Shown here in pieces: positions 1 to 64,000 of a stretch of 64,000 bases of DNA; position 1 is the stretch's first letter; each line of letters starts with the position of its first letter. The stretch is taken from the sequence record PP813861.1. One strand, 5' to 3'. The translations under genes and the position numbers were made by a program. The notes under the pieces are model-generated. The model had not been told where the DNA came from. It made no database searches and saw nothing but the letters and a program-made list of their open reading frames with translations.

Positions 1-2
1 GT

Positions 3-3000
3 GTACGCGAATATGCTAAACTTCAGTCACCTAAGTTGCATGCTCTAAATAAACTTGATCTACCTTTCGAATCCATTTATCAGTTCTTCGATGGTAATAA
101 TGCAGTAATGGGTCCTAGTCAAACAGACCCATTATTCTCCAAACATCAAGGTAAAGTATATATTGAGCATGTTACTGATATGCTTACATTTGAAGGTAAT
201 CCACGTAGGACTTCAAATATCCCAGCAACAATGATTCAAGAGTTTCGCCGCCAGAACCGTTTCTTTAAACCTTTACGCAGTGATACCGGTTTTAAATTAT
301 CAAACCAGAACATTCTGGTAATGAATTATAATTTAATTAACCCTCAATGGAATTATATGGCTTCTTATAAAGCTACATGGTTCCGTTGGTCAAATGACAT
401 GCGTACATTCTGGAGTGGCGTAGCGGCTGCATGTGAACGTTTTCCTGGTTGGAACCAGTTCATTGATGTACACTTACCTGAGTTAGTTCCACCTCCTTCT
501 TCTTTTAATAAACTACGAGGGGGTTTAACTCAAGATCTAGCTAATCAATTCAATACACCTGATATTCTAAATATATTTGATTTAGTTCGCTGGGTTTCTG
601 ATGATCGTGAAAGTTCTTTCATGAATGTCATCGATGCTAAGTATTACGGTAACATTAATCTTTTATTCCGTGTACAAAGTTCATTCTTTGTTATTAACTT
701 AGGGATGCTTGATCAATGGCGTCGTGATCCAGAAATTAAAGATGATAAAGGTTATGATACCCAGCAAATAGCTAGGCGCCTTATTTCACTAGTATCAGCG
801 ATGGTTGAATATAACCAAGGTAATACTTCATTAATTAAAGAAGATACGCCTATCTTTAATGAAGATATTATTGTTGATGAAGAAACTCCGGTTAGTTATG
901 AAGAAGGTGAAGCAGAAGAGGTTGAGGATGTTGAGTCTAATAACGTTGAAGAAGAAGTAACTGAAGTTGATGTTATTGATGATGTTCAATTTGACCCAAC
1001 CAACTTAACTAACTTAATTGATATTGGCGCAATTGAGGTAACATATACCCCACCACCAGAAAGTGATCTTGAGGTAACAAAGCTTATCATTGAAAAAGAT
1101 CCACTGGAATCTTCACCTTCTCGCCAAATTAAAGAAGAGAAGGAACTCATTGTAACAGATGTACCAGAAGATGAGTTATTCATCAATACTGAAGTTGATG
1201 AAGAAGATAAACTAATCGATGCCATTAGAGCTAAAGCATACGACATGTATCGCGTGAATATGATTTCTGCGAATACATTCGAGCAAGCTCAAGAAGATTC
1301 GATTATGTATCGTCGTCTACCTGATCCATTTACCGATCCTAATGATGAATCAGTAGAACCTATGACGATCGCTGAGGCGATGGAATATCATCCAGATGAT
1401 CTTAAGATTCCAGAAGACACCACTTTTGAAGATAAGCCAACCATTGTTGATAAATCAATGTTGGGTAGTAAGTTAAAAGCCATCCAACGCAAATACAACA
1501 AGGTCTTATTAAAGAAAGATATTTTAAACAGTGTGTTATCTGTTCAGAAACAAGGCGTATCAGTAACTAATTACAAAATTGAAACTGTACGCGATTCTGG
1601 TAACCATTACCAAATCCACAAAGTTACATTAAAGCCTATTCGTGGTAGAAGTTCACAAGTAATGTTCCGTATCCCTGTCATTGATAATGACGGTAGGTTC
1701 ATGTCTAATGGGGTAACATATCGCCAACGTTTACAACGTGCTGATATTCCAATTCGTAAAGTTAATCCACGTAAAGTTGCATTGACCTCTTATTATAATA
1801 AGACCTTTGTGACCAGATCTGAACGTGCTGAAAACAACTTTGATAATTGGTTAATCAGAGCGATTACCAACCGTGCATTAGATGGAAGTGATATGTCTGT
1901 ACATTCAGTTACCTATGCTGAATTAGATCAATCCAACTATGTTCTACCAAGGGTGTACACTACTTTAGGAACAGCTTTTAAAGGCTTCCATAATCACCGT
2001 AATGTGTTCTATTTTAATTTCAAAGATCGTAATGAATTCTTTGCAAAACAAGGATTACATATCGAAGATTATGAAACTGATGATTTGATAATGGTGGGGT
2101 TCAATGGCACTGATGCTATCTTGTTAGATAAGAATTCCATCTTTTACATGAAAACAGGTAATGAGCTAGAACCTATTGGTACCATTACAGATATACTTGG
2201 CTTAGATCTAACCAAAGCGCCGTTAGAAGCTATTCTAATGTCAATTGGTGGTAAAGAGCTACCATTAGGTTTCATTTTAGCATATCACCATGGCTTAAAC
2301 AATCTACTTAAGAAGTTGAATGTTAATTATCAGCGTCATCAGCGTGGTACCAGGATTGTTGTCAATAGTACGGATTATACATTAGCGTTCGCTGATGAGA
2401 TCCTAGTATTTGATCGAGCTGATTATAAAGCAATGCTTGTATTAAGTGGACTCAAACGTTATCATAAATCACTGCGGCGTTATTCTGTTTATGATTTCAA
2501 TAAACGAGATGTTTACTTCAGGGTTCTTGAAGAAGCTGGATTAAGTAATAGATTTACACGTGATATTGATACACTCTTCTCAGCATGGGTCGATCCAATC
2601 ACTGAGGGTCTACTCAAGGAGATGGGTGAACCAACTACTTTTGAAGGATTGCTTTATCGGTCTGTCGAGTTATTAACGAACGACTGGAGTCCAGCAGAAG
2701 TAGATGGTGCATATATGCGCTATCGTGGTTATGAGCGCATGGCAGGGGCTATTTTTAATGAACTCAATAGAGCGGTACGTGTATTTAATATGCGTAATGG
2801 TGGGTCAGTGCAAACTGTCGAGTTAGATCCACACGTGATCTGGCGCAAGATTGTACAAGATCCGACAGTAGCCACTATTGAAGATTCTAACCCCATTGCA
2901 AATATCCGTGAACAAGAAGCGATGACTTATCGTGGAGATGGTGGACGCGGTCCAACTTCAATGGTTGCACGTACACGTATTTACGGTGAAGCGGATGTTG

Positions 3001-4319
3001 GTGTGGTTAGTGAATCAACTGTGGACTCAGGTGACGTTGGTGTTATTGCTTACTTAGTACCTGATGCTAACTTTGTAAACATGCGTGGTGTTACGCGTAT
3101 GTTTGATCCAAAGACAGATGGGCCAGCTAGACTACTCTCAACTAGTGCACTGCTTGGTGTTGCAACCGAACATGATGACCCTAAGCGAATTAACTTTATC
3201 TCAATTCAGCAGCAGCAAGGTATTTATGCTGATGGGTATACAGTTACACCAGTTCGTACAGGCTATGAACAAATCATAGCCCAAAGGACTAGTTCTATCT
3301 TTGCTGTAGCAGCAGAACAAGATGGTGAGGTTGTAGCTATTGATGAATATGGTATCCAAGTTAAATATGCCGATGGTAATGTATTTGGATATCAATTAGG
3401 TACAGTTCATGGCACAGCAGCTGGTGTTAACTATCCACACATTCTTGTTACCTCATTAAAGAAAGGTGATAAGTTTAAACGTGGAGATACTATCACATAT
3501 AACAAACGTTATTTCTCTGAAGATAGGTATACGCCTGGGCAAGTATTATGGAAAGCCGGTTGTATGGCTGTTGTAGCATTTGATGATAACCTTGACACTT
3601 TAGAAGACGGTTCAGTTATTTCTGAAGACCTAGCTAAAAGGTTAAATACTCAAACAACTGCAATCAAGAATATCGATGTTAGGTTTGATCAGACTATTCG
3701 AGATATGGTGAAAGTTGGGGATCATGTCGACTTAAATTCAATTCTATGTATAATTGAAGATCCTGAAACAGCTGCTCACTCACTATATGACGAGGCATCT
3801 ATTGAGACATTACGCAAACTATCAGCATATTCGCCACGTGCTAAGCTCGTAGGTACAGTATCAAAGATTGAATGCTTCTATCATGGTGAAATAGACGATA
3901 TGACACCAAGTTTACAAGCATTAGCTAATACGTCAGATAAACAACGCGCTGAACGAGCTAAATCATTGAAAGAACCTACTTTCACTGGACAAGTAGATGC
4001 TAACTATCGAGTGAAAGGACGAGCCTTAGAATATGACCACATGATTATTCGAGTGTATATCGATCATGATATCCCATGTGGTGTTGGAGATAAAGGCGTA
4101 GTAGCTAACCAGATGAAAACGGTATTCTCCCGTGTAATGACTGGACGTAATGAAACTGAAGATGGCCGTAATATTGATCTACTATTCGGTAATACATCGG
4201 TAGAAGAACGAATGGTTCTATCTCCTAAAATCATTGCTACAACAACTGGTATCTTGTGGGCAGCTGGAAAACATCTTGTAGCTGTATATAGAGGAAACAC
4301 TAATGCAAAAGCTAAGTAA
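3..4319 (+). CDS. rpoB: Virion RNA polymerase beta subunit, N-terminal/middle part (phiKZ gp178-like); 5' end lies upstream of the window
   Basis: The frame is open from position 3 (VREYAKLQSPKLHALNK), so the TTG at 36 is not the true start. Beta-like motifs: RINFISIQQQQ, VVAFDDNLDTLEDGSVISEDLA, CGVGDKGVVANQMKTV, DLLF. There is an acidic insertion around aa 270-400. Confidence 0.9.
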   Translation, partial: VREYAKLQSPKLHALNKLDLPFESIYQFFDGNNAVMGPSQTDPLFSKHQGKVYIEHVTDMLTFEGNPRRTSNIPATMIQEFRRQNRFFKPLRSDTGFKLSNQNILVMNYNLINPQWNYMASYKATWFRWSNDMRTFWSGVAAACERFPGWNQFIDVHLPELVPPPSSFNKLRGGLTQDLANQFNTPDILNIFDLVRWVSDDRESSFMNVIDAKYYGNINLLFRVQSSFFVINLGMLDQWRRDPEIKDDKGYDTQQIARRLISLVSAMVEYNQGNTSLIKEDTPIFNEDIIVDEETPVSYEEGEAEEVEDVESNNVEEEVTEVDVIDDVQFDPTNLTNLIDIGAIEVTYTPPPESDLEVTKLIIEKDPLESSPSRQIKEEKELIVTDVPEDELFINTEVDEEDKLIDAIRAKAYDMYRVNMISANTFEQAQEDSIMYRRLPDPFTDPNDESVEPMTIAEAMEYHPDDLKIPEDTTFEDKPTIVDKSMLGSKLKAIQRKYNKVLLKKDILNSVLSVQKQGVSVTNYKIETVRDSGNHYQIHKVTLKPIRGRSSQVMFRIPVIDNDGRFMSNGVTYRQRLQRADIPIRKVNPRKVALTSYYNKTFVTRSERAENNFDNWLIRAITNRALDGSDMSVHSVTYAELDQSNYVLPRVYTTLGTAFKGFHNHRNVFYFNFKDRNEFFAKQGLHIEDYETDDLIMVGFNGTDAILLDKNSIFYMKTGNELEPIGTITDILGLDLTKAPLEAILMSIGGKELPLGFILAYHHGLNNLLKKLNVNYQRHQRGTRIVVNSTDYTLAFADEILVFDRADYKAMLVLSGLKRYHKSLRRYSVYDFNKRDVYFRVLEEAGLSNRFTRDIDTLFSAWVDPITEGLLKEMGEPTTFEGLLYRSVELLTNDWSPAEVDGAYMRYRGYERMAGAIFNELNRAVRVFNMRNGGSVQTVELDPHVIWRKIVQDPTVATIEDSNPIANIREQEAMTYRGDGGRGPTSMVARTRIYGEADVGVVSESTVDSGDVGVIAYLVPDANFVNMRGVTRMFDPKTDGPARLLSTSALLGVATEHDDPKRINFISIQQQQGIYADGYTVTPVRTGYEQIIAQRTSSIFAVAAEQDGEVVAIDEYGIQVKYADGNVFGYQLGTVHGTAAGVNYPHILVTSLKKGDKFKRGDTITYNKRYFSEDRYTPGQVLWKAGCMAVVAFDDNLDTLEDGSVISEDLAKRLNTQTTAIKNIDVRFDQTIRDMVKVGDHVDLNSILCIIEDPETAAHSLYDEASIETLRKLSAYSPRAKLVGTVSKIECFYHGEIDDMTPSLQALANTSDKQRAERAKSLKEPTFTGQVDANYRVKGRALEYDHMIIRVYIDHDIPCGVGDKGVVANQMKTVFSRVMTGRNETEDGRNIDLLFGNTSVEERMVLSPKIIATTTGILWAAGKHLVAVYRGNTNAKAK

Positions 4320-4500
4320 TAATGTAGCACATGGTCAGAACATTGCTGTTCTTCATGCTGCTGTTAAACTAGGTACTCAAGCAATTCTACAATCGCTTGG
4401 TGGCACCACCAGCTCCCCATCTCTGAATGGGGAGTTTTTAACTGAGGCTGATATTGCAGCAGCTTTAAACGCTCGCTTAATGAAGAACCTCAATATCTAA
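4303..4500 (+). CDS. Small hypothetical protein (65 aa) in the virion RNAP operon
   Basis: GAGGA at 4291-4295 precedes ATG 4303. The ORF overlaps the gp178 end by 17 nt and fills the gap before gp177. Confidence 0.65.
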   Translation: MQKLSNNVAHGQNIAVLHAAVKLGTQAILQSLGGTTSSPSLNGEFLTEADIAAALNARLMKNLNI

Positions 4501-4511
4501 GGAGTGTTAAA

Positions 4512-6071
4512 ATGTTCTGTAAAGAAACCCAAGCTGCGATTGTTGGCTCAGCACGTAGTCTAACTGAGGATAACCTTGTTCTAGTTATCCCTAATGAAAC
4601 ATATCCCCTTGCGGTCTTTGCAGATGGTTTCAGTGTAGATGGCAACTCTAATAAAGTTGCCCTCTCTGAAGAGCTGGAAGCATCTGTAGAAGAGTTCTTC
4701 GAGGAAGCTAACCAAGAGCAACCTGTTAGTGTAGAAGAAGAGCAAGAAGCTCTGATTGCACATGTCTGCTCATCATTACAAAAGATCCAATTCAATACGC
4801 AGAATGTTATTTGCCCTGCAATTGAATATATGGTACGTGTTTTTAATGAGCGTCAAAGCATTAGTTGTCAACCAGATGTAAGCGCTACATTCTACCACTA
4901 TAATGCAGTTCATAGTGATCCCCGCTTAACTGCACACGTTAGTACACGATACAATAATTTACAGCCGCTACCTGAGTATCGTACCTTTATTCTAGAATCA
5001 ATTGATGCTAATGAAATTATTCGGTTAGTGTCAATGGGTAATCCGCATCTAGATCAAACTGAAGTTGAAGAATGGCTACTATCTATTCCTAATAGTGCCG
5101 CTGTTATTGAAGGTGTGTGGAATTCTATCTTCAATGATGGTCGTCTTCTCATTCCAGGTGAACTTGAATATGTTGTGGGTAGGTCCTTCCCATTCACTGT
5201 TGATTCACTAGCTCTGGCTTACATGATTTGCGGTCACTACATCGATAACCCGGTTGAAGTTATTGGCGAGAGTGATGTTGACCTAGAAACATGGTCACTA
5301 ACTATTCGTAAACTACATGAGATGTTTGGATTCTATCTCAAGCGTGCTTATGAACGTCGTCAAGCTGATCGTGATGCAGGTCTACTCATCCTAGCCTCAG
5401 AAGCTAATAATGTAGTTGCTAATTCTCGTTGCAAAGTAATCATTAATGGTGATGTTGCACCTCAATTTGAATTAGCCGGTGGTGACATCCAAGCTATCCT
5501 TGGTGCAGCTGTAGCAGGTAGTAATAACATTTACCTAGAACAGATTCTTAATAACTCAGAACAGTTTATTCAACGTTGGCTATCAGTATATCCGCTGATT
5601 AAACAATCGGCTATGGATAAAGGTTTACGTAAACTACGCAATGACATTCATGAATCATTTATGGATGGTGTCATTAATACTGAACTTAAAGATCGCCATG
5701 TTAATGAACTCGAATATCGTATTAAAGAAGCAATGAGTACGATGACGACTGAAGATCTTAAGAATCCTTATATCACCTTTGGTAAACTTATCTGTAAAAC
5801 ATTCTTTACAGAAAATGTTTACTGGCAATATCTGCTAGCAGTTGATGAATTTAGTCAAATGTATCCTGAGGCCACTCTACGTGAACTCAATACACAATCA
5901 CTAATTTCACTAATGGCAGCATGGCTGTCTCAACAGATTAAAGTTGAGCGGTTCACTGGTGTTGTTGATCCTTATGCAAAACTACCAGTAAAAGAAGTTA
6001 TTGAAACTGTAGAAGATGATAGCACTGAAACTTTAGATGATGTTGAAATCGAAGAAGAAGTTTCTAATTAA
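4512..6071 (+). CDS. Virion head/ejection protein (phiKZ gp177-like)
   Basis: 519 aa with a GGAG RBS. The acidic N-terminal region has S-x-E motifs (ASVE, VSVE) typical of gp175-processed propeptides. It lies between gp178 and gp176. Confidence 0.7.
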   Translation: MFCKETQAAIVGSARSLTEDNLVLVIPNETYPLAVFADGFSVDGNSNKVALSEELEASVEEFFEEANQEQPVSVEEEQEALIAHVCSSLQKIQFNTQNVICPAIEYMVRVFNERQSISCQPDVSATFYHYNAVHSDPRLTAHVSTRYNNLQPLPEYRTFILESIDANEIIRLVSMGNPHLDQTEVEEWLLSIPNSAAVIEGVWNSIFNDGRLLIPGELEYVVGRSFPFTVDSLALAYMICGHYIDNPVEVIGESDVDLETWSLTIRKLHEMFGFYLKRAYERRQADRDAGLLILASEANNVVANSRCKVIINGDVAPQFELAGGDIQAILGAAVAGSNNIYLEQILNNSEQFIQRWLSVYPLIKQSAMDKGLRKLRNDIHESFMDGVINTELKDRHVNELEYRIKEAMSTMTTEDLKNPYITFGKLICKTFFTENVYWQYLLAVDEFSQMYPEATLRELNTQSLISLMAAWLSQQIKVERFTGVVDPYAKLPVKEVIETVEDDSTETLDDVEIEEEVSN

Positions 6072-6117
6072 ATTATCTTAATGGTTAATAATCATTAAAA
6101 CATGCAATCGATGATAA

Positions 6118-6145
6118 ACTCCGGTATTTGGAAGGATACCGGAGT
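6118..6145. other. Intergenic stem-loop without U-tract
   Basis: ACTCCGGTAT / ATACCGGAGT forms a 10-bp stem. On the + RNA two G-U pairs extend it around a GGAA tetraloop. Confidence 0.6.
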
Positions 6146-6218
6146 AATACAGCGAATATTTAAAGGTGCATGATTTTGATTAAGTATTTTAATCTTTACA
6201 TAAATGAACAATTAGGAC

Positions 6219-6947
6219 ATGATAATGGACGTACGTTCTCTTCGACGGGATCCAGAACGGGTCCACAGTCATCTAACTGATTTAGAAGATAATTCAGTAG
6301 TAACTAATGCCCCATGTAAAATACAGATTCCAGAAAGATTTACAGGAAGACATCTAGCTGTTATTGGTAGTGAAGTATTCACTATTGGTATATTTCCTAT
6401 TATTTTTAATGATGAATATTACGCAGTAAATAATACCATTGCAATGATGCGGATAAATCCAATCTCTACTGAACGCGTCCACATCAATGGTGAAGTTTAT
6501 CTAGAATTTCATTTTGATAAAGGTAGTAAGATTTTCCAGAATACTTACTTAGTTGTTAATGATACATTAACTTACTATGTCTATGATGAGTTAATTAACA
6601 AAGGAAACTTCCCTTGGTATATTAACTATTATGACAAAGCCAAATTATTTGAGACAGCTAATTTACACGCTGGTGTTAACCTTGGTGGATGGCCTACATT
6701 ACAACTTATTATTTCAACCACTCAGCGTGCCTCGGATGATATATCACAACTATATCGACATGTGTTAACTAGACACAGTGATATCGTGGATAATCCACCA
6801 GTCGACGTACCATTCCGTTCAGTTATCTGGAATACTTCAGACACAACATCAAAACTCAATGGGGCTTATTTTGATCAAGGTATCACATCAGCACTTGTTA
6901 ACCCATCTGAGTCAGTAGAGCTTATTGAAGAACTCCTCAGGACCTAA
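6219..6947 (+). CDS. Virion RNA polymerase beta-prime C-terminal subunit (phiKZ gp176-like)
   Basis: 242 aa, syntenic between gp177 and the protease. The C-terminus TSDTTSKLNGAYFDQGITSALVNPSESVELIEELL resembles the beta-prime C-terminal region. The assignment is recalled from SPN3US gp244/phiKZ gp176 work. Confidence 0.65.
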   Translation: MIMDVRSLRRDPERVHSHLTDLEDNSVVTNAPCKIQIPERFTGRHLAVIGSEVFTIGIFPIIFNDEYYAVNNTIAMMRINPISTERVHINGEVYLEFHFDKGSKIFQNTYLVVNDTLTYYVYDELINKGNFPWYINYYDKAKLFETANLHAGVNLGGWPTLQLIISTTQRASDDISQLYRHVLTRHSDIVDNPPVDVPFRSVIWNTSDTTSKLNGAYFDQGITSALVNPSESVELIEELLRT

Positions 6948-6958
6948 GGAGTTGCGTT

Positions 6959-7771
6959 ATGCAACCATATTCTAATTTTTCTGGTTTGCAACAGCGTACT
7001 AATAACCAAGTAGTTATCGGCAGTGATATGTTAGCCGGTACTAATAAAAAAGGTGTATTAGTACCTGATGCGGATGGTTACTATCTAACTCCACTAGGAG
7101 CTTATGGTACCCGAAATTCAGCTGGTATGTTCTATGAAATGGCATCCGGCGTATCTATGTTTAATCCAGACTCACCTTTAATGCGCCGTGTTAAAAAGGG
7201 TGTTCTATTCATGGAATACAAACACCCTGAACCCTATCGTAAAGATGGCACACGGATGAATGAACATGAGTACCTAATGCGAATTCGTCAAATCGATGAT
7301 GATCGTGTGTGTGCGCATATTAAGGAACTTATTCTGGTTGATTCTACAGATGAGAAAGGTCTTCCTATTAAACTAGTACTTGGCAAATGCAAACCATACG
7401 GTCCTTTTGGTAAGTACTTCGAAGCATCTATTACCAATCCTTCTCAGAATACTTATTGCTCGGTAAGGTCAATAACTCAAGATGATCCTATGCGCGGTAT
7501 CAAATATACCCGTGAGATTTCAACTTGGGATATGGTTGGGGAAGGTGGTATTTACGGTGCTAATAAATGGAATTCCCCTGCATTAGAGAACTATGAAGAT
7601 CAATTAATGGTTATCACGCCTGATACTCTATATCAGGTACAGCGTGAACGTGAACGTCAAATTAACATGGGTTTTGAATGTTCTGATATCACCAATGTGA
7701 CAGATCTAGCGAAAAGTCTTGGCTGGGATATTTCACCAGTTAAACATAGGCGCCCTGGCTTCATGCGTTAA
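6959..7771 (+). CDS. Prohead (head maturation) serine protease (phiKZ gp175-like, T4 gp21 family)
   Basis: 270 aa with motifs MEYKHPE (His), CSVRS (Ser) and TWDMVGEGG (Asp). The C-terminal PALE and GFE sites fit autocleavage. Synteny agrees. Confidence 0.88.
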   Translation: MQPYSNFSGLQQRTNNQVVIGSDMLAGTNKKGVLVPDADGYYLTPLGAYGTRNSAGMFYEMASGVSMFNPDSPLMRRVKKGVLFMEYKHPEPYRKDGTRMNEHEYLMRIRQIDDDRVCAHIKELILVDSTDEKGLPIKLVLGKCKPYGPFGKYFEASITNPSQNTYCSVRSITQDDPMRGIKYTREISTWDMVGEGGIYGANKWNSPALENYEDQLMVITPDTLYQVQRERERQINMGFECSDITNVTDLAKSLGWDISPVKHRRPGFMR

Positions 7772-7783
7772 AAATAAAAAAAA

Positions 7784-7820
7784 GACATAATGCCCTCCCG
7801 TAATGGGAGGGCTTATGCTG
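7784..7820. terminator. Bidirectional hairpin terminator, CATAA-hairpin-TTATG family
   Basis: GACATAATGCCCTCCC-GTAAT-GGGAGGGCTTATGCTG between convergent genes. The minus strand has a U-tract downstream. Confidence 0.8.
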
Positions 7821-8957
<1,137 letters not shown>

Positions 8958-8967
8958 TTAAAAACTA

Positions 8968-9894
8968 CTATTTTTTATAAGCAATAAATTTTCCAATATG
9001 CTTGAATCCCTTACAACTAATAGTAACTTTAATCGGATATTTAGCCTTCATTACATAAATTAACCTGGACATATTAAACGGCGCATAAAGTATAAAATCA
9101 TTATCTACCATTTCTTTATGGAATGCATTAATCTTATCTTGGACTAGTTTAATATAATCCTCATCATTAATAATACTTTGTTTATCTGAAATAACAATCT
9201 TATCTACAGTATCGCCTTCAGCACATAGTCTTTCATATACCTCAGTACGGATAAATGTATTAACTGCGATATATGTATTTTCTGTTACTTGTGTAGCTTG
9301 TGCACTATAAATATCACTAATACAGTAATTAGGTTTATATGGACCAAATGGATCAATAATATCTTTAATAGATACACTCTTTTTTGGTAGAACATGGGGT
9401 GTTTCTAAAAATGAAACACTGTCATGTGCATCAATATCTAAATACTTATTGACTAGTGGGGCAACGCGGTTGAATGCCTCTTCATAGATAGCATACATGT
9501 AGCCACGGTAATCTGGTAAAGACGCATAATAATTACGCTGAACAACAGTCTCGCAACTACTAACATAATTATAAAAAATATCTGCGTGCCTTAAAACATT
9601 ATTAAATTCATCTACGCCTAGAATTGAACTAATCCAACTAACATCATTATCGTGGATAAATATAGCTAAACGAAGGTTTTGCCGTTTTGGATTAGTTTCA
9701 TCTTGGAATGGATATGTTGTATATAGCTCAGTGATAGCTTGTTTAACTACATCAGGTGATTCATTGAAAAATTCTTTTGAGAATTGATCAATTGACATAT
9801 TTTGTCTTTGCTGATATAGTTCATTAATACGTGCTTCTACTTGCACAAGGAAGTTAATCTTTTTACTGATTTTAAGGCTATGTTCAGTATGCAT
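8968..9894 (-). CDS. Hypothetical protein (about 308 aa)
   Basis: Long ORF. The likely start MHTEHS at 9894 is 4 nt after the upstream stop. No recognisable motif. Confidence 0.7.
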   Translation of the reverse strand: MHTEHSLKISKKINFLVQVEARINELYQQRQNMSIDQFSKEFFNESPDVVKQAITELYTTYPFQDETNPKRQNLRLAIFIHDNDVSWISSILGVDEFNNVLRHADIFYNYVSSCETVVQRNYYASLPDYRGYMYAIYEEAFNRVAPLVNKYLDIDAHDSVSFLETPHVLPKKSVSIKDIIDPFGPYKPNYCISDIYSAQATQVTENTYIAVNTFIRTEVYERLCAEGDTVDKIVISDKQSIINDEDYIKLVQDKINAFHKEMVDNDFILYAPFNMSRLIYVMKAKYPIKVTISCKGFKHIGKFIAYKK

Positions 9895-9898
9895 TAAG

Positions 9899-10339
9899 TT
9901 ATCTCTGTTTGATTGATTTAATAACATCACAAACAATTTCAAACCATTCTTTTTCTTGAATGGTTAGGTTTGCTCCTGATAAAACTAATGGACCAAAACT
10001 TTTTGCTTTAAATAAAACGAATGGTCGACTATTAAGATTTAATAATAGGGTATCACGAAGGATATTGGTAAGTCCATCTACATATTGATACTTTAAACCA
10101 TAGTCTAATTTATAATGGGAATTAACCTCTGGTTGAAGAAAAGCCTTTTCTTTTTTACCAGTGATGAGATACATCCGAAGACCTTTGAATGAAAAGAAAT
10201 TCTCATTATCAAGTGTGGTCTTCTTCTCTTTTCCATTAAACTGAAATAGATCAGGGAGCGGTGTATTACCGCTCTGATCTACAATGATGCTATCTACAGG
10301 ATAATTATTTTGTACCCATGGGGTTTCTGGATTATTCAT
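9899..10339 (-). CDS. Hypothetical protein (about 146 aa)
   Basis: The likely start MNNPETP at 10339 is coupled to the upstream gene's stop at 10332. Confidence 0.65.
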   Translation of the reverse strand: MNNPETPWVQNNYPVDSIIVDQSGNTPLPDLFQFNGKEKKTTLDNENFFSFKGLRMYLITGKKEKAFLQPEVNSHYKLDYGLKYQYVDGLTNILRDTLLLNLNSRPFVLFKAKSFGPLVLSGANLTIQEKEWFEIVCDVIKSIKQR

Positions 10340-11093
10340 TTGAATTAGGCTCCACCCAATGAGGATCAGGTACAGGAACAATATGCACACTGTCCTCTAG
10401 TTTATCTCGAAGATTAGGATCATCAGTCCATTGTAGAGAAAGAGTGTATCTCTCCTCTTTAGGCCGTAGTAGTAGGAATCCACGTCTTAATGTATTCCAA
10501 GACATATTGGGCGATAGTAAACCACGCCTTTGTGTATTAGCCAATGAGGTAAGTTTCTTTTTATCCAATCCTACAAGGTTGACTGGATTATTTAAAAACT
10601 CTTCCCATAGCTTATCCCACTTCTCCTGGTTAATTCCTTCTTTCCAGAGAATATGCCTATACAGATGGGCCATTGTAGTTGTAGCTGGTTTTTGATTCTT
10701 AAAAATTTCACATTCTTCATAGGGGAAATCATTTGCAGAGCAAGTTACCTCATCTTCAGTTGGATCGATATTGATCGTATAAACTGAATCAGGTTTTGAT
10801 GTACCCCAAATCAGACGTACCTCTAATGTTGCTTTAACAGGTGATAAGAAATCAATAGCTTTCTTAAAGCCATCCCAACTCATTGTATCAGCTTTAAGTG
10901 CTTTATTAAGATTACCTTTATCTGGGTTATTCTTGTTATGTGGTTTTTGAAAGTATGCATTCAAACGTTTATCCCAAGCAAACTGTGTCATATTACGCCA
11001 CAGTAGTACTTCCCGGAAAACATAACACAAAACCCCTTCTGCCTGCCTTAATCCTTTTTGAGGATCGCTTAATAAGTCTTTTACAGATTCCAT
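10332..11093 (-). CDS. Hypothetical protein with an internal two-domain duplication
   Basis: 253 aa with two similar blocks, each L/Y-R-x-x-L ... W-D-K ... MSW ... L-x-W. Confidence 0.75.
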   Translation of the reverse strand: MESVKDLLSDPQKGLRQAEGVLCYVFREVLLWRNMTQFAWDKRLNAYFQKPHNKNNPDKGNLNKALKADTMSWDGFKKAIDFLSPVKATLEVRLIWGTSKPDSVYTINIDPTEDEVTCSANDFPYEECEIFKNQKPATTTMAHLYRHILWKEGINQEKWDKLWEEFLNNPVNLVGLDKKKLTSLANTQRRGLLSPNMSWNTLRRGFLLLRPKEERYTLSLQWTDDPNLRDKLEDSVHIVPVPDPHWVEPNSNE

Positions 11094-11163
11094 CTTTTTT
11101 ACACCTACGGTGAATTGATAATAAACACACTTTATATTAATTTATACTTGTATAGTCTGCACC

Positions 11164-11688
11164 TCATAGTAACTTAATAATTGCTCTTGATAGTTCAATA
11201 ATATCATAGTACATTCTATCCATCTGGCGCTGATATGCTTGATGGTTAATCTGTTCAAGATATTCAGTTTGTTGCCAAATTAAGTCACGCATAGTTTCAA
11301 TAGATTTACATACATCAATAAAACTATCATTACTGTTTATAAAATATTCATCAAGGTCAATTGATTTCCTGTCGATAAACTCAGTACGACACATTTCACT
11401 AATCTTTAGATCATCTTCATTTGCAATATGATCATTTAACCTAGTTAGAGCATCTAATAAATAACCAATACTGTAATGTCTTAGATAGACAGGAACACCT
11501 ATCATCTTCCTGATGGTCAGAGTTTTTAATTCATCCAGATTAATTAATTGCCAGAAATTATTAATAGCTTTTAATCGTTCTTCACCTGAAATAATATCTT
11601 TATCTATCCGTTCTAATTCAGTTAGAAGTTGTTCTTTACCAACTTCCTTTTGGAAGCCCCGGAAATATTGAATAAGTTTCTTAAACAT
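11164..11688 (-). CDS. Hypothetical alpha-helical protein
   Basis: 174 aa with AGGA/AGGT upstream; divergent from the gene at 11768. Confidence 0.7.
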   Translation of the reverse strand: MFKKLIQYFRGFQKEVGKEQLLTELERIDKDIISGEERLKAINNFWQLINLDELKTLTIRKMIGVPVYLRHYSIGYLLDALTRLNDHIANEDDLKISEMCRTEFIDRKSIDLDEYFINSNDSFIDVCKSIETMRDLIWQQTEYLEQINHQAYQRQMDRMYYDIIELSRAIIKLL

Positions 11689-11767
11689 GATATAGGACCT
11701 ATTTTTCAGATACTTAGCATATGGTAAGTATGTTAGGTATTACTATTACTAATTAGAGGATAATAAA

Positions 11768-12283
11768 ATGTTCCATGGTGCAGATTTATCTGATGAGCCT
11801 TTAGAAAAGAAATCATCAACTACAGAAGAAAAGGTATATGCTGATCTAGAATATGAGCAGCAGATACGGTATACACAATCAGTTAAAGAGAAAGTACTAA
11901 AAGCTGTATTAGAAAATACAACTGGTAAAGTACCTACTGATAAAGAATCAGTTGATATGATTCTTAAATTAACAGATTCAATGGATAAGACAACAATTGC
12001 TAACCGTCGTATTCAAGTTGATTCTGAGGGTGCACGCTCTAACCGTGAACTTGCTGAAGGCTTTGCTGAATTCGTTAAGATGCAAATGAACCGTAATCCA
12101 TTAATACGTGATCCGAATGATGTCCCTGCAACACCACGTGAGATTCCAGATATTCCTGATGAGGAATTTGAGAATTACACTATTGAAGAAGGTGAAACTG
12201 AAATCGGTATCATCATGGAGGAATCCAATGCATTTATGGAGCGGATGGATGCTGCACGAGAAAAAGAATTAGAAAACGATTGA
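11768..12283 (+). CDS. Hypothetical protein with acidic C-terminus
   Basis: 171 aa with an AGAGGA RBS; ends at a conserved hairpin. Confidence 0.75.
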   Translation: MFHGADLSDEPLEKKSSTTEEKVYADLEYEQQIRYTQSVKEKVLKAVLENTTGKVPTDKESVDMILKLTDSMDKTTIANRRIQVDSEGARSNRELAEGFAEFVKMQMNRNPLIRDPNDVPATPREIPDIPDEEFENYTIEEGETEIGIIMEESNAFMERMDAAREKELEND

Positions 12284-12290
12284 TATTAAC

Positions 12291-12328
12291 GACATATAGC
12301 CCTCCCGTAATGGGAGGGCGTTATGCAC
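12291..12328. terminator. Bidirectional hairpin terminator, CATAA-hairpin-TTATG family
   Basis: GACATATAGCCCTCCC-GTAAT-GGGAGGGCGTTATGCAC between convergent genes. Confidence 0.8.
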
Positions 12329-13027
12329 TTAATACAAATCGATATCTAATACATCACCAACTGTATTTACGATTACTTCAACAGGTGGTAGCTCAATATT
12401 ACCAATTGATTTCTTAATAACATTCATTTGGTTAATAACTTGATTATGATCAGATGTTACTTTAAGAGCTAATAGTCCAATAGCAGTTAAACTTACGATT
12501 GCAGTTGAGTTATCTGAAATAGTTTCATATGCAGCTTTACCTACTTTCTTAATAGTTTTAAATAGAGTAGGTTTATTTTGACGAATTAGTTTTCGTTCTT
12601 TTGCTTTAGCTAGCTCATCATCAAATTCTTTATTAAAGCTACGGCGTTTACTCCAATCATAAACACCTGGTGAAACTTCTTCAAAATTGGAAGAGATTGC
12701 ACCAAAATCACTAGCATGGCTAAACATCCATTTAAAGATAAAGCGATTAGAAAGAACCCACGCCTGTAGATTAGTTTCTGCATCGTTGATTAGTTTAATA
12801 GCATCGCTTCCAGTAGCCACTTGGCCATTAGCTTTAACAAATAAAATCAGTCTTACAGTAGTACCATTGATTACTGTGTTATTCACATTTGCAATCCTGG
12901 TATAAATTTCTTTAATAATTCGCTTTTGTTTATCTAAATCAGCACCATTTAAACGAATATTAAATTGACGGTCTAATACGGCCATTGCAGTTTCCTCTAG
13001 GGTTATTGTACCTAAAGTATACTGCAT
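12329..13027 (-). CDS. Hypothetical early protein with a predicted C-proximal transmembrane helix
   Basis: 232 aa with the hydrophobic segment TAIVSLTAIGLLAL; downstream of a TATATTAC motif. Confidence 0.7.
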   Translation of the reverse strand: MQYTLGTITLEETAMAVLDRQFNIRLNGADLDKQKRIIKEIYTRIANVNNTVINGTTVRLILFVKANGQVATGSDAIKLINDAETNLQAWVLSNRFIFKWMFSHASDFGAISSNFEEVSPGVYDWSKRRSFNKEFDDELAKAKERKLIRQNKPTLFKTIKKVGKAAYETISDNSTAIVSLTAIGLLALKVTSDHNQVINQMNVIKKSIGNIELPPVEVIVNTVGDVLDIDLY

Positions 13028-13034
13028 GACCGTA

Positions 13035-13463
13035 TTATTTTAATTTTTTACATGCTTTATAAAACCGTGTACCAACGTACAAAATAAACCCGCCAATAAC
13101 AGCAACTGATGTGATTGTTTCCAGCGGCATGCGCTTAGCGGGTTCTTCAATTGGTACTGTAACAGCTGGTAATTCAATTCTTTTCTCAATAACTTTTTTA
13201 CCAGTTAACTTATAATAAACATCTGGTTCTAATGTTATCGATTCAAGAATCTGATTACTACATGGATAGCGTGTGACGCCTCCATGTCCATCTGCAACAT
13301 AGAAGCTGAATGTATCGCCTACACGATGTAAGTCAACCACACTACCCATATATGTCATATGAGCTGGATAGAGTTCTGCCTTGACCTTTCCATCGTTGAA
13401 TAAGTCAATGACGGAACTCTTCTTTAGCTCACCCATTAAGTTTGCTAAAGTGAATGCCGCCAT
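13035..13463 (-). CDS. Hypothetical early protein, tail-anchored membrane candidate
   Basis: 142 aa with C-terminal ITSVAVIGGFILYVG followed by basic residues. Confidence 0.7.
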   Translation of the reverse strand: MAAFTLANLMGELKKSSVIDLFNDGKVKAELYPAHMTYMGSVVDLHRVGDTFSFYVADGHGGVTRYPCSNQILESITLEPDVYYKLTGKKVIEKRIELPAVTVPIEEPAKRMPLETITSVAVIGGFILYVGTRFYKACKKLK

Positions 13464-13481
13464 TAGCGATAACCCTATTAT

Positions 13482-13688
13482 TTAATCGACTTGTTGAGCA
13501 CTATCATCAATATCGATTTTATCTAGCTCATCAGTTAGAATATCTACTTCACTGTCTAGTACCGTATCATCATCAGCTACGGTGTCATCAATAACGGTTG
13601 ATTTAGAAACGGCCTTATATAGATTAATAGCGGCAACAGCGAGGGCACCAGTTGAGATAATTGCAGCTGCGATCTTTAGTACTTTCAT
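13482..13688 (-). CDS. Small early protein with an N-terminal membrane anchor and acidic tail
   Basis: 68 aa: MKVLKIAAAIISTGALAVAAINLY then an Asp-rich tail; AGGA RBS. Confidence 0.7.
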   Translation of the reverse strand: MKVLKIAAAIISTGALAVAAINLYKAVSKSTVIDDTVADDDTVLDSEVDILTDELDKIDIDDSAQQVD

Positions 13689-13743
13689 TTTCTATTTTCC
13701 TAATCATTAAGTTTTAATAAGTATCCAATATAGATACATGTCT

Positions 13744-13751
13744 GTAATATA
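13744..13751 (-). promoter_or_regulatory. phiKZ early promoter motif TATATTAC
   Basis: Exact TATATTAC on the minus strand in context TTTAAGATCTATATTAC, about 55 nt upstream of the 68-aa gene. Confidence 0.7.
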
Positions 13752-13797
13752 GATCTTAAACTTTTTTTAGTGTAATAAAAAAATTAATGCGATATAA

Positions 13798-13819
13798 ACC
13801 CCCTCCCGAAGGAGAGGGT
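13798..13819 (-). terminator. Intrinsic terminator with UUCG loop
   Basis: Minus strand ACCCTCTCC-TTCG-GGAGGGGGT, with one G-U pair valid only on the minus RNA, followed by TTATA. Confidence 0.7.
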
Positions 13820-13829
13820 AATATGTATA

Positions 13830-14225
13830 TCAGTATTCCATCGAAGTTAATACTCGATAATGATCTAATAGTAAATCAATAACAGAGTAAAAAGAATCAC
13901 AGTTGAATTGCGTATCTATATTTGCAGATACTCCAGTAATACGATTGATAATATGGAGACACTTAATATCTCCACCACGTTGTCTGATAAAAACAACTGC
14001 CCACACTGGCCACGTACTATCTGGTGTGGTGTCTTGAATAACTAATCTGTAATACCCATCATTTACTGTTTCAATGGATGCTTGGATTGGATCATCTGTA
14101 TAAGCCGATTCTACTTGAACATATTGATCATTATAATAAAACATTTCCTTAATAAGTTTAGCACAGGCATGTAATGTCTCCATTACCTTAGCTGAACTAT
14201 TTGGATTATATTGTTGATTAAACAT
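13830..14225 (-). CDS. Hypothetical early protein
   Basis: 131 aa with a GAGG RBS; has its own TATATTAC motif and terminator. Confidence 0.75.
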   Translation of the reverse strand: MFNQQYNPNSSAKVMETLHACAKLIKEMFYYNDQYVQVESAYTDDPIQASIETVNDGYYRLVIQDTTPDSTWPVWAVVFIRQRGGDIKCLHIINRITGVSANIDTQFNCDSFYSVIDLLLDHYRVLTSMEY

Positions 14226-14259
14226 GTCATTAACCTCTTAAGATATTGTATGCATAGTA

Positions 14260-14267
14260 GTAATATA
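14260..14267 (-). promoter_or_regulatory. phiKZ early promoter motif TATATTAC
   Basis: Exact TATATTAC on the minus strand in context ATTAAGATATATATTAC; shares TAAGATnTATATTAC with the 13744 site. Confidence 0.7.
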
Positions 14268-14316
14268 TATCTTAATTATTTTTTAGTGTAGTTGTGAAAA
14301 CTTAGAGGAATATACG

Positions 14317-14493
14317 ATGCCTAGTAAAAGTAAAAAACAACATAACTTCATGGCTGCTGTAGCCAATGATAAGAAGTTTGCTAAGAAAGTTGGTGTACCA
14401 CAATCAGTTGGTAAAGACTTTGTTGAGGCTGATAAAAATAAAAAGAGTTTTGAAAGTGTTTCACTTAATAGCACTTATAAAGATAGTTACTAA
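14317..14493 (+). CDS. Small basic protein (58 aa), absent from the ORF track
   Basis: Hand translation gives MPSKSKKQHNFMAAVANDKKFAKKVGVPQSVGKDFVEADKNKKSFESVSLNSTYKDSY. AGAGGA RBS; the stop is immediately followed by a convergent-type hairpin. Confidence 0.75.
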   Translation: MPSKSKKQHNFMAAVANDKKFAKKVGVPQSVGKDFVEADKNKKSFESVSLNSTYKDSY

Positions 14494-14494
14494 T

Positions 14495-14528
14495 ATAATG
14501 CCCTCCCATTGCGGGAGGGCTTATGTTG
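14495..14528. terminator. Bidirectional hairpin terminator, CATAA-hairpin-TTATG family
   Basis: ATAATGCCCTCCC-ATTGC-GGGAGGGCTTATGTTG between the 58-aa gene and sbcC. Confidence 0.8.
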
Positions 14529-14535
14529 CTTATAA

Positions 14536-17028
14536 TTATTTTAATACTAGATTTTTATTAAATACTTCTGGAGTACTAATATTAGCTGGATCAAGTACAA
14601 TAAATTCAGCTTGGTTAAATGCACCGTGTGTTGATTCAAAGTGGCTGATGAAGAACACTTGATTAACAATGCCATTTTCAATTAACCTGTTAATGAATGG
14701 AATAGCATTGGCTCGATGTTGTTCATCAAAAGTCCTGCTAAATTCATCTAAGAAAAGGGGCATGTCATCTAGATGTAAAAATTTCAAGATAGCCATTCTA
14801 AAAGCAAAATCAACAATCTCTAATTGTGAGTCAGACCCGTATTCAATGTCCGGTGGCTGAACATCGCCACCTGCAATATGCATTGGGAACTTATAATCCA
14901 TGCCATCTTTGTCAACATTAGAAGGTAATACTTCTAACCTATAAGTCCAAATCTCATTGATGTATGCATTTACTAGTTTAACTACTCCTTGTAAGAAACC
15001 TAATAAATAACGACCAAGAATACCACTTTTTGGCGATAGTGCTTTTTCAAGAATAGCTAAATCAGTAGCCATTTGTTGTGCATGGTTAACTTCTGATTCT
15101 AAAACTTTAATACGTTCTTCATGACGTTCCATTTCACTTAAACGGCTATGTACACTAGATAGTTCTAAGTTAACAGCATCAATCTCCGCTTGGTATGCCT
15201 TATCTACAAAGTTGTCAGCTGTATCCACTATCTTTTTAATAAACTGCTCCCACCGTTCAATAAAAGAATGATACTTATCTTCCCATTCACGAATAGCATT
15301 ACCAGCTTTATTGAAATGAGCTGCTTTTCTTTGTAAGTCAGTTGCTACATGTGTTTTATTATTAATTTCAGTTTCTAGTGCAGTTGTACGTGCCTTAATG
15401 AATCCTAATGCATCTTGATCCATCTCAGCAATAACACGTAGTCGTTGAGCTAATAAAGTAGCTTCCGCATGAGCTTGCTTAGAGACAATGAGTTGCTGCA
15501 TTGCATCTCGCCAGTCTAATGCATCATTTATATATTTTGCTGGTGTGCGATACATTACGATATGCTCAGCTACATAGTTCCATAGCGTATCAAATTCATT
15601 ATACTCTTTCGTTAATTGAACGTAGCCATGTACATAACTTACATATTCATTGAAATCAGTCATGTACTGTTCAAGAACCTTGATCTCATTTGAACAGCTA
15701 TCCATTGCTTCGTCTAACTTAGCTTTGCGCTCTTCTGCTATTGTGATATCTTGTTCACTAACACCAGGTTTAAATGAATGAGTGCACGATGGACAAATAA
15801 TAGATGCGCATTCCTTAAATGAATTTAGGCGTTGATTAATTTGTAAATACATGCCTTCCATGGTTGAGTATTTACTTTTTAATTCTTTTAGCCTTTCTGC
15901 ATTTTTAATAGCAGTTTCTTTACTTAAGTAACCATTCTCATTATTAGGAAATGTAGTGAGAAGTTTGATCCAACGATCTGAGAGATCAGTAAGTTTACCA
16001 GATGGATCACCGTTAACAGAAATGTCAACCAAAGGAAATCTACCGGTATACTTCTTATATTTACTAATAGCTTCTTCAGCAATGCGTGTATGATGTTCAT
16101 GTCTGTCCTTAAGTTCTTGTATTTCTTCTGGAGACATACGTTCAGCTGTATTCGGATTAGAGCTTTTTAATTCTTCTAATTCTTCAACTAAACGTGCAAT
16201 AACTGCTTGTATAGATTTATATTCTTCAATCTTCTTATTATTTAGTTCTAAGAAAGATTCATACCCATCTACTTTAACTTGAATAGGTAACATTGGAAAT
16301 GACATTAACAATGAACGAGCTTCATCTAAGATAGAATCTAATTCTTTACGTGCAGTGGTTTCATCTCTAAAATGAAGGACACCTTTCTTATCACGTGTTT
16401 TATAAAGTAAATCAATACGGCTGACTAACCGTTGTTTCACTTCTTTTAACTGTGTCATTTCCGAATCATTTAATACTCCATGGTGTTCTGTGACCAATCG
16501 CTTATTAATTGTTTTAACAGTACCCTGCTGGTTAGATAATTCTTTACGTACTTTGTTATAAACATTAAATGCATAATCAAGGTTAACTACAGACATCCTA
16601 GTTAACCATGCTTTACGTTCATTAGGTTTTAACTTTGTAAAACGCATCTTACCTGTCAACATTTCATGCAGTTCTCGGTTTAACCCGAAATGCGCCATTA
16701 CAAGTTCTTCTTGTTCTTTAAAGGTATGACCACTATTTAATTCTTCATCATTACATAAAAAGGAATGATGTCCAGTGCCACGGTTATATTTAGAAATTAA
16801 TTTATAGTCTTTACCATTTGCATGACAATGGAAATGTTTCTCGCCACCTTGCTTGAAGTTTGAACTGCTAGATACAACAGGTGTCAGTTCACTAATAATA
16901 GATGATTTGCCAGAACCATTACTACCAAGTATAACCATCATCTGTTTGCTTGGAGTCCATTCAAAATAATGTGTATTATTGGCCATCAACCTAGTATAGC
17001 CAATTAGCTTAAGTAGCTTGATCTGCAT
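14536..17028 (-). CDS. sbcC: SbcC/Rad50-like SMC ATPase (phiKZ gp165-like)
   Basis: Walker A GSNGSGKS, long coiled coils, central zinc hook CPSC, Walker B LFLDE, H-loop ISH. Confidence 0.9.
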   Translation of the reverse strand: MQIKLLKLIGYTRLMANNTHYFEWTPSKQMMVILGSNGSGKSSIISELTPVVSSSSNFKQGGEKHFHCHANGKDYKLISKYNRGTGHHSFLCNDEELNSGHTFKEQEELVMAHFGLNRELHEMLTGKMRFTKLKPNERKAWLTRMSVVNLDYAFNVYNKVRKELSNQQGTVKTINKRLVTEHHGVLNDSEMTQLKEVKQRLVSRIDLLYKTRDKKGVLHFRDETTARKELDSILDEARSLLMSFPMLPIQVKVDGYESFLELNNKKIEEYKSIQAVIARLVEELEELKSSNPNTAERMSPEEIQELKDRHEHHTRIAEEAISKYKKYTGRFPLVDISVNGDPSGKLTDLSDRWIKLLTTFPNNENGYLSKETAIKNAERLKELKSKYSTMEGMYLQINQRLNSFKECASIICPSCTHSFKPGVSEQDITIAEERKAKLDEAMDSCSNEIKVLEQYMTDFNEYVSYVHGYVQLTKEYNEFDTLWNYVAEHIVMYRTPAKYINDALDWRDAMQQLIVSKQAHAEATLLAQRLRVIAEMDQDALGFIKARTTALETEINNKTHVATDLQRKAAHFNKAGNAIREWEDKYHSFIERWEQFIKKIVDTADNFVDKAYQAEIDAVNLELSSVHSRLSEMERHEERIKVLESEVNHAQQMATDLAILEKALSPKSGILGRYLLGFLQGVVKLVNAYINEIWTYRLEVLPSNVDKDGMDYKFPMHIAGGDVQPPDIEYGSDSQLEIVDFAFRMAILKFLHLDDMPLFLDEFSRTFDEQHRANAIPFINRLIENGIVNQVFFISHFESTHGAFNQAEFIVLDPANISTPEVFNKNLVLK

Positions 17029-17077
17029 GATTAACCCTTAATAATGTCTTACTCTATAGAGTTAATAACCCTAGTAA

Positions 17078-18250
<1,173 letters not shown>

Positions 18251-18253
18251 AGA

Positions 18254-18290
18254 ACATAATGCCCTCCCACTATGGGAGGGCTTATGCTGT
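18254..18290. terminator. Bidirectional hairpin terminator, CATAA-hairpin-TTATG family
   Basis: ACATAATGCCCTCCC-ACTAT-GGGAGGGCTTATGCTGT between convergent genes. Confidence 0.8.
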
Positions 18291-19477
18291 TAAATACCTT
18301 CATTCTCATAATGAGTAATGCAGTGACTAACAAATGTTAACCAGACTTTAAGAGTTACTGCTAACCAATGGGTGTAGTTACCAACAGGTTCTGCTAATTT
18401 TCGGGATATCTCAGCGAGCATATTAATTGCCTCGCCATTTGCCCTTCCCAATAACTCACTACGTTCAGCTAGCTGTCGAATTGAATCATCTACAACTACC
18501 TTAACTGTTTTATATTCTACTTCGCCTTGTTTAGCACGTTCAGCGATCGTTAAAATATTAGCAATACCAGTTACAATATCACTTAGCGTAGTTACAGAAG
18601 GTACTTCTATATCTCGTTCAGTGCTATCAATTGCATTGATTTGTAACTCTGTAAATTCCATTGTAAATGTATTGCGAACCATTTCTAGTGCAGATTGTTT
18701 ATTAGTAACTGATGTAGCTATATGGTCAGCATCAGTATAAACAAATGCACGATTAGCTGGTAAAATATAACTTCTATGGGTACCAGTAGAAGTAGTCTCA
18801 CCTTTCTTTAATGGCTCATCCCCTGGCGGCGCTTTAAAATCACGACGCACTATATCGGCAAAAGATTGTAATAACTCATCAATGATTTCTGTAGTGGTAT
18901 CTTCGCCTTGATTATCTAAGATATTCAATGCTTGTCTACTAATATTTCGAGCAATATTAGAAGTCATTTTAGGATAAGTCATTAAAATATAATTAGTGAC
19001 TTCTTTGATATCTAAAAGATTATCTGGTCGATCACCAATGAATTCACCGTTAATAGATAATCGCTGTAAACCAGAAACAGTCAATCGAGTATTAGTCGTA
19101 CGATTACCTAGTTTTGCAAGTCGCCTAGATAATTTTTGCTGTGTTTTACGCACATGTGAAATACTGCCAGTAAACTTGACGTAGAATGCCGTGAGTGTTT
19201 CGATTACCATCCGCACAATATCTCGTGCAGCCTTAGCAGCTCGAACTAATGCATCTTTTAAAGCACGTAGTGTAATTATACCGCCTTCTTTTATGGAGAA
19301 GGCGGGATCGATACTTTCTAAAGCAAATGACATCGCTTTAGACAGGTCTTCAGATGCTACGTCACGTCCATCTAGCAGATCTTGATAACGAGCTAATCGA
19401 TGGCGATATGCTTCAACAGAAACAATAGCCTCTTTGAGTTCATTATTGGTAATTAATAGTTCTGCATATGTGGACAT
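18290..19477 (-). CDS. Internal head (inner body) protein, phiKZ gp163-like
   Basis: 395 aa with a propeptide ending at SFALES, then L..A....R..V...IE helices like its neighbour; tandem paralogue of the gp162-like gene. Confidence 0.75.
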   Translation of the reverse strand: MSTYAELLITNNELKEAIVSVEAYRHRLARYQDLLDGRDVASEDLSKAMSFALESIDPAFSIKEGGIITLRALKDALVRAAKAARDIVRMVIETLTAFYVKFTGSISHVRKTQQKLSRRLAKLGNRTTNTRLTVSGLQRLSINGEFIGDRPDNLLDIKEVTNYILMTYPKMTSNIARNISRQALNILDNQGEDTTTEIIDELLQSFADIVRRDFKAPPGDEPLKKGETTSTGTHRSYILPANRAFVYTDADHIATSVTNKQSALEMVRNTFTMEFTELQINAIDSTERDIEVPSVTTLSDIVTGIANILTIAERAKQGEVEYKTVKVVVDDSIRQLAERSELLGRANGEAINMLAEISRKLAEPVGNYTHWLAVTLKVWLTFVSHCITHYENEGI

Positions 19478-19486
19478 TATGTTTAC

Positions 19487-21055
19487 CTATTCAGTTTCCT
19501 TGATTTCACTATCAACTAGTTTCTCAAGTACGGTGATCCAGATCATCACACATTTAAACAGATCATTACTAGCTTCAGTGGTGCCAGTTAGATAAGCCTT
19601 ACCAACATTGGTTGCTTCTTTATCAGTCATCTGTGCAATGATTTCAGCAGTTGACTCTTTAGAGATACCGCGAATATTATTTAGATGATTTAGGAGGTTA
19701 TGAACTGCTTTTAGCTGAGCCATAACAACATTCTTATCAACTAATAGTTCAACAGTAATTCCATAGTTGGGTTTACCCGGTGCATCAAGAATGGAGAAGT
19801 CTACCGCAGCTTTGTCTTTACCAAAGGTATAAACACGATTACCGGGCACAACCGGGCTAGCATATCGGACACCATTAGCATTAATTTTGGTAGCTGTTCC
19901 AAACATACCTTTAGCTAAAGCCAGTGCTTTATCATCAGTTGTTTTTCCAGCTAAGGCTGCTTTAAGAGCACGCAGTCCATTCTTTTCAATGCTGTCAAAT
20001 AGATTACGGATTACAGTAACCCCCTGAACAGGGTCTACACCAACCCAACTCTCACCAGTGTCACCTAGAATCAGATCGCGTGGAATTGCGATAGTACGAA
20101 CTTCATCGGGTAGTTCATTCTCTTTAACGCGTTTCATGATCTTATTAACGCGTTCTATTTGATTACTGACATTCTGGCGAATACGTTGATAAGTTTCTAC
20201 AACAATGCGAATTAGCTTCTTAATGAAATCTAATGCAACAGTAGATACTTCTTTTGCTTTAGCTTGTAGATTATCTAATACTTCAATAGAAGCTTTAGGC
20301 CGAGTTAGCGGTGATATAAAGGATTCCATTGATGGCACAGTGTTATTAAAATATTTATAGTCAAATGACTCTAGCGCGATGCTAATAGCTTTAGCTAGAT
20401 CATGATCGACATCATGCCCGCGATGATGGCGGTTACTAACTAAACCAATATAGTTTTCTAATGCAGTTTGAACAGATTCTACTTTAGTCAGTTCATTTAC
20501 AATTGTAAACATTTCAACTGATAATGATTCTAGATGATCATCTAGTTCACCAGTGATGATATCTTCAGTAGTTTCCAGTAGTGCGGTGGCATCATAGCCA
20601 TGGTCTAGCTGCTCAGTCTCATTGGCTTCCATAATAGAAATGTCTTCATTCGATGGGACATCTGCAATTTGGTGTGGTTTTTTGGTACTAACATTAAGAT
20701 CTTTAGTATCACTTACTTTAGTGATCATTTCATCAGCTGTTTCAGTGATTTCGTTTTCAACACGATCACCTTTAGCTACTTGGAATTCTTTTAGCCCTTG
20801 ACTAACATGAATCTTCTTATCATTGATCTTATCAGCAGTTCCATCAACATCTGGACCTTTGCATACGTCAATTGGGGTATTGGTAACGACATTGGTAACT
20901 TCATCACATGGATTTACTTTACCATCTTCATCATCTTTTAATTGTTCTGGTAATTCTTTACCAACATCAAGATTGACATTCTTATCTTCAGCATCAGAAA
21001 CGCGCTCAAGACTTGCAAAGAAATCCATTGCGGGAACTGTTTTTTTCTTAGCCAT
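19487..21055 (-). CDS. Internal head (inner body) protein, phiKZ gp162-like
   Basis: 522 aa with a long acidic propeptide and several S/A-x-E sites (ASLE, LSVE, IALE, PSME); the mature domain resembles the gp163-like protein. Confidence 0.78.
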   Translation of the reverse strand: MAKKKTVPAMDFFASLERVSDAEDKNVNLDVGKELPEQLKDDEDGKVNPCDEVTNVVTNTPIDVCKGPDVDGTADKINDKKIHVSQGLKEFQVAKGDRVENEITETADEMITKVSDTKDLNVSTKKPHQIADVPSNEDISIMEANETEQLDHGYDATALLETTEDIITGELDDHLESLSVEMFTIVNELTKVESVQTALENYIGLVSNRHHRGHDVDHDLAKAISIALESFDYKYFNNTVPSMESFISPLTRPKASIEVLDNLQAKAKEVSTVALDFIKKLIRIVVETYQRIRQNVSNQIERVNKIMKRVKENELPDEVRTIAIPRDLILGDTGESWVGVDPVQGVTVIRNLFDSIEKNGLRALKAALAGKTTDDKALALAKGMFGTATKINANGVRYASPVVPGNRVYTFGKDKAAVDFSILDAPGKPNYGITVELLVDKNVVMAQLKAVHNLLNHLNNIRGISKESTAEIIAQMTDKEATNVGKAYLTGTTEASNDLFKCVMIWITVLEKLVDSEIKETE

Positions 21056-21090
21056 TTTAAAACTCCGGAGTATTAAAGTTCATAAGGTTG

Positions 21091-21750
<660 letters not shown>

Positions 21751-21792
21751 TCATTCAATTGAGCACTATAGTTACTTTAAGACGAAATAATA

Positions 21793-21818
21793 GCGGATCC
21801 GCTTTAAAGCAGATCCGC
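21793..21818 (-). terminator. Intrinsic terminator built from a 16-nt tandem repeat
   Basis: Minus strand GCGGATCTGCT-TTAA-AGCGGATCCGC (11 bp, one G-U pair) followed by TATTATTT. Confidence 0.7.
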
Positions 21819-21824
21819 TTTAAA

Positions 21825-22298
21825 TTAAAATGCTTGACCAGGACAAACCCAAATATAATCGCCAGTTGTTTGGCCATTAGGTCTGACTAATATAAATCTT
21901 TGTCCAACCGTACCGCGCACAGAAGCATCTTCAAATGGAAAACCTCTAGGTATAACTAATTTACCATCTTTGTCTTGTGCCCAAAAACTTAATGAGTTCC
22001 TAGTCTCTGCGCCATTAATAGGATCTTTTTCATAGAAACTTAATACGAAAGTAAATCCATTCGGCAATGACGCATTGTATTTAATAACAGTGCCAATGAA
22101 TGTAGGCGTTGTCGGCGATGATACATATCCATCTTCTTCTTTAAAGATAATGTTAGTATCAAAATAATCTTTAACATCTAGTAGATTATAAATAACATCA
22201 TCTCCATAAAGAGGGTGTTTCATTTTTAATGGATATTTATTTATTGTTGTGTAAAATGCACCAGGAATGAAATTATCACATTTAGATGTATCTGCCAT
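21825..22298 (-). CDS. Hypothetical protein, possibly tail-associated
   Basis: 157 aa, beta-rich; last gene of the 25046-21825 operon. Confidence 0.65.
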   Translation of the reverse strand: MADTSKCDNFIPGAFYTTINKYPLKMKHPLYGDDVIYNLLDVKDYFDTNIIFKEEDGYVSSPTTPTFIGTVIKYNASLPNGFTFVLSFYEKDPINGAETRNSLSFWAQDKDGKLVIPRGFPFEDASVRGTVGQRFILVRPNGQTTGDYIWVCPGQAF

Positions 22299-22301
22299 GA
22301 T

Positions 22302-22706
22302 TTACTCCTGTACATCCATCATTACACGTCCTTCGATAGACCAGTATAATTCATTTTCTAATGAATCATAAACCGTTCTATATTCACATGCCTCACCTTT
22401 GTTTAATTGACAGTCAACTTTAAGTACTCTGTTACCAACTAAACGATTACCATAAGCACGAATCACCAGTAATCCATTTGTCTTATTAGCAATAGTAAAT
22501 ACATATTTACCTTTTTTGGTATCATAAGCAGTAGCTGGTAAATTTACTATAAATGGACTATCTGAATTATCATTATCGGTATAATTAGGATCTTCAACGA
22601 TAATGTGTGCATTAAGATAAGTCGAGTCAATATCAAACTTACGTCCAGTTGCTTTAGACGTGTCAATTACTTTCATAGGTGGGTAGATATAACAGAACTC
22701 ACTCAT
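22302..22706 (-). CDS. Putative fibre-tip-like beta protein
   Basis: Start MSEF at 22706 overlaps the upstream stop (ATGA). The pattern VNLP...YVFTIANKT...LVIRA resembles the C-terminal domain of the upstream gene. Confidence 0.6.
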   Translation of the reverse strand: MSEFCYIYPPMKVIDTSKATGRKFDIDSTYLNAHIIVEDPNYTDNDNSDSPFIVNLPATAYDTKKGKYVFTIANKTNGLLVIRAYGNRLVGNRVLKVDCQLNKGEACEYRTVYDSLENELYWSIEGRVMMDVQE

Positions 22707-23653
22707 GATTGCATCCACCATGATAGACCAAGTGTATACATCGCTTTAGTTGTTTCATTATAACAGATAAATCGAGTATAACCATTATTAGGTAAGAAAC
22801 CAGTACTTGTATACATTGGCCTAATGATACTCTGTTGATAAGCAGTGGCTATATCAACATCTTCATTAGTTAAATTCAGTATTCGATATTCAGCACCAGC
22901 CTTAAGTTTCTCGCTATTACCAGAGGGTAGTATAACGCCTTTAGGTGACTCTACTATTTGAGCATCATCTGGTTTAGGCATTAGTACCAATAATCTACCT
23001 ATAGCTTGATCATAAGGTGGACAAATCCAATTACCAAATTTACCTGTTTCATTATCAACTGTAATTGTAAATGGTACAAGCAATTGCGGGAATATCTGAT
23101 ATCCATCTGTTGGTTCTGGATCAGGATCTGGATCAGGGTCCGGCGGATCAGGGTCAACATCACCACCTGAATGTAACCATAAATTTAACCATCCTCTCCA
23201 CCATAATGACGAATCAATAGCTTTAAATAAAAAGTTTGGTTGTTTCTTACCACCGGTATACGTTATATTAGATATTTCTAACCATATGTCACTAGCAGTA
23301 AAATTTAATTTAGCTTTATTAGCAACATACGCAACTAAAGCTTCGCTATTTTTTAACCCTTGAACAACCGTTACTTCTGATGCTGTCCAATATGGATTTT
23401 TAATATAATCATTAACATTAAAACGATTATAAAGAAAGTCGTAATAAACAGCACTATTAGTTGCATCTTTTTGAATGCGAACAAATGCCCTATTAGGCTC
23501 ATCGATAGTTGCACTATCCATTACCATTACAATAATGGACTTATCCTCAGATAAACCTAAATCCGGATATGCTGTTGTAACTGCTTTGAAGAAACCTATT
23601 CGTGGATCTTGCCCACGCGGGTTATCCGCAAGATTAAGAGTGAATCTACGCAT
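22703..23653 (-). CDS. Putative tail/baseplate-associated protein: Y-x-R domain, Asp-Pro linker, tip-like domain
   Basis: 316 aa. The N-terminal domain has LYNRFNV and SLWWRG, followed by the linker DVDPDPPDPDPDPDPEP and a C-terminal beta domain. Confidence 0.65.
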   Translation of the reverse strand: MRRFTLNLADNPRGQDPRIGFFKAVTTAYPDLGLSEDKSIIVMVMDSATIDEPNRAFVRIQKDATNSAVYYDFLYNRFNVNDYIKNPYWTASEVTVVQGLKNSEALVAYVANKAKLNFTASDIWLEISNITYTGGKKQPNFLFKAIDSSLWWRGWLNLWLHSGGDVDPDPPDPDPDPDPEPTDGYQIFPQLLVPFTITVDNETGKFGNWICPPYDQAIGRLLVLMPKPDDAQIVESPKGVILPSGNSEKLKAGAEYRILNLTNEDVDIATAYQQSIIRPMYTSTGFLPNNGYTRFICYNETTKAMYTLGLSWWMQS

Positions 23654-23677
23654 TGCACCACCTTTAGATTAATATAA

Positions 23678-23697
23678 GAGAGGGCCTTTGCCCTCTC
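23678..23697 (-). terminator. Hairpin terminator
   Basis: GAGAGGGC-CTTT-GCCCTCTC flanked by ATAA and TTTATGC, directly after the 23709 stop. Confidence 0.65.
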
Positions 23698-23708
23698 TCA
23701 TTTATGCA

Positions 23709-25049
<1,341 letters not shown>

Positions 25050-25224
25050 TTAATCCTCATAATTAGAGCGCGATGGGTTTCCATCTATAAAATCAGTCTG
25101 TTCTAGTTGTGTTAAAATAAAAAGTCTGGTATTATGAGCTTTACGTAATACCCTTGTAACAGTCTATTGATAGAAATGCCAATACTGGCTTTTATGGGTA
25201 GGCATAGTACTAACAGAGGTCATC

Positions 25225-25515
25225 ATGCTCGGTTTGACTATTAAAGCCTTGCTCTTCGTTTGGCCATTCCTTAAGAGGGCTATCTTTGGTGATAGAACTA
25301 TTAAGGAAGTGTTGCTGGAAAACAAACACGTCACGGCGATGTTGATCCTAGTCGTAATATTACTAGGTACCTTATTCATAGTGACTAGTGAGTTGAAGTC
25401 AGTTAAAGCAAGCAACTGGGCCGTTAAAGCCGAAATGGATCGACTCAAGAAAATGACGCCTGAGAAGGCTGAAATGCTTGAGCGCCGCCGTCGTTTAAAT
25501 GACTTGCTAAAGTAA
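25225..25515 (+). CDS. Small inner-membrane protein with a C-terminal coiled coil
   Basis: 96 aa with a GAGGT RBS, TM segment AMLILVVILLGTLFIV, then a charged heptad-like tail. Confidence 0.7.
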   Translation: MLGLTIKALLFVWPFLKRAIFGDRTIKEVLLENKHVTAMLILVVILLGTLFIVTSELKSVKASNWAVKAEMDRLKKMTPEKAEMLERRRRLNDLLK

Positions 25516-25535
25516 GTACCAAATTGGTGGATCAC

Positions 25536-25937
25536 ATGTCAAGAAAGTTCTTTCTAATACTCCTACCACTTATAAGTGGCTGTGTTTATACGCCACATGA
25601 GTACCACACGCACAACACGACTGTGGTCCAATATGAACACTCCTCTTCTACAGATGATCATACATCTGTTGTTACAACTAAAGAAGAGGTAATACAAAAA
25701 GTTCTGCCTACACCTAAAAAATATAGTAAGGATACTAGTAAGAAGTGTATGGTTTTCGAACTACCAAGAAAGAAACCGGTACCGCCAACACCGATTATTA
25801 CAGAGTTTATAGAAACTCCGGAACAAATCGATATCTTGTTGACTGACTATATAAAAGAATTAAAGTCACATATTGTATCTGAGCGCGCTAAAATTGAGCA
25901 AGCATATGAAGAATGGCGTGCAAAGTGTGATGAGTAA
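25536..25937 (+). CDS. Predicted lipoprotein
   Basis: From ATG 25536: MSRKFFLILLPLISG-C, a signal peptide with an ISGC lipobox. A Pro-rich segment and helical C-terminus with Cys follow. Confidence 0.7.
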   Translation: MSRKFFLILLPLISGCVYTPHEYHTHNTTVVQYEHSSSTDDHTSVVTTKEEVIQKVLPTPKKYSKDTSKKCMVFELPRKKPVPPTPIITEFIETPEQIDILLTDYIKELKSHIVSERAKIEQAYEEWRAKCDE

Positions 25938-25992
25938 TTTACTTGCTAGAATTATTATCTAGTTTAGTAATCGATCACATGAGGAAACAATA

Positions 25993-27441
25993 ATGGCAGA
26001 CGGTATGGTTTTATACACTGACGGATCATTCCGACAGGGTAAAGCTGGTTGGGGTATTCATGGTTATACCTATGAAAATGTTGCAATGAAATCTAAAGCA
26101 GCCACCAAACAGCAACCAACAGCTAAGGGATACTTAGATGTAGGTGCAGATGAGACATGCACTGTTTTAAATTATATTGATGCATTTGGTAGTGTAACTA
26201 ATAACCCTACTAATAATACAGGTGAGCTAACCGCTGCAATTGAGGCTTTCAAAATAGCTCATGAAGCAGATGCTCCTAGACTAACGATGCTCATGGATAG
26301 TGAATACGTTAGAAAAGGTATGACCGCATATTTACCCAAATGGATTAAGTCTAATTGGATTAAATCAGACGGCACGCCGGTAGCAAACCAGGACCTATGG
26401 AAACAGATGGTCGAACTAAAAGCTAAATGGGAAGAAACTAATAAACCATTAAGCATCCAATGGGTCCGTGGACATAACGGAGACATTGGTAATGAAAAAG
26501 CTGATGCTAACGCTAAGCTTGGTTCGGGACAGAATAATGATAAGCCAGTGATGGTTTCGGTTAAAGGCGAAGAAATTAACAAACTTAAAAAACAAGTTGT
26601 TAATCCACTTATCCTCGAAAGTAGGTTACTCTTCGCCATTAACTCTGGAGAAGAACCAGATGGGTTCTATTACACCTATAATTTAGGTCGTATGCATAAC
26701 TATGGTCATAAACCAAAAGACACTGCTAAAGATAAATTAGCTAAAGCTGATTTAATTTTAGGGCGTCGTATCTCTGAAGCAACCTTCAGTGTATATAAGG
26801 CAAATGAGCCAGATGAGTATCTCCAGTTACTAATTAATATGCATACAGAAGCACTGGGTACTGAAAATCCAGAACTGGGTATCATCAATTTGGCAAACGC
26901 ATACCGTGCAACCATTCGACAGAAAATTGAATCCATGGGACTACCTGCTCTAGTCGTATGGAAAGATATCAATGTTTTGTCGACGCCAACAGATGAACTC
27001 ATTAGTCGGACTCTTAATCCACCACGTATGGCAAATGATGCTGTAGCTACATTTAATGTTATGCGCAGTCGTCTTGAAGATTACTTGGCTGGTAAACTTG
27101 GAGAGTCGGTTGGTATTATTGATATTACCGAGCACTTCTTCGAGGAAGTCGCAAAGGGTAAGAAAGTTGGCTATCAACTACTTAAGACGATTACATCTAA
27201 TACAGGCTTTGTAGAAGTTCCGATCACATTTAAAGATCGTAAGATAAAATTAAAGCTTGTATTAAATATCGATATTCCAAGTAGAAACCAATTAGCTCGC
27301 ATTGGAGCTAATAAAGTTAAAATGGAAATTCTTGTAGTAGCTGAAGGCCCATATTCTTATTCATATTCAATTGTGTTCGTGACGGATGATGGTTCAGCTA
27401 TCTATCAATCACCCTATACACAATTTATTCTCCCAAAATAG
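25993..27441 (+). CDS. rnhA: Ribonuclease HI with a long C-terminal extension (phiKZ gp155-like)
   Basis: LYTDGS, TNNTGELTAA, MDSEYV, NQDLW, WVRGHNG, GNEKAD give a complete D-E-D-D active site. Confidence 0.92.
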   Translation: MADGMVLYTDGSFRQGKAGWGIHGYTYENVAMKSKAATKQQPTAKGYLDVGADETCTVLNYIDAFGSVTNNPTNNTGELTAAIEAFKIAHEADAPRLTMLMDSEYVRKGMTAYLPKWIKSNWIKSDGTPVANQDLWKQMVELKAKWEETNKPLSIQWVRGHNGDIGNEKADANAKLGSGQNNDKPVMVSVKGEEINKLKKQVVNPLILESRLLFAINSGEEPDGFYYTYNLGRMHNYGHKPKDTAKDKLAKADLILGRRISEATFSVYKANEPDEYLQLLINMHTEALGTENPELGIINLANAYRATIRQKIESMGLPALVVWKDINVLSTPTDELISRTLNPPRMANDAVATFNVMRSRLEDYLAGKLGESVGIIDITEHFFEEVAKGKKVGYQLLKTITSNTGFVEVPITFKDRKIKLKLVLNIDIPSRNQLARIGANKVKMEILVVAEGPYSYSYSIVFVTDDGSAIYQSPYTQFILPK

Positions 27442-27451
27442 TGGGTATTCC

Positions 27452-27871
27452 ATGAACCTTATTAGCAGATTCAAAAAGTCGGTTAAGAATGGTTTCAGGG
27501 CAATTTGGATTAAGCTCTGGGACTATGCTGATCCCGAACTAAAGCGGATGTGCGTCATGGCGTCACTGTACTCCGTTATAGTACAGTGTAAGACAAATGA
27601 GTGTGAAAAGATCTCTCATTTGAATTCTAACATGAAACTAGTACGCGATGAAGCTGCCTTACGACTCCCAATTCATTATGGGCCGTACGTATGGAAAGGC
27701 GTGATAGCAATCGATAAGATTGATAAAGCAGATCTAACCACTGATCAATTTTTCATGAGGCTTATTCGTAAGACTCCGTGTTGGATGAAATATGCTGATG
27801 ATGCAACTTTTTTAAAGGATTTGAAAACCCTCTTTAAATTAAGTTTACATGAGAAGTGTATTCCAAATTGA
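27452..27871 (+). CDS. Hypothetical protein (about 139 aa)
   Basis: The likely start MNLISRF is 10 nt after the RNase H stop; ends at a conserved hairpin. Confidence 0.65.
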   Translation: MNLISRFKKSVKNGFRAIWIKLWDYADPELKRMCVMASLYSVIVQCKTNECEKISHLNSNMKLVRDEAALRLPIHYGPYVWKGVIAIDKIDKADLTTDQFFMRLIRKTPCWMKYADDATFLKDLKTLFKLSLHEKCIPN

Positions 27872-27878
27872 TTGGTAC

Positions 27879-27918
27879 GACATAATGCCCTCTCCTTTTG
27901 GGAGAGGGCTTATGCTGT
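27879..27918. terminator. Bidirectional hairpin terminator, CATAA-hairpin-TTATG family
   Basis: GACATAATGCCCTCTCC-TTTTG-GGAGAGGGCTTATGCTGT between convergent genes. Confidence 0.8.
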
Positions 27919-28832
27919 TATCCAATGATTTCACGAAGAATATCTTCAGTGGCTTTCATTGTGTTCGCAGTCTCAACAATCTTAGTAAAGAGTGTTGAAT
28001 AACGTTCAACATGGTCTGCTGCCCATGTAACCCCTTCAATTAATGTCTGTAACAGCTCTGGAGAGGTGTCAGAGTTACTATCCTTAACATCCTCCATAAA
28101 GCTATCAATTAATTGACTAAGCGCTTCTGAAGCACGTTTTACATCATTTGGACGAACCCGTGATAAAATGCTACGAATATCGTTCATTTTCTTTGTTGCG
28201 TCAACAAATGAATTTAATGATGGGTAAAGCTTACCAAACTCAGCTGTACTTGACCGGTTGTCACTGTCATAGAAAGAAGCATCTTTAGCAAGATCATTGA
28301 TCGATGCCATTGCAAATGAATTAGCAAAGCCACGCTTATCCATTCGATCAGCACGCTGTTGTAGATAATATCCAAGTTGTGCTTTAACCGGGTCTAATAC
28401 CGCTGGAATAATAGTGGCCATTTCCTTAGCTTCTGTTAATAGATAATCAACATAGTCTGGAATCTCACCATTAAAACCAACTGGTTGTGGCACGATTGTA
28501 TTTGCTACTTCTAAATAATCAATGTGTGAAACTAAATGGCGCATCTGCGCTGGATGGAACTCAGGAATAATTTGATTACTCCAGTTAGTCATCGACGTAA
28601 ATGCATTACGAGCAGCGATAGCAAAATTAGCACCGCGTTTATTGATAATGTTAATAGCGTTTGTTGCGAAATTAGCTTCTTGAGAAATAGTCTCAGTAAT
28701 ATCTACAAGCTGTTGTTTTGGATCAACTTGTACTAAACTAATATCATCATTAACAATATTGTCAGATTCAATTAGATCCTGACAATCATTTTCTAGTGAA
28801 ATACTTTTAGCGTATTTATGGATGTTAAACAT
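27918..28832 (-). CDS. Virion head protein (phiKZ gp153-like)
   Basis: 304 aa with an N-terminal SISLE gp175-type cleavage motif; helical body. Confidence 0.65.
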   Translation of the reverse strand: MFNIHKYAKSISLENDCQDLIESDNIVNDDISLVQVDPKQQLVDITETISQEANFATNAINIINKRGANFAIAARNAFTSMTNWSNQIIPEFHPAQMRHLVSHIDYLEVANTIVPQPVGFNGEIPDYVDYLLTEAKEMATIIPAVLDPVKAQLGYYLQQRADRMDKRGFANSFAMASINDLAKDASFYDSDNRSSTAEFGKLYPSLNSFVDATKKMNDIRSILSRVRPNDVKRASEALSQLIDSFMEDVKDSNSDTSPELLQTLIEGVTWAADHVERYSTLFTKIVETANTMKATEDILREIIG

Positions 28833-28874
28833 GTCTTAATTTCCTTGCGCAAGGATTGTTGAATATGTAGACAT

Positions 28875-28882
28875 AAAATTAC
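28875..28882 (+). promoter_or_regulatory. Possible middle promoter motif (AAAATTAC)
   Basis: AT-rich motif ending in TAC about 48 nt upstream of uvsX; resembles the reported weak AAanntTAC consensus. Confidence 0.4.
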
Positions 28883-28929
28883 TCTCCAAATCAATTAATT
28901 GACTGTTTAACTTAAAAAATGGAGTCAAC

Positions 28930-30369
28930 ATGTTTGGTAAACATTTCGAACGTCCAGCTTTCCGACCGGCTCTTAACATCGGATGCCTTATGGACATTTC
29001 AACTGGTAAGTATGAACAAGGTAAGCATGGTGAAATGATTCTAAATGGTGGTATGGGATCACTAACTGGTATTGCTTCACGACCTAACAATTTTAAAACT
29101 GCATTAGGTATCTACCTCATGGCAATGATGCGCCGTGCTTTCCCCGGTGCACATGCAATGACTTACGATACAGAAGGTACATTAAACCCAGGTGCTCGAT
29201 TTACATCTTTAGCACAAGCTTATCCTGAGCTAGCTGCTATCGATTGGGAAAATGATGAGCAATACATGTTTACTGACTTATCTCGTTATACTGGGGATGA
29301 GTGGTTCAAAATCTTCCGCGATGCATTATCTGAAAAAGAAAAGGCTGAAAAAGATTATCTACGTACTACCCCATTTCTTGATGTGAATGGTAATAATAAG
29401 AAAGCACTGTACCCAACTGGCGGGTTCATTGATAGTTTCTCAAAGTTCATTGTCTCAGCTGTGTCTGAAATGTATGCTAAAAATGCTATCGGTGATTCTA
29501 AAGTAAACACTGATGCAATGACTAATGGTAAAGCTAAGAATCAGTTATTTAACCAGCTACCGCAGATCTGTGCTAAAACCAGTACATACATGATTCTCAC
29601 TGCACACGTTGGAGATATCATTCAAATTGAGATGTACCCTACTGATAAACGTAATCTATCGCATATGAAGAAGGATACGGTTCTTAAAGGGGTGTCAGGT
29701 GGTTTCTACTCTCTACCGAATAATGTGTTTTCTATTGAATCTAATAAACCGTTAGTCAATAAAGAAAAAATGCCTTTATATCCAATTGACAATTCAACTG
29801 CTATTGAAGGCGATACAGATCTACGTATTCTAGAAGTTATTAACTTACGTGGTAAAGGTGGAATTACTGGTCTACCATTCCATCTCATTGTTTCACAAAC
29901 TGAAGGTATTCTTCCATCACTATCAGAATTCCATTATTGCCGTGAAAATGATTGGGGGATTGGTGGTAATAACATTAACTACTTCGTTGAGCTATGTCCT
30001 GATATCAAACTAAGTCGGACCACTGTTCGTAAGAAATTGATGGATAACCCTGCTCTACAACGAGCTGTTGAAATCCAATCTGAAATGCTACAATTAATTC
30101 AATTCCAACGTTGGAATCTTGGAGATTATGTAGTAACGCCAGCTGAGCTATATGCTGATCTTAAAGTAATGGGTTATGATTGGGATATTATTCTTAATAA
30201 TACTCGTGGCTATTGGATGTTCGAAGAAGACGAACAGTTTAGTGATAAAAAATTCCTATCCACGTATGACCTACTACGTATGCGTAAAAGTGAATATAAA
30301 CCATACTGGATGACTGACGAAGAAAAAGCTAAAATTGTACCTCTTGAACTAGCTAAAGCAAAAGCTTAA
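28930..30369 (+). CDS. uvsX: RecA/UvsX-like recombinase (phiKZ gp152-like)
   Basis: P-loop SRPNNFKT (UvsX-type FK[ST]), YDTE, Walker B FIDSFS, MILTAH, LKGVSGG. Confidence 0.88.
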   Translation: MFGKHFERPAFRPALNIGCLMDISTGKYEQGKHGEMILNGGMGSLTGIASRPNNFKTALGIYLMAMMRRAFPGAHAMTYDTEGTLNPGARFTSLAQAYPELAAIDWENDEQYMFTDLSRYTGDEWFKIFRDALSEKEKAEKDYLRTTPFLDVNGNNKKALYPTGGFIDSFSKFIVSAVSEMYAKNAIGDSKVNTDAMTNGKAKNQLFNQLPQICAKTSTYMILTAHVGDIIQIEMYPTDKRNLSHMKKDTVLKGVSGGFYSLPNNVFSIESNKPLVNKEKMPLYPIDNSTAIEGDTDLRILEVINLRGKGGITGLPFHLIVSQTEGILPSLSEFHYCRENDWGIGGNNINYFVELCPDIKLSRTTVRKKLMDNPALQRAVEIQSEMLQLIQFQRWNLGDYVVTPAELYADLKVMGYDWDIILNNTRGYWMFEEDEQFSDKKFLSTYDLLRMRKSEYKPYWMTDEEKAKIVPLELAKAKA

Positions 30370-30400
30370 TGTTAGTATAGATGTTATCGCCAGTTTCAAA

Positions 30401-30431
30401 ATAACTAGGGGTCAATAAGATCCCTAGTTAT
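30401..30431. terminator. Hairpin after uvsX
   Basis: ATAACTAGGG / CCCTAGTTAT 10-bp stem, extendable inward; ends in TTATG. Confidence 0.6.
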
Positions 30432-30445
30432 GTCAGGTTTGGTAT

Positions 30446-30796
30446 ATGAATGTTTACACTTATCAGATAGCTAAATATAAGTTAGTTATAGAGAAAGGAA
30501 TAAAACCTCTAGACATAACTGTTAAATCAGGTGCGTATCAACTCGCACCTACTTGGTTAATGGTTATGGGACATAAGAAAGGAATTATATCAGATGATGA
30601 ATACACTGAAGCATATCTCAGTATGTTAGAGCAATCATTGATTGATAATCCAGAATTCTTTAAATGGTTCTTCCAATTAGAGGAAGTAGCATTAGGTTGT
30701 TATTGTCGCGCTGGTAATTTCTGTCACCGGCATTTATTAGTAGAATGGCTTGAAACAAAAACAGAGGTCATTTACTGTGGTGAGATATCAAAGTAA
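30446..30796 (+). CDS. DUF488/DUF4326-like small protein
   Basis: 116 aa with LAPTW, Y...Y, and C-terminal VALGCYCRAGNFCHRHLL (CxC-x4-CHR). Confidence 0.65.
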   Translation: MNVYTYQIAKYKLVIEKGIKPLDITVKSGAYQLAPTWLMVMGHKKGIISDDEYTEAYLSMLEQSLIDNPEFFKWFFQLEEVALGCYCRAGNFCHRHLLVEWLETKTEVIYCGEISK

Positions 30797-30819
30797 AATA
30801 AAGACCCTAAGGAACTATA

Positions 30820-31140
30820 ATGAAAACTACAGAAGATTATCGTTTAACACTTTGTCAACGTCTACGAATGTTTGATGTTGAACTATCAGAAGATCTATTA
30901 CGTCGATTACCAGTGTGTACAGACGTACCCACTTTATCAGCTTGCTTTCAGCAACTATTAGCTCAATACCCTAGTCAGACATTGACAGCTAGAACCACCA
31001 TTGATGATTCAGTCACCTTTGAAGTATGGTATGCTAATTTTCTAGCCAATATATTACCAATTCTTAAGAGGCATAGGTTACCACCATGTACTGACCAGAA
31101 TTCAATACCTGTCTATCAAGGGGTATCTCGCTCAAGCTAA
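30820..31140 (+). CDS. Hypothetical protein
   Basis: 106 aa with an AAGGA RBS. Confidence 0.7.
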   Translation: MKTTEDYRLTLCQRLRMFDVELSEDLLRRLPVCTDVPTLSACFQQLLAQYPSQTLTARTTIDDSVTFEVWYANFLANILPILKRHRLPPCTDQNSIPVYQGVSRSS

Positions 31141-31172
31141 TGGTATGTTAAACAACCTTAGAGGAAATTACC

Positions 31173-31847
31173 ATGACTAAACGAGAATTGGTAGAAAAAG
31201 AATGCCTATGGATTATTGACATGTTTCTACCTGGTAGTAGTAATGTTGATATCTATAAAGAAATGTTTGCACGAATGAATGATGAGGAATTTGAGGAGTG
31301 GATTAATAAGTTAGATTCTGGTGAAGAGATGTTGGCATTATATGCTCCTAACTTATGCACTAAGCCTAAATTAACTATTAAGCAAAATTATAAAGTTGCT
31401 AAAGCGATTGGTCATAATTTATTCCAACACATCATTTTAACTGATCCAGGTACTGGCCAGGTATATCGAACTGCTAATAAACATTTAGTTGGTTTAATAC
31501 CAATTCGTCGTCAAGTACAAATGCTTGAGAAAAAGAAAAGTATTCCAGGTTCTAGTCACGTGATTGACCAGAGGTCAGGGCAGGTAACTGGTGATTCTAA
31601 AGGATCACGTATGTCTGCACCAGAGATTCAAGTTAACGCTTCAAAAGGTCTCCGTTATTCCATGATCGAATTCATGAAACTGCGTGGTGGCGACCAGAAG
31701 GCGTATAATGCAATGAACCGCTCTATTATCGAAACTGGTAGTGCTTCTGTTGATTCCATCATGTCCACTTATGATACTACTGTGCAATCTAATAAAACAT
31801 TTGCATGTTATCTAAAAGGCATGATGCTACAAAATAACTTGGTGTAA
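31173..31847 (+). CDS. Virion RNA polymerase beta subunit, C-terminal part (phiKZ gp149-like)
   Basis: LTDPGTG and IDQRSGQVTGDSKGSRMSAPE match the beta C-terminal clamp region (RSTG...GGQRFGEME-like). Confidence 0.8.
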   Translation: MTKRELVEKECLWIIDMFLPGSSNVDIYKEMFARMNDEEFEEWINKLDSGEEMLALYAPNLCTKPKLTIKQNYKVAKAIGHNLFQHIILTDPGTGQVYRTANKHLVGLIPIRRQVQMLEKKKSIPGSSHVIDQRSGQVTGDSKGSRMSAPEIQVNASKGLRYSMIEFMKLRGGDQKAYNAMNRSIIETGSASVDSIMSTYDTTVQSNKTFACYLKGMMLQNNLV

Positions 31848-31849
31848 TT

Positions 31850-32356
31850 ATGAATAATCGCCAGATTTATGAAGATATGTGCGAAGCTTTAATTGTATCT
31901 AATACTGAGTTAGTAAATGGATACAGTGCTGAAATCATTGCGGATATTTTGGATTTACTAAATAACTGGAGTACCAATACTCATTGGTATCACATTGCTG
32001 ATAAAACAGTTATTAGGGATATCTGGAATTTATTCCGTAATAAAGGTAATCGTCTTCAACCTATCTTAAGTTTAGTTAGTCGATTTAAAATGGCTGTTAA
32101 TGATTGGGATGGTGTGGTGGAATTACTAGCTAATTCTATTTATCCTTATCAATCTAATTCAACTATTGTTGACCAAGAAATGTTAGCGCGATTAATTCCA
32201 CGAAAAGAATTAACTGACATTTTATACCAAAATGATTGGTTAGTTTGGATTATTTGCCAATGTTTAAATATCCGTTATATTACTAATCTAGTTGAATCTA
32301 TCCCAGTTCAAGCTAAGCCATCTAAAAAGAAGGCGGTAAATAATAATGTTTCGTAA
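31850..32356 (+). CDS. Hypothetical protein
   Basis: 168 aa, 2 nt after the gp149 stop. Confidence 0.7.
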   Translation: MNNRQIYEDMCEALIVSNTELVNGYSAEIIADILDLLNNWSTNTHWYHIADKTVIRDIWNLFRNKGNRLQPILSLVSRFKMAVNDWDGVVELLANSIYPYQSNSTIVDQEMLARLIPRKELTDILYQNDWLVWIICQCLNIRYITNLVESIPVQAKPSKKKAVNNNVS

Positions 32357-33062
32357 AATCTTAATTGATCTTGACTCACTATTAGATACACGATTAGGAA
32401 CCATTAGGTTACTAAATAAAGATGCAGCTAATAAGCTTGTTACCAATGGTCAAATTTACTGGCATAGGGAAATGGATGATTGGACTAAACTAACAGATGG
32501 TTTAGTAACTAATGAACAATTTGTCGAAGCTTATTCTAAACGTGGTGGTGAAAATACTGCTGACACTATCAATAGTTCTATATTCACTGGTATCATTCCA
32601 TTTATTATTCAATTAATAGCCCAATCAGATTTGAATAGATTAGATGGTATAGTTAATGCTAATTTTGAAACATGTCTTGAAGTCAATATCTGGCCATATG
32701 AATTGACACCAGATGCTCAAGATGAATTACTATACTGCTTACATAAGTACATTGGTGATCATATTCAGATCACCCTGATTAATACTCCATTAACAGACCT
32801 TACTTGTTCTAGATTAAACTCTATCTATTCAATGGCGATTATGTATAATTTTGGAGAATGGTGTAAAACCCATGTTCTTGAATTAGGACAAGTGTTGATG
32901 CCTGACTTTACTATTATTGGTCCAAAACTATTTGAGAAAGATGTAAGTGAATTAGCTGTTGAAGATAAACAGTTTATTATCATGGATTTCCAGTTAAAGC
33001 ATAAACTTAATATCGACTTTGATTTCATCGATGCTGAATACTTTTCCATGTTTAAGCCATGA
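32346..33062 (+). CDS. Hypothetical protein with a HAD-like N-terminal motif
   Basis: 238 aa starting ILIDLDSLLDT (DxD motif I-like). Confidence 0.55.
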   Translation: MFRKILIDLDSLLDTRLGTIRLLNKDAANKLVTNGQIYWHREMDDWTKLTDGLVTNEQFVEAYSKRGGENTADTINSSIFTGIIPFIIQLIAQSDLNRLDGIVNANFETCLEVNIWPYELTPDAQDELLYCLHKYIGDHIQITLINTPLTDLTCSRLNSIYSMAIMYNFGEWCKTHVLELGQVLMPDFTIIGPKLFEKDVSELAVEDKQFIIMDFQLKHKLNIDFDFIDAEYFSMFKP

Positions 33063-33068
33063 TACCCA

Positions 33069-33095
33069 ATAGAAAGCCCTATTAGGGCTTTCTAT
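33069..33095 (+). terminator. Intrinsic terminator
   Basis: ATAGAAAGCCCT-ATT-AGGGCTTTCTAT followed by GC and a long T run. Confidence 0.85.
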
Positions 33096-33164
33096 GCTTT
33101 TTTTTAGATATAACTGGTACGATGGTATGGTTAATAATGAATCAATCTTAAAAGACAAAATAAA

Positions 33165-33184
33165 GCCCTCCCCGAAGGGAGGGC
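33165..33184 (-). terminator. Intrinsic terminator with UUCG loop
   Basis: Minus strand GCCCTCCC-TTCG-GGGAGGGC then TTTATTTTGTCTTTT. Confidence 0.85.
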
Positions 33185-33195
33185 AATATGTCATT

Positions 33196-36100
33196 TTAAA
33201 TAACAGCACCTTTGGAAACTATCCAGTTAGTACCATCCCATAAGAGGGTGAGAACTGTTTTAGTATCACCTAGGTCATCTACTATTACTGGAGTACCATT
33301 GTTCCACTGTAGCACTGCACTAGACAGTGTTGGCATAGCTACCTTACCAAGCAATACAAGAACAGCTGTGATCATGCGATCAACAGGTCCATTCTCTAGT
33401 GTAATGGTTTGGTTAGCAGCAGTTTGAACCCTATAGCACTGCTGGTTAGCAGGTGTTATAGTCAGAGCTGTACCAGTGAATGTACTTGATTTTAGGCTAT
33501 ATGCATCGAATGATTTATCTAGCTTCTTCCAAGTAATATTAGTACCAGTACGGCTACGTAGCCAATCACCATCAGCGGTTACATCATTATTCGGACCTTG
33601 GAATAGAGTCCATGATTTAGCCGCAGCATTACGTAGGAATAGTTGTCCACTAGTAGCATCAGCTTGATCAACTATAATAGTTACAGGTGTCCATTTAGAA
33701 CCACTAGCTGTTTTCTCACGTACATAGTTAGTGCCATTAGCACCTTCACTAGGTACTTCACCAATAACTGCGGCTGGTACAGCTACCCATTCACCATTTT
33801 GCATACCCATTAGAGTATCATCGGTTTGCAGAGGTGCTACATCAACCCAGTTACCAGCTACACGACCTTGAGGCTTAGTAGCTTGTGCAGTATCGCGTAC
33901 TACATCTGAAGGAATTTCTGGGAATGTAATGGTAGCCCATTCAGTTTCACCCCCTGCAATACCTTTACGAACGTATTGTGCATTAACAACTGGACTAGGT
34001 ACAGCATCAATGGCAGGTGTTGGTAATTCAATAGCAGTCCATTCAACAGCCCCGTCAGCGGTTGCTTTACGGCGACCATAGAAGACACCTACTTCAGCAT
34101 CTACCACCTCATCAACAGGTAGTTCAGTCCAACCGAGTTTGTACCGAACCATTTTCTTATCGACATCTTCTGGATCGACTTCACTAACTGGAACTGACAT
34201 TAATTTGTAGAATACAACCCAGTTAGCATCTTTATACCAAACGGTACCAGTTTTGTCGATACACCAGTCACCACGATTACCATCGATAGAAGTGGGTGCA
34301 GTTTGACCTTCAGGTAGAATTACCCAAGAGGATCCACGTTCACCTTTCTGACCGGTTTTACCAGGGATACCTGGAACACCTTGTTTACCTTCAGGACCTT
34401 CAGGGCCCTGCGGACCCATGGCTAAGACACCTAGGCTTTCCCAAGTAAATGTACCTTCAGTATCGATACTTACAAATACTTCTACTTGTCCTTCAGTATT
34501 GGTGCGAATGGCAATACCTTTACCTACGTTATCAGCAGATGCTACTGGTTTACCAGCATCATCACCAACATAGATAATTAATAGACCACCACCTTGTTTA
34601 CCTTCAGGACCTTGTGGGCCTTCGACACCCTGGATACCCTGCTCACCATTTAGATTAATTGGGCCGATATAGCCATCAATTTCCTGACCTTGGTAAGTAT
34701 AGAGCATTGTACCTTCGTTAGTTTCAACCCAGTATGAATCACCAGTTACTAAGTCAGGATCAGTGTCTTTCTTTGGTAGTTGTGAAGCATCGGTTAAAAC
34801 ACCTTTAATGTTTAAACCTTCACCCGGTTTACCTTGCGGACCTGCCATAATACCAATGCTAGTCCAGCGACTACCGTCCATGTTAACAAATACTTCGCCC
34901 GTGGACTTAACAGTATATGCTTTCCATTGGTTATCGGCAAGTGCTTCTGGTGGGGTATCTTCAGGAGTGTCAATCGCTGCGATGATCTGGATAGGTTCAC
35001 CAGCGGGACCTTGTGGGCCTTCTGGTCCCTCGGGTCCTTCTGGTCCCTGATCACCGTCTTTACCAGGTGCGCCATCTTCACCTTTAGGACCTCGATGTGT
35101 ACCACTATTTACCCAATTACCATCTATCTTAACAAATAAGGTAGATGTGTCTTGTGTGAAGTACGCTGCCTGATCAGGAGCATCTGCCGGCAGGGCTGCC
35201 TCATTGGCAACAGCACCAGTAATAACTACGTTCTTACCATGTAGACTGATTAACCATTCACCCTCAGTACCAGTGAAGCCATTGTCCAATGCTACTTGGA
35301 AAGCCGATTTACCTTGTGCCCCTGGTTCACCAGGTAGACCTTGTTCGCCATCTTCACCTTGCGGACCTTCAGGGCCCTGCGGGCCACGGAATGAACCCAT
35401 GGCTGTCCATGAGATATCAACAGTCGGATCTTGGCCAGTCAGTACATAAACCGTATTGGTGGAACGTACTGAAACACCTTGGTATTGTTCTACACCAGTG
35501 GTGGTTAATAGATCATCAGCAGTTTCAACTGCTTTAACTACTTCTAAGTTACGACCTTGTGGACCAGGTTCACCTTGTTTACCATCGGGACCCGGATCAC
35601 CTGTATTACCTGGTTTACCTTGTGGGCCCTCAGGGCCTTGGAAAGTACCTAGGTCTGACCATGCCCCTTTTACAAAGATGAATAGATGTTCTGGTTTACC
35701 AGCTTCCATAGTAACTAAGTATGCTTCTGATTCTTTAGCTACAGATGGATCAGGTAAATCAGCTGGTGATGGTAGTGAATCCTTAATGGTAAACGGCATT
35801 GCTGGTTCACCCTGAGGACCTTCAGGACCAATTTCACCATCTTTACCTTGCGGACCCTCAGGGCCCTCAGGTCCACGTTCACCCTGTGGTGTAACTGGGA
35901 ACCAATCATAGTCATCAATAGTTGGATTCTCTGGCGGATTATTACCTGAGATAAGCATCCACGCCCAGAGTTGATTATTCCATGAATAAGCATCTCCAGG
36001 TTTATTACTTTCAGTCTTAGGTAATTCTAAGTTATTAGGCCAACGACCACGGATAACTAGACCAGTACCATCTGGACCACGAAGTGAACCTGTTTCAACC

Positions 36101-36477
36101 CAACGACCTTTTACAGGGGGGTCTTCATTACCTAGCGGTGATTCCCACACCCATAGCCGATCTTCAACGAACCAAGCATCACCGACATTATGCGTATCTA
36201 ATGGTTTAATATCTTGTTCGAATGTTGCTAGATCAACATTAGCGATAATGTTAATAGCCGGACCAACTGGGCCAGGAGGGCCTTGTTCGCCATCTTTACC
36301 CGGCTGACCATCTTCACCCTTTAATCCAGGTATAGTAACAGGATCAACGAAAGTAGTATTAAGACCCACCCCGGTAGAAACCGGGATGTGTCCATTAACT
36401 ACAGAAGTGGGCTCATCAATTGATGATACCCGTTTGGGGAGTTCCCCGTTTACATAATCTTCAAATGCAGAAGCCAT
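33196..36477 (-). CDS. Collagen-like tail fibre protein (phiKZ gp146-like)
   Basis: 1093 aa with multiple Gly-X-Y runs (GPQ/GPE/GEP/GKD) alternating with a repeated small beta domain, then YVR...W repeats and a tip domain. Confidence 0.85.
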   Translation of the reverse strand: MASAFEDYVNGELPKRVSSIDEPTSVVNGHIPVSTGVGLNTTFVDPVTIPGLKGEDGQPGKDGEQGPPGPVGPAINIIANVDLATFEQDIKPLDTHNVGDAWFVEDRLWVWESPLGNEDPPVKGRWVETGSLRGPDGTGLVIRGRWPNNLELPKTESNKPGDAYSWNNQLWAWMLISGNNPPENPTIDDYDWFPVTPQGERGPEGPEGPQGKDGEIGPEGPQGEPAMPFTIKDSLPSPADLPDPSVAKESEAYLVTMEAGKPEHLFIFVKGAWSDLGTFQGPEGPQGKPGNTGDPGPDGKQGEPGPQGRNLEVVKAVETADDLLTTTGVEQYQGVSVRSTNTVYVLTGQDPTVDISWTAMGSFRGPQGPEGPQGEDGEQGLPGEPGAQGKSAFQVALDNGFTGTEGEWLISLHGKNVVITGAVANEAALPADAPDQAAYFTQDTSTLFVKIDGNWVNSGTHRGPKGEDGAPGKDGDQGPEGPEGPEGPQGPAGEPIQIIAAIDTPEDTPPEALADNQWKAYTVKSTGEVFVNMDGSRWTSIGIMAGPQGKPGEGLNIKGVLTDASQLPKKDTDPDLVTGDSYWVETNEGTMLYTYQGQEIDGYIGPINLNGEQGIQGVEGPQGPEGKQGGGLLIIYVGDDAGKPVASADNVGKGIAIRTNTEGQVEVFVSIDTEGTFTWESLGVLAMGPQGPEGPEGKQGVPGIPGKTGQKGERGSSWVILPEGQTAPTSIDGNRGDWCIDKTGTVWYKDANWVVFYKLMSVPVSEVDPEDVDKKMVRYKLGWTELPVDEVVDAEVGVFYGRRKATADGAVEWTAIELPTPAIDAVPSPVVNAQYVRKGIAGGETEWATITFPEIPSDVVRDTAQATKPQGRVAGNWVDVAPLQTDDTLMGMQNGEWVAVPAAVIGEVPSEGANGTNYVREKTASGSKWTPVTIIVDQADATSGQLFLRNAAAKSWTLFQGPNNDVTADGDWLRSRTGTNITWKKLDKSFDAYSLKSSTFTGTALTITPANQQCYRVQTAANQTITLENGPVDRMITAVLVLLGKVAMPTLSSAVLQWNNGTPVIVDDLGDTKTVLTLLWDGTNWIVSKGAVI

Positions 36478-38846
36478 TATACTACTTCCTCAAGTTCGAT
36501 TTTCATCAGTCCAGTGGTGTTGGACACAGCGTTTGCTGAGTCACAGTTATACCACTTATTGCCATCCTTGATGGTGTAGGTGTCAACTTGATTTGCATCA
36601 TCCGCCTTATAAGTGAAGTTTAAGCTACCAGTAGAACCTTTAGATAGGTTACTGCAACGTAGTTTACCAGTATTGGTTACTTCAGTACCAATATCAGTTT
36701 CACGGTTCGGCCAAGCAGCCACACTTAGAGTGCGGAATACAAATCCACCTAGTACATAAGTACCACCATTTACACTATTAGCTTCAACACCAGCTAAACC
36801 TTTTAGAACCACACTGTTAAAATCGTAGGTTCCTTTAGGATCATCGTCATGTACTAGTAATGCACGTGTCCATACCTTACCAGTGGCATCAGATTTCCAA
36901 TCCTCAGTAGCCCACTTACCGCCAGGCGCATTCATGGCCGGAGCTGCACTTAGTTTCTGAGTAGAGGTTAAAGTAATGACATGACTTTGTACTTGGGTTC
37001 CAAAGTTACCACCTGAACGAAGGCGAGCAGCAGGGTAGGTAACCGTCGCAGTAGGTGCCGCATTTGCAATAGCCACAACAGCAGTAGCTGTAGCTACACT
37101 ACCATTAGCTGCACGTTTAGCAGTAATTAATAGGTTATTAGTGCTGTCGTTATAAGTACCTGACTTATAAGTAACTACCTTAGCAATTTCTGCTTCATTT
37201 GCACTGGTTATAGTAAGCTGATCATTTGGTGAGGAATAAACCACACTATCAGCATTAGATACCGTATTGGCTACAGTAGCAGTTTCACCTACTTTAATAG
37301 CACTTTGACCAGACGGATAAGTTACTTGACCAATATTAACAACTGGGCGAAGATCGTTTAACTGCATAGTGTTAATTTTATCTTCGGAACCAGCATCACT
37401 GGAAGTAAACCATTCTGACCATGATCCAGTTGATTTCTGAACACGTACACGGAAACCATATGCCTTAGTAGTATTACCACGATCAGCTACGTAAAGACCA
37501 GTAACCTCTAGTTCTTTAGTAGGTGCAACAGTACCACTACTTTCTTTCAGTGCACCAAAGTCAGCAATTTCGTATGCTACTATATTTTCATCAGTAACAA
37601 CTTTAATTGCAACAAGGTCATCTTCTTTAAGTTCTGTTTGACCTAACGGATAACCGCCAGTAAATACAGCACTAGTAATATTAGCGGGAGTATCGGCTAA
37701 TACCTTAGTAGTGAATTTAGCCCCATCGGCGTGTTCTACAACAATATCAGCATAACCTTCAGTAGTAGGTGCACCAAGATCAATATCGGCGGTAGCAATC
37801 CACATAGGTGGATTAACGCCAGGAGTTACAACTGCATCTACGTTATTGATTTTAACACTAGGTACATAACTAGAATGTCCAGTTATTGCATCAACGATAA
37901 CCCGAACATTACTAGTAGTCGATAGGCATGACTGTACGCTGTGTCCATCAGGGGTACGCACAATACTACCTACGTTCTGACTGGGATCAGTTGCTTGTAC
38001 ATCTTTGACGAATACACCGCCACTAATACCTTCGTTTTTAGGAAGGTTCTTAAGATCAACAATTGTTTCATCAACGCCTTCAACAATACGGATATTGCCG
38101 TCATTCTTGAATGCAATGTAATCAGTTAAACTACCAATCTGGAATTCACCATTGTCATAAATACGAATTTCAGACTCAGGTAATTCGGGTAATGCACCTT
38201 GCGTAGTGGGTGCAGAGGCGTTCTTTAGATAAGAATAACCTTCTGCCTCCATACGACCTTGTTCCATCATACGCTGAGGTACTTTATCACCAGCAGTTAA
38301 GTCGTCTTGATTTAGACGCTTATCAAACAGGAAAGCAAAGTTATGGAAAGCAGCGTTGGATGATAATCCACCATTCTTACCAGTTACACGCAGTACATCT
38401 TTAACTGTATAGCCTTGTTGATTTAAGAGTGTCTGGAGTAGTTCAGCAGTCATGGTTGCATGCAGTGATGTTAACCATTCCTGTTCAGTACCTTGGAAAC
38501 CATTTTCCACAGCTACTTCATATGCACTCTTACCAGCATCACCTTTAAGGGATGCTATAAACTCTTCTTCAGTACCAACGAAGCCTAGATCGACTGCGAT
38601 TTGATAAGAAGATTTACCTTTAAGCGAATCAAGCCATTCGGTTTCAGTTCCCTGGAAACCATTTTTAACGGCAATCTCGTACGCACTAAGACCGGGTGCC
38701 CCAGTCTGTAGTTTTGACAGCAGAAACTTATAGTTATCGACTTGACCAGCTGCATCGGTATGAATTAATTCAATATACTCGCTATCATTAAGAGTAGCTA
38801 GATCCGGCAGTTGACTGATCTTGCCTTTGTCTGTAGCATTTGCCAT
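36477..38846 (-). CDS. Tail fibre-associated structural protein (phiKZ gp145-like)
   Basis: 789 aa with N-terminal KISQLP, three SAYE/Q-A--GF-GTE-EWL-SL repeats and Ig-like C-terminal regions. TAATG coupling to gp146. Confidence 0.75.
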   Translation of the reverse strand: MANATDKGKISQLPDLATLNDSEYIELIHTDAAGQVDNYKFLLSKLQTGAPGLSAYEIAVKNGFQGTETEWLDSLKGKSSYQIAVDLGFVGTEEEFIASLKGDAGKSAYEVAVENGFQGTEQEWLTSLHATMTAELLQTLLNQQGYTVKDVLRVTGKNGGLSSNAAFHNFAFLFDKRLNQDDLTAGDKVPQRMMEQGRMEAEGYSYLKNASAPTTQGALPELPESEIRIYDNGEFQIGSLTDYIAFKNDGNIRIVEGVDETIVDLKNLPKNEGISGGVFVKDVQATDPSQNVGSIVRTPDGHSVQSCLSTTSNVRVIVDAITGHSSYVPSVKINNVDAVVTPGVNPPMWIATADIDLGAPTTEGYADIVVEHADGAKFTTKVLADTPANITSAVFTGGYPLGQTELKEDDLVAIKVVTDENIVAYEIADFGALKESSGTVAPTKELEVTGLYVADRGNTTKAYGFRVRVQKSTGSWSEWFTSSDAGSEDKINTMQLNDLRPVVNIGQVTYPSGQSAIKVGETATVANTVSNADSVVYSSPNDQLTITSANEAEIAKVVTYKSGTYNDSTNNLLITAKRAANGSVATATAVVAIANAAPTATVTYPAARLRSGGNFGTQVQSHVITLTSTQKLSAAPAMNAPGGKWATEDWKSDATGKVWTRALLVHDDDPKGTYDFNSVVLKGLAGVEANSVNGGTYVLGGFVFRTLSVAAWPNRETDIGTEVTNTGKLRCSNLSKGSTGSLNFTYKADDANQVDTYTIKDGNKWYNCDSANAVSNTTGLMKIELEEVV

Positions 38847-38948
38847 TTTTATTTCCTTGCTGTATAAGAAACACTAACATGTTAGTCTTTCGAAGAAGAC
38901 TCATACAGTAATGTACTATTGCCAATGAGTAATATTTCAACAACATAA

Positions 38949-38968
38949 GAGAGTCCCGAAGGACTCTC
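38949..38968 (-). terminator. Terminator with UUCG loop after the endolysin
   Basis: Minus strand GAGAGTCC-TTCG-GGACTCTC followed by TTATGTTG. Confidence 0.75.
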
Positions 38969-39051
38969 AAAAAGTTACATTAGCAAAAGATGTGGTTTAT
39001 CATGAGGGGAAGTTTCACATGATACCATAGACTCCATTCTATTGCTACATC

Positions 39052-39883
<832 letters not shown>

Positions 39884-39895
39884 TGAGGGTATTAC

Positions 39896-40429
39896 TTAAC
39901 TTTCTAGATAACGGATTTGACCATTTTCTAGATAACGTGCTGCGCCATTCTCTAATAGCCGGATAGTATCTGATGTATCATCAATACGTTGAATTAGTAT
40001 ATTACATTCGCCATAGTAAGCATAACTACTCGACATAGCTACTATCGTGTATGGAACAACATCCGTAGTTGCATTGATTGGTGTTGTATCAAATGAAACA
40101 TCATCTGGTCCAAGCTTCCAACCCCGTGAACGGTTGATTTCTTCAGCAATTGCTTTAGGTGTTAAAGTACCAACTATCTTAAGGATAGATCCTTCACCAA
40201 TAGCTCGTGGATCAGCAAAATCTAACCGACGGTAAGTTAACATGTACTTAATGTCAGTAGTAATGTCGATCATTTCAATAAATGTACGTCCAGGCTCAAT
40301 CGTGGTTGGACTAAAAAACATATCTTCAAATGTAACTGTTTCTGGTTTGAAGTTTATTTTTAAATCATCCCGCGCAAGTTTTACTAGCGCGTCCCTCGAT
40401 GCCATGTCATACGGAAAGATATCCTGCAT
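39896..40429 (-). CDS. Putative tail-associated protein with a Y-x-R domain (phiKZ gp143-like)
   Basis: 177 aa with TYRRLDF and SYAYYG; C-terminal RLLENG/RYLENG/RYLES repeats. Confidence 0.65.
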   Translation of the reverse strand: MQDIFPYDMASRDALVKLARDDLKINFKPETVTFEDMFFSPTTIEPGRTFIEMIDITTDIKYMLTYRRLDFADPRAIGEGSILKIVGTLTPKAIAEEINRSRGWKLGPDDVSFDTTPINATTDVVPYTIVAMSSSYAYYGECNILIQRIDDTSDTIRLLENGAARYLENGQIRYLES

Positions 40430-40476
40430 GTCAAACCTCTATAGTGGTAAAATGTTTAATCCACATAGCATTATAA

Positions 40477-40501
40477 AGCCTTCCTCTTGAAGAGGAAGGC
40501 T
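40477..40501. terminator. Hairpin terminator
   Basis: AGCCTTCCTCT-TGA-AGAGGAAGGCT 11-bp stem with ATAA and TTAT-type flanks. Confidence 0.7.
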
Positions 40502-40511
40502 ATTATAGTTT

Positions 40512-40907
40512 TTATTGCATAAGCATCTTTATTAATTCAAAGGTACCTTGCACAATAGTCTTTAACACATTGGCACTTTCTTCTGACATAGGTGCACCAG
40601 ATAAAACTACCATAGTAGATACTGATGCCCCAATAAGAGTAACACCACCAGCTAATACCAATACCGCATTACGGTAAGAATCTTTAGCCTTCACTTCAGC
40701 AATTTCCCGGCTGAGAATTTTATATTGAAGATCTGAATCGGTAATAGCATAAATTAGACTAAGTACTTCCTCACCAGTTATACTTAGATTTATACGTTGT
40801 TCCTTTTCCAATACACTATTCAAATAGGTACGTATCTTCTTTCCATAGTCTTTAGAAGAAGATAAAGGATTACCATCGATCTCAATCAGAACGTCCTCTA
40901 GGGTCAT
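40512..40907 (-). CDS. Membrane protein, holin/antiholin candidate
   Basis: Start MTLEDV behind GGAGA (131 aa). One TM segment AVLVLAGGVTLIGASVSTMVVL plus an amphipathic C-terminal helix; lies between the spanins and the endolysin. Confidence 0.45.
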   Translation of the reverse strand: MTLEDVLIEIDGNPLSSSKDYGKKIRTYLNSVLEKEQRINLSITGEEVLSLIYAITDSDLQYKILSREIAEVKAKDSYRNAVLVLAGGVTLIGASVSTMVVLSGAPMSEESANVLKTIVQGTFELIKMLMQ

Positions 40908-41244
40908 GACTATTCTCCAAATTACGTTGACGTTCGTTCCATTCACGCAATTTGTCTACTTGGATATTACATAGTCCAAGTGCATCAGTTTGTAAAAGCC
41001 AATGTTCGGTCATAAGTAAGAAACGTGCTTCATTCTCATCAGTAACCCCAACAGCTTTATATCTATCTAATGCATTGATGATCTCATTAGCTGTAGGTGG
41101 GGCTTCCACATCGCAAGGGAGAAGTAAACTACTTGGGATTGCAACTGGTATTTTCACGGGAGGCGGCACAGTAGTGCTCGTACATCCGTTTAGCAATAGC
41201 ATTAATAGACTTATTAATGTTATCTTTTTTTGTGTCAGTTTCAT
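40882..41244 (-). CDS. Outer-membrane spanin (Rz1-like lipoprotein)
   Basis: From ATG 41244: MKLTQKKITLISLLMLLLNG-C21, Pro-rich VPPPVKIPVAIP, LLLPC, and C-terminal LCN. Overlaps the i-spanin 3' end by 116 nt. Confidence 0.75.
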   Translation of the reverse strand: MKLTQKKITLISLLMLLLNGCTSTTVPPPVKIPVAIPSSLLLPCDVEAPPTANEIINALDRYKAVGVTDENEARFLLMTEHWLLQTDALGLCNIQVDKLREWNERQRNLENSHDPRGRSD

Positions 41245-41635
41245 GTTTAATCTCAGTAGTGGTGCTTTCCCCATTAGTTGTTTTAGCTTTAACCTCAGGC
41301 CATACAGGTGGAGTATATCCACGACCTGATAAACTAATGTACTCATCAATCACCTCAGTGCGTGATTGCGCCTGCTCTTTTTGTATCTCTTTCTTTTTAG
41401 TAATTAGTTCAGCTTGAATTTTATCGGAGATACGATCTGATTCAATCCTAACCTTTTCTGCCGCTTCATAAGATTTAATTTTTCCAATTAAATCTGTAGA
41501 GCGAACAAGTTCCGTCTCATAACTATTTTTGTAATATATGATACCAATTAAGGCACCTATCAGAATAACTAATAGTAACCATATATGCAATGGCACGCTA
41601 CCAATTATTTTTCGTATACCTGCTAATAGGAACAT
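41129..41635 (-). CDS. Inner-membrane spanin (Rz-like)
   Basis: 168 aa with an N-terminal TM segment (IWLLLVILIGALIGIIYY), a periplasmic coiled coil and two C-terminal Cys. Confidence 0.75.
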   Translation of the reverse strand: MFLLAGIRKIIGSVPLHIWLLLVILIGALIGIIYYKNSYETELVRSTDLIGKIKSYEAAEKVRIESDRISDKIQAELITKKKEIQKEQAQSRTEVIDEYISLSGRGYTPPVWPEVKAKTTNGESTTTEIKHETDTKKDNINKSINAIAKRMYEHYCAASRENTSCNPK

Positions 41636-41650
41636 TATTACCTCGAATTG

Positions 41651-42214
41651 TTAAACAATCCTAGTAAGGTAGTAGTAAGCTATCGCACAAGCATCCATAG
41701 AGTGGTCATCTAGACTATCTATATCGATGTTCCATGTGATGTCAGTACGAGAACGCATTGCTTCTTTAACATCATCTTTAGTAGTACCCTTTACTTTTTT
41801 CATACCCGCATTGATTTTAACTGTAGTAGGATCAATCATGTATAAAGGTATAAATCTATCATACTCGTATAATGCTCTATGTACATAGGTCACACATTCT
41901 ACAAGTACAGCGAAGCTTTGGGCAAACTTACCAAGATAGTTAGACTCTACAATAACTGCATGTGGTTTTTCAGTATGTAGTATATTTAGTACCACATCAC
42001 TCATTTGCTGCATTCTAGTAAATCTACTACCATGAACCTCGGAGATGGCAGCATATGCCGGATTTGTATCTTTAAGGTGGCAGGTAAATGCATTACGTAC
42101 CACCTTATTACTTCCATCCAACTTATCTTCCAGAATAGCTATGCCGAGGTTTTGTGAACCAGGGTCTAATGCTAGTACCCGAAATGGCTCATCACTCGCT
42201 GGAAGCTTAAGCAT
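41651..42214 (-). CDS. ruvC: RuvC-like Holliday junction resolvase (phiKZ gp140-like)
   Basis: VLALDPGSQNLGIA, VIVES, P-TVK, K-DVKE, DHSMDACAIA give a full RuvC acidic tetrad. Confidence 0.88.
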   Translation of the reverse strand: MLKLPASDEPFRVLALDPGSQNLGIAILEDKLDGSNKVVRNAFTCHLKDTNPAYAAISEVHGSRFTRMQQMSDVVLNILHTEKPHAVIVESNYLGKFAQSFAVLVECVTYVHRALYEYDRFIPLYMIDPTTVKINAGMKKVKGTTKDDVKEAMRSRTDITWNIDIDSLDDHSMDACAIAYYYLTRIV

Positions 42215-42216
42215 AT

Positions 42217-43143
<927 letters not shown>

Positions 43144-43179
43144 TTAGTACACTGTACTATTGAGTAAATTTGTAAGAGT

Positions 43180-43199
43180 TCCCCTCCATGTGGAGGGGA
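43180..43199. terminator. Hairpin of the TTATG-flanked family
   Basis: TCCCCTCC-ATGT-GGAGGGGA followed by TTTATGCTGT and the 43209 stop. Confidence 0.65.
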
Positions 43200-43208
43200 T
43201 TTATGCTG

Positions 43209-43697
43209 TTAAGCAAATTTTTCAGGAGCACCACGTACCATTACACAGATCCATGATTGTCCATTATGGGAACGTTTTACTTCATGTAATTGGGATAGAT
43301 GGAATACTAATCCTTCACCTTTTCCAATTAATAGTTCCTCACCATCTAAAATGAACTTAGCATCAGGTCCAATATTCCAAGCAAGAATAGTACCGGACTC
43401 GGGTTTATCTACCCAATAATTCATCTCATCTAGAAATCCATCTATTTTGGGGAAATCTAAAAACCATACTTGTAGTGCTTTGTTAAATAGTTCTTCGCCT
43501 AAAATTGGTTTAATTTCTTTACGCTGTTTAGCAGTCCAATTAAACCATTTTGAAGTATTATAAACACTACATGCTTTAAGGCCATTAGTGCCAACTCGCA
43601 TACGGTGGCCATATGAGTCTCTAAATGAAACTTCGCCTTTAAGCTTTGTTAATGTTTTTAGTTCTGCCTTAGATAGAGTCTTAAGTTTAATTGCCAT
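43209..43697 (-). CDS. Cupin/2OG-Fe(II) oxygenase-like protein with degenerate metal site
   Basis: 162 aa with a double-stranded beta-helix pattern (FILDGE...GEGLVF...LHEV). HxD is replaced (GFLDEMNYWVD) and the terminal Arg is absent. Confidence 0.5.
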   Translation of the reverse strand: MAIKLKTLSKAELKTLTKLKGEVSFRDSYGHRMRVGTNGLKACSVYNTSKWFNWTAKQRKEIKPILGEELFNKALQVWFLDFPKIDGFLDEMNYWVDKPESGTILAWNIGPDAKFILDGEELLIGKGEGLVFHLSQLHEVKRSHNGQSWICVMVRGAPEKFA

Positions 43698-43705
43698 GTT
43701 GTACC

Positions 43706-44188
43706 CTACTCGTAGAGATATATAAGGACGTATCTTTTATTTTTAACTGGAGGGACTTCATGTGGCTCTGAACGGATTGGAAAAATAGTAGCCCTACCTG
43801 GTACATCCTGATAAAACTCACCATTGATCGTTATACCATCGCCATTGTCATTTAATGCAATAACCATGTTGTAACGATAAACAGCTTGGTCGATGTGTTC
43901 AGGCATACCTGTACCAATTTCATATCGGTTGATTAGAACTTCGCCTAACCAAGCACCTTCTACCTTAGGTGCAATATGAAATAGTAATTCCCGTAATTCC
44001 ATTGGCATTTGGTTATGCCCTAAAAACCAATAATCACACTCAGTGATACCTTTGGTTGGGATACTATTAATTTTTTTCCGATTAAACCACCAGGAATCTC
44101 CTAGTGTATCCAGATAAGATACAAGGTCAGCTGCAAATTCAGCTGAAAACACGTCCTTGGTCGATCTTTCGTGGGCCGATAAGCTCAT
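43706..44188 (-). CDS. 2OG-Fe(II)-dependent dioxygenase (P4H/AlkB superfamily)
   Basis: About 160 aa from MSLSAHE (AGGTGG RBS). INRYEIG...EHID (HxD), PHEVPPV (distal His), KRYVLIY (2OG-binding Arg). Confidence 0.8.
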   Translation of the reverse strand: MSLSAHERSTKDVFSAEFAADLVSYLDTLGDSWWFNRKKINSIPTKGITECDYWFLGHNQMPMELRELLFHIAPKVEGAWLGEVLINRYEIGTGMPEHIDQAVYRYNMVIALNDNGDGITINGEFYQDVPGRATIFPIRSEPHEVPPVKNKRYVLIYLYE

Positions 44189-44741
44189 GCAGGCCACCTG
44201 CATATCGATGTGCTTTCTCAGCGTCGAGATCTTCCCTGGATTTATAGATAACGTCTGGGCTCTCAATTAGGGCCTCCTTATGCGCGCGATTAGTTCGTTT
44301 AACAAGATCAATATAATCAAGCATTTCTTCTAGTTCATCTAACTCTTGACCATATTTTTCAGCTAGCTGTTTAATTGCACGTGCAAGGATATTAATTTGC
44401 TCAGTCACTGGATAGCGTTCAGTAATTTTGTAGGCCACTTTACTATTTAAGTGATCTTCAGTAATCACTTGTGGCGCTTCTTCTTTAGGAACAATCTTCC
44501 AATCGGAAAGTGTAGGTTGTTTACCAGGTGTATTACTTACGACTACATCATAAGTACCCATTTCGGCTTCAACAAAAATGGTGTGCTCACGTGACTTAGC
44601 ATCGAATGCATCTAAAGGTAGATAGCCTACGCTTTGTAGGAATACCTCAGAAGTACGGTTAAACATTAATAGTACTTTTACTTTATCTTCAGTAGGCGCA
44701 GTAGCTAAAGATAGTTCTTGGAGTGATAACGGATTATTCAT
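44139..44741 (-). CDS. Putative tail fibre assembly/accessory protein
   Basis: Start MNNPL overlaps the gp135 stop (TAATG), 200 aa. The ERYPVTEQINIL motif resembles fibre chaperone-like proteins. Confidence 0.5.
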   Translation of the reverse strand: MNNPLSLQELSLATAPTEDKVKVLLMFNRTSEVFLQSVGYLPLDAFDAKSREHTIFVEAEMGTYDVVVSNTPGKQPTLSDWKIVPKEEAPQVITEDHLNSKVAYKITERYPVTEQINILARAIKQLAEKYGQELDELEEMLDYIDLVKRTNRAHKEALIESPDVIYKSREDLDAEKAHRYAGGLHELIGPRKIDQGRVFS

Positions 44742-46132
44742 TATACAAGTGCTCCAGCTCGAATCATCCAACGCCATGTACCATTATTTCTAACTGCTAC
44801 ATATTGCTGGTAATAATAGGCTTCAAAGGGGGTATTAGTTCTAACACCTACAACAGCGTAAGTGCCTTCAGGATATTTGGTATTATCTGTAAACATCGTA
44901 TTTAACGTGTTTAATGCTTCTGCTTCACTATTTACCTGACCTAAGGTAATGGCTTTAATCTTATCTTTGTTCCACTCTTTAAAAGCTTCAACCCAGTCTT
45001 GCCAAGTACCATCGCTTGCTAGATAATATCTCTCAGGGTCATTTAATATTGATGCATTACCTTTACCTAATGCATTCCATTTAAATACGCCACTAGTTAC
45101 TTCTTCAGCTGGAATATCTTTTCGAACATCATTCCAGAAATTCTGATATACCTTACCTGTTCCAGTAACTGGATAACCCTGACTATTAGTAGTAGCACCA
45201 ATAGTGGTCGCATTAGCAGCTTGTTCATTAATACCTAATAATGGAGTTATTTTAGAATCCATCACTGGTTTGGTATATGATCCAACTTGGTCAGCTGTGA
45301 CAGCATGTGGGTTATTAAAGTTTTTAATATGTGCTGCAAGTTTAGCCAACGTATCAATATTAAGAATACGATAAATACCACCAATTGGCATGTATTTATT
45401 ATTTACGTTTCTATTAACTGACTCAGCTTCAGTAGCAAAACCCCAGTTGGATATCTTATCAAGCGGTGGAATTAACTTGAATCGATCATCAGCATGCGGA
45501 TTATTATAATCAGTTAAGTGTGCTGTAACTCGATCTCTATAATCGTCCACAGCGGTTTTTGCATCAGTGAGATAAACTTTATAATAATCATCGGCAGCAT
45601 TATCCATGGCACTTCTACCGACCCGATAAGCATGTGCTATTCGGTTTAATTCAGTTACCATTGTATCTGTGCCATAAATCTGCCAATATTCATGGCCGTG
45701 AGGTGCAGGCGGATATGCATCGGGTTTACCAATAATATCATCCCAAGTGAAACTTAATTCATCTAATTCAAGTTTATCAAAAACAGCTTTAAGTTCTAAT
45801 GCTGAAATACTAAAGAAACCACCAACTGCTCTATATGTAACTTGGACATTAGGACTAACATTAGGATCAGTTACTACAACAATACCCATTACTTCTAAGC
45901 CAGTCATTTCAGATAACTGTGAATAAAGATAGGTTGTTTTATATTGATCTTTGTTTAAAGATAAACCAGTCTTCTTATCACGTAGATTAAAGTCCTTAGT
46001 ATAAAAACCACCATGTGTACACATAAGTACGCGATGTGTTTTATTATTGACTTGAATAAGTGTGTGATCCTCATCTACAATGTAATTAGATGCTAATTTA
46101 GCTTTTAGATCTAATGGTAAAAAAGTAATCAT
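44741..46132 (-). CDS. gp131-family tail fibre/baseplate protein (phiKZ gp135-like)
   Basis: 463 aa with HLTDYNNPH and HIKNFNNPHAVTADQV repeats; paralogous N-terminus. Confidence 0.78.
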   Translation of the reverse strand: MITFLPLDLKAKLASNYIVDEDHTLIQVNNKTHRVLMCTHGGFYTKDFNLRDKKTGLSLNKDQYKTTYLYSQLSEMTGLEVMGIVVVTDPNVSPNVQVTYRAVGGFFSISALELKAVFDKLELDELSFTWDDIIGKPDAYPPAPHGHEYWQIYGTDTMVTELNRIAHAYRVGRSAMDNAADDYYKVYLTDAKTAVDDYRDRVTAHLTDYNNPHADDRFKLIPPLDKISNWGFATEAESVNRNVNNKYMPIGGIYRILNIDTLAKLAAHIKNFNNPHAVTADQVGSYTKPVMDSKITPLLGINEQAANATTIGATTNSQGYPVTGTGKVYQNFWNDVRKDIPAEEVTSGVFKWNALGKGNASILNDPERYYLASDGTWQDWVEAFKEWNKDKIKAITLGQVNSEAEALNTLNTMFTDNTKYPEGTYAVVGVRTNTPFEAYYYQQYVAVRNNGTWRWMIRAGALV

Positions 46133-47505
46133 TATGCCGGTTCCCCTATATTAGTCCACGTTGATCCAACTTTACGTAGGAATAGAGTATTCCTATAGGA
46201 AGTAGCTGTTGTACCATTGCCATGTCCAATAACGAATTCTTGATCGTAATGGCAAATAGCTAATGAACCAGGCCACCATTGTTCAGGATCTGAGAAGTAT
46301 GTGTTATGGAAGGCAATTGCTTCTTGAATAGATTTAAAGTTGGTGTTATTCCAGTGGACCATCGTCCCTGTTTTTTGGAAGCGATTAAATATAAAACCGA
46401 AATGAGTCCATTGACCATTAGGCATCAATGTCCAATCACGGCCTGGCCAGGTAGCTGAATTACCAATCCTACCAGGTGCTAGTCGACCAGTCGTCAATAC
46501 ACTTAAAGGCATTTTAGCACGTACTGTTTCACCCATGCTATAAACATCTTGACCAAATAAAAGTTTAGACGTATTGGCTGTTTTACCTTTATCTAATTTT
46601 TGATTTAGTAAAATATTAGCTTGAGTAACAGTATACGTATTTAATTGTTCAGCCGTTACCCTGTGTGGGTTAGTGGTGACATCATTAACGTGTGCCAGAT
46701 ATTGAACTGTATAATTGGTATCAACTGATAACTTCATTGACCATGGCGTAGCATAGACATTCATGATAGCGCCATTTGGCTGTTTGGCTTGTGTTTCAGT
46801 TGCAATGCCAGCATTATAAACATTACCTAATGCCACTTGCCCTTTACGTGTCTGGTGTGGGTTAGTGGTGGTATCATTGATGTGTGTAGTAAGTCGTGCT
46901 TCAATTGTATTAAGATCAGCTTCTATTAGACTTAACTGATATTTAAACTCATCTAAAATGGAGTCATATGAGTCTGATGAGCTTTTCTTTAATAAGTCAG
47001 TTATTTCTTTTAACTTAACAACTCTAGGCGTAAAACCATAAAGTTCCCAATAGGCATGCATATGTCCATTAGGTTTAAATTGGTCAGGAATATCTAAAAT
47101 ATTAGACCAATGTGGTTTACGGGTATTATTTAAAAGAGCGTTAGCATGCTCAGATATGGAAGGGGAAAGGTTACAGTATATACCACCGCACATCTGAGCA
47201 TCAATGTAAATATCCTCGTGGACATCTTGTTTTGTAATAACAATTACTGAACACGCTTCAAGTCCAGTCTTCTCGATTACTTCTGGATTAATACCAGTAC
47301 ACTGATAATCCATTTCTGGATTTAACTCATTCTGCCTACCATCTCTGATAACCATTCCTTTAGTGTAAAAGTAACCCTTATCCATCACGATGATGCGATA
47401 GGGGAATCCTTTCTGTTTTGCTAGTGAATGGTATTCACCCTTTGTTCGGTTACTATAACTCTCTCCAGTTTCATCAAATGGAAGAGGTAAAAGTAATGGA
47501 TTCAT
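46132..47505 (-). CDS. gp131-family tail fibre/baseplate protein (phiKZ gp134-like)
   Basis: 457 aa with NPHQTRKGQVALGNV and NPHRVTAEQL repeats. Confidence 0.78.
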   Translation of the reverse strand: MNPLLLPLPFDETGESYSNRTKGEYHSLAKQKGFPYRIIVMDKGYFYTKGMVIRDGRQNELNPEMDYQCTGINPEVIEKTGLEACSVIVITKQDVHEDIYIDAQMCGGIYCNLSPSISEHANALLNNTRKPHWSNILDIPDQFKPNGHMHAYWELYGFTPRVVKLKEITDLLKKSSSDSYDSILDEFKYQLSLIEADLNTIEARLTTHINDTTTNPHQTRKGQVALGNVYNAGIATETQAKQPNGAIMNVYATPWSMKLSVDTNYTVQYLAHVNDVTTNPHRVTAEQLNTYTVTQANILLNQKLDKGKTANTSKLLFGQDVYSMGETVRAKMPLSVLTTGRLAPGRIGNSATWPGRDWTLMPNGQWTHFGFIFNRFQKTGTMVHWNNTNFKSIQEAIAFHNTYFSDPEQWWPGSLAICHYDQEFVIGHGNGTTATSYRNTLFLRKVGSTWTNIGEPA

Positions 47506-47516
47506 CTAAACTATCC

Positions 47517-48905
47517 TTATGGAATTACCCAGCCACCTTGTGAACGGAAACACACGTAGTTAGGAGTATAATCAACGAAAATCAATCCGTTACCAGCCGC
47601 CTGGATTTTCTGTTCTTTAATAGTGAAGAATACAGTAGATCCAATAGGCCATGCATCTGGATTAGTGAAGTTAGTTCTACAGAAATCTAATGCTGCTTGC
47701 ACGGATGGTTGTAATCCTAGTGCATAAAACTTTAACTTAACCGGATATGAATACTCTGTGGCTAATTGATCAAAGTGTGTAAAAATACCATTCCCACGGA
47801 GTGGTGCTTTCCATTGTCCCATTGTCCCGGAACCAATCCGATTTATATTGATGACATTACTCTGGCCATCGCCAGCTGTAAAGTTCACGTCTGTGTCAAA
47901 GTTCTTACGCATCCACCAAATAAGATCGCTATAACCCATTAAAGTAGCAGTTGGTTGCCCTTTAGGTTTATAATAAACCATATTAGTATTAGCTACTGTA
48001 TCAGTCTTTAAATATTTACCAGTAATTCGTGAATCAAAATCACTTTTCAAATACGACTGTACATGCGTATTTTTTACTTTATGTGGATTATCACGGCGAG
48101 CTATGTGGACATTAAGTGGTTTTATAGCTATTTCATCTAATACGCCATATGCTAACTGCGGTGTTAGATAATGTGCATTAGATTGACCTAGTTGAGCAAT
48201 GGCTGGAGTAGCCAATGGAAAGTTATTAACTAAACCTAGTTCAACATTAGTTGGGGTAATCTTGTGTGGATTAGCTTTATCTTGAATATGTTTTTCTAGG
48301 CGATCATTAAATTTCTTTAAGAACTCATCATAAATCTCTTTAACTTTACTACGGTATTCATCTTCACCGCTTGTATCACCAGCCATGAGTGCCTGTGTTA
48401 TCCACTCCATCTCGTTATTATAAGGCTGATACGTATCAAGATGCCATCGTTCGCCAACTAACTCACCGTCTTTCCAATATGGTTCGTTACCAGTGTAGTC
48501 GAGATCTTTTGGCTTTGGCTTACCATTTGTTTTCCACCAGTTAATATAATCGTCGATAACTGTGAAACTAAACGCTAGATCACCGCCTACCATGTGAGCT
48601 GAAGTATACACTATTGGTGTACTAGGTGTTTTTAAGAAAACAATTGCTGAACATATTTCTTGACCGACATACGCACTAGCATCTTTGTGATAATAAGTAA
48701 CAATATAATCAATATCTTTAACTAAACGATTATATTTACCATCATAAACTTCTAACCCTTTTGTATAGAATCCACCATGATATAACTTGATGATTCTATA
48801 GTCGAATCCCTGATACTGAACTAGAGTATGAGGCTCGCTACCAATGAAACAATCTGGATTTGTACCTAATGGATCAAATGGTAATTGTAAAATAGGATTA
48901 TACAT
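47517..48905 (-). CDS. gp131-family tail fibre/baseplate protein (phiKZ gp133-like)
   Basis: 462 aa with LPFDPLGTNPD start and HIQDKANPHKIT repeats. Confidence 0.78.
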   Translation of the reverse strand: MYNPILQLPFDPLGTNPDCFIGSEPHTLVQYQGFDYRIIKLYHGGFYTKGLEVYDGKYNRLVKDIDYIVTYYHKDASAYVGQEICSAIVFLKTPSTPIVYTSAHMVGGDLAFSFTVIDDYINWWKTNGKPKPKDLDYTGNEPYWKDGELVGERWHLDTYQPYNNEMEWITQALMAGDTSGEDEYRSKVKEIYDEFLKKFNDRLEKHIQDKANPHKITPTNVELGLVNNFPLATPAIAQLGQSNAHYLTPQLAYGVLDEIAIKPLNVHIARRDNPHKVKNTHVQSYLKSDFDSRITGKYLKTDTVANTNMVYYKPKGQPTATLMGYSDLIWWMRKNFDTDVNFTAGDGQSNVININRIGSGTMGQWKAPLRGNGIFTHFDQLATEYSYPVKLKFYALGLQPSVQAALDFCRTNFTNPDAWPIGSTVFFTIKEQKIQAAGNGLIFVDYTPNYVCFRSQGGWVIP

Positions 48906-48934
48906 AAGAAATACCTTTTAACTGAAACAGCAAA

Positions 48935-48963
48935 AAGAGACACAGCTTTTGGCTGTGTCTCTT
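48935..48963 (-). terminator. Intrinsic terminator
   Basis: AAGAGACACAGC / GCTGTGTCTCTT 12-bp stem. The minus strand continues with T residues; TTATGC lies on the other flank. Confidence 0.7.
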
Positions 48964-48979
48964 ATGCCAGGTCAGATGT

Positions 48980-49312
48980 TTATAGACGGTCTGCTGCGTC
49001 ATTAAATAATTTCGCAAGTGGACCGTATATGTGCACTCGATTATAATCATCTGTCCGTTTAGGAGTCATGTACGTAGTGTTATTGAAACCTTCTTGTGCA
49101 CGCTTCTTAGTAGCTGGACGATAGTTAGCCACATTACCAAGACCAATATCCGATGGTTGCAGATTATGTGGGTTACCTCTAGCTGCAATATGCCCATTGA
49201 TCCTATTAATAACGGCTATGAATTTATTAAGGACTGCCTTAGTAAATAAGCCTTGATTACTAATAGAAGCATTTATTTGAGCATCCATCTCTTGACGTGT
49301 AACTTCTGCCAT
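48980..49312 (-). CDS. Short gp131-family protein (phiKZ gp132-like)
   Basis: 110 aa with a single HIAARGNPHNLQPSDIGLGNVANY repeat. Confidence 0.72.
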   Translation of the reverse strand: MAEVTRQEMDAQINASISNQGLFTKAVLNKFIAVINRINGHIAARGNPHNLQPSDIGLGNVANYRPATKKRAQEGFNNTTYMTPKRTDDYNRVHIYGPLAKLFNDAADRL

Positions 49313-49324
49313 TTTTAAATCCTC

Positions 49325-51640
49325 TTATGGACCAGTGGGTGGAGTTGGTTCAATATGTTTCACACGTGTACCCCTGCCATTCCATAATAAGGAGTTATCA
49401 GGTGAATCTCCCCAGAACATGACTTGATTCAAAGTATTTACTGTCACAGTGAAATTATGCCCTGCTGCCAATTGAATATACGGTCCAGCATGATCATCCA
49501 CGTCACATTGTCCATTATCGTTATTTCCGAAGAAAGCGATTTGGCCATCACCATACATCACAGTGTAATGTGTATATAATCCTGATACACCACCAATTGG
49601 GTTACTATATACATTAGCAGTTACATCGTTACCACGTCCATCGAACCATAATGGCGAGATAACCGTAAAGGATGTATCATTACCATTGCGGATGATTTCC
49701 ATGACATGTACTTTACTAGATTCAGATGTGTAATCTTCAGAGGCAGCTAATGGGTCTATTGAATGTATGATGATGTGGGTGCAACCAATTGACATTGAAT
49801 CAATAACATGATTCAATGGTTTAATTGTGTTGTTAACAAAATCATTAAAAGCACTAACGAAGCTTGGGATACCATAAGCTGTATATACATAGTCAGCACT
49901 GCTAGCTGGACCTATGTTTACAACAACTGTCATTTCACCAGGATAGGTATCTTCAGTATTGGTAAATAAAGCCCATGGTTTATTAGCAGCAGGTACTAAT
50001 AGTTCAGATGTACCACCTTTAACACAGCGATAAAGATCTTGGTGCTCAAAGCTAGCTGATTCACCTGTTGAACTAAAGATAAACTTACCTGTTAACATAT
50101 ACAGAGATGTTTTATTTGCCCAGATACTTGAAGGGATATTCCCATCTATAGGTGCAGTCCATTCTACTGGAATTGGTATCATCTCATCGACTTTAGTTTC
50201 ATCGATACATGCTGACTTGGCTACACCATTTTCTACCCAATACTGACCATATCGGTGAGATACCCAAGATTCCTGAGCATAGCCTAAGCGCTCTGGCATA
50301 ACTACATAAGGGTTAGCTGGCGATTTAGGATGAACTATATGGTCATCTCTGACAATTGTACAATCCCACCAACTATTAAATCCAGCATAAGCGTGGAAAC
50401 CTGCCATGACACCTTGAATTAATTCCATTCGGTCATATTCACTGGTATCATCTACAATAACTGGCAATGTATCTATCTTTAATTGTGCATCATCCCAGTT
50501 AGCGTTATAGCCGGCTGCCATCCTTTCAATATCACCGAATGATGGGAATTCATCTTTCCATTGCTCAGGTGTTAATCCACCAAAGGTAGAAGCATCGCCA
50601 CCACCTAGTCCTGCCAGTAGTTGATCAACTTGTGTTTTAGTATATGCATTAACCTGGTCGGCAGTTACAACGTGTGGGTTATTTTCATTACTAATATGTT
50701 GGTTAAGTTTCTCTTCTAGTTCATTAATTCTAGAAGCATCACCAATCTGACTATAGAGAATAGATGCAGTATAAGGTGTTAATAATACCGAATTATTAGT
50801 TACATCTACTGCGGTGGTTGGTGTTGCAGCTGGATAGTTAGGAACATTACCTAAATTAATATCAGCTGCTGTTAGACCGTGTACATTACCCCTAGCCGCT
50901 ATGTGAGCATTAAGTGGATTTACGGCAAACTTATTGACTAATGCTAATGTACCACGTGGGTTCGTAAATAGATCATTACGATTAGCATCTAAATGCTGTT
51001 GATCAGTTGCCATCGCATAGTTTGGAACTAGTGCCAAGCCAACTTGTGCTTTAGTTACCCTGTGTGGGTTGTTATAATCACGAATATGTTGGTCAGTTGT
51101 ACCGGCAGCCGCAGCACGGATAGCTTCTATAATACCTTCGATACCTTCAAGAATCTCTTTACTACCTACTAATGAATCAATAGGTTGATTGTGTTCTAAA
51201 GGTGGGAAAGAAGCAGGTAATGGACCAATTGCACCCCATGACCGAATCAAGGGGTTATACTGTTTGCGTGCAAGCTCAGCCAGGATTTGTTGATTACTAA
51301 ATCCCCATTGCCCACCTATTGTACGATAATCCATACCAATCATAGCGTTTATCGAACGCTTCATGATACGTATAGATCCAGCGATAGGTCTACCTATCGA
51401 TTCCATAGCTTCAATAAACCAATGCCCAATAAGGTAATCAACACCTTCTACATAAGTCTGATTGGTCAGTGGGTTAAATAGTCGTAATGAATCTACAAAG
51501 AAAGGTGCAGCAAATGGTATAATGAAATAATAATCATCACCATCTGGTACCTGGAGAGTTTGGCGCTCACCTTTAATAAAGTTCTGGGGATTTGTTCCAT
51601 TGGGGTCGAATGGATATAACCCAGTTTCACCGTGGGCCAT
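49325..51640 (-). CDS. Tail fibre/baseplate periphery protein (phiKZ gp131-like) with C-terminal beta-propeller
   Basis: 771 aa with three NPH/NVH repeats; C-terminal RCC1-like GNNDNGQCD...QLAAGHNFTV. Confidence 0.82.
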   Translation of the reverse strand: MAHGETGLYPFDPNGTNPQNFIKGERQTLQVPDGDDYYFIIPFAAPFFVDSLRLFNPLTNQTYVEGVDYLIGHWFIEAMESIGRPIAGSIRIMKRSINAMIGMDYRTIGGQWGFSNQQILAELARKQYNPLIRSWGAIGPLPASFPPLEHNQPIDSLVGSKEILEGIEGIIEAIRAAAAGTTDQHIRDYNNPHRVTKAQVGLALVPNYAMATDQQHLDANRNDLFTNPRGTLALVNKFAVNPLNAHIAARGNVHGLTAADINLGNVPNYPAATPTTAVDVTNNSVLLTPYTASILYSQIGDASRINELEEKLNQHISNENNPHVVTADQVNAYTKTQVDQLLAGLGGGDASTFGGLTPEQWKDEFPSFGDIERMAAGYNANWDDAQLKIDTLPVIVDDTSEYDRMELIQGVMAGFHAYAGFNSWWDCTIVRDDHIVHPKSPANPYVVMPERLGYAQESWVSHRYGQYWVENGVAKSACIDETKVDEMIPIPVEWTAPIDGNIPSSIWANKTSLYMLTGKFIFSSTGESASFEHQDLYRCVKGGTSELLVPAANKPWALFTNTEDTYPGEMTVVVNIGPASSADYVYTAYGIPSFVSAFNDFVNNTIKPLNHVIDSMSIGCTHIIIHSIDPLAASEDYTSESSKVHVMEIIRNGNDTSFTVISPLWFDGRGNDVTANVYSNPIGGVSGLYTHYTVMYGDGQIAFFGNNDNGQCDVDDHAGPYIQLAAGHNFTVTVNTLNQVMFWGDSPDNSLLWNGRGTRVKHIEPTPPTGP

Positions 51641-51737
51641 GGTTGCCCTCCTTTAATAAAACGCTATTGCGCAATTTGTTAGCGTAATGATGTGAAATTC
51701 ACATAGGATTGTCCAATCATTCCATGGAGACTAATAG

Positions 51738-53021
<1,284 letters not shown>

Positions 53022-53024
53022 CGT

Positions 53025-53057
53025 CATAATGCCCTCCCGTAATGGGAGGGCATTATG
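53025..53057. terminator. Bidirectional hairpin, perfect member of the CATAA-hairpin-TTATG family
   Basis: CATAATGCCCTCCC-GTAAT-GGGAGGGCATTATG is a perfect 14-bp stem between convergent genes. Confidence 0.85.
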
Positions 53058-53068
53058 TTGTTTAGAAA

Positions 53069-55762
<2,694 letters not shown>

Positions 55763-55782
55763 CTAAATTTTAAAGTGAGTAA

Positions 55783-57963
<2,181 letters not shown>

Positions 57964-57970
57964 GGAGCGA

Positions 57971-58846
<876 letters not shown>

Positions 58847-58854
58847 GGTGTGTA

Positions 58855-59298
58855 ATGGCTGATACAAGAGCTGAATTAGTAGCTGCTTGGAATGTGGCTA
58901 ATAAACCTAAAGATAATAATGGTAAGCCTAGGGATTTAACTGTTGATGATGTTGAATTTATAGGGACTGATACATTCTTAGCAACTGGTACAAATGCCAA
59001 AACAACAATGAGAGCGAAGACCAGTTCACTTTATTTTAAAGGTGAGACAGTTATTTACTTTAATAGACGCTCTTTACCAGAGTACTGTCTTGGTATAAAA
59101 GTACCGGGTAAACCAACTGACTATACTGATAATTTAGAAGTAGCTGAAAAATTAAGAGATGTTTACGGTATTCCATTTATTATAGATGAGATACAACCGC
59201 AACCTATTACTGGGAATACGGTTACGATACATCCATACTTTAATAACTTGTCGTGGATACCAACAATACCAGTAACTCTTGAATTTGAAAGTAGTTAA
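58855..59298 (+). CDS. Virion protein with a Y-x-R domain (phiKZ gp126-like)
   Basis: 147 aa with YFNRRSL and NLSWI; GAGGTG RBS. Confidence 0.65.
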   Translation: MADTRAELVAAWNVANKPKDNNGKPRDLTVDDVEFIGTDTFLATGTNAKTTMRAKTSSLYFKGETVIYFNRRSLPEYCLGIKVPGKPTDYTDNLEVAEKLRDVYGIPFIIDEIQPQPITGNTVTIHPYFNNLSWIPTIPVTLEFESS

Positions 59299-59312
59299 AT
59301 AAAAAAAATAAA

Positions 59313-59349
59313 GACATAGCCCCTCTCCATGCGGAGAGGGGTTTATGCC
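59313..59349. terminator. Bidirectional hairpin terminator, CATAA-hairpin-TTATG family
   Basis: GACATAGCCCCTCTCC-ATGC-GGAGAGGGGTTTATGCC between convergent genes. Confidence 0.8.
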
Positions 59350-59361
59350 ATTACTTAATTA

Positions 59362-59994
59362 TTACCATTCAACCTTAAATTCACCGCATTTAAATGACAG
59401 TTTATTAGATCGATGATCTCGCCCAAACCAACATCCTTCCTTGGTAACTGCATCTGCGATTTGTGGTTTAACCATATTGTTTTTGTATGATTCACGAAGT
59501 GCAGTATATAGGGCTTTATGACATGTTTCGAAGAATACCTTATTAATAGGATTCTTATCATTAACTCGTGCTAGTGAATGTTTATCAAGAAGAGTGTGCA
59601 TTCCAATTGAATACTTCTGGATAGTTTCTAGATCTTTCTTAAGCGCCCAGATACCATAAGTTACTTTTAGAGAAGTATTAGCTTTGGTTGATGGAATAAA
59701 TGCTGATGGGTCATCAATCATTGGTGCTAATTGCTCAGTGGAATATGGATTATAAGAAAGATATTGTTGGCCATCCCAAATATACATATCCATTGTATCT
59801 TGAACGACATATAGAACTAGAACTTTACCATTTGCCGGTAGATCACATTTTGTATTTACTTCTACAGTGTCATTAAAATCTGGTTTATAGTTACTATAAC
59901 TATTCATCAATACCACATCATCGAATAGTCCTGCCATATTCACCGTATTTTTGTTTAGTAATTCTTTAAAGAATTTATTCATTTTAGCTAGCAT
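59362..59994 (-). CDS. Hypothetical protein
   Basis: 210 aa with an AAGGAG RBS. Confidence 0.75.
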   Translation of the reverse strand: MLAKMNKFFKELLNKNTVNMAGLFDDVVLMNSYSNYKPDFNDTVEVNTKCDLPANGKVLVLYVVQDTMDMYIWDGQQYLSYNPYSTEQLAPMIDDPSAFIPSTKANTSLKVTYGIWALKKDLETIQKYSIGMHTLLDKHSLARVNDKNPINKVFFETCHKALYTALRESYKNNMVKPQIADAVTKEGCWFGRDHRSNKLSFKCGEFKVEW

Positions 59995-60047
59995 TGTATT
60001 ACTCCTTTTTTACAATATTTGATTAAACTATACATTACTCATAAATA

Positions 60048-60067
60048 AGCCCCTCCGAAGAGGGGCT
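60048..60067 (-). terminator. Intrinsic terminator with UUCG loop
   Basis: Minus strand AGCCCCTC-TTCG-GAGGGGCT then TATTTATG. Confidence 0.75.
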
Positions 60068-60074
60068 TTCATGC

Positions 60075-62240
60075 TTATTTGATAAGCTTAAGTAGAACAG
60101 CATTATCAACAAGAGCGCCACGAATAACTTGTAGATAAGATCCATCAGCAGTGATAATGTACATTTTGTGGGTACGTGCATCATCTGAATCTTTAGAGCT
60201 ATTTAGACGCTTTGCCATTCCCATGATTACTTGAGTAATCTTAGGTTCAGTAAGTTTACTGATAAGCACTGCTTTCTCGGTATAAATATTTAGGCAGGAT
60301 AGTTCCTCAAGGCGCCAGCCAGTTTGGAAACGCACTGATAGATCTAGAATAGAATTACCTTCTTCTGGATCAATATTAACACACATACTCCGTCCAACAA
60401 TAAACGGAATACTAGCGGTAAATTTATCAGCTACTGACTTACCCTTCTTACCGATCAGATATGCGATAAGGTCACCGATATCTTCACAGAAGTCATCAAT
60501 GGTTACCTTCTGACTCATTGAATCAGCCAGGAACTCATTAACTGCACTGGTGAGCCTTTCAACTAGGAACCGATAGTAGCGTTGAGCCAGCTTACCATCT
60601 AGCATTAGTTGCTTAAGGCGCTTTGCAATTAGATGCGGATCGGGTTCTTTTCGAATATCCTCGATCTCATACATGACTTCAGTTGAAGCATCAAATGGAT
60701 GGGATGATGCTGCGCGATACTCATGTGCTGGAACTACATCATCTTCGCTTAGCTCAAGTGCTTCACGAACTGCATTGAGTGCACCAGCTTCTGCTTCAAG
60801 ATTATTTGCACAAGCAATATAACCTTCTAGGATAACTGGATCATGTTCACGATTATCAGTTAACCCAGCATCATTTGGTGAAAACTCTTCGGCTACTTCT
60901 TTAACCGGTTTGGCATCACCCATAATGGTAGATAGCTTATAACTGGTTGCAGTACGCGCACCACCACCACGATGTGCTTGACGACGGAGATCATCTTGAA
61001 GCTCATGCTTTAGATAATCCATTTCCATGTGATTCTCCCACTTACGATATACTTCATGTACAGTGTTATCAGGCCATTTAGCAAGGAAGCGACAATATAC
61101 TGCCGGATCCATTAGGATGCTGTATGGATTAGCTGAACTAGCAGTACGTACCCAATCAGGTTTATCTGCAACTAGATGAGCAGGTCGGATTTCAATGCCA
61201 CCTGGATTATAGATAACATCCATCGGACGATCTTTATTAATTACAAATCCATTGGGTACATAATAGTTCGGATCGAATACGAGTTCTTTCACATCTTGAG
61301 GGATGGGTAGATCCGTATTATCATTAGTTACAGTATTTGCATTTTGTTGTAGTTCAGGTAGAATCATTACATCACCTCCACCAGGGATTGTATCATAACT
61401 ACTATTTGGAGATACTTCAACAGTGGCACCCCAAGAGTCTTTAGGTTGCATGACTGGTTTGTTTTCCAGGAAAGGAGAAGAACCAGGTACGTCATATGCA
61501 GCATTTGCAATTGATGGACCAGTGTCATGATTAGTTGTTGGTGTATATGCCCCTGGAATGTTCAGCTGCGGATTAGCCATGGTAGCCGGTTGACCATAGG
61601 TCTGTTGGATACCTGCGTTAATTGGAGGTAGTTGTGAACTCATGCCAGGACGACCCATTGCTGCACCCATCCCAGGGAAACTTCCAGGCTGTACACCAGG
61701 TTGTTGATATCCACCCTGCATCATGGTGTTACCACCCATACGCATCTTTTGGATATCTGATTCAATCTGCCCGATTACACCAAGTGCCTGTTGGATATTC
61801 GGCATTAGATGTTGAACTAGACTTTGTAGCTGCGGGAAGGTTTGAGCACATTTACCAACAAAACCAGACCATACTAGAGATGCAGCTTGCTGCATTGCCT
61901 GCTGTGGGTTATTCACCATTTGACGATGAATAAATAGAAACTCTAGAAAGTCAATAACTTTCTGAGCCCACTGCTGATAATAGTTATTCTGAAAACCATT
62001 ACTAGATAGCAGATTATACGCAAATGCATGAAGCTGGGTGGTAGTAGCAGCATTTTGAGCATTCAGCCGGAACAGCCCAATTACACCATTGAAATATGGT
62101 TGTAGTTGAGGATGTTGTTGATGTGGTGATAACTGTAGCGGTAGGCTAAACAGATAATTCCCATTAGGTAGGTTAGGATCGAAAGTACTGGTATCTACAC
62201 TCTCAAAATCGACAGGTAGATTGTACTGTGCATAGTTCAT
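60075..62240 (-). CDS. Conserved hypothetical protein with a Q/P/G-rich low-complexity linker (phiKZ gp124-like)
   Basis: 721 aa directly downstream of gp123. Confidence 0.7.
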   Translation of the reverse strand: MNYAQYNLPVDFESVDTSTFDPNLPNGNYLFSLPLQLSPHQQHPQLQPYFNGVIGLFRLNAQNAATTTQLHAFAYNLLSSNGFQNNYYQQWAQKVIDFLEFLFIHRQMVNNPQQAMQQAASLVWSGFVGKCAQTFPQLQSLVQHLMPNIQQALGVIGQIESDIQKMRMGGNTMMQGGYQQPGVQPGSFPGMGAAMGRPGMSSQLPPINAGIQQTYGQPATMANPQLNIPGAYTPTTNHDTGPSIANAAYDVPGSSPFLENKPVMQPKDSWGATVEVSPNSSYDTIPGGGDVMILPELQQNANTVTNDNTDLPIPQDVKELVFDPNYYVPNGFVINKDRPMDVIYNPGGIEIRPAHLVADKPDWVRTASSANPYSILMDPAVYCRFLAKWPDNTVHEVYRKWENHMEMDYLKHELQDDLRRQAHRGGGARTATSYKLSTIMGDAKPVKEVAEEFSPNDAGLTDNREHDPVILEGYIACANNLEAEAGALNAVREALELSEDDVVPAHEYRAASSHPFDASTEVMYEIEDIRKEPDPHLIAKRLKQLMLDGKLAQRYYRFLVERLTSAVNEFLADSMSQKVTIDDFCEDIGDLIAYLIGKKGKSVADKFTASIPFIVGRSMCVNIDPEEGNSILDLSVRFQTGWRLEELSCLNIYTEKAVLISKLTEPKITQVIMGMAKRLNSSKDSDDARTHKMYIITADGSYLQVIRGALVDNAVLLKLIK

Positions 62241-62275
62241 GTGAATAATACCTATTAAGTAGTTAAAGATTTAAT

Positions 62276-63907
62276 TTATTTTGCACGGAACATTAATTGA
62301 GCGTTGTCAATTATTTCACGCACTTCTTCACGACGTTCAACTAGTCCAGTTGGACCCACTTTGGTATACATATTAAGCCTACCTCGACCATCCGGGTTGT
62401 TCTTAGGTTGGTTTTTATATTGACCTACCTCAGCAATAGATGCGTGAATAATCCTAGATGAGTCATTGATTAGAGACTTATTATGAGCCTTAGCTGTTTT
62501 AGCGCGATCCTGTGTAACTAGGATAGATGTCCCTTTAATCAACATACTGGAGTTTGGATTACTCATTGTATCGAGTTCACCATGGTCCACTGTTAATCGT
62601 TTAATAGCTGTCTGTAGTTTAAAAGAACGTTTTAAACCTTCGTTTAGCTCTTGTACAGTCCATTCACGATCACGCCTAGACTGGAACATATAACCAAACA
62701 TACTTACAGCATAGTTAAACTCTGACATCAAGTAATGCAGTACTGTTAACCTTTTACCATACATACTAGTTTCATCAATATCAGTAGCATAAAGATGATG
62801 AGCCAAACTAGTCATGATCTCGTAAAGAAGTTCCCAAATAGTACTTACATTGACACCAACTGTTTTAAGTTCTTCAATAGTCATTTCGTCTAGTGAATTA
62901 CAGAAACTGTGTAGGTGTGAATCAATGTTTTCCTCTACTTTACCTTGGTGCTCAAAATCACCAAACACCATGTGACCTAGGATAACACGCCATAAGTTGG
63001 TACTATCTACATATTCAGGTCGAGTAAACCGCATTGGAAATGCATCGACCACATACCAGAAACCAGCGATAAGTCGTGTGGCAAAAATAGATTCTTGATG
63101 ACGAGGTATAACAAGAACCATTTCACCGGTGGGATGTTTACCTTTTAATGTTGCACTGGAATAAATATTCCACTTTTCACGTGGATATTCTTCTTCAGGA
63201 AAATCAGACAGCAGTCCACACTTAACATCTACATTAGCCCATTGTTTGAAAGTTTGAGTTACTCCAAACTGACAGAAGAAATAATGAGCTAAACATGACT
63301 CAATATGTGGTCGATTATCCAGATCTCGTTTAGTACGCTTAGCCATTTCATTGTGAATCTGTGACCAGATCACATACATGATTTTACGCTGACCATTGCA
63401 CATGTAATGGTGGTCAGTTTGTTTAAAGGTTAGCTTAGTACGACGAAACGGGATGAAGATGCTATCATTAAGTACAGAGAACCCAACATCAGTTAATACT
63501 GGTGAACCGATATATTTCGCACCATTGATAGTTACCATATTGCCTCTCTTAAAAGCTGGTAACAACATTGGACGAGGATAAAGCATTTCCCCTTTATAAC
63601 TAAACATTAGGTCAATCATGTACATGTCAGTTGGAGCAATATTGGCAATACGCTTAGCATTATATTCCCGAGTAATCTCTTCAAAATGCTTAAGCGGTGT
63701 ACATGCACGATTGCCTTCATATTTGAAGCCATCGGGAAATAGAACTGAACTGATATCAAATAAAGAATCAATATAACGCCTAGTCATATTAACACCAGTA
63801 TTTGGATCACGAGTCATGGTGTGTTCGACTGTGATACCATTTGCTAGTGTTGGATTCATGCAAGGCGTATTTTCACGAATCTTTTCAATTAGAAATGGAT
63901 CCGGCAT
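62276..63907 (-). CDS. Non-virion RNA polymerase beta subunit, N-terminal part (phiKZ gp123-like)
   Basis: 543 aa with INGAKYIGSPVL (beta region A-like), LYGKRL-like MYGKRLTV, HASIAEVGQY and PDGRGRLN; GGAG RBS. Confidence 0.82.
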   Translation of the reverse strand: MPDPFLIEKIRENTPCMNPTLANGITVEHTMTRDPNTGVNMTRRYIDSLFDISSVLFPDGFKYEGNRACTPLKHFEEITREYNAKRIANIAPTDMYMIDLMFSYKGEMLYPRPMLLPAFKRGNMVTINGAKYIGSPVLTDVGFSVLNDSIFIPFRRTKLTFKQTDHHYMCNGQRKIMYVIWSQIHNEMAKRTKRDLDNRPHIESCLAHYFFCQFGVTQTFKQWANVDVKCGLLSDFPEEEYPREKWNIYSSATLKGKHPTGEMVLVIPRHQESIFATRLIAGFWYVVDAFPMRFTRPEYVDSTNLWRVILGHMVFGDFEHQGKVEENIDSHLHSFCNSLDEMTIEELKTVGVNVSTIWELLYEIMTSLAHHLYATDIDETSMYGKRLTVLHYLMSEFNYAVSMFGYMFQSRRDREWTVQELNEGLKRSFKLQTAIKRLTVDHGELDTMSNPNSSMLIKGTSILVTQDRAKTAKAHNKSLINDSSRIIHASIAEVGQYKNQPKNNPDGRGRLNMYTKVGPTGLVERREEVREIIDNAQLMFRAK

Positions 63908-64000
63908 TATAAACTCCTAAACTTTTGGCAAAATTAAATCCATCAGTGAACCTACAATTTTAATGGATGATACTAGATCAGAGGCAATGGAGTTTAGATC

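What the first reader, a model, noticed from the sequence alone, without database searches (positions are those of the whole stretch)
43209..44741. Oxygenase plus pseudo-oxygenase coupled to the tail-fibre operon: a possible fibre/collagen hydroxylation system
Seen: the last gp131-family fibre gene is followed, with TAATG coupling, by a chaperone-like gene. Next comes a complete 2OG-Fe(II) dioxygenase (HID...PHEV...KRY) overlapping it by 50 nt. A same-sized paralogue-like cupin follows 8 nt later; it keeps LHEV but lacks HxD and the Arg. The same window encodes a Pro-rich Gly-X-Y fibre (gp146) with Y-position prolines (GEP, GKP, GPP, GLP, GIP, GAP). Known: this superfamily includes prolyl and lysyl hydroxylases, and eukaryotic giant viruses use such enzymes, some on collagen-like proteins. 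Inference: an enzyme plus scaffold pair may post-translationally modify virion fibres. The alternative is an AlkB-type nucleic-acid role.
Basis: partly seen in the sequence, partly recalled or inferred. Interest (0 to 1): 0.75.

Follow-up and report, generated by a model that had tools for sequence, protein, structure and literature searches.

The report
Fibre-tip oxygenase plus pseudo-oxygenase cassette
Three small genes after the phiKZ tail-fibre genes (a chaperone-like protein, an intact iron/2-oxoglutarate oxygenase and its catalytically dead copy) always travel with one fibre-tip domain across unrelated phages, which points to fibre maturation rather than collagen or DNA modification.

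Summary
The window is a phiKZ-type Pseudomonas jumbo phage. gp137 is an intact 2OG-Fe(II) oxygenase: its six key residues are invariant in 106 homologues, and its closest solved folds are all protein hydroxylases. gp138 is a divergent paralogue with the same fold but no iron-binding triad and no 2OG-binding Arg.

New here: gp136, gp137 and gp138 form a fixed three-gene cassette in every locus examined. The cassette always follows a fibre gene ending in one ~75-residue C-terminal domain ("fibC"; gp133-135 in the window). This holds in phiKZ-like, T4-like, 115-kb and metagenomic backbones. Among gp139-anchored loci, 23 have cassette plus fibC, 20 have neither, and one has fibC plus gp136 only.

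The collagen-like gp146 is not the linked partner. A complete cassette-bearing phage has no collagen-like protein, and cassette-less relatives carry Pro-rich collagen-like proteins.

Published phiKZ TnSeq data show insertions tolerated in gp137 but not in gp136 or gp138.

Best reading: a fibre-tip maturation module made of an assembly factor, an accessory hydroxylase and a pseudoenzyme partner. The hydroxylation itself is inferred, not shown.

The parts
47517..48905 (-). gp133 fibre paralogue; fibC domain at about 47520-47756
   Evidence: fibC profile E 1.2e-20 at the extreme C-terminus. Virion fibre component in the phiKZ cryo-EM atlas (PMC13250141).
46132..47505 (-). gp134 fibre paralogue; fibC domain at about 46135-46386
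   Evidence: fibC profile E 9.9e-18. Carries the PxG[ST], GNG and terminal W landmarks.
44741..46132 (-). gp135 fibre paralogue; diverged fibC domain at about 44744-44980
   Evidence: fibC profile E 4.3e-13. Its stop overlaps the gp136 start, TAATG.
44139..44741 (-). gp136, fibre-tip-linked assembly-factor candidate (phrog_13209, function unknown)
   Evidence: A homologue is present in 55 of 55 gp137-anchored loci, always directly after the fibC fibre. It is kept in L101 where gp137 and gp138 are absent. No Pfam or PDB match. It has 0 filtered Tn insertions in phiKZ.
43706..44188 (-). gp137, intact 2OG-Fe(II) oxygenase
   Evidence: PF13640 E 2e-5. N87, Y89, H98, D100, H143 and R152 are invariant in 106 homologues. 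AF2 pLDDT 92. The top 50 PDB folds include PHD2, LH3, PBCV-1 P4H, P. putida P4H, mimivirus L230, AspH and PiuC. Tn insertions are tolerated.
43209..43697 (-). gp138, catalytically dead paralogue of gp137 (pseudo-oxygenase)
   Evidence: hhalign against the gp137 family: 95.5 %, E 1.5e-8. AF2 pLDDT 97 with a DSBH fold. At the first-His position W occurs in 52 of 60 and H never; at the Arg position Q occurs in 31 of 60. It has 0 filtered Tn insertions.
43180..43199 (.). 8-bp G+C hairpin in the 95-nt gap between gp138 and gp139, a possible unit boundary
   Evidence: Folding gives -16.5 kcal/mol, z -3.4. The T-rich tail lies on the + strand, not the gene strand. A TSS upstream of orf139 is reported in doi 10.1101/2025.11.23.690004.

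Best explanation
gp136-gp137-gp138 is an accessory cassette of the fibre tip. It is inherited and exchanged together with a ~75-residue C-terminal fibre domain (fibC), carried in phiKZ by gp133, gp134 and gp135. The three proteins are made with the fibres late in infection and are not packaged. gp136, and probably the dead oxygenase gp138, act as tip-specific assembly factors. This is analogous in position and co-variation to tail-fibre assembly proteins encoded after fibre genes. gp137 is a minimal Fe(II)/2-oxoglutarate protein hydroxylase that adds an accessory hydroxyl group, most likely to the fibC domain. gp138 would serve as its non-catalytic partner or substrate adaptor. Shown: the gene anatomy, intact catalytic residues in gp137, loss of them in gp138, a shared fold, strict synteny and phyletic co-occurrence with fibC, and absence from virion lists. 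Inferred: physical interaction, the substrate, the modified residue (the near-invariant Asn of the G-N-G turn is only a candidate), and late co-expression.
For: Cassette unity: all 55 gp137-anchored loci hold gp136 and gp138 homologues, contiguous and co-directional. The same holds for 5 loci anchored on the most divergent gp138 relatives. Link to fibC: all 51 loci with room upstream have a fibC fibre directly upstream. A fibC profile built only from non-phiKZ backbones finds phiKZ-like fibre C-termini down to E 4e-8. Among 44 gp139-anchored loci the counts are 23 / 20 / 1, Fisher p 1e-11, not corrected for relatedness. Ten cassette-less loci keep the same fibre N-terminal domain with other C-termini. 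The backbones differ: phiKZ-like, QdP_Psa3 (115 kb, PF12571 fibre N-terminus), T4-like Milchi, and metagenomic fibre clusters. QdP_Psa3 has exactly one fibC protein, the fibre next to the cassette. Enzyme. Pseudoenzyme. Not in virions: 201phi2-1 annotation notes and the phiKZ atlas. TnSeq: gp136 and gp138 have no filtered insertions, like the fibres, while gp137 tolerates them.
Against: No hydroxylated residue has been observed. Disruption of gp137 is tolerated in PAO1 at 37 C, so catalysis is not needed for viable fibres there. One natural relative (L101) keeps fibC fibres and gp136 but lacks gp137 and gp138. The subfamily of gp137 is not resolved: TM-scores are 0.55-0.67 to many hydroxylases, and one weak sequence match is to ALKBH8. 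Synteny shows linkage, not the substrate. The loci are phylogenetically related, so the counts overstate independence. The fibC profile was grown iteratively from fibres chosen by position, though controls limit that circularity. Whether fibC occurs widely without the cassette outside these loci could not be tested.
Confidence: 0.5

Rival explanations
1. One reading: gp137, with gp138 as scaffold, hydroxylates Pro or Lys in the collagen-like Gly-X-Y segments of the fibre gp146.
For: gp146 has 63 Gly-X-Y triplets with 38 Pro. The fold neighbours of gp137 include viral collagen prolyl and lysyl hydroxylases (5c5t, 6ax7, 9nev). Within phiKZ-like loci the cassette and Gly-X-Y proteins co-occur 19 / 4 / 6 / 15.
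Against: The complete QdP_Psa3 genome has the cassette and no collagen-like gene; its only Gly-X-Y run lies antisense to annotated genes. 36 of 55 cassette loci have no Gly-X-Y ORF within 8 kb. Most cassette-bearing relatives have 2-8 Pro in 40-70 triplets. The most Pro-rich collagen-like ORFs (55 of 93, 56 of 82) are in cassette-less loci. gp137 has no peptide-substrate-binding domain (160 aa).
Confidence: 0.07
2. gp137 is an AlkB-like nucleic-acid dioxygenase (repair or base modification), and its place among fibre genes is incidental.
For: The family profile weakly matches ALKBH8 over the motif before HxD (E 0.0075). PF13532 scores E 0.1. The fold neighbours of gp138 include AlkB, ABH2 and NMAD-1. 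Public records call gp137 a 'DNA endonuclease'.
Against: No AlkB-family structure is among the top 50 fold matches of gp137; these are protein hydroxylases plus a few small-molecule oxygenases. Its 160 residues leave no room for a nucleotide-recognition lid (inference). Strict coupling to a fibre-tip domain in unrelated backbones is not expected for a repair enzyme. The 'endonuclease' label has no support in any search here.
Confidence: 0.07
3. The pair acts on a host molecule matched to the fibre tip. This could be the receptor, its precursor, or a host protein such as EF-Tu, which the Pseudomonas prolyl hydroxylase modifies. Such an activity could limit re-adsorption or remodel the cell.
For: Co-variation with the receptor-binding end of a fibre would also arise if the enzyme's target were the receptor. 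P. putida P4H (the EF-Tu hydroxylase) and PiuC are among the fold neighbours. All 72 isolated carriers infect Pseudomonas.
Against: The N-termini show no signal peptide or membrane segment (read). gp136, which has no enzyme features, is the most tightly fibC-linked member. The cassette also occurs in marine and food metagenome phages of unknown hosts. No host-directed function is indicated by any match.
Confidence: 0.12
4. All three proteins are purely structural assembly chaperones, and gp137 no longer needs catalysis.
For: Tn insertions in gp137 are tolerated. gp138 shows that the fold can be kept without chemistry.
Against: All six iron- and 2OG-binding positions are invariant in 106 distinct homologues down to about 30 % identity. 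That pattern is hard to explain without selection for catalysis.
Confidence: 0.08

Closest known systems
Tail-fibre assembly proteins encoded just after fibre genes (T4 gp38/gp57A, Tfa of lambda, Mu and P2); named from general knowledge
   Same: Encoded immediately 3' of the fibre gene. Co-varies and is exchanged with the fibre's C-terminal domain. Absent from virion lists.
   Different: There is no sequence or profile membership: all 23 gp136 relatives fall in phrog_13209 (unknown function), and only one weakly touches phrog_105 'tail fiber assembly'. No known fibre chaperone module includes an oxygenase.
Viral protein hydroxylases of structural fibres: PBCV-1 collagen prolyl hydroxylase (5c5t), mimivirus L230 lysyl hydroxylase (6ax7, 9nev)
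   Same: Virus-encoded 2OG-Fe(II) oxygenases and fold neighbours of gp137 (E about 5e-6 to 1.4e-5). A virion fibre is the proposed target.
   Different: Those act on collagen-like repeats in viruses of eukaryotes. Here the linked partner is a globular fibre-tip domain, and the collagen link fails.
PHD2 / bacterial P4H (P. putida, EF-Tu hydroxylase) group
   Same: HxD...H triad, Arg nine residues after the distal His, and best fold matches. The best Pfam family is PF13640.
   Different: TM-scores are only 0.55-0.64 and the Pfam score is 25.8, below the cut-off of 27. gp137 is a bare 160-residue core without the substrate-binding loops or domains of those enzymes.
Tandem active plus inactive DSBH prolyl hydroxylases (Tpa1 / Ofd1 / OGFOD1); named from general knowledge, did not come back as a top hit
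   Same: A catalytic DSBH is paired with a non-catalytic DSBH paralogue.
   Different: There the two domains are fused in one chain. Here they are two adjacent genes, and no fusion was found among relatives.
AlkB family
   Same: A shared motif before HxD (ALKBH8, E 0.0075). The gp138 model resembles AlkB, ABH2 and NMAD-1.
   Different: Absent from gp137's top 50 fold matches. The genomic context is fibres, not replication or repair.

Membership tests
2OG-Fe(II) oxygenase superfamily (gp137) | HxD/E...H iron-binding facial triad | tested here: met
   H98, D100 and H143 are invariant in 106 distinct homologues.
2OG-Fe(II) oxygenase superfamily (gp137) | Basic residue binding the 2OG C5 carboxylate after the distal His | tested here: met
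   R152, nine residues after H143, is invariant in all 106.
2OG-Fe(II) oxygenase superfamily (gp137) | Double-stranded beta-helix fold | tested here: met
   AF2 pLDDT 92.2, pTM 0.88. There are 225 PDB matches at E <= 0.001, and those listed are 2OG oxygenases.
2OG-Fe(II) oxygenase superfamily (gp137) | Pfam gathering score of a 2OG-FeII_Oxy family | tested here: inconclusive
   PF13640 scores 25.8 bits against a cut-off of 27. Several homologues carry a precomputed PF13640 hit.
2OG-Fe(II) oxygenase superfamily (gp137) | 2OG-dependent turnover | not testable with these tools
   Biochemical property.
Active 2OG oxygenase (gp138) | Facial triad and 2OG-binding Arg | tested here: not met
   At the aligned first-His position W occurs in 52 of 60 and H in 0 of 60. 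The Asp position is D in 22 of 60. The Arg position is Q in 31 of 60 and R in 4 of 60. The distal His is kept in 57 of 60.
DSBH / cupin fold (gp138) | Fold and homology to the gp137 family | tested here: met
   AF2 pLDDT 97. Foldseek finds NMAD-1, 3dkq, AlkB, P4H and PHD2. hhalign gives 95.5 %. The gp137 model finds PhiPA3 gp157 at E 1.3e-6.
Collagen prolyl/lysyl hydroxylase system | Co-occurrence with a collagen-like (Pro- or Lys-bearing Gly-X-Y) substrate | tested here: not met
   the cassette occurs without collagen-like genes, and Pro-rich collagen-like genes occur without the cassette.
Collagen prolyl/lysyl hydroxylase system | Hydroxy-Pro or hydroxy-Lys in the virion protein | not testable with these tools
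   Needs mass spectrometry.
AlkB family | Family-level sequence or fold match | tested here: not met
   PF13532 E 0.1. ALKBH8 matches over 35 residues only. No AlkB-family chain is in gp137's top 50 folds.
Tail-fibre assembly chaperone (gp136) | Encoded directly after the fibre gene and co-varying with its C-terminal domain | tested here: met
Tail-fibre assembly chaperone (gp136) | Membership of a described chaperone family | tested here: not met
   No Pfam, NCBIfam or PDB match. Only 1 of 23 relatives weakly hits phrog_105.
Tail-fibre assembly chaperone (gp136) | Not a virion component | tested here: met
   201phi2-1 gp221-223 lack the 'identified by mass spectrometry' note that gp216-220 and gp224 carry. 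gp136 is not mentioned in the phiKZ atlas paper, which identified 40 constituent proteins (PMC13250141).

The most novel reading that the evidence does not exclude
Tailed phages carry a horizontally mobile fibre-tip maturation cassette. In it, a phage-encoded Fe(II)/2OG hydroxylase, guided by a pseudo-oxygenase paralogue, post-translationally hydroxylates the receptor-binding end of the tail fibre. This would be a phage-encoded covalent modification of a receptor-binding protein. The dead paralogue has itself become an assembly factor that matters more than the enzyme.
Probability: 0.3. Interest if true: 0.8.

Novelty: new variant of a known kind. Interest (0 to 1): 0.6.

Why it matters
Fibre tips decide which bacteria a phage recognises, and their folding usually depends on dedicated helpers. 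A conserved enzyme plus pseudoenzyme pair locked to one tip domain would add covalent modification to how fibres mature. It would assign a role to three genes of unknown function in a model jumbo phage, one of which is mislabelled 'DNA endonuclease' in public records. It would also offer a clear case of a dead enzyme paralogue retained for a non-catalytic job. The full-text searches run here found no paper dealing with these three phiKZ genes.

Tried and rejected
- Direct BLASTP of gp137 against gp138 found nothing; profiles were needed.
- Single-sequence PDB searches gave only chance hits.
- Profiles of gp136 and of fibC against PDB found nothing.
- The word-based homologue search found only near-identical gp138 copies; the exhaustive search found 73 representatives.
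- The reverse test, fibC without the cassette in general collections, failed. The alignment was too divergent for pattern scanning, and tblastn with single fibC sequences found only themselves.
The cassette is therefore not detectably a prophage or bacterial feature.
- Pairwise-divergence correlations (about 0.7 among the trio, about 0.3 to fibC) did not show which member tracks the fibre.
- No gp137-gp138 fusion protein was found among odd-length relatives.
- NCBIfam and PADLOC gave nothing informative.
- Transcription-unit tables of PMC10914365 are not held, so co-transcription rests on sequence plus one statement about a TSS before orf139.

Full report
IDENTITY AND ANATOMY. The region is 100 % identical to Pseudomonas phage vB_PaeM_FBPa36 and 99.5 % identical to phiKZ. 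The genes are PHIKZ133 to PHIKZ139, all on the - strand. The fibre paralogues are gp133 (47517-48905), gp134 (46132-47505) and gp135 (44741-46132). They are followed by gp136 (44139-44741), gp137 (43706-44188), gp138 (43209-43697), a 95-nt gap, and gp139 (42217-43113). gp146 (33196-36477) does carry Pro-rich Gly-X-Y runs.

gp137. Pfam gives PF13640 at E 2e-5, just under its cut-off. The PHROG and RefSeq label 'DNA endonuclease' has no support in any search. In 106 distinct homologues N87, Y89, H98, D100, H143 and R152 never vary. The AlphaFold2 model is confident, with pLDDT 92. Most of its 50 best PDB matches are protein hydroxylases: PHD2, Dictyostelium PHD, lysyl hydroxylase LH3, PBCV-1 collagen prolyl hydroxylase, P. 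putida P4H, mimivirus L230 and AspH. The rest are other 2OG oxygenases such as PiuC, PolD and AviO1, and no AlkB-family chain is among them. TM-scores of 0.55-0.67 do not single out a subfamily. One weak profile match is to ALKBH8, over the motif before HxD. gp137 is therefore a member of the superfamily, of protein-hydroxylase type by fold, with its subfamily open.

gp138. No Pfam family matches, and BLASTP against gp137 finds nothing. An exhaustive search found 73 representative relatives. The family profile aligns with the gp137 family over 140 columns (95.5 %, E 1.5e-8). The model has pLDDT 97 and is a double-stranded beta-helix resembling 2OG oxygenases. Conversely, the gp137 model retrieves the PhiPA3 homologue of gp138. 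At the position of the first iron-binding His the family has W in 52 of 60 and never H. The Asp position is D in 22 of 60. The Arg position is Q in 31 of 60. The distal His is kept in 57 of 60.

THE CASSETTE. tblastn finds gp137 and gp138 in 72 phage records each, adjacent wherever both coordinates are listed, and all from Pseudomonas phages. These include backbones unrelated to phiKZ: QdP_Psa3 (115 kb) and the T4-like Milchi and Astolliot. I fetched 51 IMG/VR loci holding gp137 relatives and scanned them, together with the four annotated phage loci, using locally built profiles. All 55 loci hold gp136, gp137 and gp138 homologues, contiguous and co-directional. The order is permuted to 136-138-137 in four loci. 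gp139 and gp140 are present in only 25 of them. Five further loci, anchored on the most divergent gp138 relatives, show the same arrangement.

THE LINKED PARTNER. The ORF upstream of gp136 is always a large fibre-like protein, and its last ~75 residues are alignable across all backbones. A profile built only from non-phiKZ backbones detects the C-termini of phiKZ-like fibre paralogues down to E 4e-8. After iteration it hits gp133, gp134 and gp135 in the window (E 1e-20 to 4e-13) and nothing else in the 64 kb. Every significant hit lies at the extreme C-terminus of its ORF. All 51 loci with room upstream have such a fibre directly upstream. In 41 it is the adjacent ORF; in the other 10 the two preceding paralogues carry it. 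Column shares in 79 distinct domains are W 79, N 70, G 70 and S/T 76. The N-terminal anchors differ between backbones: gp131-type in phiKZ, PF12571 in QdP_Psa3. What travels together is therefore the tip domain plus the three genes. In two metagenomic loci the cassette lies inside clusters of fibre genes.

PHYLETIC TEST. I fetched 44 loci anchored on the backbone gene gp139. Of these, 23 have the cassette and fibC and 20 have neither. Ten of those 20 still carry fibres with the gp131-135-type N-terminal domain but other C-termini. One locus (L101) has three fibC fibres and gp136, followed directly by gp139, so gp137 and gp138 are absent together. The association is far stronger than chance, although the loci are related and not independent. 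In L101 one fibre paralogue has lost the otherwise near-invariant Asn. This is a single case and no more than a hint.

COLLAGEN. The complete QdP_Psa3 genome has the cassette and exactly one fibC protein. Its only Gly-X-Y run lies antisense to annotated genes. For that scan I joined the three overlapping fetches of the public record in memory, unaltered. 36 of 55 cassette loci have no Gly-X-Y ORF within 8 kb. In most phiKZ-like relatives with the cassette the gp146 homologue is Pro-poor. The most Pro-rich collagen-like ORFs sit in cassette-less loci.

EXPERIMENTAL CONTEXT FROM PAPERS. The cryo-EM atlas of phiKZ (PMC13250141) models each fibre base as three gp131 plus one each of gp133, gp134 and gp135. 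The distal parts are unresolved, and gp139 forms the band that ties the fibre platform to the baseplate. gp136-138 are not among the proteins found. In 201phi2-1 the flanking fibres and gp224 are annotated as found by virion mass spectrometry, while gp221-223 are not. The phiKZ TnSeq preprint (doi 10.1101/2025.11.23.690004) gives filtered counts in Table S2. PHIKZ131-136, 138, 139 and 140 have 0 insertions, and PHIKZ137 has 577 reads at 2 sites. Table S3 gives 604 reads at 8 sites for 137, against 4 reads for 136 and 1 read for 138. The text reports a TSS upstream of orf139. At typical insertion densities, zero sites in 489-603 bp is unlikely for a dispensable gene, though chance and polarity remain possible. 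So the enzyme looks dispensable in the laboratory, while gp136 and gp138 do not.

TRANSCRIPTION SIGNALS. The published phiKZ terminator consensus (PMC10914365) occurs on the gene strand just after gp146 (33155-33184). It occurs nowhere between gp133 and gp146 on that strand at up to 3 mismatches. The hairpin after gp138 is stable, but its T-rich tail is on the opposite strand.

CONCLUSION. The best-supported reading is a fibre-tip maturation cassette, with gp136 as a tip-specific assembly factor. gp137 would be an accessory protein hydroxylase and gp138 its non-catalytic partner, which has acquired a more important role of its own. Linkage to the fibC domain is shown. Hydroxylation, the site and the interactions are inferred. 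The rivals are collagen, nucleic acid, a host target and chaperones only; they are weighed in their own sections.

Noticed in passing
window 43706-44188: RefSeq and PHROG 2297 name gp137 and its relatives 'DNA endonuclease'. Every search here shows a 2OG-Fe(II) oxygenase and nothing nuclease-like.
   Followed up: yes
L069:4786-9767, L078:4357-9436, L083:3856-9207: In phiKZ-like loci that lack the cassette, the same slot upstream of gp139 holds several radical-SAM ORFs (three confirmed by Pfam scan in L069 and two in L078; those of L083 were inferred from Cys-motif similarity only) plus a PF13759 2OG-oxygenase-like ORF. L069, L083 and L084 also encode very Pro-rich collagen-like ORFs nearby. 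This is a different set of putative protein-modifying enzymes at the same place in the tail module.
   Followed up: partly
L101:1436-7692: A 269-kb metagenomic phiKZ-like contig keeps three fibC fibres and gp136 but goes straight to gp139. gp137 and gp138 are absent together, and one fibre paralogue has lost the near-invariant Asn.
   Followed up: partly
window 43180-43199: A stable 8-bp hairpin lies between gp138 and gp139. Its T-rich tail, which resembles the tail of the published phiKZ terminator motif, is on the strand opposite to the genes. This raises the question of antisense transcription here.
   Followed up: partly
window 33155-33184: A match to the published phiKZ intrinsic-terminator consensus (2 mismatches) lies on the gene strand just after the gp146 stop. 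Five more matches occur elsewhere in the window, none expected by chance.
   Followed up: no
L049-L052, L106: The gene order is permuted to gp136-gp138-gp137 in a distinct group of loci, one on a 236-kb contig. The three genes stay contiguous.
   Followed up: no
P0116, P0117, P0120, P0123, P0126, P0127, P0133: A subgroup of gp138 relatives (207-229 aa) carries an insertion of about 20-45 residues just before the strand bearing the conserved His.
   Followed up: no
window 33196-36477 and L059-L085: Pro content of the Gly-X-Y runs in gp146 homologues varies widely: 38 of 63 triplets in phiKZ, against 2-8 per 40-70 triplets in most relatives.
   Followed up: partly
tool outputs: The literal label of the 162-aa protein is replaced by 'xxxxx' in several tool outputs. 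This is a display filter, not a feature of the sequence.
   Followed up: no
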